From Candidatus Cloacimonadales bacterium (lineage in GTDB: Bacteria > Cloacimonadota > Cloacimonadia > Cloacimonadales > JAIOQZ01), in assembly GCA_963662655.2 (NCBI GenBank), contig CAXXTU010000002.1:704001-768000 (forward strand): a DNA stretch of 64,000 bases. The letters run 5' to 3'. This document shows positions 1-64,000 of the stretch, piece by piece. A program made the translations under genes and the position numbers. Under the pieces are notes generated by a model. It was not told the DNA's origin, searched no databases, and worked only from the letters and a program-made list of their open reading frames with translations. Numbering within the stretch: position 1 is the stretch's first letter; every line of letters starts with the position of its first letter.

Positions 1-432
1 AGGGGCTGCGTGCTCCCTTCTCCCCGGGTGGCGCTCGATCACGTCAGCAGCTCGCCATCCCTGGCTTCGCTGCCGCGAGGGTCACCTTCTGCAATCGTAC
101 TGTCCAGCGCGCCCGACTCCCTCACCCCGCGCGTACTTCTTCCAGCGCTGGCCAGTCCCGGTCACGCCGTCGCCCTATAAGGGGCGCAGGCGTTCCCGGG
201 CTCATCGACTGGTGAATCAAAGGCGGAGCGGATCACGCCCGACCTCTCTCCGTTCGGCGGGACGAAAGCCGCGCCTCGCTTCGTAATTTCAAAACTCCGG
301 CCAACGTCCGCCGGCAAGCCTGTACCCGTTCCACGGAACCCGCTTATAACGCGATTTACGCCTACACAGAATCCGAATATCGCTTGTTTTTTTATCTATC
401 TTTGCTTATCTTCTGCCAAAAGGAGGTTAACG

Positions 433-675
433 TTGGACAAACGAAGAAAGCCACTTCCGCCGATCGAGGACGTACGCCTGATCCTTCAGGTTGGTACGTA
501 CCCGGAAAGAACACGTCGCCTTGTTGGTGAATGCATCCAGCTTTACCACAGCACGGCATATCCTCACCGCGAAATTTGTCACCGCCTCAACAAAATCGGT
601 TCAAGGACTTCTACGGGCTTGTCTTGGACACCGAACCGCCTCAAGTATTACGTCCGCGGTCTTCGAATTTCTTGA
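433..675 (+). CDS. Small DNA-binding protein resembling the 'Recombinase' (PF07508-like) helical domain
   Basis: AAGGAGG RBS before a TTG start; REICHRLNKIGSRTSTGLSWTPNRLKYYV fits the IAxxLNxxGxxTxxGxxWxxxxVxxIL pattern. Confidence 0.55.
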   Translation: MDKRRKPLPPIEDVRLILQVGTYPERTRRLVGECIQLYHSTAYPHREICHRLNKIGSRTSTGLSWTPNRLKYYVRGLRIS

Positions 676-733
676 CAATCTCTTCTTCGAGGATCCGGAA
701 TTGTACCAGGTAATCCAAAGGAGTTGTATCGTG

Positions 734-937
734 ATGTCCTTAGCACCTCTCATCGAGCGCCTGGACAATGTCGGGCGTTCAACACGCGAGTACGGCGTTT
801 TACTCGCGCACGTCGCAAACTTCGATAGTCAGGGGAGCATTCCGGATCTCATAGCCGATGAAATCGACGCAATTTCATCGAAACTGTCAGATGTGGATAA
901 CTCAATGGCCGTTAACGTCGATTCTCCAGTAACTTGA
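734..937 (+). CDS. Small acidic hypothetical protein (67 aa)
   Basis: AAGGAG at ~718-723 before GTG/ATG at 731/734; 3' part of ORF 491..937. Confidence 0.4.
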   Translation: MSLAPLIERLDNVGRSTREYGVLLAHVANFDSQGSIPDLIADEIDAISSKLSDVDNSMAVNVDSPVT

Positions 938-997
938 GGGTATTATGAGCCGGAATGTGTATAAACGCTGTGAACTGCTGTGGATAGCTGTGCATAA
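892..997. promoter_or_regulatory. Cluster of co-oriented DnaA-box-like 9-mers
   Basis: TGTGGATAA 892-900, TGTGTATAA 956-964, TGTGGATAG 979-987, TGTGCATAA 989-997 (reverse complement of TTWTNCACA). Confidence 0.55.
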
Positions 998-1074
998 ATC
1001 TTGCCAAAAAAGGATTCGTGTCAAGTTAAATGCAATGATTTACGGCTTTAAATCCAAATTTGCATAAAAAAGCG

Positions 1075-1590
1075 CTATTGATAGAAGCTCATTCGGAACG
1101 AGTAGCTCATCTTTCCAACAACGTCCAGGTGCCATGATTTTACGATTTCCTTCACTTCGGAAACAAATGAATCCGTGAATTGGGCGTCCGAGTCCTTCTC
1201 GATATCAGCCGATTCGACATCACCATTATCCGCGAAAACAACCGTGATCTTCAGGCTTCCCTGCATGGGAACCACTTGGGAGCGCGACTTGTATAGCCTC
1301 TGTATCCTCGGCTTGAGCGCTTGGATGTATCTCGGGAGGTCGTCCTTGGTGATGATCCCAGTCTTTCGGACTTCGGTCGCGCTTCTTGCGGGCTTTGCCT
1401 TGGCTTGCTGCTTCTGCTTTGACGCGTTTACGTTGGCTGGCCTGTCGATATGCTTCACAACCGCCTTCTGCTCGGTCTTGACAATCGTCGTATCAGCGGA
1501 GGATGCGTTTGATTCTTTCACATTCTTCTTGCAGCTGGTGATCATAAGGGCTATTATCAATCCGAGAAACAATATATTGAGGTATTTCAT
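1075..1590 (-). CDS. Lipoprotein with C-terminal TonB-C/AgmX-PglI-like domain
   Basis: Lipobox ITSC, low-complexity linker, then IQRLY...MQGSLKITVVFADNGDVESA. Confidence 0.6.
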   Translation of the reverse strand: MKYLNILFLGLIIALMITSCKKNVKESNASSADTTIVKTEQKAVVKHIDRPANVNASKQKQQAKAKPARSATEVRKTGIITKDDLPRYIQALKPRIQRLYKSRSQVVPMQGSLKITVVFADNGDVESADIEKDSDAQFTDSFVSEVKEIVKSWHLDVVGKMSYSFRMSFYQ

Positions 1591-1645
1591 GCTTACTCCG
1601 TATATATTAATATGAACAAATATGGATGATGTGCTTTACAAGGCT

Positions 1646-2731
1646 CTACTGGGCCAAAAAGATTTTCACGATTCTCGATGCTGTCTTACCATCCCATTTT
1701 TCGGGTACCGAGCCCTCCTTGGCTTGACCATCCATTATTTTCTCGATCTCGTCGATAATTTTCCGTTCATCGAGTGGTACGAGCTGATTTGTCCCTTGCT
1801 TAATCGTGATTGGACGCTCCGTGTTCTCGCGGACAGTCAGGCATGGAATCCCGAACACCGTCGATTCCTCCTGCAACCCGCCCGAATCGGTAATAAGGAG
1901 CTTTGATTGGGTCTGGAGCTTCATGAAGTCGAGATATCCCAGAGGAGGCAGCATCATGGTGCATTGCTGGAAATCCTTTAGCAGATTGTATCTCTCCATG
2001 TTATTCTTCGTTCGTGGATGAATGGGGAACACGATCTTCAGCTTGTCCGAGGCATCGCGGAAGATGTTAAGCAGTTTTTTCAGATTCTCCTCGCTATCTA
2101 CGTTGGAGGGACGATGCAGCGTAACCAGGATGTATCTCTTAGGATCGAGCTTCAGCTCTCGCAGGATGTTTGATTTTTCGAATTTCGACCTGTGGTTCCG
2201 AAGCGAATCGATCATAATGTTGCCAACAAATCGAATTTTTTCTGACGGAACGCCCTCACGCATGAGGTTTTCGTTCGCGTCCAGTGATGGCGTCAGCAGC
2301 AAGTCGCTGACCGTGTCCGTGACCAGGCGATTGATTTCCTCCGGCATGCGGCGGTCTCCGCTGCGTAAGCCAGCCTCGAGGTGAGCGACCTTGACATGCA
2401 GCTTCACACCTACGATCGCACATGCAGCCGTCGAGTTCACGTCTCCGGCAACGATGATCCAGTCGGGGCGATCTCGCAACACTACCTCTTCGTATGCCAC
2501 CATGATGCGCGCGGTCTGCACAGCGTGAGATGCGCTGCCGACATCGAGGAAATCATCGGGAACCGGCATGCCGAGATCGTCGAAGAAGAACTTGCTCATT
2601 CTTTCATCGTAGTGTTGACCCGTGTGGATCAGTTTGACCTCGAAGCGATCAGGGCGCTTCTTGAACTCGTCGTACAGGGGAGCCATCTTCATGAAATTCG
2701 GGCGCGCCCCCACGATTAGGTGTATCTTCAT
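1646..2731 (-). CDS. wecB: UDP-N-acetylglucosamine 2-epimerase (non-hydrolysing)
   Basis: GARPNFMK, HTGQHYD, HLEAGLRS, PEEINR, TDSGGLQEE motifs. Confidence 0.95.
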   Translation of the reverse strand: MKIHLIVGARPNFMKMAPLYDEFKKRPDRFEVKLIHTGQHYDERMSKFFFDDLGMPVPDDFLDVGSASHAVQTARIMVAYEEVVLRDRPDWIIVAGDVNSTAACAIVGVKLHVKVAHLEAGLRSGDRRMPEEINRLVTDTVSDLLLTPSLDANENLMREGVPSEKIRFVGNIMIDSLRNHRSKFEKSNILRELKLDPKRYILVTLHRPSNVDSEENLKKLLNIFRDASDKLKIVFPIHPRTKNNMERYNLLKDFQQCTMMLPPLGYLDFMKLQTQSKLLITDSGGLQEESTVFGIPCLTVRENTERPITIKQGTNQLVPLDERKIIDEIEKIMDGQAKEGSVPEKWDGKTASRIVKIFLAQ

Positions 2732-2819
2732 TACGTTCTCCGTTATCGAGTGAATACAATGACGTCATGTCAGCCATGTATTGCTGCCGGAAGCCGGTTC
2801 TGTGTCAAGCGTAAAAGAC

Positions 2820-5774
2820 TTACTGGCGGATAACCACCACTGTGAGCGGCTCCAGGATCATCTTGTTTTTCGATACGACCTCGAATCCGGTCGGATCGTA
2901 GATCGGATCGGTTCCGGCCTTGTCGTGGTCCACGATCACTTCGCCCTTGGTGAGATCGACGTTCGAAACGAATTCCCGTTTGCGGCTGTCGCAGTTCACG
3001 ATCACGTGATACTGCGTACCGTCGGTTGCCTTGCATGTATAAGCGATCAGCAGGTCGTTCGGCTTGATGCTGCTGCTCTGGATGCGCTTCACGTTGCGGG
3101 ATACGAGGTCGGCCGAACCAAGACGGAAAGCGTCTGTGGAGCGGCGGAGCTCGATCAGGCCGCGCGTGTATTTCATGGTCAATTGTTGCATGCACGGTTT
3201 TTCAACCTTATCCCAGTCGATGCGGTTGATGATATCCGACGAATCGTAGGAATCGTGAATGAACCAGGGGTGATGGAATCCCGAGACCATGGTGCCCTTG
3301 TCCTGCGGTTTTCCGTCCGCGAGCCACTGCTTGGTTCTTCCGTATTCCTGACCCGCGTGCAGGAAGGCGATCCCCTGGCTGGTGAGAACGAGCGCGTTCC
3401 CGAGCCTGATACGCTGCTGGATATTGTATTCGTTCTGCAGGATTGCCGGGTCTTTCTTTATAGATTGCGCGATCACGTCGTGCAGGGTGAGGTTATCGTG
3501 CGCGGCGATGTATTGAACCACGTCGCCCGGGTCATCCGCCTTGGAATTGCCCGGCCTGCCGATGAGGTTGTTGAAGATCACCTTGATGCTTCGGGCTCCC
3601 CCTGTGATGAAGCGAGGCTGGCCTTCGCTACCGAAACCGGACTTCAGTTCGTTACGCAGTTCGTCCGAGAAACATGCCGCCGCGTCCGAATGGCTCATCC
3701 AGTCCTGGTCCGCAGGAACGCGATGGTCGCCGTCGTCGCCAACGTACGTTCGCCAGCCTTCACCAACGAATACCATGTTCGGATTCAAAGCGGATGCCTG
3801 ATCGAAAGCCATCTGAACGGTCTCGGCGTCCAGGTCTCCCATCAGATCGAACCGGAAGCCGTCCACCTTGTACTCTTTCACCCAGTAGACAATTGAATCG
3901 ATCACGAGCTTGCGTGTCATGGCGTGGGTGGTTCCCAGGCGTCCTCCGCCGTAGCTCGATTTGGGGTTGCCGGACGCGTCCATGAAGTGGTAGTAGCCGG
4001 GGACAATGTCCTCGAAGATGGAGATTTTCGCGGTATGGTTGTATACGCAATCGAGGATCACGCCCATGCCGCGCTGGTGAATCGCGTCGATGAGTTCCTT
4101 CAACTCCGTGATGCGCGATTCGGGGTTGTCTGGATGCAAGGAGTACATCCCCTCTGGCGTGAAATAGTTATGAGGATCGTAGCCCCAGTTGTAGTTGTTG
4201 CCTTGCGATGAGTACTCGAGCTCGCGCACGCCGTTCTTCATCTCGTTGCCGAAATAGTAGTTCATGACAGGCAAGAGCTGAATATGGGTGACGCCCAAGT
4301 CCTTCACGTAGTCGAGCTTCTCGATCATCGCCTTGTAGGTTCCGAACTGCGCTTGCGTCTGGATATCCGGGTCGGAAGTGAAATCCCGCACGTGGATTTC
4401 CCAGATGATCGCGTCTTCGCGCTTTGTGTATCCGGGAATCGAGGCATAGGTAAGTTCCGGGCCGATGATTGCAGGGTCCACAACGGCCGCTTTTCCTACG
4501 GGATCGGAGCCGTCGTTGGCGGCCATCGATTTTGCGTACGGATCGAGAACGGTCTTTGTTTCACCGTTGTTGGTTACGTCGAAGGAATAGTATTGATTGC
4601 GAAGGTCGCCCGGCACAATTCCCTGCCAGACGCCGCTTTTCGTGAGTCCCAATTCGATGCTCTGTGTCGGCTTGGTGTCGTTGCCCTTGTTGAACAGATT
4701 GAGCAAGACCTTTGATGCGAGCGGCGCCCAGAGCTTGAAGGTCGTCTTCTGCGGCGTGTAGAAGCAGCCGAGTTCGCCTTCGTAGGCGTAAACGCCGTCG
4801 ATGCTCTGCCATGACACGGAGGTCGCGGCTTCCATATCGCCGCTTCGGATGAGATAGGAACCTGCAACGCTCAGCGAGGCATTTGTCGTGACGATGCAAA
4901 CGTTCTCCTCCGGCCACTCGGTCTTGACGATCGCCAGTGAACGATCGTCCTCGAAAACCTGAACCGGCTGGTCGTTCTTCATGCGGAACTCGACGCGGAT
5001 TTCGTTGTCCCCGGCGAGGGTCGCTTTGATTATTTTGTTTCCCATATTCTTCTTAGCTTCCTCGAAGTTGGTATAAGCTGTCGCGTCTTCCGTGACGCAC
5101 CATATTTCCCTGTTGCGCACCGGACTTGGGTAATAACGGTCACCATCGGGATCTTTCTGATCTCCTTTGTGGATGATGAATTTTATGTTACCTGCGCCTC
5201 TGAAGGGGATATCCCAGTAAACGCCGTACTGCGATGTTCCCGATGGGGAAAGAGGTTGATTCCAGTCAACCGTTTTGCCGCCAAAGCCGGTGCCCCAGGC
5301 GTGAAGTCCCCAGCCGGCATAGTCATTGTCGAATCGGAAGTAGTTAAGCTTCAGGGTTCCGGGAACGAGGTCCGCTGACGAGATTGCTCCGATGAAATTT
5401 TCTTCGGCTTCCTGCCGCGATAGATAAGCCATCGGATCGTCCGTTACGGTCCAAATTTCCTTGTTCAAGGCAGGGGAGGGGTAGGTGCGGTCACCATCGG
5501 GGTCTTTCTGATCGCCCTTATGGATGATGAACTGGATGCCGCCGGTTCCCTTGTAGGGGATTTCCCAGAAAACGCCGTAATCGGTGGTGCCGGCAGGCTG
5601 GAGCGGTTTTCCCCAGTCGATCGCCGTTCCATCGAAGCCATCGCCCCAAGCGTGCAGGCCCCATCCGCTATAATTGGCGTCGTCGCGATGGTAGTTCAGC
5701 TTCAGCATTTCCGCCGCGAACAGATTGACGGATAGCAGAAATATAATAGCGTAAAGCAACCAATGTTTTCTCAT
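2820..5774 (-). CDS. pulA: Secreted type I pullulanase (GH13) with two N-terminal CBM41-like repeats
   Basis: YNWGYDP, DCVYNH, GFRFDLM, GEGW, AHDN; duplicated GWGLHAWG...FIIHKGDQKDPDGDR module; signal peptide; GGAAAGGAG RBS before ATG 5774. Confidence 0.9.
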   Translation of the reverse strand: MRKHWLLYAIIFLLSVNLFAAEMLKLNYHRDDANYSGWGLHAWGDGFDGTAIDWGKPLQPAGTTDYGVFWEIPYKGTGGIQFIIHKGDQKDPDGDRTYPSPALNKEIWTVTDDPMAYLSRQEAEENFIGAISSADLVPGTLKLNYFRFDNDYAGWGLHAWGTGFGGKTVDWNQPLSPSGTSQYGVYWDIPFRGAGNIKFIIHKGDQKDPDGDRYYPSPVRNREIWCVTEDATAYTNFEEAKKNMGNKIIKATLAGDNEIRVEFRMKNDQPVQVFEDDRSLAIVKTEWPEENVCIVTTNASLSVAGSYLIRSGDMEAATSVSWQSIDGVYAYEGELGCFYTPQKTTFKLWAPLASKVLLNLFNKGNDTKPTQSIELGLTKSGVWQGIVPGDLRNQYYSFDVTNNGETKTVLDPYAKSMAANDGSDPVGKAAVVDPAIIGPELTYASIPGYTKREDAIIWEIHVRDFTSDPDIQTQAQFGTYKAMIEKLDYVKDLGVTHIQLLPVMNYYFGNEMKNGVRELEYSSQGNNYNWGYDPHNYFTPEGMYSLHPDNPESRITELKELIDAIHQRGMGVILDCVYNHTAKISIFEDIVPGYYHFMDASGNPKSSYGGGRLGTTHAMTRKLVIDSIVYWVKEYKVDGFRFDLMGDLDAETVQMAFDQASALNPNMVFVGEGWRTYVGDDGDHRVPADQDWMSHSDAAACFSDELRNELKSGFGSEGQPRFITGGARSIKVIFNNLIGRPGNSKADDPGDVVQYIAAHDNLTLHDVIAQSIKKDPAILQNEYNIQQRIRLGNALVLTSQGIAFLHAGQEYGRTKQWLADGKPQDKGTMVSGFHHPWFIHDSYDSSDIINRIDWDKVEKPCMQQLTMKYTRGLIELRRSTDAFRLGSADLVSRNVKRIQSSSIKPNDLLIAYTCKATDGTQYHVIVNCDSRKREFVSNVDLTKGEVIVDHDKAGTDPIYDPTGFEVVSKNKMILEPLTVVVIRQ

Positions 5775-5827
5775 ATCGTAACTCCTTTCCGTATTAAAAG
5801 AAACGGAATAGTTTTTCAAGTAATTTA

Positions 5828-7111
5828 TTAACTCTTTGGCGAGTCGCTATCAGCTTTTTCTCTCAAGTATTTTTCTATGATATCGATTTCCTGTTCTCGT
5901 GTGGAAACGCCGTCATCGATCCTCTTCATATAGAGAAGGTCGAGCAAGTAACCGAGGTCGGGGCCCAGCTCCACGCCAAGATCGAGGAGATCGCCGCCGT
6001 TGAGAATGATCTGATTGTCCCGATGGGTTTGAATGTAGTCAAGAATAACCTTCTTATTCAGCTTGCTTTGCAGGAACCACAGCGCTTCCGGTATAAGCGA
6101 GCGCATGACGAGCGCAGCCTGGCCGTCTGTCATACGCGCCCATGTTGTTTCTGAAAGAAGACTTAGATTCTCAAGCTTGCGCGCGGTTCTGGCGTATATC
6201 CCAGGCATGCGGAGCTTCCCGGAGATTCTGTCCCGGGCATGTTCCGGCAGGTGAGCGGTCAATGCCAGAAGGTAAACGAGCCAGCTCTTCCACCTGTGCT
6301 TGGGGAATTCATTTCTGAAGGGACTTCTGAATGCCTGGACATTCTCGATGACCTTTACAATGTCATCGCTCAGGACAAGATCACGGTCAATGTGTTTGAG
6401 GATTTCAAATCTATCGAGCAATCGGAAGAATAATTCCGGCTCATCTTCCATGCTTCCCTTTTCCAGCTCTTGAAAGATGCGCTCGCCCGAGACCGTATTC
6501 AGGGCGTTGTCGTTCACGGCGTGGCGAAGGTATTGGAGTGTTTTGCTATCGATATCGAAGCTGAAACGGGTTGCGAAGCGGACGCAGCGGAGTACGCGCG
6601 TCGGGTCGTCGATGAAGCTTTTTTCGTGCAGGAAGCGGATGATGCCGTTCTGGAGGTCGAACATCCCCTCGAAGGGATCGTACAGCCTGCCGAAATCCTC
6701 CGCGTTCAGAGACATCGCCATCGCGTTGATGGTGAAATCGCGACGGCGGAGGTCGCTGCGGAGGTCGGAGTTGGTTACCACCGGCAAAGCGCCGGGGACT
6801 GGGTAGCCTTCCACACGGGCGGTGGTTACGTCGACGTGGACTTGTTCGGGAGTGATCATCGTGGCGGTGCCGAAGCGTGGGAAGCAGTAGTATGCTCCGC
6901 CATTCTCGTTCACGAAACGTCGCGTGAAGGTAATGCCGTTGCCTTCGATGGTGATATCGATGTCCGAAAGCTCTCGTTCGAGGATCAGGTCGCGCACAAT
7001 CCCTCCGACCGCGAATGTTCGCACATCGAGGCTTGCGCCGTGCGCGCCGATTTTCTCCAGCAATTCCAGCGTTGCTTTCGGGATGAGGTCCGTCAGGTAT
7101 CCATTATGCAT
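5828..7111 (-). CDS. tRNA nucleotidyltransferase / poly(A) polymerase family (class II)
   Basis: VGGIVRD, DIDI, DLRRRDFTINAMA, SFIDDPTR motifs. Confidence 0.9.
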   Translation of the reverse strand: MHNGYLTDLIPKATLELLEKIGAHGASLDVRTFAVGGIVRDLILERELSDIDITIEGNGITFTRRFVNENGGAYYCFPRFGTATMITPEQVHVDVTTARVEGYPVPGALPVVTNSDLRSDLRRRDFTINAMAMSLNAEDFGRLYDPFEGMFDLQNGIIRFLHEKSFIDDPTRVLRCVRFATRFSFDIDSKTLQYLRHAVNDNALNTVSGERIFQELEKGSMEDEPELFFRLLDRFEILKHIDRDLVLSDDIVKVIENVQAFRSPFRNEFPKHRWKSWLVYLLALTAHLPEHARDRISGKLRMPGIYARTARKLENLSLLSETTWARMTDGQAALVMRSLIPEALWFLQSKLNKKVILDYIQTHRDNQIILNGGDLLDLGVELGPDLGYLLDLLYMKRIDDGVSTREQEIDIIEKYLREKADSDSPKS

Positions 7112-7901
7112 AATAAAGCATCTTCTCAAGTATTTCGAGAGCGTTCCACCTCAATGTCTTGTGCAGGTTTTCTTCCGCGTGCAGCCGCACGATTCGATTC
7201 ATCGTGCGGAAAATATTCGCGGGTATTTCTATCTCGTCAAGGTAATTACCGATGATCGGGATCTTTTCGATTAATTGGCCGGTTGGGACATCGATGTCGA
7301 TCAGGTATCCCTCCATCGCCGGTTTGTAGCACGATCCGCAAATCATTCCGTGCAAGCGGGGATAGTAAGCCACCAGATGGTTTCCGGTCTGCTCGCACAT
7401 GGCGCAGGAGGAGAAATCGAGCGGAACGCCCATCAGCCGGAACACGGCCAGGATGAATCGCCAGTATATCGCGATAACGTTCCTGTTGCACTCCGGGACG
7501 TAGTTGAGGTAATCGAGGAGCAGGCTGTAAAAAATCTCGTGATCGTCCTCCTCAATCATCATCTGCATGATCAATTCGAACGCGGCCTGAATGACGACGT
7601 TCGCGTAGGGGTCGCCATGAAAATTCCTGATGAAGCTCCCCGAGCGGTAGTACCACCACTTCGATTCACCGGTCTTGTACAGCGTCAATTCGAGCTGGTT
7701 GCCGGGCTCGATCAGTCCGGTGTTCTTGTTGTTCTCTTTCTTGATTCCCTGCGCGATTACGGGGATGATACCCAGGTTTTGCGAAAGGACATCCAGCATG
7801 ACACTCGACTCCTTGAGCGGTCTGCGAAACAGAATCACGCCTTCAGTCACGTACAGCCGTTGCCTGTCGTCCTTCTTCGTCCACGCGCTCGATTGTGTCA
7901 T
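7104..7901 (-). CDS. recO: DNA repair protein RecO
   Basis: N-terminal OB fold (TEGVILFRRPLKESS) and CxxC...CxxC zinc finger. Confidence 0.85.
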   Translation of the reverse strand: MTQSSAWTKKDDRQRLYVTEGVILFRRPLKESSVMLDVLSQNLGIIPVIAQGIKKENNKNTGLIEPGNQLELTLYKTGESKWWYYRSGSFIRNFHGDPYANVVIQAAFELIMQMMIEEDDHEIFYSLLLDYLNYVPECNRNVIAIYWRFILAVFRLMGVPLDFSSCAMCEQTGNHLVAYYPRLHGMICGSCYKPAMEGYLIDIDVPTGQLIEKIPIIGNYLDEIEIPANIFRTMNRIVRLHAEENLHKTLRWNALEILEKMLYYA

Positions 7902-7914
7902 GATATCTCTTTAT

Positions 7915-9753
<1,839 letters not shown>

Positions 9754-9755
9754 AG

Positions 9756-11834
9756 TTAATCTCCTTCAGTGAGTTGTCGAAACTCGGGTGCGACTCTCGG
9801 GTTCAGCTTCATGAACGCGTAAAGCAGTCCCGCGAATACAACCGCGAGGATCGAGAGCGTTACCCAGGATATCTGCCCGTTGGTGAAGAGCAGGTTATAG
9901 CCGGGAAGGTTCTCGCCGTATTGCAGCAGTAGCACGACGATGAAGTTGTTCATGAAATGTGCCAGCATCGCGATGAAGAAGCTTCCCGAGCGGACCATCA
10001 GGAACGCGATCCACATGCCCAGCATCGAAGCCGGCAGCAGGCGGAACGGATCCAGATGCATGATGCCGAACATCACCGACGAGATGATTACCGCGGCCGG
10101 TATGCCATACTTGCGGAATACCCTGAACATGTATCCGCGATAAACGAATTCCTCGCAGATGCCGGGCAGAACAGCCACAATCAGGATTTTCATCCAGAGG
10201 GAGGAGCCGTTCATGCTCATCATCTCCGAGAAGCGCGAGATATATTCTTCCGGAATGGGGTAGATCATGTTGATCGTTTCCACCACTTTTCCGGCGAAAA
10301 GATACGCGGGCAATGACATCAGGGCAACCAGCAGGAAATTGAGCGGGTTGGTGCCCTGCATCTTGAATGTCTTGGGGATGTCGACCTTCCCAACGCGGAG
10401 TATCAGGTATGTCGGCAGGAGGAACAGCAACAGGAGCGTCTTGATCAGCCCCATCGCCGGATCCTTGGCCTGCCACGAACCGCCGATGTAGAAAAGCGCC
10501 AGCAGTTGCAGCACGAAGATCAGAAAGGCGAAACCGGGCTGGAAGATGTTCTTCTTGTTCTTGCCCCAGAATTTCATCGTCTTTTCCTCTTCCACGCGGA
10601 ACAGGATGCCTTCGCGATTGAACAGCTTGACTGTCACGAAGATCATGACGATATCCAGCACGAGCGTGGAGCTGACGGTCACCAGGAAATTCACCATGCT
10701 GAACTGATCGAGCATGATTTCCTTGAAGAGCAGCGCGATGTTGATGATGGGGATGATGGCGAAACCGATATTCAGTTCGACGCCCGGAAGCATACTCACG
10801 AACGACATCAGGATCGTGATCATGATCACGGGGGAGAGGTAGGTGTTGGCTTCGCGCATGTTGCGGGAATAGGTCGAGATCGATATGAGGATACCCGAGA
10901 TCAGCGTGATCAGCGGGATCATTGCCAGGAAGATGAGCGAGAAATTGGATATCGGAAGCTGCATCTCCGACATGTTCAGTCCCGCTTGCGCCATCATGTG
11001 ACGGATGGAAAGGTACATGCTGAATAGGTTGAGGATCACAGAAACGAATTCGAAAGTCATCACGGTGAGGTATTTTCCAATGACGATCTCCGTGCGGTTG
11101 GCTGCGCTGATGAGCAGCGTCTCCAGGGTTCCGCGTTCCTTTTCGCCGGCGATGATGTCGGTGGCGATCACCGCGCCGCTGCTGACGGTGAGGATGATCA
11201 GCAGGTAGGGCAGGAACCTTCCAACCACCAGCCCGAGCATGCGCTGCGAGGACGCGATGTTCTCTGAATCGACCTCGATCGCCTCCAGGATTTCCTCCGA
11301 GACTTTAATCGCCTCCAGACGGTGCCCGACGAGCTGTTTCTCGGTGTCGCTCAGGATCGTGGATACCCTCCCGAAGCCTTCGGAGCTGCGGTCGTCCGCC
11401 TTGTCGTAGATCACCCGCACGGGATAGATGGGGAATGATCGTTTGTTACCGAGCGAGTCCTCTTCCTGCTTTTTGATGATGATCACGGACTGGAAGAAAC
11501 GGTCGTTCAACCGGGCGCGGAAATCATCTTCGGTAAGGAGCGTCGCGTCGCTTTGATCGACGTCTCTTTTGGGATAGATGTCGAACGACTTGTCGTTGGC
11601 GAAAGCATTGTAGATATGCTGTGAAAGCGTGTCCCTGACGGTATCGTGGATGTACATGCGTACGGTTTCCGCATCCAGCTTTTTCTCCTGTCGCATCATG
11701 AGCGACGAGAAAAGGATCATGATGATGGGGTAGAACACGATGGGAAGCATGATCGACGTAATGATGGTCCTGCGGTCCCGCAGGAGGTCTTTCAGTTCCT
11801 TCTTGTATATGGTGAAAACTTTATTCGCATTCAT
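9756..11834 (-). CDS. NatB-like ABC permease fused to a CPBP (CAAX/Abi) intramembrane protease
   Basis: KKELKDLLRDRRT, AGEKERGTLETLL; C-terminal EEFVYRG...FGIMH...AHFMNN. Confidence 0.85.
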   Translation of the reverse strand: MNANKVFTIYKKELKDLLRDRRTIITSIMLPIVFYPIIMILFSSLMMRQEKKLDAETVRMYIHDTVRDTLSQHIYNAFANDKSFDIYPKRDVDQSDATLLTEDDFRARLNDRFFQSVIIIKKQEEDSLGNKRSFPIYPVRVIYDKADDRSSEGFGRVSTILSDTEKQLVGHRLEAIKVSEEILEAIEVDSENIASSQRMLGLVVGRFLPYLLIILTVSSGAVIATDIIAGEKERGTLETLLISAANRTEIVIGKYLTVMTFEFVSVILNLFSMYLSIRHMMAQAGLNMSEMQLPISNFSLIFLAMIPLITLISGILISISTYSRNMREANTYLSPVIMITILMSFVSMLPGVELNIGFAIIPIINIALLFKEIMLDQFSMVNFLVTVSSTLVLDIVMIFVTVKLFNREGILFRVEEEKTMKFWGKNKKNIFQPGFAFLIFVLQLLALFYIGGSWQAKDPAMGLIKTLLLLFLLPTYLILRVGKVDIPKTFKMQGTNPLNFLLVALMSLPAYLFAGKVVETINMIYPIPEEYISRFSEMMSMNGSSLWMKILIVAVLPGICEEFVYRGYMFRVFRKYGIPAAVIISSVMFGIMHLDPFRLLPASMLGMWIAFLMVRSGSFFIAMLAHFMNNFIVVLLLQYGENLPGYNLLFTNGQISWVTLSILAVVFAGLLYAFMKLNPRVAPEFRQLTEGD

Positions 11835-12588
11835 CTTCATCGCCTCCTTCGCATTTACTCTGTTCCACATGGAAGATGAAGATATCGTCGAGGTCCTGCT
11901 TGCCGGTGGCTTCCTTGAGTTCGCCCCAGGTTCCTTCCGCCAGGAGTTTCCCCTTGTGGATCATCACGATGCGGTCGGCGATGCGCTCCGCTTCCCGCAT
12001 GATGTGCGTGGAGAAGAGGACGCATTTTCCGTCGTCACGGCATTTGCGGATGAACGAGACGATGTTGGATGCGGTGAGGATGTCCAGCCCCGAGGTCGGT
12101 TCGTCGAAGATCATCACGGGGGGATCGTGGATGATGGAACGGGCGATGGAGACCTTCTGCTTCATTCCGGTGGAGAGGAAGTCGATGCGGCGATCGAGGA
12201 AATCGTGCATGGAGAGGAAATCCGCCATGTTGTTGATGCGCTGATCGATGGTGTCGTCCGGGACGTCGTAGAGTCGCCCGAAATAGCTGATCATCTCTCG
12301 GGCCGTCAGGCGTGCGTAAAGTCCCGTGTCGCCGGAGAGGAAGCCGAGGTTTCTTCGGACGTTCCTCGGATCGGACTTGGTGTCGAAGCCTTCGATACTC
12401 GCGGAACCGCTGGTGGGCTGCAAGATGGTGGAGAGCATTCGCATGGTGGTGGTCTTCCCAGCGCCGTTGACTCCGACCAGCGTTACGATCTCTCCCTTTT
12501 CCACATGGAAGGAGAGCTGATCGACGGCGTTGAAGGTTTCACCCTTCTGTTTCTTGAATTCCTTTGTGAGATTTTTAACCTGAATCAT
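11821..12588 (-). CDS. NatA-like ABC transporter ATP-binding protein
   Basis: GVNGAGKTT, LSTGMKQK, IFDEPTSGLD, FSTH. Confidence 0.9.
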   Translation of the reverse strand: MIQVKNLTKEFKKQKGETFNAVDQLSFHVEKGEIVTLVGVNGAGKTTTMRMLSTILQPTSGSASIEGFDTKSDPRNVRRNLGFLSGDTGLYARLTAREMISYFGRLYDVPDDTIDQRINNMADFLSMHDFLDRRIDFLSTGMKQKVSIARSIIHDPPVMIFDEPTSGLDILTASNIVSFIRKCRDDGKCVLFSTHIMREAERIADRIVMIHKGKLLAEGTWGELKEATGKQDLDDIFIFHVEQSKCEGGDEDECE

Positions 12589-12721
12589 GAACAATCCTTG
12601 TGTTGATTGATGAATAATTTCCTGTAACGAATTTATTTTTCACACATTTTTTTGTTGACGCCATTCTATGCTTCTGTGAAATATATAGTTGCGAGTGACA
12701 TGAATTCCTTATGGAATTCAG

Positions 12722-12757
12722 GCGGATTTCTGTCGACGGATGGAAATCCGCTTTTTT
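12722..12757 (+). terminator. Intrinsic terminator-like hairpin on the + strand
   Basis: GCGGATTTC/GAAATCCGC stem followed by T6. Confidence 0.6.
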
Positions 12758-12792
12758 ACACTTTGCTTTTCAATAATCTGTGGATGAACGAG

Positions 12793-13407
12793 TTACTCTT
12801 CTTTGCCTTTGCTTTCCGATTCTTCCTTATCGTCGTCGGTGTAGAAGAATCCCTCGATCTCCCATTTCATCCCGAGCGGGAAGTAAATCTTCTCCGACAC
12901 CGTGATCGCCAGACTCAAGGCAAGGTAAATGAACAACCCGAACTCGAATTCCTCCAATATCTCGCCGGGAGCAGGCATGTTGCCTTTCGTCGCGAAGGCT
13001 ACGATGACGAAAAGCGCGTACGCCACGGCTCCCATGAGGGCAAAAGGGATGCTCTTCAGACGCATGGCGTTGGGACGCATCCAGAAGATGTCCAGAATCA
13101 AGCCGCTTGCCAGGAATAATCCGATGAACGTCACGTACAGCGGCAGGGCGTTGCCCATAACCTGCATGAGAATGAATGCGACGGCCGCTCCCAGCACGAT
13201 TGATACGATCACGATGACCGTCCGCGAGAAGAAGCGTGCCACTGCGTATAAAACGGGAAGCGTTACACCCAGTATCAGCAGTTCGAAGCCTTTGATGGCC
13301 CCGGAGAATATATCCATGTCGATCACGAGCCCGGCCAGATAGGAGACGATCAGCGAAAGGGCTGTGGTTATCAGCAATACGAACAGGCGAAACCATTGAT
13401 TCTTCAT
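12793..13407 (-). CDS. Hypothetical integral membrane protein
   Basis: About six hydrophobic segments and an acidic tail; co-oriented with the upstream genes. Confidence 0.75.
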   Translation of the reverse strand: MKNQWFRLFVLLITTALSLIVSYLAGLVIDMDIFSGAIKGFELLILGVTLPVLYAVARFFSRTVIVIVSIVLGAAVAFILMQVMGNALPLYVTFIGLFLASGLILDIFWMRPNAMRLKSIPFALMGAVAYALFVIVAFATKGNMPAPGEILEEFEFGLFIYLALSLAITVSEKIYFPLGMKWEIEGFFYTDDDKEESESKGKEE

Positions 13408-13419
13408 CGTAACCTCTCG

Positions 13420-15318
13420 TTAGTTCACGAACTGCCAGTACAGGGTAAAATTATAGTGCGTATCGCGCGCGAGATTGTCAAACAGGTTTTCCTCGCCGGT
13501 CAGGTTGTACGCCTCCAGGTTGATCTGGAACTTTTTCGTGATCTGGATGCCGAACCATCCGTCCAGCATGCGCGTCATGGGGATTTCCTCTCCGAGCCAG
13601 TTGGTGTAATCGGTTGTGTACAGATGCCTGAAGCCAAGCTTGAGCGCGTTGTTGTGGTGGACATCGTAGGCGAATTCGAGCTCCGTACTGCTCTTGAGGG
13701 CTGGAAGCTCCACGACCTCATCCGTGTCGCGGTACTTGATCTTCGAGCTCAGGAGGATGGTGAGACGGCTGATATCCGCCTGGATCCGGGTGAAGAGGTC
13801 CACGCCGGGAACATCGGGTGTTTTCTCGTTGTAGTTCGTGAGGTATTCTGCGACTCCGATATTCTTGAATTCAGATTGCGTGAAGCGCCAGTCCAAATCG
13901 AAATGAAGCCGGGAGAAACGCTTCTTGAAGCCGATTCCACCAAACCAGCCTGACTCCGTGAATTCGTAAAACCGGTTCCCGTACTCCTGACGGTCCCTTT
14001 CCACGCGGTACCCGGCGAACACCGAAAGCGTGTCGCCCAGCGCGATCCGGAAGGATTTCAGCGGATCGTAGCCGTCCTCGCGAAGAAACATTGCCTGCGT
14101 GTGGAACCTGTAGATATCCAGATGATGCTCCGCCATCCAGGAATCGTGCTCGAAGTCCCGTGATTGCGCGGTGATGTCGAAACGCTGGAAGAAGAGGCTG
14201 TCCCCCGCGTGGAGAACATAATAGCCGCTGGTGTCGTCAATCTGGTCTTCGGGATTGTTGTCGATCCGGTAAACCTTGCGCTGGTATTTGTATCCCACAT
14301 CGAGCCAGGGATTATCCCAGAAAATGCTGTGATCCCAAAGCCTTTCGTTTACCATCTCTTCACGCTGCGGCTGATAAACCTTCTCCAGCTTTTTAGACGA
14401 GATATCGTGATTGAAAATGTCGTTATCGAAGCGTATATCACCCAGAGAGGTATGCCAGGTAAGATGCGTGAGGAAGTCGCCGGTATGCTCGCTCTCCTCG
14501 AACATCTTTCCTTCGTACGCCATGTACTTCAGGTTGATATCGACAGGATCGAGTCCGAGAAATTGCCCTTTCCTGAAATTCACGTAGGCATGGTTCATCA
14601 GGTTGTCGCCGGTTCCGAGTTGCGCCTCCGCAAGTGCGACAGGGCAACGGTATTCGGAAACCTGAAATCGGTAGAAATTATCCACGCCTCCCACAGGATA
14701 GATCGTTTTCATCAATTGCAGCGCGTGGGCTCCGCTGATGGGGAGTTCGGACTGGATGAAGCCGTTCCTCGTGTAATAAACGGTTGACTGATATGGCGCA
14801 TACAGGTGGAGATTTTCCTGAGCGTACACCTCGCGCGTATCGCGGAAACGATTCAGATAATGCTCCCTCATCTCGCCGAGATTTTCTTCGACGATCTCTT
14901 TCAGCTCCGCGATGGTCATCGATGTGTCGACAATCACGGATTCATCCACCGAAGAATCCGCCCCAAGCAATACCACGTTGACGATGATCTCCGATACGAT
15001 TGGCTCGCCGTTTTTCATCGCCGGCGAGAATTTCCAGTCCGAAAGACTGGCAATCACGAGGGTGTCGAGGATCCCTTCGCCCGGAACGCTCACGGGAATA
15101 ACGTTTCCGAGCGTGCTGTCTGGCAGTACCTGGACGTTCAGGATCGCGATGCGTCCATCAAAGACCTGGTGCTCCGGTTCTTCAAGCATGCATGGATTCT
15201 GCAGGATCGCTTGCGCTTCGAACGTTAGTGAATCGTCGATTCGTACATCTTCCTGCGAGAAAAGCAGAGCTGCGGTCAGTAAAAGTATTGCTACAACCAG
15301 TTGTTTTCTATATACCAT
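13420..15318 (-). CDS. Secreted protein: TonB C-terminal-like domain plus putative outer-membrane beta-barrel
   Basis: Signal peptide; SLSDWKFSPAMKNGEPIVSEIIVNV; amphipathic aromatic strands ending YNLTGE...YNFTLYWQFVN. Confidence 0.6.
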   Translation of the reverse strand: MVYRKQLVVAILLLTAALLFSQEDVRIDDSLTFEAQAILQNPCMLEEPEHQVFDGRIAILNVQVLPDSTLGNVIPVSVPGEGILDTLVIASLSDWKFSPAMKNGEPIVSEIIVNVVLLGADSSVDESVIVDTSMTIAELKEIVEENLGEMREHYLNRFRDTREVYAQENLHLYAPYQSTVYYTRNGFIQSELPISGAHALQLMKTIYPVGGVDNFYRFQVSEYRCPVALAEAQLGTGDNLMNHAYVNFRKGQFLGLDPVDINLKYMAYEGKMFEESEHTGDFLTHLTWHTSLGDIRFDNDIFNHDISSKKLEKVYQPQREEMVNERLWDHSIFWDNPWLDVGYKYQRKVYRIDNNPEDQIDDTSGYYVLHAGDSLFFQRFDITAQSRDFEHDSWMAEHHLDIYRFHTQAMFLREDGYDPLKSFRIALGDTLSVFAGYRVERDRQEYGNRFYEFTESGWFGGIGFKKRFSRLHFDLDWRFTQSEFKNIGVAEYLTNYNEKTPDVPGVDLFTRIQADISRLTILLSSKIKYRDTDEVVELPALKSSTELEFAYDVHHNNALKLGFRHLYTTDYTNWLGEEIPMTRMLDGWFGIQITKKFQINLEAYNLTGEENLFDNLARDTHYNFTLYWQFVN

Positions 15319-16271
15319 TGATAGGTCTCCCTTAGGGCATCACGAATATCGTACTCAGGTCTCCAGCCGAGAATTTCCCGGGCTCTTTCGGAGGAGCAAA
15401 GCCAGTGTTTTCCGGTGAAATCACCGATGCGCTGGAAATTGAGGACTGGAATTTTCCCGAGAAATCGTCCGGCGATCTCCGAGAAGAACGTGGCCGGATA
15501 GATGAAGATGGCTGGAAGATAGATTTTCAGTGCAAAGGTTTTCATCGCTTCTTCGATGTAGCGGACAAAGCCGGTGAAGGAGTATTGTTTGCCATCGGAA
15601 ACAAAGAACGTTTCCCCGTATGCGTTGTCGTTGAGGGGAAGCATTCCCAGGAATTGAACGAGGTCCCTGCTGTAAATCGCGCTGAAGCTGCGTTCGCCAG
15701 AAAGAAGGACTGCGACATGCTTTTGAACCATCCTGAAATAGGAAAGAAAGTCTTTGTCCCCAGGCCCAAACACAGACGCCGGGCGGACGATGGTACAATG
15801 GATTCCTTCGGCGCGACGAACCGTTTTCTCGGCAGCTCGCTTGCTTCTTCCATAGCCGGAAACGGGTCGGCAGGGATCGTCTTCGCATTTGAAATCGTTT
15901 CCGCAGCAAGATGTTCCCGACACGGCTTGCGAGCTGAGATAAATGAAGTGTTTCATCGATTCTGTCTTCCGCGCCGCTCCAAGCAGGATGCGGGTGACAT
16001 CCACATTGGCCCGGTACAACTGCTTCCTGCTCCATGCTTTTGTCATGCCGGCAAGATGAAAGACCGCGTTGTATCCCTCGAGGGCTTGTAACACCTGCTT
16101 CTCGTGGCGGTAGTCTATTCTAGCGATGTTCGGATGCAGTTCTTCGGGGATCAGGCCGATATCCGAAGAAGCTCGTATCAGGCCTTTGACCTCATAGCCG
16201 AGTTGGTTCAGATGAACCATGAGTTGGCATCCGATGAATCCATTCGCACCCGTGACAATTACTTTTTTCAT
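15291..16271 (-). CDS. NAD-dependent epimerase/dehydratase (extended SDR)
   Basis: VTGANGFIG, YGRSK, RPASVFGPGD. Confidence 0.9.
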   Translation of the reverse strand: MKKVIVTGANGFIGCQLMVHLNQLGYEVKGLIRASSDIGLIPEELHPNIARIDYRHEKQVLQALEGYNAVFHLAGMTKAWSRKQLYRANVDVTRILLGAARKTESMKHFIYLSSQAVSGTSCCGNDFKCEDDPCRPVSGYGRSKRAAEKTVRRAEGIHCTIVRPASVFGPGDKDFLSYFRMVQKHVAVLLSGERSFSAIYSRDLVQFLGMLPLNDNAYGETFFVSDGKQYSFTGFVRYIEEAMKTFALKIYLPAIFIYPATFFSEIAGRFLGKIPVLNFQRIGDFTGKHWLCSSERAREILGWRPEYDIRDALRETYQWYIENNWL

Positions 16272-16732
16272 GTAGATGAAAATCGAGAAATGCCGAGTTT
16301 CAGTCAACTGATTTATCGAATTGATCTAAAATGTGCGAGTGAATGGAATTGGCATAAATACGATTTCCCGATTGTAGAATCGTCAAATGCAAAGTGGATA
16401 ATCAGGATATCGTTCCCGGAGAGCCATTTCCGTATTATTTTTCTCTCCGATTCATCAATCGTCAATAAGGAAATGGCGTTACGCCGGTACGGTTTTCTGG
16501 ATATTTGCATCGCAAAATCTTACAGGGGATTAGATACCGGTTTTTTAAGGAAAAAATGATTGCCGGATTTCCCCCCTTTTAAATAGATTGTATATAATGC
16601 GATTTCTCCAGGATCGGAGATGCCTGAGGTATTGGCGGCGAAATCGCAAAACCTGATTTTCTATGTGGCTGTAAACGGGATTCGATGGCAACTCATGGGA
16701 AAATCGAAAAAGAAAATGGAATGGAAAGTGGC

Positions 16733-17431
16733 ATGAAGAAAAACGTTTTACTGATCATCCTTACGGTTCTTGTAGCTCTATCTGCGGGTCTCATCACTTA
16801 CAAGCTCATGTTCTTCAACAAATCATCGAACGTTGTCCCCAAAATGACGCATCTGAACCTCGGTGAAGCGGAGGAGCTCCTGAAGCAGCACGGCCTGAAC
16901 TACAAGGTCACTAAAATCGACAACACAGAGCCGGGACAGGACGATCCGGTGCTGAACCAGAAACCCAATCCCGGGACGAAGGTTTGGGAGAAAATGATCG
17001 TCGAACTGGTCGTCGCGAATCCGATGAAGGAGCTTCCGGATATCGATTCCCTGGAAGTTGCCGAGGCAGTCAGGATCGTGGTAGAGAAAGGTTTTACCGT
17101 TACGGATACGGTTTATTGTTACAACGAGTATATTCCGGCAGGATTGGCAGCCGGATACGAAGGCCAGAGCAATCACACGATACTGGACAAGCCGGTTACG
17201 ATCGTTGTTTCGAAAGGTCCGCAAATGGCGTATGTGCCGGATGTGATTGGTTTGCATTTCTCAAAAGCGGAGAAGATGCTGCAGGAAGCTGGATTCTCGA
17301 ATTTCGAGTATTCCCGGATGAGCTCGAAAATCATCCCTTCTCAATGCGTTGTGGATGTCGATCCCAAGGAAGGTCTGGTAAAGCGCAGCGCAACGCTCCA
17401 TATTTACATATCTTCGGGAAAGGGGAAATGA
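16733..17431 (+). CDS. Membrane-anchored PASTA-domain protein (three PASTA repeats, no kinase)
   Basis: N-terminal TM; VPKMTHL..AEELLKQHGL, LPDIDSL, VPDVIGL..AEKMLQEAGF. Confidence 0.85.
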   Translation: MKKNVLLIILTVLVALSAGLITYKLMFFNKSSNVVPKMTHLNLGEAEELLKQHGLNYKVTKIDNTEPGQDDPVLNQKPNPGTKVWEKMIVELVVANPMKELPDIDSLEVAEAVRIVVEKGFTVTDTVYCYNEYIPAGLAAGYEGQSNHTILDKPVTIVVSKGPQMAYVPDVIGLHFSKAEKMLQEAGFSNFEYSRMSSKIIPSQCVVDVDPKEGLVKRSATLHIYISSGKGK

Positions 17432-17470
17432 TCAAGGTCATTTAGATCCCGAAGGAGAGTTGAAACAAGA

Positions 17471-19681
17471 ATGAACAGAGTATTGATTATCGAAGACGAA
17501 CCCTTGATGCGGGACCTTTACAAGAGCCTGCTGGAGGATCAGTTTTACGAGCTAACGGAAGCCGAGAACGGAACGCAGGCCCTCGATATGGCCCAAGAGA
17601 CACCGTTCGATTTATACATCACGGACATCATGATGCCCAAGATGAGCGGCCTGGAATTCCTGAGAGAGCTCAAGAAAATCGATCCCAGCGCGCATGTGAT
17701 CATAGTGACGGGTTACGACGATATATCATACAACCGCAAGGCGATCGAGTATGGCGCCTGGCGTTATCTGGTCAAGCCGGTTGCTCGGTCGGAATTCCTG
17801 AACGTTATACGGGCGGGTTTGATCGAACACAACAGGCTTATCGATCCCGATTTTGCCGGTTTCGACATGCCTGCTCCGAAGGCGGAGCCAGAGGCGCAGG
17901 CGGAGCCGGAAGAAAGCGCAGGCATCGAACCGCTTCTCAAAGATATCGCTTTCAGCAAGCTCAAGCTTTTGAATGCTGAGGATGCGCTTTCAGCCTACAA
18001 TGAGAACGCCGACGCCATCTTCGAGTACGTCGAGCAGCCCATGCAGAACCTTCTGCACGAGATTGCGAGGCAGTTACCCGAATATATGCAATCCCTTCTG
18101 GAGATCGAGGAGAAGCTTTTCGAACCCATTAAACGTAAGCAGATGAAGAAAGAGTTCGCGGTCGATTACTACTACGGGGCCTTCTATCCCAAAGGCGGAA
18201 ATCGTTCGCAGGATGGTCAGCTCTACATCGCGATCAACGAGGACCGTTTCGAGTACGGGTTCATCGTTGGCGAGTACGGGGACGATCAAAGGCTCGTGTT
18301 TATCGGTAACCTTCGCAATCACAAAGACAAGCTAATCGAAGACTTGAACGACATCATCAAGGATGGTGCGATCATCAAAGGTACTTTGCTGGGCAAATTG
18401 CTCGATATCGACGAAGAAGACCTGAATAAAGCCGAGCCGATTCTACCGACTCCCATGAGCAGTCCGGGCGGAACGCATGCTTGCTACCAGATTCCACGCG
18501 AAAAGGCGGTAACGTTCAACCAGGAATCGATGGTGGAGATGGTTCTGCGAGGATTCCAAACCTTGTATCCGCTTTTCGTGCTAACCACCGGAAGCGACGC
18601 GATCGAGAAGCTCAACCGGAGTTCGCAGTACATTCCGTCGCAGGAAGAGCTCGAGCAATGGCTCGAGACGGAAGTGAAAGACGACTCCTTCCCGCAGAGT
18701 CAGCAGCCCAAACCAAGTGTGACGGAGTTTCCGACCCTAACTCAGGCACAGCCTGAACCTGCTCCCGAACCCGCGTATAAAGAGAATATTCCTGCATCTG
18801 CATCGGTGGTTCCCGAAAGAAGGCGTGAACCTGTACGCAGGATCATCGAGCACGTACCTGTGCGATCGGAGACTGTGCAGGAAAGCAGCTATCTATTTTA
18901 TCAGCCGAGATTTTACGCGGACGAACAGCAGCCGGTTCCAGAGCCGTCCAAGCGTTGGAAATCGCTCTTGAAGCGTAGGCGTCAGGTGTATATTCGCGGT
19001 GAGGCCGATGTGGAGATGCTGGCTGAAAACCTTGCGAGAGCCTTCATTCAGGGAACAGAAGGATTCCGCGATGCGCTGGTTCTACATCCTTCGCTGAAGT
19101 ATAGCGATCTGGTACGTCAGCCGAAATCCATTTACCCGGATGGCTTTTTCCCGCTGTTTTTCGAGGCTGCGGTGTCCATCGATGCGCCGTGTGTGCTGGT
19201 CTTGAACCACTTCGATACCTGCGACCAGCTCGAAATTCTCGGCGAGTATCTTTATCTTTTACAGAACCGCGGGACCAAGCTTTCGATAACGCGATCCAGC
19301 GAGTTCCTGGTTGTGCCGGAAAACGTGTATGTCATTGCGACCGGGAGCAAGGAAATCGAGGAAACGAGAGTGCGGCAGGTGTTTGCGCAAATCGATTACC
19401 AGCCCGATTACTCGATTCTCCTGGAGTTACTTCCCGAAGAGAAGGCCGAGGAGTTCCTCAATCTCTTGAACGAGTTCTTCGAGATGCAGCCATCGCTGGA
19501 GAATCACGTGGGTGTGGTACCGTTCCTGCGTGAGAAGGACGATCTGGAAGAAGCGATGCCGGATATCTGGGACATCGATGTATTGCCCCTTGCTGCTGCG
19601 ATGCTACAGAACAAAGGAGTGAGGCCTTCCGATTTCACTTGGGAGAAACTCCTCGAAACGAAACTGAAGGCCTGGACTTAA
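17471..19681 (+). CDS. Response regulator: receiver domain fused to McrB-like N-terminal domain and degenerate McrB-type AAA+ domain
   Basis: Receiver motifs IEDE, ITDIMMPKMSG, VTG, LVKP; YYYGAFYPKGG..DGQLY..FEYGF; HPSLKYSDL, ILGEYLYLLQNR, VPENVYVIAT. Confidence 0.7.
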   Translation: MNRVLIIEDEPLMRDLYKSLLEDQFYELTEAENGTQALDMAQETPFDLYITDIMMPKMSGLEFLRELKKIDPSAHVIIVTGYDDISYNRKAIEYGAWRYLVKPVARSEFLNVIRAGLIEHNRLIDPDFAGFDMPAPKAEPEAQAEPEESAGIEPLLKDIAFSKLKLLNAEDALSAYNENADAIFEYVEQPMQNLLHEIARQLPEYMQSLLEIEEKLFEPIKRKQMKKEFAVDYYYGAFYPKGGNRSQDGQLYIAINEDRFEYGFIVGEYGDDQRLVFIGNLRNHKDKLIEDLNDIIKDGAIIKGTLLGKLLDIDEEDLNKAEPILPTPMSSPGGTHACYQIPREKAVTFNQESMVEMVLRGFQTLYPLFVLTTGSDAIEKLNRSSQYIPSQEELEQWLETEVKDDSFPQSQQPKPSVTEFPTLTQAQPEPAPEPAYKENIPASASVVPERRREPVRRIIEHVPVRSETVQESSYLFYQPRFYADEQQPVPEPSKRWKSLLKRRRQVYIRGEADVEMLAENLARAFIQGTEGFRDALVLHPSLKYSDLVRQPKSIYPDGFFPLFFEAAVSIDAPCVLVLNHFDTCDQLEILGEYLYLLQNRGTKLSITRSSEFLVVPENVYVIATGSKEIEETRVRQVFAQIDYQPDYSILLELLPEEKAEEFLNLLNEFFEMQPSLENHVGVVPFLREKDDLEEAMPDIWDIDVLPLAAAMLQNKGVRPSDFTWEKLLETKLKAWT

Positions 19682-20872
19682 CTACTTAATCAGATTGGCC
19701 TTCTCGATCTCAATTTCCTCCAATTTACCGTCAACTTCCCGCGTAATCCTGATCGATTCGACTTTCGGATCGTAGAGCCACAGGCGGATCTGGCGATTTT
19801 CCAGCTCCACCATTCCCAAGCCGTTCACGGCGGTGATTTTATCTTCGAGCGCGATTCCGGCTTTTTCGGCGGGAGAGTTCTGCCAGATTCCCATCACTTC
19901 AAGCGCTTTGCCGGTGTTTACGATGTTCAGTCCGGTGGAGAAAAGAATGGATTGCTCCTCGCCGTCGCAAGGCTGGAACAGTACTTTGCGCTTCGGGTAG
20001 TCCATTGTCACAAGGTAATCATCCATGAAGTCTTTACCGATCAGGATGGTTTTCTCATCGATCATGCCCGGAAGGTCCGCAAACAATACGGGAACGTCGC
20101 TGAGCACGATATCGCCAATTCGTACCTCGTCGAGAACGGTCATGACGTTCCGGGTCTGGGTTGTAAACGGCCACTTGGCGAAGAAACCGGTAGCGCCGAT
20201 TGATTTCTGTCTGATGTGCTCCGGCATGTCTTCCAAGCGATCATACGGTAGGACGAAGGCGTAGTTCAGGCCGGTATCTATAAGCCCATTGAATTTGAGG
20301 TCGCCGTTGATGACGGTTTTCACGGATGGGAAATAGGGGAAGAGAATCTTCATGTCCATGAGTACATCGGAGTCGTTTTCTTTCACAAGCTTCGAGGAGT
20401 TCCTGAACAGAATCTCATTTCGCCGATAGTCGAATGCGACCTGAAAGAAGCGAAGGTAATCGGATCCCACCATGCCCTGAATGGAGTTCTTGCTTAGCTT
20501 GAAAGTGTCTCCAAAAGGCATGATGACCGCTTTCAAGTCGTTTACTTCAACTTTTGCAAGCTTGAGGCTGGCGATTTTCGCAAGTGAGACGCCTTCCTGC
20601 GGGGACTCGTGTTTCTCGAGCTGAAGGGAATCGGCCAACGAGTTTTCGAGCATCGTCATGCCCCCGGTGTCGATAATAACCGGCAATGTGTGGTCATCGA
20701 AATCCGCATCGACTAAAATGACATGCGAGCCTTGCAGTGTAAACGGTACGGTGAGTTCGTTTTCAATAGCTTTCGGGACTCCGCCCTTGAACTTTTCAAA
20801 CATCTTTATCTTGGTGTTCGTGCATCCTGTTGCGGCGAGAATTAGAATGGCCAATATGAGAATGTTTCTCAT
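19682..20872 (-). CDS. Lipoprotein with two retropepsin-like aspartyl protease domains and a C-terminal PDZ domain
   Basis: Lipobox ATGC; IIDTGG and LIDTGL; GMVGSDYL and LIGKDFM; SPAEKAGI..DKITAVNG. Confidence 0.85.
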   Translation of the reverse strand: MRNILILAILILAATGCTNTKIKMFEKFKGGVPKAIENELTVPFTLQGSHVILVDADFDDHTLPVIIDTGGMTMLENSLADSLQLEKHESPQEGVSLAKIASLKLAKVEVNDLKAVIMPFGDTFKLSKNSIQGMVGSDYLRFFQVAFDYRRNEILFRNSSKLVKENDSDVLMDMKILFPYFPSVKTVINGDLKFNGLIDTGLNYAFVLPYDRLEDMPEHIRQKSIGATGFFAKWPFTTQTRNVMTVLDEVRIGDIVLSDVPVLFADLPGMIDEKTILIGKDFMDDYLVTMDYPKRKVLFQPCDGEEQSILFSTGLNIVNTGKALEVMGIWQNSPAEKAGIALEDKITAVNGLGMVELENRQIRLWLYDPKVESIRITREVDGKLEEIEIEKANLIK

Positions 20873-21489
20873 GATTCCTCCGTTGCGTGGGGTTTGAGTA
20901 ATGTGTGCAGCGCTTGATAGATTTTTTCGACTTGCTCATCGTGATCGGATTCACAGTCGAATTTATGGAGTACCGACATCCCTTCCACGATACCGTGGAG
21001 TGTGATCGCCAGTGTTTCTGGGTCCACATCGTCGCGAACGATTTTCTCTGCTTGCGCTTTGGCAATGGCGGAATGCAGAAAACGCTGTGTTTGCTTGAAG
21101 ATTCGGTCGATCTCCATACGGATTTTGCCGCTGTCGCGAGCGAGCGCACCGCAGAGATCGTTAAATCCCATCGTAAACTCCTCCGTAGGCTCGACATCGA
21201 GAAGCATACACTCGATCCTGTCGAAGACCGGGATGGATGTAATGACGAATCGCAGATATTCGTCAAAAGTGGTGAATTTACTGTGCTGCCCTCTGGTCCA
21301 AGCTGTCACCTTTTCTTCGAAATAGGCGATCACACTCTCCGCGAGGGATTCCTTGCTCTCAAAATGATGATAGATCGCAGGTTTGGTGATTCCGACTTCA
21401 TCAGCGATCATGTTCATCGACGTGCAGTCGTAGCCGTTCCTAAGGAACTTCTCCAGCGCTTTCCGTACAATGATTTCCTTCGTTTCCAA
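20869..21489 (-). CDS. TetR/AcrR family transcriptional regulator
   Basis: GYDCTSMNMIADEVGITKPAIYHHFESKESL; AAGGAGG RBS before TTG 21489. Confidence 0.9.
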   Translation of the reverse strand: METKEIIVRKALEKFLRNGYDCTSMNMIADEVGITKPAIYHHFESKESLAESVIAYFEEKVTAWTRGQHSKFTTFDEYLRFVITSIPVFDRIECMLLDVEPTEEFTMGFNDLCGALARDSGKIRMEIDRIFKQTQRFLHSAIAKAQAEKIVRDDVDPETLAITLHGIVEGMSVLHKFDCESDHDEQVEKIYQALHTLLKPHATEES

Positions 21490-21498
21490 ATTAACCTC

Positions 21499-21514
21499 CT
21501 TACCGGTAGGTAAG
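21499..21514. promoter_or_regulatory. Putative TetR-family operator
   Basis: Inverted repeat CTTACC-GGTA-GGTAAG between the TTGACA -35 (21537-21542, minus strand) and the tetR RBS. Confidence 0.55.
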
Positions 21515-21591
21515 TAATTTCGATGTGTCATTTTTCTGTCAAAGAATTTTTGTTCGACTTGCCGTTAGCTTGATAATGGTTGCACAATCCA

Positions 21592-21707
21592 GCGCGGCGG
21601 GGCGGCGCCGTAAGCCCTGAAGGTCTTACGGCCTGCTTCTGTGATGTCTTGTAAAGACATCACAGAAGCAGGTTAGTGCGCGTAGCGCACGCGCCGCCCC
21701 GCCGCGC
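21592..21707. repeat. Four-way-junction palindromic element, copy A
   Basis: 17-bp perfect GC outer stem enclosing three hairpins, including a 19-bp perfect stem and GTGCGC-GTA-GCGCAC. Confidence 0.8.
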
Positions 21708-21747
21708 GGACGGTGGTCGCTCAACTTGAGAATGCTGGATCGGTAAA

Positions 21748-23730
21748 CTACTTGAGAAGCAGGGCTTTCTGCGTGATGGATTTTCCGGGCGATTTCAAGC
21801 GGATCAAATACACACCACTGGCCACTGATTTGCCGTGATTGTCCAGGCCGTCCCAGTTGGCTGTATGCCGACCAGCCTCGGTCAGTCTGTTGTGAAGCGT
21901 TCGAACTTGCCTGCCTTTGACATCGAATACGTCGAGAGTAACCTGAGAAGTTTTAGCAACGGAGAAATGTATCGTCGTGCTAGGATTGAATGGATTAGGG
22001 TAATTGAATAGTTGCCAGCCGAATGACGGCTGATCTTCATTTCCAGAGGCCATTGGATTAACTTGAACGCTCCAGGAGACTTCAACCGTGTCATAGCCGT
22101 CGTCGACCTCGCACCGAACGGTGACATCGCCCTCATTTTCGAAAAGGATATCAATCTCGGACGACGTGGCAGCCTGCTCAACTTCATCGACGTACCACGC
22201 GTAGGTCAGCAAATCGTAATCTTCATCGGTGGCGTCAACCGAAAAAGTCTCAGATTGACCTTCCGTGATCTCAAACTCACTTTCCTCGGGAATGAAACTC
22301 AATATCTCTGGTAGCGCGTTTCCCACGGTAATATAGTTCTCCCGGACGATCCACAGGGTGTCCTCGCCGTCGTAAACCTCGAGCTTAACGGAATAAACGC
22401 CTTCCTCCATGTACTGGTAGACTGGATTCTGCTCCTGCGAGTCGAATACGCCATCGTTCTGGAAATCCCAGTTCCAGCCGGAGGGTCCATGCAGTACTTT
22501 CTCCGTGAAAGCGACCGGCTGGAAGATGTGCGGAGTCTCGTCACTGACTTCGAAATCGATCTCACATGGGAGGTCGATGTTGACGATAATCAGAGAATTG
22601 TAGGCAAACGTCGCGGTGTTTTGCTGATAGTCGAGAATGGTTTGTTCATCAGGGGTTTCCTCAAACCACTCATCGAGATACTCGTCCGTTTGATCGAAAA
22701 TCACGTTCTCCGCAGCGAACACCTCGTGCCAAAGACCCATGCCTTCCACATCGCGAAGCTTGTATGTATCTACGAAATAAGATCCTTCGGGGCAGTCATA
22801 AATTGCGGTTCGTTTCTCGTTGGCAAGATTGCAGAGAGGGGAGGAATCGTCCGTGTTGGCTTCTGCTGGTGGAGGTCCGACGGGGAAGATCGGGATTGCG
22901 ATTGCTCCGGCAGGCTGACCGAGCAACGTCCACATCACCGTGAGTTTGGCCGGCTCTCCCGGGAGTACACCTCTGAATACCGCTGCAGATCCGTTGTTCT
23001 GATTACTGATGCTGTTCACCGCGGGAATGTATCCCCAGGGAATGTTCGTGTCATAATGCCCGGTGAACGGAACGCTGAGAGGCTGGCTGTTCGAATCGGA
23101 ATAGTCTCTCGTGTGAACCTGAATGATGTGTCGGTAATCGATCTGATTGTTTTCATACAGCTCAGCGAGAATATCATGACTGCGGTTGAATTGAGCAAGG
23201 CCGCTGGATCCGCCGCCGTTTTCAGCGAAATTCGTGCGAATGATGTAACCGTAAGGTGCGTCGGTAGTGTCGTACTTCCAGTACTCGGTCGGGCCAACCT
23301 CGTACATGGCAGCTGCGCCGGTGCTGTCGAACACCGCAAAATTGCCGTGCGTATCGCGCCCGACCTGATTCGTGCTGTCCAGAATCGCCTCGAAATCGGC
23401 CAGCGTCTCGCAGATGGGAAGGCAGAAAAGCATAAGATCGCCATTGCCCATGGGTCGCCCTAGGTCGCTTGATAAGGCATTGCCGATGACAAATCCTTTC
23501 TCGTTCACGCCCATCCAGAAGTATTCGGAATCGGTGCTGCCGACGCCGACAAAACGATTGGGGCCTTCGTCGTTATATTTGACGACCTGGCTTCCAGATA
23601 CATCGCGATTCTTCCACATGAGCGGTCGCCCGTCGGAAGTGGCGCTTCCAGAAGCGATGCCGATTGTACACGCGAACGAAAGAGATACTCCAATAATAAA
23701 CAGTAGCGAAATGATTCCTTTTCCTTTCAT
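21748..23730 (-). CDS. Secreted Ntn-hydrolase (C45/C69-like peptidase) with PKD and FlgD-Ig C-terminal domains
   Basis: Signal peptide then CTIGIASG..DGRPLMWKNRD, MGVNEKG; WNWDFQNDG..QNPVYQY; NYPNPFNPST. Confidence 0.8.
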   Translation of the reverse strand: MKGKGIISLLFIIGVSLSFACTIGIASGSATSDGRPLMWKNRDVSGSQVVKYNDEGPNRFVGVGSTDSEYFWMGVNEKGFVIGNALSSDLGRPMGNGDLMLFCLPICETLADFEAILDSTNQVGRDTHGNFAVFDSTGAAAMYEVGPTEYWKYDTTDAPYGYIIRTNFAENGGGSSGLAQFNRSHDILAELYENNQIDYRHIIQVHTRDYSDSNSQPLSVPFTGHYDTNIPWGYIPAVNSISNQNNGSAAVFRGVLPGEPAKLTVMWTLLGQPAGAIAIPIFPVGPPPAEANTDDSSPLCNLANEKRTAIYDCPEGSYFVDTYKLRDVEGMGLWHEVFAAENVIFDQTDEYLDEWFEETPDEQTILDYQQNTATFAYNSLIIVNIDLPCEIDFEVSDETPHIFQPVAFTEKVLHGPSGWNWDFQNDGVFDSQEQNPVYQYMEEGVYSVKLEVYDGEDTLWIVRENYITVGNALPEILSFIPEESEFEITEGQSETFSVDATDEDYDLLTYAWYVDEVEQAATSSEIDILFENEGDVTVRCEVDDGYDTVEVSWSVQVNPMASGNEDQPSFGWQLFNYPNPFNPSTTIHFSVAKTSQVTLDVFDVKGRQVRTLHNRLTEAGRHTANWDGLDNHGKSVASGVYLIRLKSPGKSITQKALLLK

Positions 23731-23894
23731 GATTCCCCCTGATTAATACGCCAAACGTAGTTGTCTGAATCGTATATGGCAAGGAAAAGTTTAAGACAGC
23801 CCGACCGGAATGCGGATCGCAATCAGAAAATTCTTGACAGAGATATCGAACTTGGGGAATAGTGGTACTGATTAGTAACACTCATGGGGGCGGA

Positions 23895-24758
23895 ATGAAA
23901 CAGATGCAACGGATTGACCTATTGATCGAGCTTGGATTCACGCAGGTGGAAGCAGCCGTATATTATGCACTGCTCGAGAATTCTCCACAGTCGGGGTACG
24001 GAATAGCCCGGCAAATCGAGAAATCACGGTCCAACGTGTATCAAGCGCTCAAATCCCTTGAAAACAAAGGCGCGATCGTTCAGGTGCAAGGCTCTTCGAA
24101 CAAGCAATATCAAGCAGTCGCTGTCGAGATGATGCTTGAACAGAAGGAGCGCGAGTTCAAAGCGAACCGGAAACGGGTAGCGGATGCATTCAGGGATATG
24201 GAGCAGCAGGAAGATATCCAGGCGATCTACTACCTCCAGAGCATGGAGCAGGTTTTCGTAAAAGCAAACGAGGTTATCAACCAGACACGTAAAATCATAT
24301 TCATCGAAGCCGAATCACACCATTTCGCCAAGATCGAGCATTCTGTGCGCGACGCAATCTCCCGGGGGGTGATTGTCGCATTATACACTTCGGATATCGA
24401 AAGCTACGAAGGGGCGGAGATAATCCGATACAAGCCATTGAAGACCAGCGAGATGGTTCCCGAGTGCTGGCCCATCAACTGGTTTACCATGGCCGGTGAC
24501 GCCGAGCAGTTCATTATTTGTACCACCAAACGCAACACCGACGAACTGATCCATGCGCTTTATGGCGGTAATCGCTATCTTTCCGGCTGGATATACAGCG
24601 ATATGCTCTATCAAATCGGCTTCTCGAACATTGTTGGAATGTTCAACGACGGCCTTTCCCGAGAAGAAATCTGGCAGGAAATCCAGTCGTATATTCACCG
24701 GTTTGTCGATAAGGCCCCGGGAATTCTCGATCTGAAAAAGGAGTATCGGGATCGATAG
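23895..24758 (+). CDS. TrmB family transcriptional regulator
   Basis: LGFTQVEAAVYYALL..SGYGIARQIEKSRSNVYQALKSLENKG. Confidence 0.85.
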   Translation: MKQMQRIDLLIELGFTQVEAAVYYALLENSPQSGYGIARQIEKSRSNVYQALKSLENKGAIVQVQGSSNKQYQAVAVEMMLEQKEREFKANRKRVADAFRDMEQQEDIQAIYYLQSMEQVFVKANEVINQTRKIIFIEAESHHFAKIEHSVRDAISRGVIVALYTSDIESYEGAEIIRYKPLKTSEMVPECWPINWFTMAGDAEQFIICTTKRNTDELIHALYGGNRYLSGWIYSDMLYQIGFSNIVGMFNDGLSREEIWQEIQSYIHRFVDKAPGILDLKKEYRDR

Positions 24759-24788
24759 GTAATACGAAGAAACATAAGGAGTACTGAA

Positions 24789-27191
24789 ATGAGTATGAGC
24801 AAGCTCTCTTTGTTCTTGTTCCGGACGAAGAGTTACCCTTTGCTTGTTTTAACGGTTGTACTGGCAATGCAATCGGCCTTACTGTTCGCGGACGCGATGT
24901 TCGAGGAGGTGGTCCTCTTCGAGGACACGAATGGCGCTTGTGCCATCGCTGCTGCGGATTTCAATATGGATACGCACCCTGATTTCGTCTACACGTGCAA
25001 TCCGCTTGGGCATATCAAGTGGATGGAGAACGACGGCGCGATGAATTTCACGGAGCACATGGTCATCGAGGGATTCACCAACGCGAAGTCGATCGATACC
25101 GGGGACATCGATCGGGACGGTTACCCCGATTTCGTCGCGACAGCCTACGGCGCGGATAAAATCTCCTGGTTTCACAACAACGGTGACGGTTCGTTTACCG
25201 AGCGCGTTGTGTGCGATACTTGGGATCGGCCTGGCTGGGCGCTTGTCGGCGATCATGTCCAGAATCTTCCCGTCGATATCAACTCGGACGGAGAGGTGGA
25301 TATTCTGGCCACCTCCTGTGAAGAAGGGATCCTCGGCTGGTTCGAAAACGACGGCGAGGAGAATTTTACCGAACACATCATCAAGGATAGCTGGACCAAG
25401 GTAAGCTGCGCCAATGCTGTGGACATGGACGGCGACGGCGATACCGACATCCTCGCTGCCGCACAGACAGCCGGGATCGTGTGGTTCGAGAACGACGGCA
25501 ACGAAGTCTTCACCGAGCACTTCATCTTCGGAGACTGGGACCGTCCCAACTGGATTTGCGCCGGCGATATCAACGGTGACGGCAACATGGATTTCGCCGC
25601 GACAGCGTGCGGAAACAGCGATGCCATCGGCTGGTTCGAGAACGATGGGGAAGAGGAATTTACCTTCCACTTACTCCGTTCCCAATACAACGGAGCACGC
25701 TGTCCGCTTCTCTCCGATATAGACGGCGATGGCGACATGGACATCTTCGGAATAGCCTGGGTTTCGGGCCTGGGGACATTCTTCGACAACAACGGCAACG
25801 CGGAGTTTACCGAGTACACCATCAGCGATGACGCGGTGGACATGCTCAAATACTTCGTGGTCGACCTCGACGAGGATGGCGATCTGGATCTTCTGGCCAG
25901 CACAGCGGTTTACGAGCCGCATCATATACGCTGGTTCAAGAATCTCGATTCCTTCATCGACGGCGATTTCGCGAACAATGTCTCCAGCGGACACTATCCG
26001 CTCGAAGTCGGGTTCTCCTACGACGCATACGCGCATCCGGCTGTTAATAGCTGGCAGTGGGACTTCAACAACGATGGAACCACCGATTCCACGGATCCCA
26101 ACCCGACCTTCGAATACCAGTCGCCCGGCACGTATGACGTCAGGCTGGATGTGTCCAATGGCATCGACACGGATACCATCATAAAGGAAGGTCTCATCCG
26201 GGTCTTCGATGGAGAAAGCTCGATCGAGTTCGATTCCAACAACAGCAGCATCAATGTGCCGGCGGAGAGCGGCTTGGAATTGGGCGAAGAATTTACCCTC
26301 GAAGCCTGCTTCCACGCGTACGATTACGGGATGAATCCCGCGCTCGGGAATGGAATGATCTTCTACAAGGGCAGCATTTCGGCCTACCTGAACAACGCTT
26401 ATCCCCTGTACAATCAGATGACGTTGATCGTCAAGATGACGCACCAGGATGAGACGCAAAGCGTTGTCGCGATGCCAGCTTTCGGGATTTTTACTGATAC
26501 GGGCTATCATCTTGCCATAACGTATGATGGGGATTCGAATCTGAAGGTATACTTGAATGGCGTCGAACAGAGTCTGACCGTCTATACGGCACCGTCGGGA
26601 CCGCTTCAGGACAACTCGAATCAGGCCCTGACCTTCGGCAACAACGGAACCAACACTTCCGCTTTCAAGGGGTATCTGGATGAACTGCGCGTCTGGAACG
26701 TCGTGCGTACTCCGGACGAGATCAACGCAAACATGGCTGATTATCTCAACGGAGACGAGATCGGCTTGAATGGATACTGGAAGTGCAATGACGGAAGCGG
26801 AGACACGCTTGTCGATGCAACCTCCAACCGCTATGATGCTGCGGTAGTGTACTGTCACTGGCATCAGGGCGATCCCTTCAGTTTTCATGCGGTGGATGGC
26901 GAAGAAATCGTGCAGCCGGAAGCGATTTCCCTAAGAAACTACCCCAATCCCTTCAATCCCGAGACAACGATCACCTTTGAGCTGTCTGCGGTTCAGAACG
27001 ACAACATCACGCTTGGCATCTATAACCTGAAGGGCCAGATGGTGAGATTGTTCTCGGTGGCTCCCGATTGCAGGAGCGTTGTCTGGAACGGAAGGAACGA
27101 TGCCGGGAAATCGGTGTCGAGCGGCCTCTATTTCGCAAGATTGAACGCAGGTGACGAGAGCGCAGTTCGGAAGATGCTTTTGATGAAATAA
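24789..27191 (+). CDS. Secreted FG-GAP repeat protein with PKD, LamG and FlgD-Ig domains
   Basis: About seven DxDxDGxxD..WFENDG repeats; WQWDFNNDG; FKGYLDELRVWN; NYPNPFNPET. Confidence 0.85.
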   Translation: MSMSKLSLFLFRTKSYPLLVLTVVLAMQSALLFADAMFEEVVLFEDTNGACAIAAADFNMDTHPDFVYTCNPLGHIKWMENDGAMNFTEHMVIEGFTNAKSIDTGDIDRDGYPDFVATAYGADKISWFHNNGDGSFTERVVCDTWDRPGWALVGDHVQNLPVDINSDGEVDILATSCEEGILGWFENDGEENFTEHIIKDSWTKVSCANAVDMDGDGDTDILAAAQTAGIVWFENDGNEVFTEHFIFGDWDRPNWICAGDINGDGNMDFAATACGNSDAIGWFENDGEEEFTFHLLRSQYNGARCPLLSDIDGDGDMDIFGIAWVSGLGTFFDNNGNAEFTEYTISDDAVDMLKYFVVDLDEDGDLDLLASTAVYEPHHIRWFKNLDSFIDGDFANNVSSGHYPLEVGFSYDAYAHPAVNSWQWDFNNDGTTDSTDPNPTFEYQSPGTYDVRLDVSNGIDTDTIIKEGLIRVFDGESSIEFDSNNSSINVPAESGLELGEEFTLEACFHAYDYGMNPALGNGMIFYKGSISAYLNNAYPLYNQMTLIVKMTHQDETQSVVAMPAFGIFTDTGYHLAITYDGDSNLKVYLNGVEQSLTVYTAPSGPLQDNSNQALTFGNNGTNTSAFKGYLDELRVWNVVRTPDEINANMADYLNGDEIGLNGYWKCNDGSGDTLVDATSNRYDAAVVYCHWHQGDPFSFHAVDGEEIVQPEAISLRNYPNPFNPETTITFELSAVQNDNITLGIYNLKGQMVRLFSVAPDCRSVVWNGRNDAGKSVSSGLYFARLNAGDESAVRKMLLMK

Positions 27192-27245
27192 AGCAAGAAT
27201 TTCAATCCTCACTCTCTCCAAAGTCCCTCCTCGGGACTTGAGTAC

Positions 27246-27281
27246 CGGGAGAAGCCGGCCTGGCTGGTTTCTCCCGTTTTT
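27246..27281 (+). terminator. Intrinsic terminator
   Basis: CGGGAGAAGCCGGCC/GGCTGGTTTCTCCCG stem plus T run after the FG-GAP gene. Confidence 0.65.
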
Positions 27282-27335
27282 GATAGAGACAAGGAGTTTG
27301 TTTACGTTAGAATATCCTCGATTTTCGCAACTCCG

Positions 27336-28709
27336 TTAAGACTCCTGATTCCCCATGTTATACCAGTCGATTTTCCGTGTAAGGAACATGATAATCGTGA
27401 GGATGACGAAAAGCGCGATGCTACCCACAAGCAGCGCGTTCTCCTCTAGATTCATCAGAATGTAGAGTAAGCCGTATACGACGGACAATATGATGGAAAT
27501 CAGGAGGGCGAAAGCGTTTCTTCTCAACGCGCCAAGGCTGTACAGCCCTATCGATGCAACCGTTGCTGCGGCTGAAATCAGGTACGAAAGCCCGAAACCA
27601 ATATGTTCGCTCAGCGCCAGGAGAAGCAAGTAGAAGAGGATCAGTGAAAATCCGACCAACAGGTACTGGATCGGGTGAATCCGGCATTTGAGCATGATCT
27701 CACCGATGAAAAACGAGAGAAATGTCAGCCCAATCACGAGAATCGCATACTTCACAGCTCGATCGACCTTTCCGTAGTGGTTCACCGGCTGAATGAAGCT
27801 AACCCCGAAGTCGGCGTTCGAGATATTCTGCGATCCACCCAAAATCTGTGGAAAGCTTCGGTTCATCTCACCCGCGTTCCACTCAGCGGTAAAACCGTTC
27901 TCACTGATCTCGTGCGTTTGCGGGACGAACGTACCGGTGAAACTCGGGTGCGGCCAGTCGGATGTCATTTTGAAGGACGATTCTTTCCCGATCGGAACCG
28001 CGTGTAATTCCCTCGTTCCTCGCAATTTCAGCTCGATTCGGTATGTCATTTCACTTGCCAGAATTCCCGGATTCAATTCTACATGAAAGCCTTCTTTTAC
28101 CCCTCCGACTCGTGAGCGGATGATGTCGCCTTTCAAACCCCCTCGTACTGTGGTGGTTTTTTGGGGCACACTCACGAGTTCGTCGAAAGGAATTCCCGGA
28201 TGCGCTTCGTACTCCTGCCCATTGATGATGACCCTGGGTTTTCCAATGAAGCCACTGTTGTCCGACAGATAGAAAGCCAATTGAACCTTTGTCAGCTCTA
28301 CGGGGTTCTCGGAATGCCAAATCTCATCGACCGAATATGCGGGGAACACTCCCTCGATCGCAATATCCGAGGTATAAACCGGTACCTTGAAGATGCTTCG
28401 TTTTCTCGACTCCGTCTTGACATTGCAATCGATATCCAGCACGTCGGGCAGCAGGAACCTGTCCTCGGCGTCGGTTTTCTGAGCCTTTCCTTCACTTGTT
28501 TGCAAAAGGGTACCCTTCGTTGCGAGGATAGGCCCGGATATCGCCTGGGCATCGCCCCATTGCGAAGCGACCTCTTGCACGACGTTCTGTTCTCTGATAC
28601 CTCGCTCGACAATCACTTCCAGTATGAGCGCGGCGGGTATCAGCAGTAAAAGAGAGATGGTTGTGATCAACGCCAGTTTGACTCCGGGCGATTTCAGGCT
28701 GACTTTCAT
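27336..28709 (-). CDS. creD: Cell envelope integrity protein CreD
   Basis: SDWPHPSFTG, RAVKYAIL, IHPIQYLLVG, LLALSEHIGF, TRKIDWY. Confidence 0.93.
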   Translation of the reverse strand: MKVSLKSPGVKLALITTISLLLLIPAALILEVIVERGIREQNVVQEVASQWGDAQAISGPILATKGTLLQTSEGKAQKTDAEDRFLLPDVLDIDCNVKTESRKRSIFKVPVYTSDIAIEGVFPAYSVDEIWHSENPVELTKVQLAFYLSDNSGFIGKPRVIINGQEYEAHPGIPFDELVSVPQKTTTVRGGLKGDIIRSRVGGVKEGFHVELNPGILASEMTYRIELKLRGTRELHAVPIGKESSFKMTSDWPHPSFTGTFVPQTHEISENGFTAEWNAGEMNRSFPQILGGSQNISNADFGVSFIQPVNHYGKVDRAVKYAILVIGLTFLSFFIGEIMLKCRIHPIQYLLVGFSLILFYLLLLALSEHIGFGLSYLISAAATVASIGLYSLGALRRNAFALLISIILSVVYGLLYILMNLEENALLVGSIALFVILTIIMFLTRKIDWYNMGNQES

Positions 28710-28957
28710 ATTCGCTCCTTCATGATGGTTTCTTAAGTAAAACGAAGCTCAACGTTTATTGTTTCAATCGAGTAGCGAAGTAATGCTTGTACATCGCCCG
28801 ACTCATCGATACGCCCCGACATGTCGTGGTAGTCGGGTTACATAAAGAATTATCTTGAGTTGAGAGAGTTCTTCTGAAATGGCAACCAACTAAATATGCA
28901 ACAGAATAAAAAAAGCCGCCTACATTTCTGTAAGCGGCTTCAAGATGTATGCGAATT

Positions 28958-31597
28958 CTACTTGATCAACATCATTTTGCGTGCAAAGGTATCTCCACCC
29001 GCTTGCAAACGCATCATATAGATACCCGAAGCGAGGGATTTTCCGGTCTCGTCGGTACCGTTCCACACAACCGAGTGACTGCCCTGGGTCATGCGTGAAT
29101 TCGCGAGCGTCTTCACTTTCTGACCGCGGATGTTGTAGATACTCAGGGAGACATGGGAGTCGTTTGCCAGGCTGAACTGGATGCGTGTCTCGGGATTGAA
29201 CGGATTCGGGAAGTTGCCGGCGAGAGCCGTCGTGAAGTCCGGGACTTCGGTTGGCTCGTTCGCGTTGGTTGGATCCATCACGAAATCCACATCGTCGATA
29301 ACCTCTCCGGCCGTAATTTCAATGCCCTCGATCACCTCGGGATCGCAATCCGTGAAGGAGGCGTAGATATCGTAGGTTCCGGCTGGGAGTTCAAGGGAGT
29401 AGTAGCCGCTGTCGTCGGCGTGAGCAATGAAGTTGCCTGTTCCGACCATCGCGTCCCGAAGTTCTCTGGTATCGTCAACGGTAATCTGCCCGTTGATTGT
29501 CCCGTAATCCACTGCGGAAATCACGGCGTCGATATTGAAATTGAAGTCCTGCGCAGTTGTGAGATTGACCCAGCTTGTCGTGCAGATCAATGCGCCTTTC
29601 CCCGTCACACGTGGTCCGTTATCGTGCCAGGCTACGTTCCCGTTCACAGCGTGGATGTGGTAACCGACGAAGTATTCCTGTGCAGGATCGATCAACACGT
29701 ATGGCTCGACTTCGACCTCATACCATTGGTTCGCTTCGAAAGACTCGAGCACTTGCTCCGCGATGATCTGCTCGCCCATCCAGACCTCCGCCGTTATTTC
29801 ACCTTCTTCGCTCGATATCGGGGTTTTAAACCGCACCGCGCGGATCGCTTCGCCCTCGTGTCCCGTCAGGTCGTCCTGACTCAATCGGATTCCGCAACTG
29901 AGCGTGTAGTCGATGCCGATGGAGAAGATTTCATCGGGCGTTCCGCTGAATCCGACGCCCAGTTTTCCTTCGCGGAGTGTCATTTCCACGTCGGTATCCT
30001 GATCGTCGGCAGTTAGCGTGAACTCGGCGCTTCCGAAGTATCCGTCCCCGGCGCTCGCGCTGAGGGTGTATGTGCCCGGAAGGATTTCGGGGAAGCTGAA
30101 ATTGCCGTATTCGTCGGCGTAATCGATACCGAGCAGCCGCCCGTCTTTGTAAAGGCAAACGCCTGCGCCGTCAGTTGCGACGCTCGCGTTGACCTGGCCG
30201 GTGAGGGCTTCGTAATTGGCAAGATCGAAATCGATGTTCGTGGTGTTTTCATCGATGGTTATCTCGAATTGGTCGAAGTACATTCTGTTTCCGAGAGTGG
30301 CCGTCGCTGTATAGGTGCCGGGGAAAATCGCCGGTATGTCGTAGGATCCTGAAGCGTTGTCGACGTAGACTTCGAAATCGTAGTCTCCGTCGAAGAAGAC
30401 ATAAGCGCCTTCCGCGGAAGAGCCATCGACGTTTACGTTACCGCTGATATGCACGGGATGCTCTCCGCCTTCGATATTGTAGACCATGCCTGAAACAATA
30501 GTGTAACCGCTGGGCATTCCCTCCGGCAAGATATACCAGCACGAGCTGTCCGATGATCCCCAACCGAAGTTCAGGTGGTAGTAATCGTCCGTGTTGTAGC
30601 CGTCGCAGTTGATCGCGTGACCGGAATCGTAATCCGGCGTGTTGATGGAAAGTTCGGTTGGTCTGGCGTATTTCATTTCTTCGGCCAGCATGTCCAGCAG
30701 GCTGTAGCTCCAATCCATATAGAAAGCCGAATCGTAATCGAATTTGTTTGGGAGGGCCGAAGCGACAAGCTCCGTCCAGCTTCCGCTTCCATCGGAAGAA
30801 TAGGACATCTGAACGCTGATACCTGCTGCGAAGTTGAGTGCAGCATAGTCCTGCGCAGTCCAATCGATTCCTGCGTCGATGTGGTCACCAAGTGTGTCGA
30901 GGTAACCGTTAAGCTCGCTAAATGAAGGGAAATCGTGTTCTTCATGGTCTCCGTCAATCGCGATTCCGTTCCACCAGCCGGAGACATACGCGTCGGACTG
31001 ATCGAACGACACATCGCCGATGTGCTGGTGGTAGTATATCAGCATGGACATCGCTGTCGCCACGCAACCGACGACAGAACGCTCTCCGCCGTTATCGAGC
31101 GGACACATGTCGTTGTAAACGCCCGATTGATTCCAACGGGTAAGCAGCCAGCCGTCCGTGGTGGTCGAGCCATCCGCAGGCCATTGCTGGAAACCCGGAT
31201 CGGGGCGGCTCATTGTCAACATCGTTTCCCAAGTTGGGTCGGCTTCATTGATTCCCTGATCCGCAAACCAGGCCATCCGGTTTGCGATATCCGCGTTGAT
31301 CATGCTAACGAGCGGGTTCTCGGGGTCGTTGATGAATCCGTGCTTGAATGAGTACGCGAGAACGGGGGGGAGCTGGTTGTCTGCGGAAACTATGATAAAG
31401 CCAGGCTCATCGAGCTGATAGACATACGCGTTTGGCGCGGCTCTGTTCCCGATGGTTTCCTGATCCATAATATGTTTATCGACGCCGCGAATCTGCAGGA
31501 AACTCTCGGCGACATCTCTCGAAACAGCTTCTTCTACCGGCGCTGCAAACAGAAGCAGGTTCAGGCATAGAAGCATGATAATCGTGGTAATCCTCAT
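28958..31597 (-). CDS. Secreted C10 (streptopain/SpeB-like) cysteine peptidase with propeptide, Ig-like repeats and FlgD-Ig domain
   Basis: WNQSGVYNDMCP, VGCVATAM, GHAINCDGY, YHLNFGWG; NFPNPFNPET. Confidence 0.9.
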   Translation of the reverse strand: MRITTIIMLLCLNLLLFAAPVEEAVSRDVAESFLQIRGVDKHIMDQETIGNRAAPNAYVYQLDEPGFIIVSADNQLPPVLAYSFKHGFINDPENPLVSMINADIANRMAWFADQGINEADPTWETMLTMSRPDPGFQQWPADGSTTTDGWLLTRWNQSGVYNDMCPLDNGGERSVVGCVATAMSMLIYYHQHIGDVSFDQSDAYVSGWWNGIAIDGDHEEHDFPSFSELNGYLDTLGDHIDAGIDWTAQDYAALNFAAGISVQMSYSSDGSGSWTELVASALPNKFDYDSAFYMDWSYSLLDMLAEEMKYARPTELSINTPDYDSGHAINCDGYNTDDYYHLNFGWGSSDSSCWYILPEGMPSGYTIVSGMVYNIEGGEHPVHISGNVNVDGSSAEGAYVFFDGDYDFEVYVDNASGSYDIPAIFPGTYTATATLGNRMYFDQFEITIDENTTNIDFDLANYEALTGQVNASVATDGAGVCLYKDGRLLGIDYADEYGNFSFPEILPGTYTLSASAGDGYFGSAEFTLTADDQDTDVEMTLREGKLGVGFSGTPDEIFSIGIDYTLSCGIRLSQDDLTGHEGEAIRAVRFKTPISSEEGEITAEVWMGEQIIAEQVLESFEANQWYEVEVEPYVLIDPAQEYFVGYHIHAVNGNVAWHDNGPRVTGKGALICTTSWVNLTTAQDFNFNIDAVISAVDYGTINGQITVDDTRELRDAMVGTGNFIAHADDSGYYSLELPAGTYDIYASFTDCDPEVIEGIEITAGEVIDDVDFVMDPTNANEPTEVPDFTTALAGNFPNPFNPETRIQFSLANDSHVSLSIYNIRGQKVKTLANSRMTQGSHSVVWNGTDETGKSLASGIYMMRLQAGGDTFARKMMLIK

Positions 31598-31819
31598 AAT
31601 TCTCTCTCCAAAGTCCTTTTGTATATAATATTCCATTATATATAGCATGCACATTTTATTCCAGTAATGTTTCACTGTGTCAAATATCGATTCTGTCATC
31701 GAAGCGGCCAGATTTTAGTTATCAAATTGAAACAACCCAAGGTCTTGCAGAAAAATGGGGGTATGCGTGAATCTCTTTCAATGTTGACACAGAAAAGCGC
31801 TTTGGATTAATCTGCCGCC

Positions 31820-32191
31820 ATGAGAGCATATATATTATTCATGATTGCCTTCATGTTGTTTCTGGGGGCGTGTTCTGCCAACCGCCACGAGATAACGGAA
31901 CCCCTGCCCAAGCCGGGTAAATGGCTCGATCCGGAGACCAACATCCGCTTCACGATCGTGCAGAAGGGCGATCGTATCGTCGTTACGGAAGCAAAGGACA
32001 TGGATGACAGGGAAGATCTGGTCATCGTGAATTCGAATTATGAATTGGGGGTACTGAGCTGGAGTTACTACATCCCATCCACGAAGTTTACCGTGGTGTG
32101 CAGGACGCTGGAATACACGGAGAACACGATAGACTTCAAATGGAACAATGGCATTCTGAAGGGAACGGAGACGCTTCGCAGAGTGAATTGA
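31820..32191 (+). CDS. Hypothetical lipoprotein
   Basis: Lipobox LGAC; TTGACA at 31784, no RBS. Confidence 0.75.
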   Translation: MRAYILFMIAFMLFLGACSANRHEITEPLPKPGKWLDPETNIRFTIVQKGDRIVVTEAKDMDDREDLVIVNSNYELGVLSWSYYIPSTKFTVVCRTLEYTENTIDFKWNNGILKGTETLRRVN

Positions 32192-32671
32192 TCAATCGTC
32201 CCGCGATTCCTTGCCGTCCGCGTCGATAATGTCCTCGTCCATCTCGATCAAATCATCCACACGGCTGTCAAGCATCAGATCGCGCTTCATCATCCCGCGA
32301 TCGAACCATAAATCGTAGAGCAATTCTCCGGATTCGTCCCACCCGCGAAATCTTCCGTGCAGCATTCCGTTGCGATAGGAAGCCTCAAGTTCCTTTTTCG
32401 TATTCGGATAGAACAGAACATTGAAGCCGTTCTTCTCCCCATTCGAATACTGACAAATCCCCTGGATAGATCCGTCGGGGTACATATTATAGCTCACTCC
32501 GCTGAATGGAGAATTGTTCGAGTACGTCAGATTTCCAAGGTTCTCCAATTGGCCTGCATCAATGGCTTGATTCAGATCGAAATCACTGACAGATAAACCT
32601 CCATCGTCTTCACTCGCGAAGATCATCGATGCACACAACGTCAACAATACAAGCCAGAAATATCTATACAT
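32192..32671 (-). CDS. Secreted MORN-variant repeat (YwqK-like) protein
   Basis: Signal peptide; YSNGEKNG..FYPN, YRNGMLHG..WDESG repeats. Confidence 0.75.
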   Translation of the reverse strand: MYRYFWLVLLTLCASMIFASEDDGGLSVSDFDLNQAIDAGQLENLGNLTYSNNSPFSGVSYNMYPDGSIQGICQYSNGEKNGFNVLFYPNTKKELEASYRNGMLHGRFRGWDESGELLYDLWFDRGMMKRDLMLDSRVDDLIEMDEDIIDADGKESRDD

Positions 32672-32822
32672 AGCATCCTTCCTGTTACTGTCTATTAAAA
32701 AAATAGTAGAATTTATCGCTCGCGCAACCATAAACCTCTCAATTCACGCGGCCAAGAAATCCTTGACATACTGTGATTGTCCAGCGTTTTAACACTCATG
32801 GTTTATATCTTTGGGAGGTATC

Positions 32823-33725
32823 ATGCAGGTAAAAGTACTTGATGATCTTATCACTTTAGCTCAATCCAGGCCTCGAAAGCGACTCGTGGTGGCTTTCGGT
32901 CAGGATCCAAACACAATTGGAGCGGTTCAGAAAGCTGTTGAAATGAAAATCGTCGACGCCACGTTGGTGGGTGACCAGGAAGAAATTATCAGTCTGTGCA
33001 AGAAGCACTCGATCGATCCGGGAATTTTTGAGATCGTACACGTGCCGGACGAGACCGAATCCGGAAATGTCAGTGTCCAAATGATCCACGAGGGGAAGGC
33101 CGATATGATCATGAAGGGGCTGATCAGCACCGACAAGTACATGCGCTCGATTCTTAACAAGGAATTCGGCATGTTGAAGCCGGGAGCCACCTTATCTCAC
33201 GTTTCGGTGATTGAAGTTCCAATGTATCACAAACTCCTCATCGTGGGCGATGTCGCGATCATTCCCGAACCCGATTTGAAGCAAAAAATAGCCATCACGA
33301 ACTTCTTGATCGACGCTGCACACAATATCGGGATCGAGAAGCCGAAGGTTGCGATTGTCGCAGCGACGGAGAAAGCGAATCCCAAGATGCAGGTATGTGT
33401 CGATGCGGCGATTATCTCCAAGATGGCGGATCGAGGACAGATCAAAGGTGCGTATGTGGACGGCCCGGTTGCGCTGGATGTTGCAATTGATAAAGAAAGC
33501 TGCGAAATCAAGAAGATTGATAGTCCCGTTGCTGGCGATGCGGACTGTCTTTTGTTCCCTGATATTCATTGTGGCAATGTTTTCTATAAAGCCATGACAA
33601 AGCTTGCCGGCGCTGAGCTTGCCGCCGTCGTGATCGGTGCGGAGAAACCCGCGATTCTCAGCTCGCGTGGCGATAGCGAGAAAACGAAACTCTATTCCAT
33701 CACGCTTGCTGCACTTATGTCGTAA
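32823..33725 (+). CDS. ptb: Phosphate butyryltransferase / phosphate acyltransferase
   Basis: ADMIMKG, VDGPVALDVAI, VAGDADCLLFPDI..GN, LSSRGDS. Confidence 0.88.
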   Translation: MQVKVLDDLITLAQSRPRKRLVVAFGQDPNTIGAVQKAVEMKIVDATLVGDQEEIISLCKKHSIDPGIFEIVHVPDETESGNVSVQMIHEGKADMIMKGLISTDKYMRSILNKEFGMLKPGATLSHVSVIEVPMYHKLLIVGDVAIIPEPDLKQKIAITNFLIDAAHNIGIEKPKVAIVAATEKANPKMQVCVDAAIISKMADRGQIKGAYVDGPVALDVAIDKESCEIKKIDSPVAGDADCLLFPDIHCGNVFYKAMTKLAGAELAAVVIGAEKPAILSSRGDSEKTKLYSITLAALMS

Positions 33726-33747
33726 GGGATTGTCCTGATGTTTTTCG

Positions 33748-33773
33748 AGGCTGCTACGGCAGCCTTTTTTTTT
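33748..33773 (+). terminator. Intrinsic terminator
   Basis: AGGCTGC-TACG-GCAGCCT plus T run. Confidence 0.8.
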
Positions 33774-34282
33774 AAAATTTTCATCCGAATGAACGCGGGG
33801 AGTGGGAAAGGTACCTGCAAGGTGATGCTGCTCAATTCGTGTCATATTTAGCTTTATTATCATTTCGGTAGTAACCTTAAAAACTTGTTTTGTATCGAGA
33901 ATGCCTGATTCAGACTTTCCTGAATGCGTTAGAAAATCAGCATATCGTGATTTTGATGAGTTTGTGGATTGACAATCACTTTGTTCATGTATTGAAAATA
34001 ACGAAAAAGCAGATGGAATATTTGGCAATTTGCATAGGAATATTATATTGTATTTTGCTTGTGAGGCAACTGCTCAATGTTATGGGGCTGTTTCACGACT
34101 GTTAGTGCAACTGAACCCCTTCCCAATTGATATATTTAACAGTAACATCGTTTTTTGGCGTGAGTTCAGAAACAATGTTGAACATTGAACGCTGAACTCG
34201 AGTTGATTTTCCAAATCGTATAAGAAAAGTCATATGAAGATTATCTAACAACGCCCCAACAGACTTTACAAAGGAGTAAGAC

Positions 34283-35584
34283 ATGAAAACAAGTTTTATC
34301 TGTATCATTATGATTCTCGTTTCCACAGTACTCATGGGAGTAACGGATCTCCAGAATTTCAACAATACCAGTGATTTGACCACGTGGTTCAATCCCGATG
34401 CGACCCCGGTATTCACCAATATATCGACAGGTGGATTGAGCAATTCAGGCAGCGTTTCCATTCCTATAGGCAGTTTCGACGTTTGGACGGGAGTATATTC
34501 GTTCGGACTTCCGTCTATAGGCAATCAGGCTGTTTTAAGCGGATATTTTTTAATCGGTGCTAATAGCGGCTACTCTGGCTTCGGTCTTGCTACGGCGGAC
34601 GTCAATGAGATCAACAATGAATGTAATATCACAACATCCAACAGTCTTGGCGTTCAATTCCATGGTGGTGGTGGAGCTTTCTTCAACAATACGGCAAGCC
34701 AAAACCTGGACTGGTTCGACGAGGATGGAGACCTGCTTGAGGGGAGCTGGTATAAAATCACCTTCACGATTGACAGAACTGCCGAGAGTACATTCGATCT
34801 CGAAATGGACATCTGGTTGTCCGATTCGGATGGTGTCCTTCAGAGTCGGCACACAATTCAGAATTGGAGCTGCACGAACACCGATATAAGCGCCGCCGCA
34901 GAATTGTATCCGTATTTTTGCAATGCAAGTGAGCGCTCGTCCCATATGGACGACTTCTACGTGCAAGCCGAAGAGATCACGTTACCCGTAACGATGTCCT
35001 CCTTCACAGCATCCGTGACCGCTTCCAACTTCGTAATGCTTCAGTGGATCACCGAATCCGAGAGCGAGATGATGGGATACAACGTCCATCGTAGCGCGGC
35101 TGCAAACCTCGAAGACGCGATCCGGATGAATGTGTTGACAATCCCCGCATATAATAATCCCACTCAAAGCGAGTACAGCTACATGGATGAGGAAGTCGAT
35201 TCCGAACAAACATACTACTACTGGCTGGAGAGCGTTGAGCTGAACGGTTCGTCGAGATTCTACGGCCCGCAGATTGTGACCGTTACAGAAACATCAGAAC
35301 CGGACGATACTCCAGAGGTTGTGTATGCGACTGGAATAAAGAGTGTATTCCCCAATCCGTTCAACCCTATGACGACCATTAGCTACAGTTTGGCGAGCGA
35401 TCAGACCGTTCACTTCACCATGTTCGATCTAAAAGGGCGCAAGGTGGGTGAGATGACGAAACAGGGAAACAAAGGTAATAACACTGTCACCTGGAACGCA
35501 GAAGGTCTCTCTTCGGGTATCTACTTCATCCGCATGAACGCAGGTGGTGAGGAAGAGACCCGTAAGGTGATGCTATTGAAGTAA
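34283..35584 (+). CDS. Secreted protein with T9SS-like C-terminal sorting domain
   Basis: Signal peptide; TLPVTMSSFTA..LQWITESE; FPNPFNP..TRKVMLLK. Confidence 0.8.
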   Translation: MKTSFICIIMILVSTVLMGVTDLQNFNNTSDLTTWFNPDATPVFTNISTGGLSNSGSVSIPIGSFDVWTGVYSFGLPSIGNQAVLSGYFLIGANSGYSGFGLATADVNEINNECNITTSNSLGVQFHGGGGAFFNNTASQNLDWFDEDGDLLEGSWYKITFTIDRTAESTFDLEMDIWLSDSDGVLQSRHTIQNWSCTNTDISAAAELYPYFCNASERSSHMDDFYVQAEEITLPVTMSSFTASVTASNFVMLQWITESESEMMGYNVHRSAAANLEDAIRMNVLTIPAYNNPTQSEYSYMDEEVDSEQTYYYWLESVELNGSSRFYGPQIVTVTETSEPDDTPEVVYATGIKSVFPNPFNPMTTISYSLASDQTVHFTMFDLKGRKVGEMTKQGNKGNNTVTWNAEGLSSGIYFIRMNAGGEEETRKVMLLK

Positions 35585-35611
35585 TTGACTTTTCGTAATT
35601 GATAAAAGTAC

Positions 35612-35636
35612 AGCCGGTGCGAAGCCGGCTTTTTTT
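35612..35636 (+). terminator. Intrinsic terminator
   Basis: AGCCGG/CCGGCT stem plus T run. Confidence 0.7.
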
Positions 35637-35785
35637 GCTGGTATAACGTCATGGCATCTTTGCCCAATCATGTCACTCCACCGTGGATATAACATGTCCT
35701 CGAAGCTATCGAATGTACTGATAGGACATGTAACACCACGCCTGCGTGACATGATTGAACAAATCTGCTCATGACTATTGCCGTG

Positions 35786-38170
35786 TCAATCTGTTCGAAG
35801 GGAATCCACCGGTTTGATCCGCGAAACCTGAAGAATCCTGTACAGCATGGTTGCCACGGCGAAAACGACGATGACAGTGAACGGTATCGCGAAGTGGAGC
35901 CAGTTAATTGGGATACGGTAGTAGAACATCCCGATGAATTTACCTGAGAAATACCACGCTACGGGAATCGCGGGAAGTGCGGCGATCACAATCAGACCGA
36001 GGAAATCTTTGAGAAGTCGTATGGAGATATCGCTCGAAGTAGCTCCTATGACCTTGCGGATGCCGATTTCCCGCGTTCGCTGCTCGGTAATGAACACATT
36101 CAAGCCATAAAGGCCGATAAACGAAAGCAAGATCGATAAAAGCGCAAACCAGACGACGACATTCTTGATGTAGCTGAAGTAGCCGTATGAGCTCTCGATC
36201 ATGTCGGGAAGAAGATCGTACTCGAACGGGATGTCCGGGAATAACCGGGCGAAAGTCTCTTTCACATAATCAAACGTTTGCGCCCGACTCTCCGGAGCTA
36301 TCTTGATAAGAAGTGACTTACAGAATATAGCGTTCTGCCAGATTACCAGTGGCGATGCACCGCCTCCGGGGAGACTGTTCTCGAAGTCCTTTACGATCCC
36401 TATGATCGTACCGTTGAAGCGATGCAGGCGCAAGCTGTATCCAATGGGGTTTTCCAGATTCATCAGGGTAACGGCTCGTTCATTGAGGATAAAATCGTGT
36501 CCATCATCGGAAAGGTTATCGGATTGCAGGTAGTTCATCTCATTGAAATTTCTTCCGGCGATAAGGTCAAGGCCCAACGCGTCGATAATCCCATCGTCGG
36601 TCATCAGGAACTTGAAGTATAGATCCGTGTCACCCTCTTTACCTTCCCAGAATACAGGATTTCCAAACATAATCTGATAGGGAGAGTCCGAGACATGCGT
36701 CACAGCCAGCACCCCGGGATTGACCAGTAGCTTCTCGCGCAGTATTTCGTATTTGTCACCATACTGATGATTGAAGGCGATACTCAGCACCGCATCGGGA
36801 TTGAAGCCAGGGTCTTTGGCAAGCATGAAACGGAACTGCTTAACAATGATGAACGCGGTGGTCAGCAGCGTGATCGTTACGAAGAACTGGAACACGACAA
36901 GCGTTTTCCTGAGCAACTGCCTGGACGATCCGCTCGTGTGATAATACTTGGTCGAGACTGGATTGAATTCGGAGAGGTACATTGCCGGCAAGAATCCCGA
37001 GAGAAAGCTAACGGCGAGCACCAGCAGGGGGAGACTCAGCCAGAGGAGACGGTTTCCCCATTCAAGCTTGATCTCATCCCGCATCAACAGGTTGAAGCCC
37101 GGCAGCATGATTTCGACGAGAATGATTGAAATGACGATCGCGAGCGATACGATGATCAGCGCTTCGAGCATGAACTGCATCCAAAGCTGCGCACGGTTGG
37201 CTCCCACGATCTTGCGAATGCCCACTTCCCTGATTCGCGTAAATGCTCGCGCCATTGAGAGATTGAGGTAATTGATGCACGCGATACTGAGAATAACCAG
37301 CCCCGCTGCGCCGAAGATGAAAATGTAGATCAGGCTTTCCGATGGGGTTCCATCGGGTTTATGCAAGTGAATCTGTGAAAACTCCTGCAAGTGCAGCACT
37401 GCCCCGATTTCGTATTCGCGCGGACTGTATCGCTCGATCGCTTTTTCGATCTTGCTTTCGACCATATCCAACTCCTCGCCTTGATGCAGAAGTACATAGG
37501 CTTGAGTCTCGTAGGTCCATTTGCTCAGATTCTCTTTGCCTAGAACCTCCATCGGGAGGATGTAATCGAAGTCCAGGGACGAGTTGGACGGCATGTCATC
37601 GACAATAGCCCGAACCGTGAATTCCCCCTGAACAAGGCCCGAATTCAAGTCGTCGAACTCGACATGTATAACCTGTTCCATCGGATCGTTCTCACCGAAA
37701 AGCTTTTCGGCGCATGAGCGCGAGATGACAATGGAGCGGACATCCTCCAGCGCGCTTTCGGGATCGCCTCGCAGCACGGGGATATCGAAGATGCGGAAGA
37801 ATCCAGGCTCGGTGAGGGCTATGCTGCTCTCGTTGAAGCCTTGGCCTTTTACCCTGATTGTTACGTCATCGATGGAACGAAGCCTTGTGCCGTCTTCGAT
37901 CTCCGGGTATTCATCCACGATTATCGGTAAGATCGCGTACGGCGTGATGTGTCTCAGGTACATTTCTCCGCTAATCTCTACTCCAACCAGCAAACACGCG
38001 ATGCGATCGAGCTTCTCGTGGTGGTGGTCGAAAAGGAGGTGGCTCTGAATCCAGAGGACGAGAAGGATGCTCACCGCGATTCCGATTGACAGTCCGGCGA
38101 TGTTGATGAGCGTGAATCCCCGATGACGGAAGAGATTCCTGAAAGCGATTCTAAGAAAATTACGCAGCAT
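35786..38170 (-). CDS. MacB/FtsX-family ABC transporter permease (duplicated architecture)
   Basis: NIAGLSIG, REVGIRKIVGA, REIGIRKVIGA, KPVDSLR. Confidence 0.9.
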   Translation of the reverse strand: MLRNFLRIAFRNLFRHRGFTLINIAGLSIGIAVSILLVLWIQSHLLFDHHHEKLDRIACLLVGVEISGEMYLRHITPYAILPIIVDEYPEIEDGTRLRSIDDVTIRVKGQGFNESSIALTEPGFFRIFDIPVLRGDPESALEDVRSIVISRSCAEKLFGENDPMEQVIHVEFDDLNSGLVQGEFTVRAIVDDMPSNSSLDFDYILPMEVLGKENLSKWTYETQAYVLLHQGEELDMVESKIEKAIERYSPREYEIGAVLHLQEFSQIHLHKPDGTPSESLIYIFIFGAAGLVILSIACINYLNLSMARAFTRIREVGIRKIVGANRAQLWMQFMLEALIIVSLAIVISIILVEIMLPGFNLLMRDEIKLEWGNRLLWLSLPLLVLAVSFLSGFLPAMYLSEFNPVSTKYYHTSGSSRQLLRKTLVVFQFFVTITLLTTAFIIVKQFRFMLAKDPGFNPDAVLSIAFNHQYGDKYEILREKLLVNPGVLAVTHVSDSPYQIMFGNPVFWEGKEGDTDLYFKFLMTDDGIIDALGLDLIAGRNFNEMNYLQSDNLSDDGHDFILNERAVTLMNLENPIGYSLRLHRFNGTIIGIVKDFENSLPGGGASPLVIWQNAIFCKSLLIKIAPESRAQTFDYVKETFARLFPDIPFEYDLLPDMIESSYGYFSYIKNVVVWFALLSILLSFIGLYGLNVFITEQRTREIGIRKVIGATSSDISIRLLKDFLGLIVIAALPAIPVAWYFSGKFIGMFYYRIPINWLHFAIPFTVIVVFAVATMLYRILQVSRIKPVDSLRTD

Positions 38171-38270
38171 ACCATTCCCCCAAAACCTTGTTCATTAGTG
38201 AACGCACGATGATCACCAACGAACATTAAAACATTCGCATATCCCGTTAATTGTTGTAAAGAAATTATTA

Positions 38271-38286
38271 TGCAAGATTGGTGCCT
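38271..38286 (-). promoter_or_regulatory. Putative sigma-54 (-24/-12) promoter
   Basis: Minus strand AGGCAC-CAATC-TTGCA (GG-N10-GC), ~100 bp upstream of the permease start. Confidence 0.6.
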
Positions 38287-38413
38287 ATTGCTGATTTTAG
38301 TATATGAAAAAGAATAAAGAAATAGGTTGCCGATTTATTACCGAAAGCGTATTTTGACGGGTATCGATGATCAATACACGACACCGAAACCACCAGGGAA
38401 AAAGGAGCTGGAA

Positions 38414-39154
38414 ATGAGCGACCGGGAGTCAAAGATGTACGAGAAGATACTGGAATCCATTAACAAATATAACTGTCAGCTTGTTTGCGATTACGGGTGC
38501 GGCGACGGCGAGTTGCTCGATTACCTGAAGGACAAGAAACCCGATCTGGAGCTGTACGGGATCGATTATTTCTCGAAGTGGAAGGATGAGGGAGGGGCGG
38601 AGAACTATGTCAAGATCGATCGGGAAGGCGAATATTTCACGAAGCTTGCCGGTCTACGGATGTTCGACATGGTGGTCTCGACGCACGCCCTGCATCATTT
38701 TCAGTACCCGGTTAGCGAGCTGAGGACCATCGCCGGCATGATTCGCCCGGGTGGGTTGCTCGATCTGTACGACCACTGTTTCGATCACGGGTCGCAGCGG
38801 GGGTACGTGCGGTCGCTTTCCTCCCTGATCGGCGAGGCGACAAGCGCGCTACGCGGAATGTATCACCGCCATCACTATTCGCTGGAGGAAGCGGTGGATT
38901 TGCTGTCCGTAATATCTGGAGAGATGCTGGTTCATGAGGAGTTCAGGCTCGATGTCTCCGAAGAGGAGAGCGAGCAGTCCGCAAAGCGGAATCTCGAGCG
39001 CATCCAGGGTATGATTGACAAGATCACGCCGAAGTGGCCGGAATTCTGGCTCGATATCTTTCTGCCACTACTTGAGCTGGATTACAGGACCATCGAAAAA
39101 ACCGGTATGGACACCAGCTTGATGCTGCATATCATTGTACAGGTGAATGAATAG
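38414..39154 (+). CDS. Class I SAM-dependent methyltransferase
   Basis: DYGCGDG, YGID, FDMVVSTHALHH, RPGG; AAGGAG RBS. Confidence 0.85.
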   Translation: MSDRESKMYEKILESINKYNCQLVCDYGCGDGELLDYLKDKKPDLELYGIDYFSKWKDEGGAENYVKIDREGEYFTKLAGLRMFDMVVSTHALHHFQYPVSELRTIAGMIRPGGLLDLYDHCFDHGSQRGYVRSLSSLIGEATSALRGMYHRHHYSLEEAVDLLSVISGEMLVHEEFRLDVSEEESEQSAKRNLERIQGMIDKITPKWPEFWLDIFLPLLELDYRTIEKTGMDTSLMLHIIVQVNE

Positions 39155-39171
39155 CTGATTGATTGGGGCCG

Positions 39172-40536
39172 TTAATTGTTCTCCAACCCCAACTGCTTCA
39201 TTTTCAAATAAATATGCTGGCGACTCAGGCCGGATATTCGCGCCGCCTCGGTGACGCTGTTGTCGGCGGTTTCCAGTAGCTTTTCGAAGAAGATGAGCTC
39301 GAACTCCGCCTTGGCTTCTTCGTAGTTCTCGGAGAATGACTGTGTGATCGAAGTCTTCTTCCCTTCCGTGAGGTAATCCGGGAGGTCGTCGGGGAGGATG
39401 TTTTTGTCGCTGCAAAGCGCAGCGGAATGCTCGATGACGTTCTGCAATTCCCGGATATTGCCTTCCCACGTTGCTTTCTTCAGCAGTTCGAGCGTATCCC
39501 GGGTGAGCTGATAGCCGGAAAGGCCATTCTCTTTCATGAAGAGATTCAGGAAATGCCGGGCGAGGAGCGGGATGTCTTCCACGCGCTCCCGCAATGGCGG
39601 AATGTTTATCTTGATGACGTTGAGCCGGTAATAGAGGTCCTTGCGGAACGTGCCGCGATTCATTTCATCTTCGAGCGTGCGGTTGGTGGCCGCGATGATG
39701 CGAACGTCAACCTTGATCTCCTGGTCGCTGCCGACTCTGCGGATGCTCTTTTCTTGCAGGACGCGCAGGAGCTTTACCTGGAAATTGGGCCCGGTTTCGC
39801 CGATCTCGTCCAGAAATAGCGTACCGTGATTCGCTTCCTCGAAGTACCCTTTCGCCTCTTTGTGGGCGTCGGTGAAAGCACCCTTGGTGTGGCCGAAGAG
39901 CAGGCTTTCAAGCAATGTCTCAGGAACGGCACCGCAATTCACTGCTACAAAAGGCTTTTCGCTGCGGTTACTGTTGTCGTGTATCATTCTGGCGATCATC
40001 TCTTTACCGGTACCGGTCTCACCCTCGAGCAGGATGGTCGAGTTCAGAACGGCAACCTTGTGAACAACTTCGAGCATTTTCTGGATTTCACGGCTGTTCC
40101 CGACGAAATCGCCACGGAGAAGGTTGGCGGAGAGCTTCATGCGGAGGCGCTTGTTTTCCTGCATGATGCTGTGGGAGTTGATGGCTTTATCGACTTGCAC
40201 GAGCAGGATTTCCAGGTCTAGAATCGGCTTCTCGATGAACTCGATCGCACCGGATTTCATTGCCTGAACGGCCATCTTGAGGGTCGCCTTGCCGCTCATG
40301 ACGAGAATGGGTATCTCCGGGTGTGCGTCTCGCAGCTTCTCCACGAACTCGAGGCCGTTAACCTGCGGCATAACCAGGTCGGAGACAATGCAGTCGAAGG
40401 CGTCATCTGCAAGAAGTCGGAACGCCTCTTCCGTCGAGCTGGTTGCAACGACATCGTAATTGACCTTGAGAACCCGTTCGCAAATCTCCAGAGATTCGCG
40501 TTCATCATCTACGACAAGCACTTTGGGGAGTTTCAT
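39172..40536 (-). CDS. Sigma-54-dependent response regulator (NtrC/AtoC family)
   Basis: Receiver domain; GETGTGKE, GAFTDA, LFLDEIGE, WEGNIRELQN; Fis-type HTH. Confidence 0.95.
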   Translation of the reverse strand: MKLPKVLVVDDERESLEICERVLKVNYDVVATSSTEEAFRLLADDAFDCIVSDLVMPQVNGLEFVEKLRDAHPEIPILVMSGKATLKMAVQAMKSGAIEFIEKPILDLEILLVQVDKAINSHSIMQENKRLRMKLSANLLRGDFVGNSREIQKMLEVVHKVAVLNSTILLEGETGTGKEMIARMIHDNSNRSEKPFVAVNCGAVPETLLESLLFGHTKGAFTDAHKEAKGYFEEANHGTLFLDEIGETGPNFQVKLLRVLQEKSIRRVGSDQEIKVDVRIIAATNRTLEDEMNRGTFRKDLYYRLNVIKINIPPLRERVEDIPLLARHFLNLFMKENGLSGYQLTRDTLELLKKATWEGNIRELQNVIEHSAALCSDKNILPDDLPDYLTEGKKTSITQSFSENYEEAKAEFELIFFEKLLETADNSVTEAARISGLSRQHIYLKMKQLGLENN

Positions 40537-40610
40537 ATTCATCCTTCAGTAAAACGATTTTCTTCAGTAAGGAAACAATTGAAATGGATATTTTGTCAAC
40601 AGAAGAAATC

Positions 40611-42168
40611 TCAGAGCTTGTAATCGAGGAACACGATGTGGAAGCCCAATTGTCGCTGGTCGGCGTCACGAAGGTAATCGAATTTGATCTTGATACTTGT
40701 CCACGACAGCTTTAACTTGATTGCGCCATCGAACGACGAATAGCTTCCGGCGTCCGAATCGATGCCCAGTTCCCAGCCTGCGTCCAGATCGAGCAAGCTC
40801 ATCTCATGGTGCAAGGCAAGGATTGTTCCGAAGAGGTAGATTTCGTCGGGGCTGTAGTAGTACCTTGAATCGTAGCGATACGATTTCGCGCTGAAGAATC
40901 CCCCGATCTCGATTTCCGGGAAGGAATACACCTCATTGCTGAACGATGCGCGGTTGGAGAATCCCCGATTGTCCCTCGTAACTACTGTGAGGCCGTAGGG
41001 AACATCCTCCGGATCGGCCTTCTGAAGCGTCTCGTCGTCCTTCACGAGATACCCGTCGAATGCGTTACGGAACGTCCAGCCGTTTTCCTCGTACGTCATA
41101 TCCAGGCTTACGTTTTCCCGACTCTTGTTCTCCCAGTAGTCGATGACCGAACTGTTGTAATATAGCTCGATCTCGAACGGCTCCGGGCTGTAATCGATGC
41201 CGAAATCCCAACCGGACCGCTCGCCTTGAACGAGGTTGTATTGGATTGCGCCATTCAAGGCCAGGTCGTATCCCGGTAGCAGCGACAGCTCCGCCTCCCA
41301 GAACTGGCTTGTTCGCCCCGATTTCTCGTCGATGTAGTCAACGCGGCTTTCGCGGTTGACCTGATCGTAGAGGTAGTTCGTTTGTACATATATATAGTCG
41401 CTAACGCGGCGGTCGATGAAAAAGAAGAAGCGCCGGTATCGGTAATTCCAGCGCGTCGTGCGATCTTCCGTGTAATTAACCGCGCTGTATACGTTCGAAC
41501 GCAGGAACCTGTTCAGGCTGCCTAACATAAGTAGCGATAGGATATCGGCGTCTGTTTGGAGCGCTTTTTCGTGGGCCCGGATCGCCGCGAAGGGACGATT
41601 GATCTCCACATTGATCTCTCCTAGTTTGCTCCACCATGTGCCCGAGTCGGGATTGCTTCCGATATGATTTTTCAGGAGACGGATTGCCTTGTAGGGCGAC
41701 CGGTACGCATCAACAAGCTGAAACAGAGATTTGAAGCTCTCATCGTCATAGTACGCCTGATAAGCCAGCGTGAAGTAGTACTCGGCTCTGTCGATGTTCC
41801 CGGCGAGTTGCTCGCAATCCCCCAGGCGCAGCAGGATTTCAGGTTTCCCGAAGTCGTAGTAAAGCTGGCGGTAGAGCTTTGCTGCCGTGGCGTACTCGGC
41901 ATTCCAGAAATAGTAGTCGGCGTGCTTGAGGCGGAGTTCGTAGGAGTGGGGGAAAGCGGAGACTGCTTTTTCAGCGATTTCTCTCGCCAGATCGAAGCGG
42001 CCTTCCAGCTCGCAGACTGATATCAGCTGATTGTAATAGGTGAGTAACGATGATTCTGCGGAGTGAAAAGGCGTCTCGGCGATTTTAAAACGTTGTATGC
42101 CCGAAAAGTGTCGTAATGCACACGAGTACGATTGTGCAGAGAGACAGTTTCAAGGCAAAGTTTCCCAT
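40611..42168 (-). pseudogene. TPR plus putative outer-membrane beta-barrel protein, interrupted by a +1 frameshift near 42085
   Basis: Signal peptide MGNFALK...LFG ends at TTT TAA; the +1 frame runs open through TPR-like helices into ORF 40611..41609. Confidence 0.65.
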
Positions 42169-42349
42169 TGTACGATATTCCTTAGTCATTTTCCGGTAGC
42201 AAGTAATGAGCTTACTGAATTTTCCGGAAAAAATGCTTTTTTTTAAAAATTTATCTAAAGATGCCCTTTCTGGCAACCGATAAGAAGATGAGACCTTTGA
42301 AAAGGACGTAGTATAAAGAGCCGATTCTGACTTCAACCCGGGAGGTTTT

Positions 42350-42826
42350 ATGACAATTCCCCGAGAGTTGAGTTTTCTGCGGAATCATGCTTCGCTCTCC
42401 CAAGAGCGGCAAGGTCAGACCAAAGCCGCTCGAAAGAAGATGGACAGGACAGAGCAGAAGACTTCAGACAGGGAAGTCAGGGATAATCGGATAACGAATG
42501 AATCAGAGAATAAGGCTTTGAAGGATTATGGCTCGGGAAGCGAATTCTCAGCAGAAATGGCGAACTCCAATTCGTTTCCTGACATTTTGCCCGAGAAGTC
42601 TGTTAACTTACGCGAAGCGGAAGGGGAAGATGACCACATCCTAGCACGCAATTCTTCCCCTTCGTCCTTTCCTCCGGAATCGGGAGATATCCAGATGTCC
42701 GGTTCTCGCGTAAGGATTCGCCAAAGTTTGTTCGGTTACGAAATCCAGGGAAAGGAACAAGCAATTCAAAAACTGAAGGATTCCGGAAACGCCAATCCAG
42801 AATCCAAAATCGATTTTGAGCGGTAG
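42350..42826 (+). CDS. Hypothetical hydrophilic protein
   Basis: GGAGG RBS, 158 aa, own terminator. Confidence 0.65.
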   Translation: MTIPRELSFLRNHASLSQERQGQTKAARKKMDRTEQKTSDREVRDNRITNESENKALKDYGSGSEFSAEMANSNSFPDILPEKSVNLREAEGEDDHILARNSSPSSFPPESGDIQMSGSRVRIRQSLFGYEIQGKEQAIQKLKDSGNANPESKIDFER

Positions 42827-42854
42827 CGCTTCTATCAAGCGCTACCGTTTTTTT
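42821..42854 (+). terminator. Intrinsic terminator and insertion site of the RM cassette
   Basis: CGGTAGCGCTT/AAGCGCTACCG 11-bp stem plus T7. Confidence 0.8.
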
Positions 42855-42926
42855 ATGCACGTATGAAATTATTGGTTGACAGCTCTAAATAAGGGAATCA
42901 AATGTAAAAAAAACCAAGGTATAAAA

Positions 42927-43817
42927 ATGAATCTTGCAGAATATAATTATACTTATGAAGATGCAGTGAAAACGGATGTACTCTGTGGCGATAGTAATGA
43001 AAAATTGGCTGAATTGCCGGAGAACTCAATTGATCTTATCATAACGTCACCGCCTTATGCTGACCAGAGAAAAAATACATACGGAGGAATTCATCCCGAC
43101 AGTTATGTCGATTGGTTCCTTCCGATATCTCAGGAACTGCTCCGAGTGTTAAAACCTTCAGGTACTTTCATACTGAATATCAAAGAGAAGGTTGTTAACG
43201 GAGAAAGAAGTACCTATGTGATGGAGTTGATACTAGAAATGCGAAAGCAGGGTTGGCTGTGGACAGAGGAATTTATCTGGCACAAGAAAAACAGTTATCC
43301 CGGCAAATGGCCAAATCGATTTCGGGACGCATGGGAAAGGCTTCTTCAATTCAATAAAGAACGTAAATTCAATATGTATCAGGAAGAAGTGATGGTTCCA
43401 ATGGGAGAATGGGCAAATTCCAGACTGAAGAACCTGTCAGAGACAGACATGAAACGGGATGACTCGAAAGTTGGAAGCGGATTTGGCAAGAACATATCTA
43501 ATTGGGTAACTCGAGACAAAGCATACCCCACAAATGTACTTCATTTAGCAACAGAATGTAGTAATAAAAACCATAGCGCCGCTTTCCCCGAGAGCTTACC
43601 TGAGTGGTTCATAAAGCTATTTACAAAAGAACATGACACTGTCCTTGATCCTTTTATGGGTTCAGGTACAACGCTTTTCGTATCAAAAAGACTCGGGAGA
43701 AATTCAATTGGTATTGATATTCTCCCTGAATATTGTAATCGAGTAAAAGATCAACTTATCCCAGTTCAGTTACAAATTTTTGAACAAGCAGGTGAATATG
43801 AAGGAACTAAATCTTGA
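42927..43817 (+). CDS. Site-specific DNA methyltransferase, N4-C/N6-A family, beta class
   Basis: TSPPY (motif IV) N-terminal; HSAAFP..VLDPFMGSGTT (motif I) C-terminal. Confidence 0.93.
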   Translation: MNLAEYNYTYEDAVKTDVLCGDSNEKLAELPENSIDLIITSPPYADQRKNTYGGIHPDSYVDWFLPISQELLRVLKPSGTFILNIKEKVVNGERSTYVMELILEMRKQGWLWTEEFIWHKKNSYPGKWPNRFRDAWERLLQFNKERKFNMYQEEVMVPMGEWANSRLKNLSETDMKRDDSKVGSGFGKNISNWVTRDKAYPTNVLHLATECSNKNHSAAFPESLPEWFIKLFTKEHDTVLDPFMGSGTTLFVSKRLGRNSIGIDILPEYCNRVKDQLIPVQLQIFEQAGEYEGTKS

Positions 43818-44533
43818 CGATGTCAGAGTTTACGTTGAGAAGAACATCGGTTGTTTTCATCAGAAAAGGATTCTCAGCCTTGACAAACTGAAATTGAAGG
43901 ATGTATTGAAACGAAAAAACCCTTATTTGTTTCGAGCCAAGTCCATGCTAACTGCCGAACAGATAATAAAAGGATTGGTTGATGCTTATATTTCATCCAA
44001 CGAGGAAACGCTTTTCGGTGATTGGCTAGAAGGTTTGGCTATATTCATCAACGAGATCGTCTTCTCGGGATGGAAATCACTGGCGCAAGGAATTGATCTC
44101 GAATTCGATAAAGATGGTGTACGAAACATTATTGCAATAAAATCTGGCCCTAATTGGGGGTAACAGTTCGCAAATCAAGAAAATGAAATTAGATTTCGTA
44201 ACTGCCGCCAAAACACTGCGGACAAGTAATTCGAAGCTAATCGTAACGGCGATTAATGGTTGCTGCTATGGCAGAGACAATAAACCCGATAAAGGATCAT
44301 ACTATAAATATTGTGGGCAACGATTCTGGGAATACATTTCAGACAATCGCGAATTGTATATTGATATCATCGAGCCCTTAGGACACAAGGCAAAAGCCAA
44401 GAACGACGAATTCATCGAATCCTATTCACGTATGATAAACAAATTCACTTTAGAATTCGCTGGTGATTTCTGTGCTTCAGACGGATCGATTGACTGGGTG
44501 AGACTTGTTCGATTCAATTCCGCTGCTATATAA
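43798..44533 (+). pseudogene. Type II restriction endonuclease (PmeII/EcoO109I-like), frameshifted
   Basis: KRKNPYLF, SSNEETLFG, GIDLEF, IKSGPNWG then NSSQ in another frame, GCCYG, CGQRFW; extra G in G5 at 44156-44160. Confidence 0.8.
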
Positions 44534-44599
44534 ATATCAAGCGCTACCGTTTTTTTTCTGAACATACATCCAACTCGAGATTGCTGTACACGCTCAGCC

Positions 44600-44710
44600 C
44601 GGGGGCGGCGCGTGCGCTCCGCGCACTGAAGCGACGGCATGTTGTTTGGATCGTAACAACATGCCGTTGCTTCAAGGAATCTCACGAAGTGGATTCCTGC
44701 GCCGCCCCCG
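44600..44710. repeat. Four-way-junction palindromic element, copy B (inverted relative to A and C)
   Basis: 12-bp GC outer stem enclosing GTGCGC-TCC-GCGCAC, a 20-bp stem and AGGAATC..GATTCCT. Confidence 0.8.
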
Positions 44711-44832
44711 AGGCCTGGATGGCTTACAACTCAAAGTTGCCATGTCCGAGCAGCAAAAAAAGTGATATCCGCTACTCGAAAATTCACACGCTTTTGATTT
44801 GACAGAAACCGTTGGCGCGGCAAGCTGTCTGT

Positions 44833-45642
44833 ATGAAGATGAAGTTCGATTATCATTTACACGGCAGTTTCAGCAGCGATAGCCGCATCGATACGGAGAA
44901 GCTTGTTCTCAAGGCGATCGAGCGAGGCTACAAGAGCATCGCAATCACGGAGCACTTCGATTTCAAGCCGAGCGAGATCGCGGAGTACGGCATTCCCGCA
45001 TACATGAAGTACCATCGCCAGATCATGCATCTGAAAGACAAGTATCGCGGTAGAATAGACATCATATTCGGGGTGGAAGCGGGAGAATACAACCGTTTCA
45101 GCGATCTTGCTGATCTGATATTCAAGTTTGCCCCTCCAGAAATGGTCATCGGCTCCATCCACTCGACCGACGACTACCCCAATTACTCGGTCAGGCTGGA
45201 GAAAGCGCTTCAGCGAGAAAACCTTATAACCTATTATCAAGAGAATCTCGACATGGCCACGCGGTCTAACATCGACATCCTGGGTCACCTTGGGATTCAC
45301 AAACGATACCTGAGCAAGCCCGTCGACGAATCGTTTTGTCTGGACATCATCGATGACATCTTTCGCAAGCTAATCGAACGCGGAATCAATCTCGAGGTCA
45401 ATTACTCTCCGCTCCGTAGAGAAATGCGAAATGTTCTTCCCGAACCTGAATTGCTTAAACGATACCGCGAGCTCGGCGGGGAAAGAATTACGATAGGCTC
45501 CGATAGCCACCGACTGGAAGATTTCGACGATTATTTTGATCGGGCGATAGAAATATTGCGCGGCCTTGGATTTCGCTATATATTTTACTTGGAACCACTT
45601 GCATCCGGTGAAGAACATCTGTGGAAAGCTCAACATCTGTAA
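44833..45642 (+). CDS. PHP-family histidinol-phosphatase (HisJ/HisK-like)
   Basis: DYHLHGSFSSDS, AITEHFD, IGSIH, ILGHL, TIGSDSH. Confidence 0.85.
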   Translation: MKMKFDYHLHGSFSSDSRIDTEKLVLKAIERGYKSIAITEHFDFKPSEIAEYGIPAYMKYHRQIMHLKDKYRGRIDIIFGVEAGEYNRFSDLADLIFKFAPPEMVIGSIHSTDDYPNYSVRLEKALQRENLITYYQENLDMATRSNIDILGHLGIHKRYLSKPVDESFCLDIIDDIFRKLIERGINLEVNYSPLRREMRNVLPEPELLKRYRELGGERITIGSDSHRLEDFDDYFDRAIEILRGLGFRYIFYLEPLASGEEHLWKAQHL

Positions 45643-45779
45643 TGGATATAGTTGGTTGTAAATCAATCATTTATGGTTTCTATTCAGGAGCGGAAAAATA
45701 CGTTGACGGTTTTTCTGCACCACTTTTTTTTGCTTCGTAGCCCCAAAAGAAAGATAACCTACGATAAAGGAAGGTAATT

Positions 45780-48700
45780 ATGAAAAAGTTACGCAAGGAA
45801 ACAATGGACGGAAACGCATGCGCAACTCACGTTGCTTACGCGTTTAGTGATGTTGCGGCAATCTACCCGATCACACCTTCTTCTACTATGGGCGAATATG
45901 CAGACGCCTGGTCGGCAGCCGGACGGAAGAACATGTTTGGTCAGGTCGTTGATGTTGTTGAAATGCAGTCTGAAGGCGGAGCCGCTGGCGCAGTTCACGG
46001 ATCATTGTCAGCCGGAGCACTCACCACCACATTCACCGCATCACAAGGCTTGATGCTCATGCTCCCGAACATGCATAAAATCGCCGGCGAAATGCTCCCG
46101 GCTGTTTTTCACGTATCCGCTCGTTCACTGGCTTGCCAGTCCCTTTCAATTTTTGGCGATCACTCGGATGTGATGTCCGCCCGTAACACAGGATGGGCTC
46201 TCATGGCGGCCAACTCGCTCCAGGAAATTATGGATCTGGCAGTCGTGTCCCATCTGGCTACCCTCAAATCAAAAATACCGTTTGTGAATTTCTTCGACGG
46301 GTTCCGCAGCTCGAGCGAAATCCAGAAGGTCGAAGTCATCGATTACGATATACTCAAAGAGATGGTTGAATGGAACTACATTGAAGATTTCCGCAATCGT
46401 GCAATGAATCCGGAGAATCCAAGACTCAAGGTCGGCGCTCAGAATCCCGATGTTTATTTCCAGGGACGTGAGACCGTCAACCCCTACTATCTTGCAGCGC
46501 CCGGAATCGTTCAGGAATACATGGACAAGCTCTACAAAGTCATTGGTCGTAAATACAACCTGATGGACTATGTGGGCGCTCCTGATGCCGATCGCGTGAT
46601 TGTCGCCATGGGAAGCGGTTGCGAGACCATCGAAGAAGCGATCAACTACCTCAACAGCAAGGGCGAGAAGCTCGGCCTTATCAAAGTCCGCCTCTATCGT
46701 CCGTTTGCTGAAGAAGCCTTCCGCAAAGCGCTTCCGGCAACCGTGAAGAAGATCGCTGTTCTCGACCGCACGAAAGAACCGGGCTCGATCGGCGAGCCTC
46801 TCTATCTCGATGTTGTCGCAGCCCTCAAGGATCGTTGCGACACAACGATCATCGGTGGACGCTACGGGCTTTCATCCAAGGAATTCACACCTTCGATGGT
46901 GAAAGCGATCTACGATCACCTGAACGGCGCTTGCACACACGGATTCACCGTCGGTATCAACGACGACGTTACCCATACATCCATCCCTGTAACCGAACAC
47001 ATCAACACGATTCCGGCAGGAACTGTTAGCTGTAAGTTCTGGGGACTCGGATCGGACGGTACGGTCGGCGCTAACAAAAACAGCATCAAGATCATCGGCA
47101 ACAACACCGACTTGTATGCTCAGGGCTACTTCCAGTACGATTCCAAGAAATCGGGCGGTATCACCCGCAGCCACCTGCGCTTCGGAAAATCCCCGATCCA
47201 GTCGGAATATCTCGTACAGAACGCCGACTTCATCGCATGTCACAATCAGGCTTTCATTGGCCGTTACGACATCATTGAAGGTATCAAGGAAGGCGGTGTG
47301 TTCCTTCTCAACTCGAACTGGACCAAAGAAGAGGCCTTCAACAATCTTACCGAAGACATGCAGAAGACCCTGATCGAAAAGAAGATCAGATTCTATAACA
47401 TCGACGCGCTCCAGATCGCGTCGGGCGTTGGACTTGGCGGACGCATCAATACAGTTATGCAGACCGCGTTCTTCCTGATCTCCGGTGTACTGGATAGACA
47501 GGAAGCGATTGCGATGATCAAGAAAGCGATCGAGAAATCGTTCTACAAAAAGGGCGAAGAGGTCGTTAAAATGAACTGGGCGGCTGTCGATCGCACCGAC
47601 GAAGCGTTGGTCGAGATCGCCGTACCGGCATCACTCCCGGGCGAGGCGAAAGAACCGCAAAAACTCATCCCGGATAACGCGGACGATTTCACCAAGAACG
47701 TCATCGAGAAGATCATGCGCGAGAAAGGCGACGATATTCCTGTATCGCACATGCCGCTGGATGGATATGTTCCCACAGGTACAACAGCGCTGGAAAAACG
47801 CGGTGTGGCTCCACTCGTACCGAAGTGGCTTCCCGAGAACTGTATCCAGTGTAACCAGTGTTCCTTCGTTTGCCCTCACGCTGCGATCCGCGCCAAGCTG
47901 ATCGACCGTGACAATCTCAAGGATGCACCGGCAAGTTTCAAGACCCTCAAGGCAATGGCGAAAGACGGCGAGAAGTACGACTACAAGGTTCAGGTCTACA
48001 TCGAAGACTGCCAGAGCTGCTGGAACTGCGTGAACGTATGTCCGAAAGAAGCGCTGGTCATGAAACCGATCGAAGAAGAACGCGAAGCCGGCGAAGTCGA
48101 GAATCAACAATTCTTCACCAGCCTGCCGGAAGATGTGATGAGCGAAATGGTTAAAGAAGGCACCGTCAAGGGTAGCCAGTTCAAGCAACCGCTCCTCGAG
48201 TTCTCGGGCGCATGCGCCGGTTGTGGTGAGACACCTTACGTTAAACTTCTCACCCAGCTTTACGGGGACCGCATGATCGTTGCGAACGCCACTGGTTGTT
48301 CATCCATCTGGGGTGGAACATTCCCGACCATTCCTTATTGCAAGAATAAGGACGGACACGGACCTACCTGGGCGAACTCGCTGTTCGAAGACAATGCCGA
48401 GTACGGACTTGGTATGCGTCTGGCAGTCGATTCGAACCGACGTCTCCTCAAAGCCGCGACAGAAACAATCGTTGCGGACATGAACGGCGACGAATTCAAG
48501 AAGTTCGCCGCAGAAGCGGAAAAAGAGGGCGGCGAGAAACTCGCGGCCGTCAAGACGATCAAGGAATTCGGCGACTGCTTGCAGTATGCTCTCGATCACT
48601 GGACCGATACCGATCAGGCAGCGAAGGATAACGCAGCGAAGATCAAGAAGATTCTTCCCATGCTCCTTTCGCACTGCGTGGTTGAAGAACGCAAGGTCGT

Positions 48701-49382
48701 ACTGAAAAAGATGGTCGAGCTCCAGAATTACTTCATCGAGAAGAGTGTATGGTGCTTCGGCGGTGACGGCTGGGCATACGACATCGGTTACGGTGGATTG
48801 GATCACGTGCTTGCATCCGGCAAGAACATCAACGTTCTGGTTCTGGATACCGAGGTGTACTCGAACACCGGCGGTCAGGCATCCAAATCGACCCCGCTCG
48901 GTTCCGTTGCCAAGTTTGCCGAATCCGGCAAGAAGACGGTAAAGAAGGACCTCGGCATGATGATGATGAGCTACGGCTACATCTATGTCGCATCCGTTGC
49001 GATGGGCTCGAACAAGAATCAGCTTGTCAAAGCGATTCAAGAAGCGGAAGCCTACGATGGACCTTCCATTGTGATCGCGTACGCACCGTGTATCAATCAT
49101 GGAATCGATATGCACTATACCCAGCAAGAAGAGCAGAAGGCTGTCGATACAGGCTACTGGCTGCTCTATCGCTTCAATCCCGAGCTCAAGAAAGAGGGCA
49201 AGAATCCGTTCTCGCTCGATTCGAAAGAGCCGAAGATCGACGTGACGACATTCCTCGAAGGCGAGAAGCGATACACGACGCTCAAGCAGACCTTCCCGGA
49301 TGTTGTAGACGGCTACTGGGAGCATACGAAGAAATTCGTTGAGGAACGTTACCTTAAATACAAGAAAATGGCAGAAGAATAA
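45780..49382 (+). CDS. nifJ: Pyruvate:ferredoxin (flavodoxin) oxidoreductase, homodimeric
   Basis: YPITPSS, EMQSEGGAAG, two CxxCxxCxxxCP motifs, GACAGCGE, GGDGWAYDIG. Confidence 0.97.
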   Translation: MKKLRKETMDGNACATHVAYAFSDVAAIYPITPSSTMGEYADAWSAAGRKNMFGQVVDVVEMQSEGGAAGAVHGSLSAGALTTTFTASQGLMLMLPNMHKIAGEMLPAVFHVSARSLACQSLSIFGDHSDVMSARNTGWALMAANSLQEIMDLAVVSHLATLKSKIPFVNFFDGFRSSSEIQKVEVIDYDILKEMVEWNYIEDFRNRAMNPENPRLKVGAQNPDVYFQGRETVNPYYLAAPGIVQEYMDKLYKVIGRKYNLMDYVGAPDADRVIVAMGSGCETIEEAINYLNSKGEKLGLIKVRLYRPFAEEAFRKALPATVKKIAVLDRTKEPGSIGEPLYLDVVAALKDRCDTTIIGGRYGLSSKEFTPSMVKAIYDHLNGACTHGFTVGINDDVTHTSIPVTEHINTIPAGTVSCKFWGLGSDGTVGANKNSIKIIGNNTDLYAQGYFQYDSKKSGGITRSHLRFGKSPIQSEYLVQNADFIACHNQAFIGRYDIIEGIKEGGVFLLNSNWTKEEAFNNLTEDMQKTLIEKKIRFYNIDALQIASGVGLGGRINTVMQTAFFLISGVLDRQEAIAMIKKAIEKSFYKKGEEVVKMNWAAVDRTDEALVEIAVPASLPGEAKEPQKLIPDNADDFTKNVIEKIMREKGDDIPVSHMPLDGYVPTGTTALEKRGVAPLVPKWLPENCIQCNQCSFVCPHAAIRAKLIDRDNLKDAPASFKTLKAMAKDGEKYDYKVQVYIEDCQSCWNCVNVCPKEALVMKPIEEEREAGEVENQQFFTSLPEDVMSEMVKEGTVKGSQFKQPLLEFSGACAGCGETPYVKLLTQLYGDRMIVANATGCSSIWGGTFPTIPYCKNKDGHGPTWANSLFEDNAEYGLGMRLAVDSNRRLLKAATETIVADMNGDEFKKFAAEAEKEGGEKLAAVKTIKEFGDCLQYALDHWTDTDQAAKDNAAKIKKILPMLLSHCVVEERKVVLKKMVELQNYFIEKSVWCFGGDGWAYDIGYGGLDHVLASGKNINVLVLDTEVYSNTGGQASKSTPLGSVAKFAESGKKTVKKDLGMMMMSYGYIYVASVAMGSNKNQLVKAIQEAEAYDGPSIVIAYAPCINHGIDMHYTQQEEQKAVDTGYWLLYRFNPELKKEGKNPFSLDSKEPKIDVTTFLEGEKRYTTLKQTFPDVVDGYWEHTKKFVEERYLKYKKMAEE

Positions 49383-49401
49383 ACGATATCGACGATATCG
49401 C

Positions 49402-49432
49402 AAGGGCAGCTCGATCCGGGCTGCCCTTTTTT
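49402..49432 (+). terminator. Intrinsic terminator of nifJ
   Basis: AGGGCAGCTCG-ATC-CGGGCTGCCCT plus T run. Confidence 0.85.
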
Positions 49433-49569
49433 ATGCCCTTGCTAATCGACTGCAACAATTAACGCTTCAGCTTTTGAACACAATTAGGCCATGCAATGAC
49501 TTGACAAGGCAAGGCTTTCTATATCAGATTACATACTAGTAACATTCCATATTCGAAAGGAGTCGCACA

Positions 49570-50214
49570 ATGATGAGAAAGAATTTTATGCTGCTATCGA
49601 TCCTTGGCATGATTGTAATGATTACTGGATGTTCACTTGGTAATCAACAGGTAACACTTGCAACACCACCGTCTGCAGAAAAAAGTGACAGGAATTGGAA
49701 ATCTGTATTCTTGAAAGTGGTAACTGATGATCGTGTTTTTGAGGTAAAACCCACAGATCCTTCTATTCCTTCCGCTAATTTCGAAGGTACGGAAGAAGAA
49801 TTGCAAGCGTTTGAAGCGAAAGCGTTTGCGCGCGTTAGACATCCCATGGGCAAAGCGCTCAACAATGTTCTCCTAGAAGAAGGATACAGCGTGTCGGCTG
49901 TGATGAGAGAAACCATCAAGTCTGCGTTTCGCGATATGGGTTACGAAATAATCGAAGATGAAAGCGGGATTAAACCAGACACACAGATCATCGAAACTTC
50001 TATCGAGCAGTTTTGGTGTTGGGTGGAAGGGAACGGACTTTACATGAGAATCGTAACAGCTATGGAAATCTCTCCTGGTGACCATCAAGTTTTTGAAATC
50101 GAGATCGAACATCACCGAAATTCGATGTCAGCTTCAACTGGTAAGTTCAAGCGCATGGCGGAAGAGAGTCTGGTTAAATACTCCGATAAGCTAAAGCGTA
50201 GATACAAATTATAG
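49570..50214 (+). CDS. Hypothetical lipoprotein (possibly YajG-like)
   Basis: Lipobox ITGC; VTDDRVFE..P..PS, IEQFWCW. Confidence 0.7.
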   Translation: MMRKNFMLLSILGMIVMITGCSLGNQQVTLATPPSAEKSDRNWKSVFLKVVTDDRVFEVKPTDPSIPSANFEGTEEELQAFEAKAFARVRHPMGKALNNVLLEEGYSVSAVMRETIKSAFRDMGYEIIEDESGIKPDTQIIETSIEQFWCWVEGNGLYMRIVTAMEISPGDHQVFEIEIEHHRNSMSASTGKFKRMAEESLVKYSDKLKRRYKL

Positions 50215-50222
50215 TGACACCG

Positions 50223-50251
50223 AAGGCAGCTCGAAACCGGGCTGCCTTTTT
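50223..50251 (+). terminator. Intrinsic terminator, near-copy of the nifJ terminator
   Basis: AAGGCAGCTCG-AAAC-CGGGCTGCCTT plus T run. Confidence 0.85.
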
Positions 50252-50401
50252 CTTTTCCGTCATTGGCCAAGCATCAAATTTATCGCCGTCCACCGCGCCG
50301 CGCCCCCGCTTGGGTGGGCGGGATATCCAATGGAGGTTGTTCCGGAAAAGAAAAGCCCCGCTTTCGCGGGGTAATGAGAGTAATCGGGGAGGTTGGAGAA
50401 G

Positions 50402-51295
50402 TTATGAATCCTGTAGTTTTTCTTTCAGCTCTCTGATCTCCTCTTTCATCTTTCTGATTTCTTCCCGCAGGTCTTTTTCTTCGAAGTCGATGGAGTCCGG
50501 TATGGTTTCGTCGATCCACTCCTGAAGAGGAGAGAGATCGATCAATTTGACGTTTTCGGAGTCCGGACCGTACATCAGGACGTTGTTTGCGGAGTCGTAC
50601 CCAAAGTAATACCCGAAATCGATAGTCTGAGGTATAACGCCCACAACGACTTCCAGCTTCTTGCCGCTTCTGCTGAGTTCGAGCCGGATAGCGTCGCCTT
50701 TTGTTTTACGACGCAGGATATTGCGGAGGTCTTTACCCGAGTGAATCTTCTTTCCGTCTGCGGCAACGATCACGTCACCGGCCTTGACTCCGGCGCGGTC
50801 GGCGGTTCCGTTGACATCAACCTCCGTAACGAGGAGTCCGTTTTTGACGTTGAAGTACCCATGAAGCTGAGGCGTGAGTTCCTGTACTTTCATCTCGAGC
50901 CACTTGCTCCAGTTGAGGAAGAATTCCGGATTGTAGGAAATCACCTCGCTACGGTTGCCCAGCTTGACCGTAAGGTTCTTCTTCGTTTCGTCGATAAGCA
51001 CCGCCATTTTGACTTTGTCGCCTGGCTTGTGCCGGTCGATAATCTCCTTCATCTGCTCTTCGGTCTTGATGGCCTTGCGATCGATTGAGAGCACGACCAT
51101 GCCTTCCGCAAGACCGGCGTTCTCAGCGGGAGAATCCGGAACAACGCTGACCACCCGAACACCGTTACCGATTCCGAGGTCTTTCAACTGGTCGGCTGAA
51201 AGATTCTCCAGGTAGACACCGATGTAAGGTTTGTCGGCAGCGCTGAGCGCTATGAAGATCAGGATTAATGCCAGTACGAATGCTGTTTGCTTCAT
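50402..51295 (-). CDS. Secreted tandem-PDZ protein with C-terminal coiled coil
   Basis: Signal peptide; YIGV..SPAENAGL; TADRAGVKAGDVI. Confidence 0.85.
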   Translation of the reverse strand: MKQTAFVLALILIFIALSAADKPYIGVYLENLSADQLKDLGIGNGVRVVSVVPDSPAENAGLAEGMVVLSIDRKAIKTEEQMKEIIDRHKPGDKVKMAVLIDETKKNLTVKLGNRSEVISYNPEFFLNWSKWLEMKVQELTPQLHGYFNVKNGLLVTEVDVNGTADRAGVKAGDVIVAADGKKIHSGKDLRNILRRKTKGDAIRLELSRSGKKLEVVVGVIPQTIDFGYYFGYDSANNVLMYGPDSENVKLIDLSPLQEWIDETIPDSIDFEEKDLREEIRKMKEEIRELKEKLQDS

Positions 51296-51307
51296 TCAAT
51301 CCCCGAG

Positions 51308-51799
51308 TTAATACATTTTCGGAAGCTTCTTCACTTCGCTGATGTAATAGACGTTACCTTTCTTCTCGTCCGTTCCGCGACGAATGATGTAAGACTTCCC
51401 TTCAACAAGGTGGGGGAAACCTGCTACTTCGCCTTGCACGCTGTCGTTGACCACGGACACGTTGCCGATACGCTGGTTCGCCAGGTATATATCCTCCTCG
51501 GTAAGGAAAGGCTCCGGTGCGTCAACCATCACCTCGCCCGGCTCGATCTGCGCGACCTCTTCCACGACTTCCTTCTCACCCGCAAAGGCATAGTGAAGGT
51601 TGTGAGCGAAGTCCGGACGCATAACAAAGCCCATGACCAGCAGGAACATCATCGCCGCCGCCGCAGTGGCGAACGCCGGATACCAGGAACGCTTGCGCTC
51701 GAAAAATTCCTTCCTAAGCTCGTACTTGAGCCGAACGGAGAACGGTCCGGGCGGCGTTTCGGGAACGCGTACATTTTCAAGATACTTTTTGATAGACAT
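51308..51799 (-). CDS. Putative membrane anti-sigma factor
   Basis: Single TM; overlaps the end of the ECF sigma gene. Confidence 0.6.
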   Translation of the reverse strand: MSIKKYLENVRVPETPPGPFSVRLKYELRKEFFERKRSWYPAFATAAAAMMFLLVMGFVMRPDFAHNLHYAFAGEKEVVEEVAQIEPGEVMVDAPEPFLTEEDIYLANQRIGNVSVVNDSVQGEVAGFPHLVEGKSYIIRRGTDEKKGNVYYISEVKKLPKMY

Positions 51800-52322
51800 C
51801 TTCCAATACCTCCTCCGGTATTAGTTTTTCCAATTTTCGTAAAGCTCGGTGAAGATTCACTCTGAGCGTATTTTCTTTCTTACCGACAATCTCGGATATT
51901 TCCGAGAAGCTCTTCTTCTCGAAGAATCTGAAGTAAATCAGATCCTGGTCGCTTTGAGGAAGCCCTTTAATATACTGATGAACAAATTCGTAGGAGAAAT
52001 ATTCCTCTTCTTCCTGCGGGATGTCGCTTTCGTCGAAGACCTGCTGCTCGATCTTACGCTGTCGCTTCTCCTTGCGGAAGTAATTGCTGATCTCGCTGAT
52101 CGCGATTCGATACAGCCAGGCCGAGAACGGTATCGATCGCCAGCGGAACATGTGCAGCTTGCTCATCGCCTTGTAAAACACGTTGGAGACGATTTCCTCG
52201 GCTATGTCCCTGTTGTTCACGCGGACGATCACAAAACGGAAGATCGCCGGGAAATGCTCCTCATATAGCTTGTCAAAGTACCTAATATCCTTCTTCGCTT
52301 GCAGGATTAGATCTTTATCCAT
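51777..52322 (-). CDS. ECF RNA polymerase sigma factor
   Basis: FSAWLYRIA; SFSEISEIVGKKENTLRVNLHRAL. Confidence 0.92.
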   Translation of the reverse strand: MDKDLILQAKKDIRYFDKLYEEHFPAIFRFVIVRVNNRDIAEEIVSNVFYKAMSKLHMFRWRSIPFSAWLYRIAISEISNYFRKEKRQRKIEQQVFDESDIPQEEEEYFSYEFVHQYIKGLPQSDQDLIYFRFFEKKSFSEISEIVGKKENTLRVNLHRALRKLEKLIPEEVLEDVYQKVS

Positions 52323-52494
52323 TTTTGTCACCTCTCAATTCATATAACGCGACACCTTTACGCGAGTTTCACAAAATCATCTTTTTTCTTGGCGTCATTT
52401 ATATCAACCCATTTTTTCAACCGGTTAGGAAATACTGGACACACACCGCGCAGTCGAATTTCCTGACCCCCGCAAGCAAACAATTGGAGGGACA

Positions 52495-53031
52495 ATGAAA
52501 CGGGTGGTCGTTGTGGGAACGAGTTGCTCAGGGAAAACCACGTTTGCCGGCAAGCTTGCGAACCGATTGGGGATCAAGCACGTGGAGCTGGACGAAATCT
52601 ACTGGATGAAAGACTGGCAGGGGCGTCCCGTAGATGAATTCAGGCGCATGGTGCTGCAAGAAGCGGAGCGGGATTCGTGGGTGATCGAGGGGAACTACCG
52701 CAAGGTGCGTGACATTCTCTGGAACCGTGCCGATACGCTCGTCTGGCTCAACTATCCTTTCAGCCTCGTATTCTACCGCGCGATCACGAGAACGCTGCGC
52801 CGGGTGTTCCGCAAGGAAGTGATATGCGGAGGCAACACGGAATCCTTCTATCTTGCGTTCCTGAGCCCTGAATCCATTCCGCGCTGGGTGCTGAAAACCT
52901 ACTGGAAGCGCAAGAAGGAATATTCCCAGCTCATGAAGTCGAACGAGTTCCCGAATATGAAGAGGATTGAGTTGCAAAGCAAAAAATCAGCAAGCAAGCT
53001 ATTGGAAAATCTTGACGTCAATTCGTATTAA
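52495..53031 (+). CDS. P-loop kinase (adenylate kinase/FlaR-like)
   Basis: GTSCSGKTT, ELDEIYW, WVIEGNY. Confidence 0.85.
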   Translation: MKRVVVVGTSCSGKTTFAGKLANRLGIKHVELDEIYWMKDWQGRPVDEFRRMVLQEAERDSWVIEGNYRKVRDILWNRADTLVWLNYPFSLVFYRAITRTLRRVFRKEVICGGNTESFYLAFLSPESIPRWVLKTYWKRKKEYSQLMKSNEFPNMKRIELQSKKSASKLLENLDVNSY

Positions 53032-53061
53032 GTCACTCCTATGATTAAGGAGATGAAATCA

Positions 53062-53841
53062 ATGCCAGAAGTTTCCATCATCGATCTCACGCCCGAAAAC
53101 ATCGCCGAGTACGGCGTTTGCGGGTATAAAGATGTACGCAAGCACAAGGAGCTGCGCAACAAAATCGCGTGGTTCGAGTGCTATTACCCGCTTGGTTTGC
53201 GAATCAAAGCGCTTGTCGCCGAGCCCGGAGGGTACCAGGGGATGATCGAGTACATCCCTGGAGAACACGCCCACCGCCCGGTTGACGCGGAAGGATATCT
53301 GTTTATCCACTGCCTGTTTGTGGGATTTCGCAAGGAGTTCAAGGGGCAGGGGTTCGCATCGAAGATGATCGGGCTGGTGCTGGACGAAGCGCGCGCAGAG
53401 GATAAACTGGGCGTCGCCACCGTAACCCGCAATGGCTCTTTCATGGCGAACGCGGACATTTTCCTCAAGCTTGGATTTGAGCCGGTGGATTCTGCGGAGC
53501 CCGACTTCCAGTTGCTGTGCAAATCCTTTGTGGAAGACGCTAAAAAGCCCCAATTCAAACCTGAAATGGATATTCATCTCCAGAAATACGAGAAGGGACT
53601 CTTCATCCTGCGGTCTCCGCAGTGCCCATACACTGAGAAAAACGTCATGGAGATCATCGACGTGGCGAAAAGCAGTTTTCAGCTCGATCCCAAGCTGATC
53701 GACCTGGCAGATGCCGGTGCAGCTCAAGGCTCCCCGTGCCCGTTCGGCACATTCTGTATCATTCACGATGGGACAATCGTCTCGCATCATCCCATAAGCC
53801 GGAAGCGATTCGAGAACATCATGGGGAAGAAGCTCCGGTAG
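53062..53841 (+). CDS. GNAT N-acetyltransferase with C-terminal YoaP domain
   Basis: IEYIPGEHA, FKGQGFA, SPQCPY, AQGSPCPFGTF. Confidence 0.85.
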   Translation: MPEVSIIDLTPENIAEYGVCGYKDVRKHKELRNKIAWFECYYPLGLRIKALVAEPGGYQGMIEYIPGEHAHRPVDAEGYLFIHCLFVGFRKEFKGQGFASKMIGLVLDEARAEDKLGVATVTRNGSFMANADIFLKLGFEPVDSAEPDFQLLCKSFVEDAKKPQFKPEMDIHLQKYEKGLFILRSPQCPYTEKNVMEIIDVAKSSFQLDPKLIDLADAGAAQGSPCPFGTFCIIHDGTIVSHHPISRKRFENIMGKKLR

Positions 53842-53855
53842 TGGATCGAGTCATT

Positions 53856-54425
53856 ATGAAAGGCGACCGGCTAATCCTCCGCGATTTTGTACGCGGCGAT
53901 CTCGACGACTATCGCCGGTGGTTCACGGAAGAGCTGGAGTGGACTCGCTGGGATGCACCGTGGGAGAGAATCGACGGAGAGTTCGCTGAGAAGTATCTCG
54001 CAAGGCTTTCCCGCTCTATTGAAAGGGAGCAGCCCGTTTCACGCAAACGCTTCGAGATCGTCCATGAGGATACGCACATCGGTTGGGTATCGGCTTATTA
54101 CATGGACGAGGAGCGAACGCAGCTTGCCGTTGGAATCAACATCCCCGAGAAGGATTGTTGGGGCAAGAAGCTGGGCAAAGAAGCGCTCGAGTTGTTCATC
54201 CAATACCTGTCGGAACATGGATTCTCGACTACATACTGCCAAACGTGGTCGGGAAACGTGCGGATGGTGCGACTCGCGAATTCACTGGGTTTTGTAACAA
54301 TCGACGACAGTAGGGCGGTGGAAGTCGATGGAAAACAGTATAAACGACTCACATTCAGACGGATAAACACAGAAGGATTTTCGTATGGATTTACACATCA
54401 GGAAAGAAACAGTAGAAGATATTGA
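53856..54425 (+). CDS. GNAT N-acetyltransferase (RimJ/RimL-like)
   Basis: RLILRDF, WDAPW, WGKKLGKEAL, TWSGNVRMVRLA. Confidence 0.85.
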   Translation: MKGDRLILRDFVRGDLDDYRRWFTEELEWTRWDAPWERIDGEFAEKYLARLSRSIEREQPVSRKRFEIVHEDTHIGWVSAYYMDEERTQLAVGINIPEKDCWGKKLGKEALELFIQYLSEHGFSTTYCQTWSGNVRMVRLANSLGFVTIDDSRAVEVDGKQYKRLTFRRINTEGFSYGFTHQERNSRRY

Positions 54426-54891
54426 GGCAATCGAACAGGTAACCATCGCGGCGTTTACGGATCATCCGGTTAGCCGTCTGACGGAGCATTTCATCATCCG
54501 GGCGCTGCGCAAGGCCGATTCGCTTACGCTCTCGCTGGTCGCGGAGCTCGACGCTAAAATCGTGGGGCATATCGCCTATTCGCCGGTTGTGCTTTCGGAC
54601 GGGACCTCGAACTGGTTCGGCGTCGGGCCGTTATCCGTGCTTCCGGAACTGCAACGGCGGGGGATAGGCAAAGCGCTGATGAAGGCGTCGTTGATCATGA
54701 TGAAGGACATGGGGGCTCGCGGCGTTGCGCTGGTGGGCGATCCAAATTACTACAAGCGTTACGGATTTGCCAACTATCCTCAGGTAACGCTTGAAGGCGT
54801 TCCGCCGGAGGTCTTCATGCTGCTGCCCTTCGGAGAAAGCGTCCCCGAGGGAACCATTCGGTTCCACGAGGCGTTCATGGCCGAGGAATGA
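54385..54891 (+). CDS. GNAT N-acetyltransferase (YhbS-like)
   Basis: IVGHIAYSP, GPLSVLPELQRRGIG, VGDPNYYKRYGF. Confidence 0.9.
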   Translation: MDLHIRKETVEDIEAIEQVTIAAFTDHPVSRLTEHFIIRALRKADSLTLSLVAELDAKIVGHIAYSPVVLSDGTSNWFGVGPLSVLPELQRRGIGKALMKASLIMMKDMGARGVALVGDPNYYKRYGFANYPQVTLEGVPPEVFMLLPFGESVPEGTIRFHEAFMAEE

Positions 54892-55477
54892 AGTGAAACA
54901 TCCCAGGCCGACCCTCTACATCTTCTCGGGATTGCCGGCAACCGGTAAATCGACGCTCGCCCGGATGCTCGCCGGTCATCTGAAAGCGGCCTGGCTTCGT
55001 ATCGACACGATAGAGCAGGCGTTGCGGGATTTATGCAATTTCCAGGTTCAGGGGGAAGGATATCGGCTCTCGTACCGAGTTGCCCGGGACAATCTCACCG
55101 CGGGGAATGACGTGATTGCCGACTCCTGCAATCCCATCCAGCTTACGCGGGATGAGTGGAACGGCATAGCAATCGAAGCCGGCGCAAGCTATGTCAACAT
55201 TGAAGTCGTGTGTTCGGACAAGGATGAACATCGCCATAGAACTGAATCTCGGGTGTCGGAGGTCGACAACTTGCGCTTACCGACCTGGGAGCAGGTTGTG
55301 AATCGGGAATATCATCCCGGGGGCGATGCGGACCGGATCGTCATCGATACGGCGAATCGCGCGGCGGAAGAGTCATTTCAGGAACTGCTTGCGGCCCTAG
55401 GTCAAAATAATTCTCGAGTGACTATCCGGTTCCACGAGGCGTTCATGGCCGAGGAATGAAGTGAAACATCCCAGGCC
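54859..55477 (+). repeat. 51-bp identical direct repeats marking a 568-bp tandem duplication
   Basis: 54859-54909 is identical to 55427-55477. Confidence 0.9.
54893..55459 (+). CDS. P-loop kinase (AAA_33-like), copy 1
   Basis: SGLPATGKST, VIADSCNP; GTG start after GAGG. Confidence 0.85.
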   Translation: MKHPRPTLYIFSGLPATGKSTLARMLAGHLKAAWLRIDTIEQALRDLCNFQVQGEGYRLSYRVARDNLTAGNDVIADSCNPIQLTRDEWNGIAIEAGASYVNIEVVCSDKDEHRHRTESRVSEVDNLRLPTWEQVVNREYHPGGDADRIVIDTANRAAEESFQELLAALGQNNSRVTIRFHEAFMAEE

Positions 55478-55991
55478 AACGCTCTACATCTTCTCGGGTT
55501 TGCCGGCAGTTGGTAAGACCACTCTTTCCAGGCTCCTTGCCAGCCATTTAAAAGCGGTTTTATTGCGTGTGGATACGATAAAGCATGCAATGAGAGAACA
55601 AAATCTTAATCCACTCAGCCGCGAGGAATATATTTTATCTTCTCGAATAGCCAGAGAAAACCTTGCAATTGGAAATGATGTTATCGCTGATTGCTGCAAC
55701 CCCAATTGGACAACTCGCGAAGCATGGATTAGCGCCGCCTCTTTGAGCAATTCTTGTTATGTAATCATTGAAATTGTGTGTTCTGATAATGACGTTCGAA
55801 GGCATCGCTATGAAACAAGAAATTTTGAGATAGAGAACTTCCCGATTCCAGGCTGGAGAAAGGCAAGGGACTATCCTTTTGTCGACTGGGGTCAAACGGA
55901 CCGGATTGTCATCGATACGGCGAATCACACGGCGGAGGAGTCTTTCGAAACACTGCTTTCCGAGTTATGCGGACGCAGTCATAAGTGTTGA
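55461..55991 (+). CDS. P-loop kinase (AAA_33-like), copy 2
   Basis: SGLPAVGKTT, VIADCCNP; paralog of copy 1. Confidence 0.85.
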   Translation: MKHPRPTLYIFSGLPAVGKTTLSRLLASHLKAVLLRVDTIKHAMREQNLNPLSREEYILSSRIARENLAIGNDVIADCCNPNWTTREAWISAASLSNSCYVIIEIVCSDNDVRRHRYETRNFEIENFPIPGWRKARDYPFVDWGQTDRIVIDTANHTAEESFETLLSELCGRSHKC

Positions 55992-55996
55992 GCAGA

Positions 55997-56884
55997 TTAT
56001 AAATTATCCTCAATATGCTCTATGACGGCGCTATGAACCACACTAGCATTGTCTGTTAGCTCTTCCCTCGCAAATTCCCAGTCCTCGATCTCGCAGCTCT
56101 TGATCTGCCGTTGGATGGCGATTACTTCGTTCCTGTATTGGGTGAGGGTGTGGACGAGTTCCGGATTTGTTCCGCTGACTTGAATCGCGGTGCAAAGGTC
56201 GAGCGCGATAGGCTTCACGATGTCGATGATGAAGCGAAAGAATGATTCGTAATCGGGCGTTTCCATGCCGGCCAATCGCTTCTCAACAGCCTCGCGGTAA
56301 ACGTTCATGGCGTCGATGCTACGTTGCAGAGCGGTTCGCAAATCGGGCGGATTCTTCGAGGTTTTCGCAAGGTACCCGATGACATGACGAGAATTTGCCG
56401 CCTCCCTGAACCGGCTGCGAGAGAACCTGCCGGTAACCTGCTCTCTGACATCCTCGTAGCGGTGCTCGCGGGTGCGATCCAGCCCGGCGTCAGGATCCAG
56501 GAATAGGTAGTCTTCACCGTCTTTCTCGTAGAAGACGACTGCGTGCGATCCGCTTTGGTTCGGGCGGAGAATCCCCGTCATGAATGGGGTGCCGCTTTGC
56601 AGCAGATCATCCGCGTTCCCGATGAAAGATGGCCAGTCAGAGTGCCTGTTCTCAACCAGTTCGAGGCCGTAGGCGGTCAGCATGGTATCGAAGGTTTCCT
56701 TGTCCTGAACGAGCGCTCCCGCGCTGAACGAGCCGTCCTCATTCAGCCGCACCAGGTACGGCATCCCGGATTCAACGATCACATCCGCATCTTGCTTGTC
56801 GATGTTGTACCGACTCAGCAGCATCGCCATGCACGCGGAGGCACAGGAGTTGTTGTAGTGCTGCAATTTCCAGAAAACGGTCAC
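55997..56884 (-). CDS. C39-like cysteine peptidase domain protein
   Basis: LQHYNNSCASACMAMLL (Q..C), SHAVV, FLDPD. Confidence 0.7.
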   Translation of the reverse strand: MTVFWKLQHYNNSCASACMAMLLSRYNIDKQDADVIVESGMPYLVRLNEDGSFSAGALVQDKETFDTMLTAYGLELVENRHSDWPSFIGNADDLLQSGTPFMTGILRPNQSGSHAVVFYEKDGEDYLFLDPDAGLDRTREHRYEDVREQVTGRFSRSRFREAANSRHVIGYLAKTSKNPPDLRTALQRSIDAMNVYREAVEKRLAGMETPDYESFFRFIIDIVKPIALDLCTAIQVSGTNPELVHTLTQYRNEVIAIQRQIKSCEIEDWEFAREELTDNASVVHSAVIEHIEDNL

Positions 56885-56887
56885 GGG

Positions 56888-58135
56888 CTACATCTCCACA
56901 ATACGGCTGTTTCTTCTTGCATTCTCTGCCGCAAAGACTGCCAGATGAGTTTCGAGGCTCTCTCGCGCTCCCGTGATGACAAGAGAAGGGTCATCGGCAA
57001 GCAGAGCATTCACGAAATTCTCCATCAGCCCAAAATCGCCACCGCCGTGCTGCTTCATGATTCCTCCGGCACTATGTGTATCGATGGTTTCGTCTTCGTT
57101 TGTCATGAAATCATGAATCTTGATGAATCTCCCGTCGCCTTCGATTTCTCCGCGCGTTCCGAAAATTCGCGTGCGCCTTCCACCGGATTTCGTAAAAGCC
57201 GTCATCGTGAAACTGGCGGTACATCCGTTGTCAAACTCCATATTGACAACCTGATGATCGACCACATCATTTTCGCAATCATATACGCATCTGCCGTAAG
57301 GTCCGGTCTGCAATTCATGTATAACCTTCTCTCGCGTGGGATTTGGGGTAAGTACCGAAACCGGCCATCCGATAACGCCTCTATCAAAGAATCCCAGATA
57401 GATTTTCTTTGCCGAGTATGGACAGTTCCGCTCGATCTTCTCTGGGCATTCCAGACAGCGGGAAGCTGCTCCATCCGGTTGATTCTCTTTGCGGAAGTGT
57501 TTAAGGTTTCCGAAGGAAGACAGTTTCGTGAAGGGGTGCCCAATAATGTATCTGATCCAATCCAGATCGTGACATGATTTTGCCAGCAGCATGGAATTCG
57601 AATTTGCTTCGTTGTTCCAGTTGCCACGCACATAGGAATGTGCCTGATGCCAGTAGCCCACCGGCTCCAGACGCTGCAAGCTGACGATTTCGCCGATTCT
57701 GCCGGCATCGATAAGCTGCTTCAGTTTCTGGGTGTAACTCGTGTACCGAAGAACATGGCAGACGGCAAAGGTGATTTTGTTTCTCTCAACCGCATAGACG
57801 ATTTTTTTGCACTCGTCCGGTGTGGGAGCCATGGGTTTTTCCAGCATGATATGATAGCCGAGTTCGGCGAATTTGATCGCAGGTTCGGTGTGCATCTGGT
57901 CTTGCGTGGCGATGATTACCGCATCGGCGAAACGCTCCTTTTCCGCTGCCTGTCGCCAGTCCGTGAATACATGTTCAGCCGGGACATCGTGCTTCGTTAC
58001 CATCGATTGTCGGTGCTCCCGGCGCGGTTCCGCCACGCCGCCGATCTTCATTTTTTCCGGGAAATGCTCGGCATAGGTGGCGTAGGTGCTGCCTCGGTCG
58101 CCGACGCCAATAATGAGAAATGTTGCAGGCTTCAT
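56888..58135 (-). CDS. Gfo/Idh/MocA family oxidoreductase
   Basis: IGVGDRG, LEKPMA, HSYVRGNW, AKSCHDLD, HGGGDF. Confidence 0.92.
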   Translation of the reverse strand: MKPATFLIIGVGDRGSTYATYAEHFPEKMKIGGVAEPRREHRQSMVTKHDVPAEHVFTDWRQAAEKERFADAVIIATQDQMHTEPAIKFAELGYHIMLEKPMAPTPDECKKIVYAVERNKITFAVCHVLRYTSYTQKLKQLIDAGRIGEIVSLQRLEPVGYWHQAHSYVRGNWNNEANSNSMLLAKSCHDLDWIRYIIGHPFTKLSSFGNLKHFRKENQPDGAASRCLECPEKIERNCPYSAKKIYLGFFDRGVIGWPVSVLTPNPTREKVIHELQTGPYGRCVYDCENDVVDHQVVNMEFDNGCTASFTMTAFTKSGGRRTRIFGTRGEIEGDGRFIKIHDFMTNEDETIDTHSAGGIMKQHGGGDFGLMENFVNALLADDPSLVITGARESLETHLAVFAAENARRNSRIVEM

Positions 58136-58383
58136 GGTGCTCCTTTATTCTCACTTCATAATTCATTGAGGATTAATAGTGGCTCCGCAGATGACAGAAA
58201 TGGGTATGTTGATTCTATCTTCATTGGTCTTAATTGTCAGTTGATTTCACTTTTATACCATCGATGAGAGTTTTATCTCTATATATTTCTGTTTCAGGGA
58301 ATCGAAAGGGGAGATGACAGTATCAGAAGCCATAATGAGTCCCATTGTTACTGTTCATTGTTTCAGATTGGGATCGTCTTCGA

Positions 58384-58740
<357 letters not shown>

Positions 58741-58876
58741 ATTCAAAGATCATAATGATAATGTAATGCGTCATTTTACGTGTACAAGGAAAATGTCAAG
58801 GGATAATTCGCGCTTTGTTCTCAACAACCTTGACATTCACGCGGAGATGTGCAGCCTTGTATGAAAGATTTTCAAC

Positions 58877-60463
58877 ATGGGACGTACGATGCGTAGAACG
58901 ATATTGCTTTCGCTTTTCATTCTGATTCTTCACGCAACCTTATGGGGACATTTCCCCGCAGATTCGCTGGCCGCGAGGCTGGATTCACTGCAAGTAACGA
59001 TTCAGTCCGCGCGTGAAGCCGGGGATTCCCTGGCGCTGACGGTGTTGTTCCAGCAGCGGGGAGCGTTGGCCAACCAGCTTGCGTTCATCCAATTGAACAG
59101 CCAGCCGCAGGATGCCGTTCGCTACGGCAATATTGCGCTGGAATCGGCAAAGCAGACAGCGGATACGCTTCTGGCGGCTCAAGCTCATTTGAACATCGGC
59201 TCGGGATACCTGCATCTGGAAGATTACCGCAACGCGGCCGAGCAGTTCCATGCCGCGCTCGGGATTTACGTTCGCAACGATAATCGTTACGGACAGTGCC
59301 TGAGTTTGAATTTCCTCGGCGTGATTTTCCGCGAGTTGGAGAATTACTCGAAATCGGAGGAGTATTTCCGGCGTTCGCTCGAAGCTGCCGGGGACGACAA
59401 GGCGATCCGCATCAGAATATTCTCCAATCTGGGAAACATGTACCTCAAGCAGAAGATGTTTACCGATGCGACCGACGCCTTCGAAGAGGCCTATTACCTC
59501 TCGGAGGAAATCGGCAACCACATCGAGGCGATCAACAGCAGGATCAGGATTGCAACGGTGCATCATGAAGCGGGGGAGCTGAACAGGGCGTATTCGGAGT
59601 ATCGGATGATTCTCCAGCAGAAGGACGTTCCGCAGAAGGCCGAGGTTCTCAACCGGATCGGGAAGGTACTGATGGATCGCAAGGATTATAGCCAGGCGAT
59701 TGATTACCTGCAGCAATCCGAAAAGGAATACATCCAGCTTGGCGATACCCTCCACGCGATTCCGGTCATGCAGAATCTGGCGCAGACGGAACTCGAACTG
59801 GGCGATCTCGACAAGGCGGTAAAGCGCTACTCGCAACTGGATGAAATGGGGAAGAAAATGCAAATTCCCAGCCTGATTCCAGGTGCAATACTGGGAATGA
59901 TCAAAGTTTACAGCGCGCAGAAGAAGATTGAGAAGGCGAATCAATTGTTCGAGCAATATATGCAGACATACGACAGCAAGGAATTCCTGCCGGTTACGCT
60001 GGATATCCTCAAGGCGATATCAGCAATGTATCGCGACCAGAACGACCTGCGCAAGGCCTTCGAGACATACGATCGCTATACGGATTATCTGACGCAGGTC
60101 CATAAGGTGGAGTTGGATAACCAACTCGTTGATCTGAAAGAACGATACGAAACGGAGCTGCTCGATTACCGTGAAGAGGTCGAGCACGAGAGGCAACTGA
60201 AGCGAGTTCTGGTAGAGCAATGGGACGACCGCGAGAAGAAGATTCATCAGCTACTGATCGATATCGAGAACCTCGAAAAAAATGTGAAGGAGAGGCAGAT
60301 CGCGTTAACGATCTTGCAGGAGCAACATGATCTGGAGAACGAGAAACACCGTCAGACGCTGACATTGTTGATCGCGATCGCTTCGGGGATGTTTGTTCTT
60401 GCGGGTTTGTTGTATTTCTTCTGGAAAAAGGAAAAGGGTCGTAGCAGGGTAGAGGGCGATTAA
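58877..60463 (+). CDS. Extracytoplasmic TPR protein with coiled coil and C-terminal TM anchor
   Basis: Signal peptide, many TPR motifs, LKERYETE, final TM and short tail. Confidence 0.8.
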   Translation: MGRTMRRTILLSLFILILHATLWGHFPADSLAARLDSLQVTIQSAREAGDSLALTVLFQQRGALANQLAFIQLNSQPQDAVRYGNIALESAKQTADTLLAAQAHLNIGSGYLHLEDYRNAAEQFHAALGIYVRNDNRYGQCLSLNFLGVIFRELENYSKSEEYFRRSLEAAGDDKAIRIRIFSNLGNMYLKQKMFTDATDAFEEAYYLSEEIGNHIEAINSRIRIATVHHEAGELNRAYSEYRMILQQKDVPQKAEVLNRIGKVLMDRKDYSQAIDYLQQSEKEYIQLGDTLHAIPVMQNLAQTELELGDLDKAVKRYSQLDEMGKKMQIPSLIPGAILGMIKVYSAQKKIEKANQLFEQYMQTYDSKEFLPVTLDILKAISAMYRDQNDLRKAFETYDRYTDYLTQVHKVELDNQLVDLKERYETELLDYREEVEHERQLKRVLVEQWDDREKKIHQLLIDIENLEKNVKERQIALTILQEQHDLENEKHRQTLTLLIAIASGMFVLAGLLYFFWKKEKGRSRVEGD

Positions 60464-60690
60464 CGTTCGCGAGTGTAATCGAAGCAGTTCTGAGTTGCAC
60501 GATGCCCACAGTCAACCCAGTGTTTACAGGATTTACACAATGATGTTTCCCATGCGCTTCGGAACCAGTGGGCGTTTTTTCTTATCCAGTCGACGACATA
60601 GGGACGGCCAGGATCCTGTTGTATCCGGCATCCTTCGCACCATTTATCGATCTCGATCTTACGAATCTGAACGTGCATGAACCTTTTCAT
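60460..60690 (-). CDS. Small Cys-rich hypothetical protein
   Basis: GAGGA RBS; CEGC, CKSC..DC..NC; IEIDKW..DPG..DWI..A.WFR. Confidence 0.7.
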   Translation of the reverse strand: MKRFMHVQIRKIEIDKWCEGCRIQQDPGRPYVVDWIRKNAHWFRSAWETSLCKSCKHWVDCGHRATQNCFDYTRER

Positions 60691-60749
60691 TTCATTCCTC
60701 TACTCAGCTTTCATGTGTTTATCGCTGCATGAAAGTTGTGTGAGTAATA

Positions 60750-60765
60750 TGCAAATTGTATTCCT
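60750..60765 (-). promoter_or_regulatory. Possible sigma-54 promoter
   Basis: Minus strand AGGAAT-ACAAT-TTGCA (GG-N10-GC), ~60 bp upstream of the small Cys-rich gene. Confidence 0.4.
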
Positions 60766-60798
60766 TTGAGCGCAATTCATTTTTTTTGTTGTTATAGG

Positions 60799-61662
60799 CT
60801 ATAAAACCCACTCTTCGTCGAGGTCTTTCAACGTCTCCTGTGCGAATTTATTGCCGAGTCGGGCTGCCTTGCGGAAAAAATGTATCATCATCGGGCGGTC
60901 GTCATTCATGTAGTGTACTGTTCCGATGACCGTATAGCACTGCTCGAGTTCGGGGTCGAATTCAATCGCTTTCTCGCAGGCTTCTACGGCTTTATCGAGG
61001 TCCCCTTTGCTGAGATAGGCCGTCCCAAGGTTCGCGTAGGCTTCCGCGTAGTGGGGGTTATTCTCGATGGCTTTCTTGCAGCTATCGATCGCTTCTTCAA
61101 CCTTTCCTTCCTGCAGATAGATATCCGACAGGTACTTGTAGGGCTCGGGCAGGTTGGATTTTAGCTGAATCGCTCTCTGGCAGTATTTCATGCAGCTTTT
61201 GTGGTCTTCTTTCTTGAGGAGCGCGTTTCCCATGATGCTGTATGCGATAGCCAGCGTCGGTTTCAGGGAGATTGCTTTGCGGGTGTTGGCGATGCCCTCT
61301 TTGAGCATACCCTTCATGACATAGGCCATTCCGAGATTGCAATACGCTTCCGCCAGATGTGGGTCGATCCCGATGGCGCGCTTGCAGTTCTCGATGCCTT
61401 TGTCGGGTTCATGCTGCATGATCTGCGCCCAGCCCATGACGCTGTAGGTCGTGGCGAGATGCGAATCCATCTGCATAGCGTGACGGCAGTACTCGATGCC
61501 TTTGTCGTACTCGCTCTGCATGATGTACGCTACTGCGATGTTCGTATAGGCAATCGCTGCGTGTTCACGCGACGGTATTACACGTTTACAGTATTCGATC
61601 CCTTTATCGTATTCGCCCCGCTGGATATGCTGCATGGCGATCCGAAGGAAATCTTCTGCCAT
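60799..61662 (-). CDS. TPR repeat protein
   Basis: About eight 34-aa repeats (AEAYCNLGMAY, AEAYANLGTAY); KAARLGNKFAQ cap. Confidence 0.9.
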   Translation of the reverse strand: MAEDFLRIAMQHIQRGEYDKGIEYCKRVIPSREHAAIAYTNIAVAYIMQSEYDKGIEYCRHAMQMDSHLATTYSVMGWAQIMQHEPDKGIENCKRAIGIDPHLAEAYCNLGMAYVMKGMLKEGIANTRKAISLKPTLAIAYSIMGNALLKKEDHKSCMKYCQRAIQLKSNLPEPYKYLSDIYLQEGKVEEAIDSCKKAIENNPHYAEAYANLGTAYLSKGDLDKAVEACEKAIEFDPELEQCYTVIGTVHYMNDDRPMMIHFFRKAARLGNKFAQETLKDLDEEWVL

Positions 61663-61791
61663 TTTCCGGTCGATAGGTCATACCTCCGTTTATGCATATA
61701 TAGTATTTGACGCGCGAAAATTGTCAACGGGTTTGTTAACGAAAGGTCAATTTCCGGGTGCGATTCGGGAAAGTAGAGCTCCACCGTTCCC

Positions 61792-61958
61792 GCGCGGCGG
61801 CGGCTTGGTAAGCCCTGCACCTCGGATATCTTTCCCTGCGAGAATTGATCAGGAATAGCTGAGCCAGGGAAACCATCCGAGGTTGATACGGGCTTACCGG
61901 CGCTGTTTGTCGAACGACAAATAGCGCTGTGTGCGAAGCACACAAGCCGCCGCCGCGC
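61792..61958. repeat. Four-way-junction palindromic element, copy C
   Basis: 15-bp GC outer stem enclosing a long GGTAAGCCC..GGGCTTACC arm, a 13-14-bp stem and GTGTGC-GAA-GCACAC. Confidence 0.8.
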
Positions 61959-61993
61959 TGAGTCGGGCAGACATACTCGAGTCAGCGAGTCGT

Positions 61994-62467
61994 TTACTGA
62001 CTGTCGTCTCCGTATTCTTCCAGGGGAATACCTCTTTCGGGCATCCATTCCGGCCAGTCGGAGAGCCATGCGGGAATGTGGGCCGTCCGTACACGATCGC
62101 AGACAGGGAAGTAAGCCTTCACATCCAGCACCGTTGTGCCATCGACCGCATCGATATCGGTTACGCGGATCACGCCATTCTCTTCGTCAACGCTTGCGAT
62201 GGGGCAAATACTCATGCCGATTGGATTGGGTCTGTATGGAGCCCTTGTGGCAAAGACGCCGGTAAGATGTTCAGGCGCGTACGGCGGGTTGGTCTGAAGC
62301 AGCTTCCGGTATTCTGGTGTATCCACGCCATGCGCCCACCAGAGTACGATGATGTGGCTGAACTGATCCAGCGCTTTCATGGCCGGACGGAACTCGGGGG
62401 CGAGCTCGATCGATAATGTTTCACCCCTCACAACCTTCCCGATTGGTTTTAATAGCATCTTTTCCAT
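61994..62467 (-). CDS. tsaA: TsaA/TrmO-family tRNA (t6A37)-N6-methyltransferase
   Basis: LKPIG, FSHIIVLWW, GVFATRAPYRPNPIGMS, DAVDGTTVLDVKAY. Confidence 0.85.
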   Translation of the reverse strand: MEKMLLKPIGKVVRGETLSIELAPEFRPAMKALDQFSHIIVLWWAHGVDTPEYRKLLQTNPPYAPEHLTGVFATRAPYRPNPIGMSICPIASVDEENGVIRVTDIDAVDGTTVLDVKAYFPVCDRVRTAHIPAWLSDWPEWMPERGIPLEEYGDDSQ

Positions 62468-62595
62468 GTGAACCTCCTGATTTTGATAACCAATAATAAA
62501 ATGCCTGTGGTTCGCTGTCTTGACTCTGGGTGCGCAAATTAGGACGAAAAGTTCCTTGATTGGCAATAGAATTGACTCTGGTTGTGATTAGAGGA

Positions 62596-63462
62596 TTAAA
62601 GTAGGGCGAATAGATAGACCGCCGAGATAAGGATTATGAAAGAGGAACCGGTTATCGAGATAATTTTCCAGACGATGGGATTCTGAAAGAAACGGGCGTT
62701 GCTCATCAACGAAGGAATTAGAGCAAACAGAGAAATTGCAAGACTCATCCCCAAGCCCATAACAAGGATCATCAAGATGGATAAACTCATGCTTTGCAAA
62801 ATGCTCAAACCGTAAATGCTGATCATCACGGCTCCCGGGCAGGGAACAAGCCCAACCGACAGGATAAGTCCCCAGAAAGACATGTTGCTGTGAGCATGAC
62901 CCTTCGAGAAAACCGATCGAATCAGCATGTAAAGTCCAATGGCAAGTAAAACGGTGAAAGCGATCTCTTCAATTCTGGTTCGAACAATATCTGACGTTCG
63001 GGATACAGGCGAATCAAACACGTAACTCAGCAGCACTACCAGCAGCAATGCCGCTATACTGTGAAGCAAGCCTATAGCGAAGCTGCCGATAAATGCTCGG
63101 GACGCCTTGAGCCTAGTTGAGAAAGCGAAGCTTGTGATGAAGACCTTTCCATGTCCAGGGCCAACCGCATGGATAAATCCATAAAAAAAAACGAGCGCAA
63201 GCGCGATCAGCAATCCAGAAAGGGAGTTCATGTCCTCCTTGTGTTTGTACAACTCGTTGCGGATATGAGCCTGCCAACTGGTTAACTTCAGTTTGGCTCT
63301 GGCGTGCCAGGGAATCGGAGCGTTTTTCATTGAAGTATCTGCGATAGTCCCTGAACGAACGGTGTCTCTCTTCGCATTGGTTTTGAAAAGCGGATTCTGC
63401 GCAGCAAGACTCGAAAGAGAGAAAAGGATCAGGAGTAGAGTAACGATCGCTGCTTGTTTCAT
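62596..63462 (-). CDS. Nickel/cobalt transporter (RcnA/NicO family)
   Basis: YGFIHAVGPGHGK, GLVPCPGA. Confidence 0.88.
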   Translation of the reverse strand: MKQAAIVTLLLILFSLSSLAAQNPLFKTNAKRDTVRSGTIADTSMKNAPIPWHARAKLKLTSWQAHIRNELYKHKEDMNSLSGLLIALALVFFYGFIHAVGPGHGKVFITSFAFSTRLKASRAFIGSFAIGLLHSIAALLLVVLLSYVFDSPVSRTSDIVRTRIEEIAFTVLLAIGLYMLIRSVFSKGHAHSNMSFWGLILSVGLVPCPGAVMISIYGLSILQSMSLSILMILVMGLGMSLAISLFALIPSLMSNARFFQNPIVWKIISITGSSFIILISAVYLFALL

Positions 63463-64000
63463 TTCGCGTCCAGAATAACCCAATAAGCCTTCACCGGCAA
63501 TTCACCGTACATGTCGAAGTTGATAAGCCTTTCGGAAATATGGGTATGGTATTTCCAGATTGCTGGAACGTTGATGTGAAAATCATCCTCCGATTTCATC
63601 TCGATGTATATGAAATACGTCGGATCGTAGCTCATAATCGTCAAGCTCCTGGCTTCTGAGCGAGGCAGCGGTACCGTGAATTGATAATGCAAACGTCCAT
63701 CGGACAATTCGGCAATGAAGTCGCTCACCGAATCAACCCTCACGGAGCTGTCGCCCAACTCGATATTGAGAAAGTAGTTGTATATCTCTACGTTGATAAA
63801 CGCTTCGTCATATAAGGTTTTCGTCTCGTTTTCATTGAAATGCCCGTCTTTGTCGACATCGTAATCAATGATGATGGATTCCGTAAAATATTCGTCAAAC
63901 AACCATTGAACTACAATTTGGGTGAATCCGCCTTCGTCGGCAGTGACCTCAGCGTTGAAATCGATGAACGAATGAGGGTGGGCAAAGAGCCTTGTGCTCA
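63459..64000 (-). CDS. DUF1007 family periplasmic protein, 5' end beyond the window
   Basis: AHPHSFID, WLFDEYFT, DxDxDG loop, YDPTYF; adjacent to the RcnA-like gene. Confidence 0.85.
   Translation of the reverse strand, partial: STRLFAHPHSFIDFNAEVTADEGGFTQIVVQWLFDEYFTESIIIDYDVDKDGHFNENETKTLYDEAFINVEIYNYFLNIELGDSSVRVDSVSDFIAELSDGRLHYQFTVPLPRSEARSLTIMSYDPTYFIYIEMKSEDDFHINVPAIWKYHTHISERLINFDMYGELPVKAYWVILDAK

Follow-up and report, generated by a model that had tools for sequence, protein, structure and literature searches.

We found that an open reading frame in a Candidatus Cloacimonadales genome encodes a response regulator whose output is of a new type: a complete receiver (REC) domain is joined to two further domains that resemble those of the restriction GTPase McrB, and the catalytic motifs of that GTPase have been lost. 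The protein is very probably an McrB-derived signalling protein that no longer restricts DNA and is maintained by selection.

A receiver domain is fused to a degenerate McrB

The gene lies in the window analysed here, a stretch of 64,000 nucleotides, and encodes a 736-aa protein (P0001, from its own genome G000). The features of the locus are as follows.

16685..17431 (+): membrane-anchored protein carrying three PASTA domains and no kinase domain (Pfam PF03793, three copies, E 8e-21)
17471..19681 (+): gene for the fusion of REC, YktB/DUF2461-fold domain and pseudo-McrB AAA+ domain
17480..17809 (+): receiver domain with complete canonical residues (Pfam E 3e-31, residue check, trees)
17831..17923 (+): linker 1, Pro/Glu-rich and variable (35-59% identity among orthologs)
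17924..18634 (+): middle domain of YktB/DUF1054/DUF2461 fold, which a subfamily of intact McrBs carries ahead of its AAA+ domain
18635..18901 (+): linker 2, Pro/Glu-rich, low model confidence (pLDDT mostly <50; indels among orthologs)
18902..19672 (+): McrB-type AAA+ domain and lid, catalytic motifs lost and core retained (column conservation, fold matches, purifying selection)
18995..19018 (+): former Walker A, two residues deleted and Lys replaced by Val (alignment)
19205..19210 (+): former Walker B, Asp-Glu replaced by Asn-His at residues 579-580 (alignment)
19337..19351 (+): former NxxD signature loop, deleted (alignment)
19373..19384 (+): former sensor-II/arginine-finger pair, both arginines replaced (Q636-V637; alignment)
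19682..20872 (-): convergent aspartyl protease-PDZ gene at the position expected for mcrC (Pfam)

Pfam recognised only the receiver domain in P0001 (residues 4-113), and E8-D9, D52 (codon 17624-17626), T80 and K102-P103 were all present, as the first-pass annotation had read from the sequence. The ~600 non-REC residues gave no significant match in direct Pfam, NCBIfam, PADLOC and PDB-sequence searches, Pfam detected no helix-turn-helix (HTH), and a promoter and terminator scan stayed at chance level. Single-sequence folding of the whole protein gave a pLDDT of 34.7 and was unusable. The ORF coordinates agreed with the earlier description of a 39-bp gap between the end of the PASTA gene and the fusion gene, and of a convergent gene downstream. 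The PASTA gene may instead start at the ATG at 16736. The convergent gene begins at the base right after the fusion stop codon and is a non-conserved neighbour, adjoining the fusion in 2 of 5 genomes. An assembly artefact was ruled out, as the motif erosions are common to orthologs. Elsewhere in the window, 13420-15318 (-) encodes a 632-aa exported protein that gives the impression, from sequence, of a TonB C-terminal-like N-terminal part followed by a barrel-like region, and 9756-12594 (-) reads as an ABC ATPase and a 704-aa permease apparently fused to a CAAX-protease-like domain.

Both non-REC domains trace to McrB

A profile built from five fusion orthologs retrieved 93 proteins that contain both domains but no REC, and 86 of them keep all four GTPase motifs; relatives of this kind precede mcrC in 62 of 64 cases. 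The recurrence of the domain pair in these 93 proteins upholds the initial suggestion that the middle domain resembles the N-terminal domain of some McrB homologs. The structural model of P0001 matched the McrB AAA+ fold, with sigma54-activator chains far lower (1ny5 at rank 40), and a match to the YktB/DUF1054/DUF2461 fold spanned the whole middle domain, so that both folds expected beforehand were recovered. The alignment behind this model consisted mostly of intact McrBs and the sequence profile of fusion orthologs only; profile search and fold search both identified an McrB-type AAA+ domain. The gathering score of DUF2461 (PF09365) is reached by some intact homologs only, and not by P0001. 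Among the fold matches listed, the McrB-N structures 3ssc, 3ssd and 3sse were absent, which carries no weight either way, and the link from the middle domain to McrB-N is transitive, through fold likeness. These data support the derivation of both non-REC domains from McrB.

The GTPase motifs are lost and no mcrC was detected

At 104 AAA+ columns, at least 90% of 37 intact homologs share the residue; P0001 retains 41 of these columns, chiefly in the core. The Walker A pattern GxxGxGK[T/S] is broken by a two-residue deletion and a K to V replacement in all five genus orthologs, and the NxxD signature is missing in all nine aligned fusion proteins. With Walker B and the arginine pair also lost in the alignment, the earlier claim that every catalytic McrB motif is eroded held. 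TgMcrB depends on the equivalents of the lost residues for hydrolysis or for hexamer assembly, according to the available text of Niu 2020 (PMC7680126), and E. coli McrB D279N, to which the substitution at residue 579 of P0001 is equivalent, fails to oligomerise (Nirwan 2019, PMC6344862, available text). Given these requirements, we strongly infer that P0001 is catalytically dead; it would neither hydrolyse GTP nor form a GTP-driven ring. GTPase motifs are also partly or fully eroded in three McrB-like proteins that have both domains but no REC (P0011, P0094 and P0095), all four being lost in P0094; these are possibly independent pseudo-McrBs.

Helix-2 inserts hold the McrC tip (Niu 2020, PMC7680126, available text); the insert of P0001 is ~10 residues short, and none of the four fusion lineages with a retained AAA+ domain has it at full length, the insert being either shortened or deleted. 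The absence of McrC proposed from the window alone extended to the genomes: PF10117 (McrC) matched in none of the five fusion genomes and in one of eight family genomes (G007), in a search of incomplete sensitivity (positive in only 2 of 14 controls), and a profile of 27 cognate McrCs gave no match at E<=1 in the six frames of G000 while recovering the G007 McrC at 6e-26. A DUF2357 search was uninformative, with no match even in controls.

These results bear on whether the protein still serves defence, as a decoy or regulator of McrBC or as an McrC-independent sensor of modified phage DNA. Such a role would suit its whole McrB ancestry, and parallels exist in the available text of two studies: E. 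coli produces modulator McrBs from mcrB (PMC12707154), and NxD-clade McrBC systems often stand beside two-component genes, with CnuA carrying a REC domain (PMC11090510). We nevertheless consider it improbable. The decoy or regulator variant, raised in the first-pass annotation, finds little support: no mcrC was detected in any of the five fusion genomes, the McrC-contacting insert is reduced, and G007, the sole family member with McrBC, lacks the fusion. No defence genes were recognised among the annotated flanking ORFs. The fusion is a single-copy gene of genome-like GC (0.526 vs 0.512) in all four genomes of the genus, whereas defence genes are typically patchy in occurrence; the same observations do not favour recent horizontal acquisition.

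The degenerate domains are under selection and decay in steps

P0001 has four orthologs at 66-70% identity, three of them in other genomes of the genus. Across four species, the AAA+ domain showed pN of 0.11-0.20 and pS of 0.62-0.78. The first-pass annotation had anticipated dN/dS below 1, and in the correctable pairs the ratio was 0.06-0.09 for the AAA+ domain (five of six pairs, the sixth being saturated) and 0.07-0.12 for the middle domain (three of six, the others saturated); synonymous sites are near saturation, so that dS is imprecise and the direction of selection clear. At the level of sequence, these values show that the middle domain and the apparently dead AAA+ domain are under purifying selection. 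Identity between species was 88-95% in REC and 69-81% in the middle and AAA+ domains, compared with 35-59% in linker 1. In the AAA+ tree the stem spans several changes per site and the tips only 0.05-0.24, a history of rapid change followed by new constraint. It is therefore most improbable that REC alone matters and that the McrB part hitch-hikes as a decaying relic. Loss of the AAA+ domain in one genome and the very long stem branches would fit such a relic, but the frame is open in four species with synonymous sites near saturation, and the identity of both domains relative to linker 1 largely refutes it.

The middle domain was present in 5 of 232 phylum genomes, namely four of genus g1 (G000-G003) and G006. 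The architecture, whose conservation across the phylum the first-pass annotation had proposed to check, is not unique to one assembly: it occurs in these five among the 232 genomes and in metagenomic proteins. The additional metagenomic fusions displayed graded decay, with catalytic motifs degraded to differing extents among lineages. Walker A is intact and the Walker B Glu lost in P0158/P0159; Walker A is intact or near-intact and the helix-2 insert deleted in P0007 and P0160; and P0008 retains the Walker B Asp-Glu and has a long insertion between REC and the middle domain, which is charged and probably coiled-coil. As a full or near Walker A is kept in P0159, P0007, P0008 and P0160, nucleotide binding may persist in these lineages. 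P0006 ends after the middle domain, and its genome, G006, contains no AAA+ match (one genome). The middle domain is the sole McrB part common to all fusion members.

The fusion RECs formed one group (93/89), comprising 10 rows and including P0144, which was assigned by REC likeness and lacks the middle domain; this related REC carries only a short helical tail. Seven of eight fusions grouped together in the middle-domain tree (SH 97), with P0008 outside, and the AAA+ tree gave the fusions a support of 73 with long branches meeting. A single origin fits these data but is not proven: long branches can fake monophyly, and the placement of P0008 and the AAA+ support count against it. Among viral contigs, 14 pattern matches included no relative of the middle domain, and a metagenome scan with P0007 yielded one fusion among 80 loci (L106), the remainder matching through REC only. 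Hosts are known from assemblies alone, and the genomes are few.

The receiver descends from a pilus-locus lineage

G000 encodes 66 REC domains, among which the nearest to the fusion REC is that of a 512-aa REC-PilT protein at 56% identity, the next being at 35%. The REC-PilT gene (G000:C2:1467070-1468605, L186:7070-8605; 85-90% conserved in the genus) lies behind pilC, pilB and pilin-like genes, and in both G000 and G006 it follows the pilin-like genes of the pilus operon. In a 44-row tree, whose 12 outgroup rows were available high-scoring RECs and not a global sample, fusion RECs and REC-PilT RECs were sisters (100/99), placing the fusion REC in a pilus-locus lineage. The next group, weakly placed (94/56), was a 285-aa REC protein, whose gene immediately precedes pilT within the pilus operon of G004, G007 and G008, all without the fusion. 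This protein (L277:9507-10361, L228:8356-9210, L201-L217) stands before pilT in many Cloacimonadota pilus operons and had no match in G000-G003 and G006; its output weakly resembles a cNMP-binding domain (E 4e-4 for one of the two proteins examined).

REC-PilT occurred in 13 of 232 phylum genomes, including all five with the fusion; the other eight had no middle-domain match, and the three family members without the fusion had no REC-PilT match. A second REC-PilT copy is carried by G013. This co-occurrence lies within one family and its instances are not independent; since rpoB leaves genera g1, g2 and g4 unresolved, co-loss is indistinguishable from shared gain. The REC-PilT ATPase keeps Walker A, but the His-box His is lost in all 13 sequences covering the region, the Walker B Glu position is altered in 11 of 13, and the Asp box is eroded, as in its PilT paralogs. 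Because PilT requires these motifs (PMC6762196, available text), the REC-PilT ATPase looks like a disabled NTPase, as both outputs of this REC family then do. It is possible, if doubtful, that a private Cloacimonadota receiver family captured disabled PilT and McrB motors as parallel outputs of one phosphorylation signal.

No kinase was recognised among the flanking genes of the fusion, which is an orphan response regulator and is never near pilus genes. Over the 17 positions of the docking surface, the fusion REC matched REC-PilT at 8, tied with an unrelated regulator, and the BLOSUM lead of REC-PilT was modest (26 vs 18; 48 vs 42). Shared REC ancestry need not imply a shared kinase.

Two further loci of G000 were noted near pilus genes. 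The second type IV pilus operon ends ~1.5 kb before a stand-alone DUF2461-like gene (G000:C2:2166191-2166943), a weak match at E 0.014 that may be due to chance. A second pilT and pilM-like genes are closely preceded by four genes that read as tandem flagellin-like genes (G000:C2:2405286-2409637).

A PASTA gene accompanies the fusion

The PASTA gene was directly upstream on the same strand in all six loci with upstream DNA (G000-G003, G006 and L106), a count that excludes the fusions P0005, P0007, P0008, P0159 and P0160, and it stays while the remaining flanking genes vary. The conservation of this neighbour, on which the first-pass annotation had asked for a check, was thereby established for these loci. 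The PASTA paralog had its best scores in exactly the five fusion genomes and no match in the other three family members; in 24 other genomes it weakly matched shorter PASTA proteins or a kinase, and it is distinct from the two other PASTA genes of G000.

An alternative is envelope sensing independent of the pilus, in which the PASTA protein would sense cell-wall fragments and signal through an unlinked kinase, the pilus ancestry of REC being mere history. The constancy of the gene beside changing flanks and the restriction of its best matches to the fusion genomes speak for it. The basis, however, is gene adjacency alone, and the PASTA protein has, judging by its sequence, only a short cytoplasmic tail and no kinase, hence no evident direct relay. 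We regard this explanation as unlikely; it is also compatible, as an extra input, with the pilus-circuit switch proposed below.

The middle-domain surface and a proposed mechanism

An Asn and a Trp conserved in at least 90% of the 37 intact middle domains were replaced in all eight fusions. By strand order these would correspond to the finger loop and Trp49 of McrB-N, as described in PMC3424535. With a net charge of -13 the middle domain of P0001 is acidic, but its intact counterparts also have a negative median (-8.5), and charge is therefore a poor guide to DNA binding. Middle domains of genus g1 carry a basic loop at 220-227.

The fusion might be a non-canonical DNA-binding response regulator, whose phospho-gated, McrB-derived middle domain still reads DNA, at chromosomal sites or in pilus-imported DNA, with the AAA+ domain merely aiding dimerisation. 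We hold this to be somewhat unlikely. The link to McrB-N is transitive, 2a8e is not shown to bind DNA in the literature cited, and the presumed finger-loop and Trp49 counterparts are replaced, differently among fusion lineages. Given the replacement of Asn and Trp in all fusions, protein binding is favoured over retained DNA reading.

Our tentative preference is thus that the protein acts not in restriction but in the circuit controlling type IV pili, as a protein-binding switch gated by phosphorylation. A REC related to that of the pilus operon is fused to the last two domains of McrB, and the catalytic motifs have decayed to differing degrees among lineages, presumably with loss of GTP hydrolysis and of the GTP-driven ring. 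D52 would be phosphorylated, probably by a kinase that also serves REC-PilT, and this phosphorylation may expose or dimerise the middle domain. The weakest step comes last: the middle domain would have exchanged modified DNA for proteins as its ligands, with the dead AAA+ domain as an additional surface for docking, and the output would be tied to an envelope site by the PASTA protein encoded alongside. Domestication of a defence protein as the output of a two-component pathway, which the first-pass annotation had put forward, is accordingly the best reading of an intact REC joined to a dead but selected McrB part, and still a matter of interpretation.

Relation to known systems

Pilus-regulating REC proteins without a DNA output include FrzS, RomR and PATAN-REC. 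The shared mode that we propose, REC plus interaction surfaces plus Pro/Glu-rich linkers acting on the pilus machine, is a works-like comparison only. NtrC-type activators have REC controlling an AAA+ domain in one chain; the AAA+ domain of the fusion differs in being of McrB type, without catalytic motifs and without an HTH detected by Pfam. YktB/DUF1054 (2a8e, 3mqz) and DUF2461/TIGR02453 are stand-alone proteins of uncharacterised function, whereas the corresponding domain of the fusion is a response-regulator output in which the family's conserved loop residues are replaced. From McrB itself (E. coli 6hz4/6ut6; T. gammatolerans 6ut3-6ut7) the fusion differs by its N-terminal REC and PASTA neighbour, four lost motifs, a shortened helix-2 insert and the absence of mcrC. 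It fails five features of McrB membership and should not be filed as McrB.

RECs likewise occur in McrBC contexts in CoCoNuT Type I-B CnuA and NxD-clade McrBC (PMC11090510, available text). In those systems a coiled-coil protein distinct from the active CnuB/CnuC pair next to it carries the REC (Bell 2024, PMC11090510, available text), whereas the fusion REC is joined to an NxxD-clade McrB without catalytic motifs or McrC. Four CoCoNuT supplement files gave no match for five terms, and the available parts of PMC12707154 and bioRxiv 10.64898/2026.08.31.748284 do not mention a REC-McrB fusion. In the literature searched, with subscription papers mostly outside its scope, we found no report of the REC-McrB architecture, nor of a REC-PilT fusion or Cloacimonadota pilus response regulators. 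A distinct example, in which an immune-like system controls some other process, is given in the available text of PMC13236601.

The fusion is a clean case of a restriction-system subunit that has been selectively kept after losing its enzyme motifs and nuclease. Its lineages form a natural series, from a retained P-loop through a deleted one to loss of the AAA+ domain, that allows the purpose of the dead AAA+ domain to be tested. The fusion also gives access to the YktB/DUF2461 fold, which is uncharacterised, and it points to a second unreported object, the REC-fused degenerate PilT. If one receiver family did capture both disabled motors, an anti-phage enzyme would have been domesticated into the control of pilus and envelope, and the steps of its decay could still be seen among the lineages.
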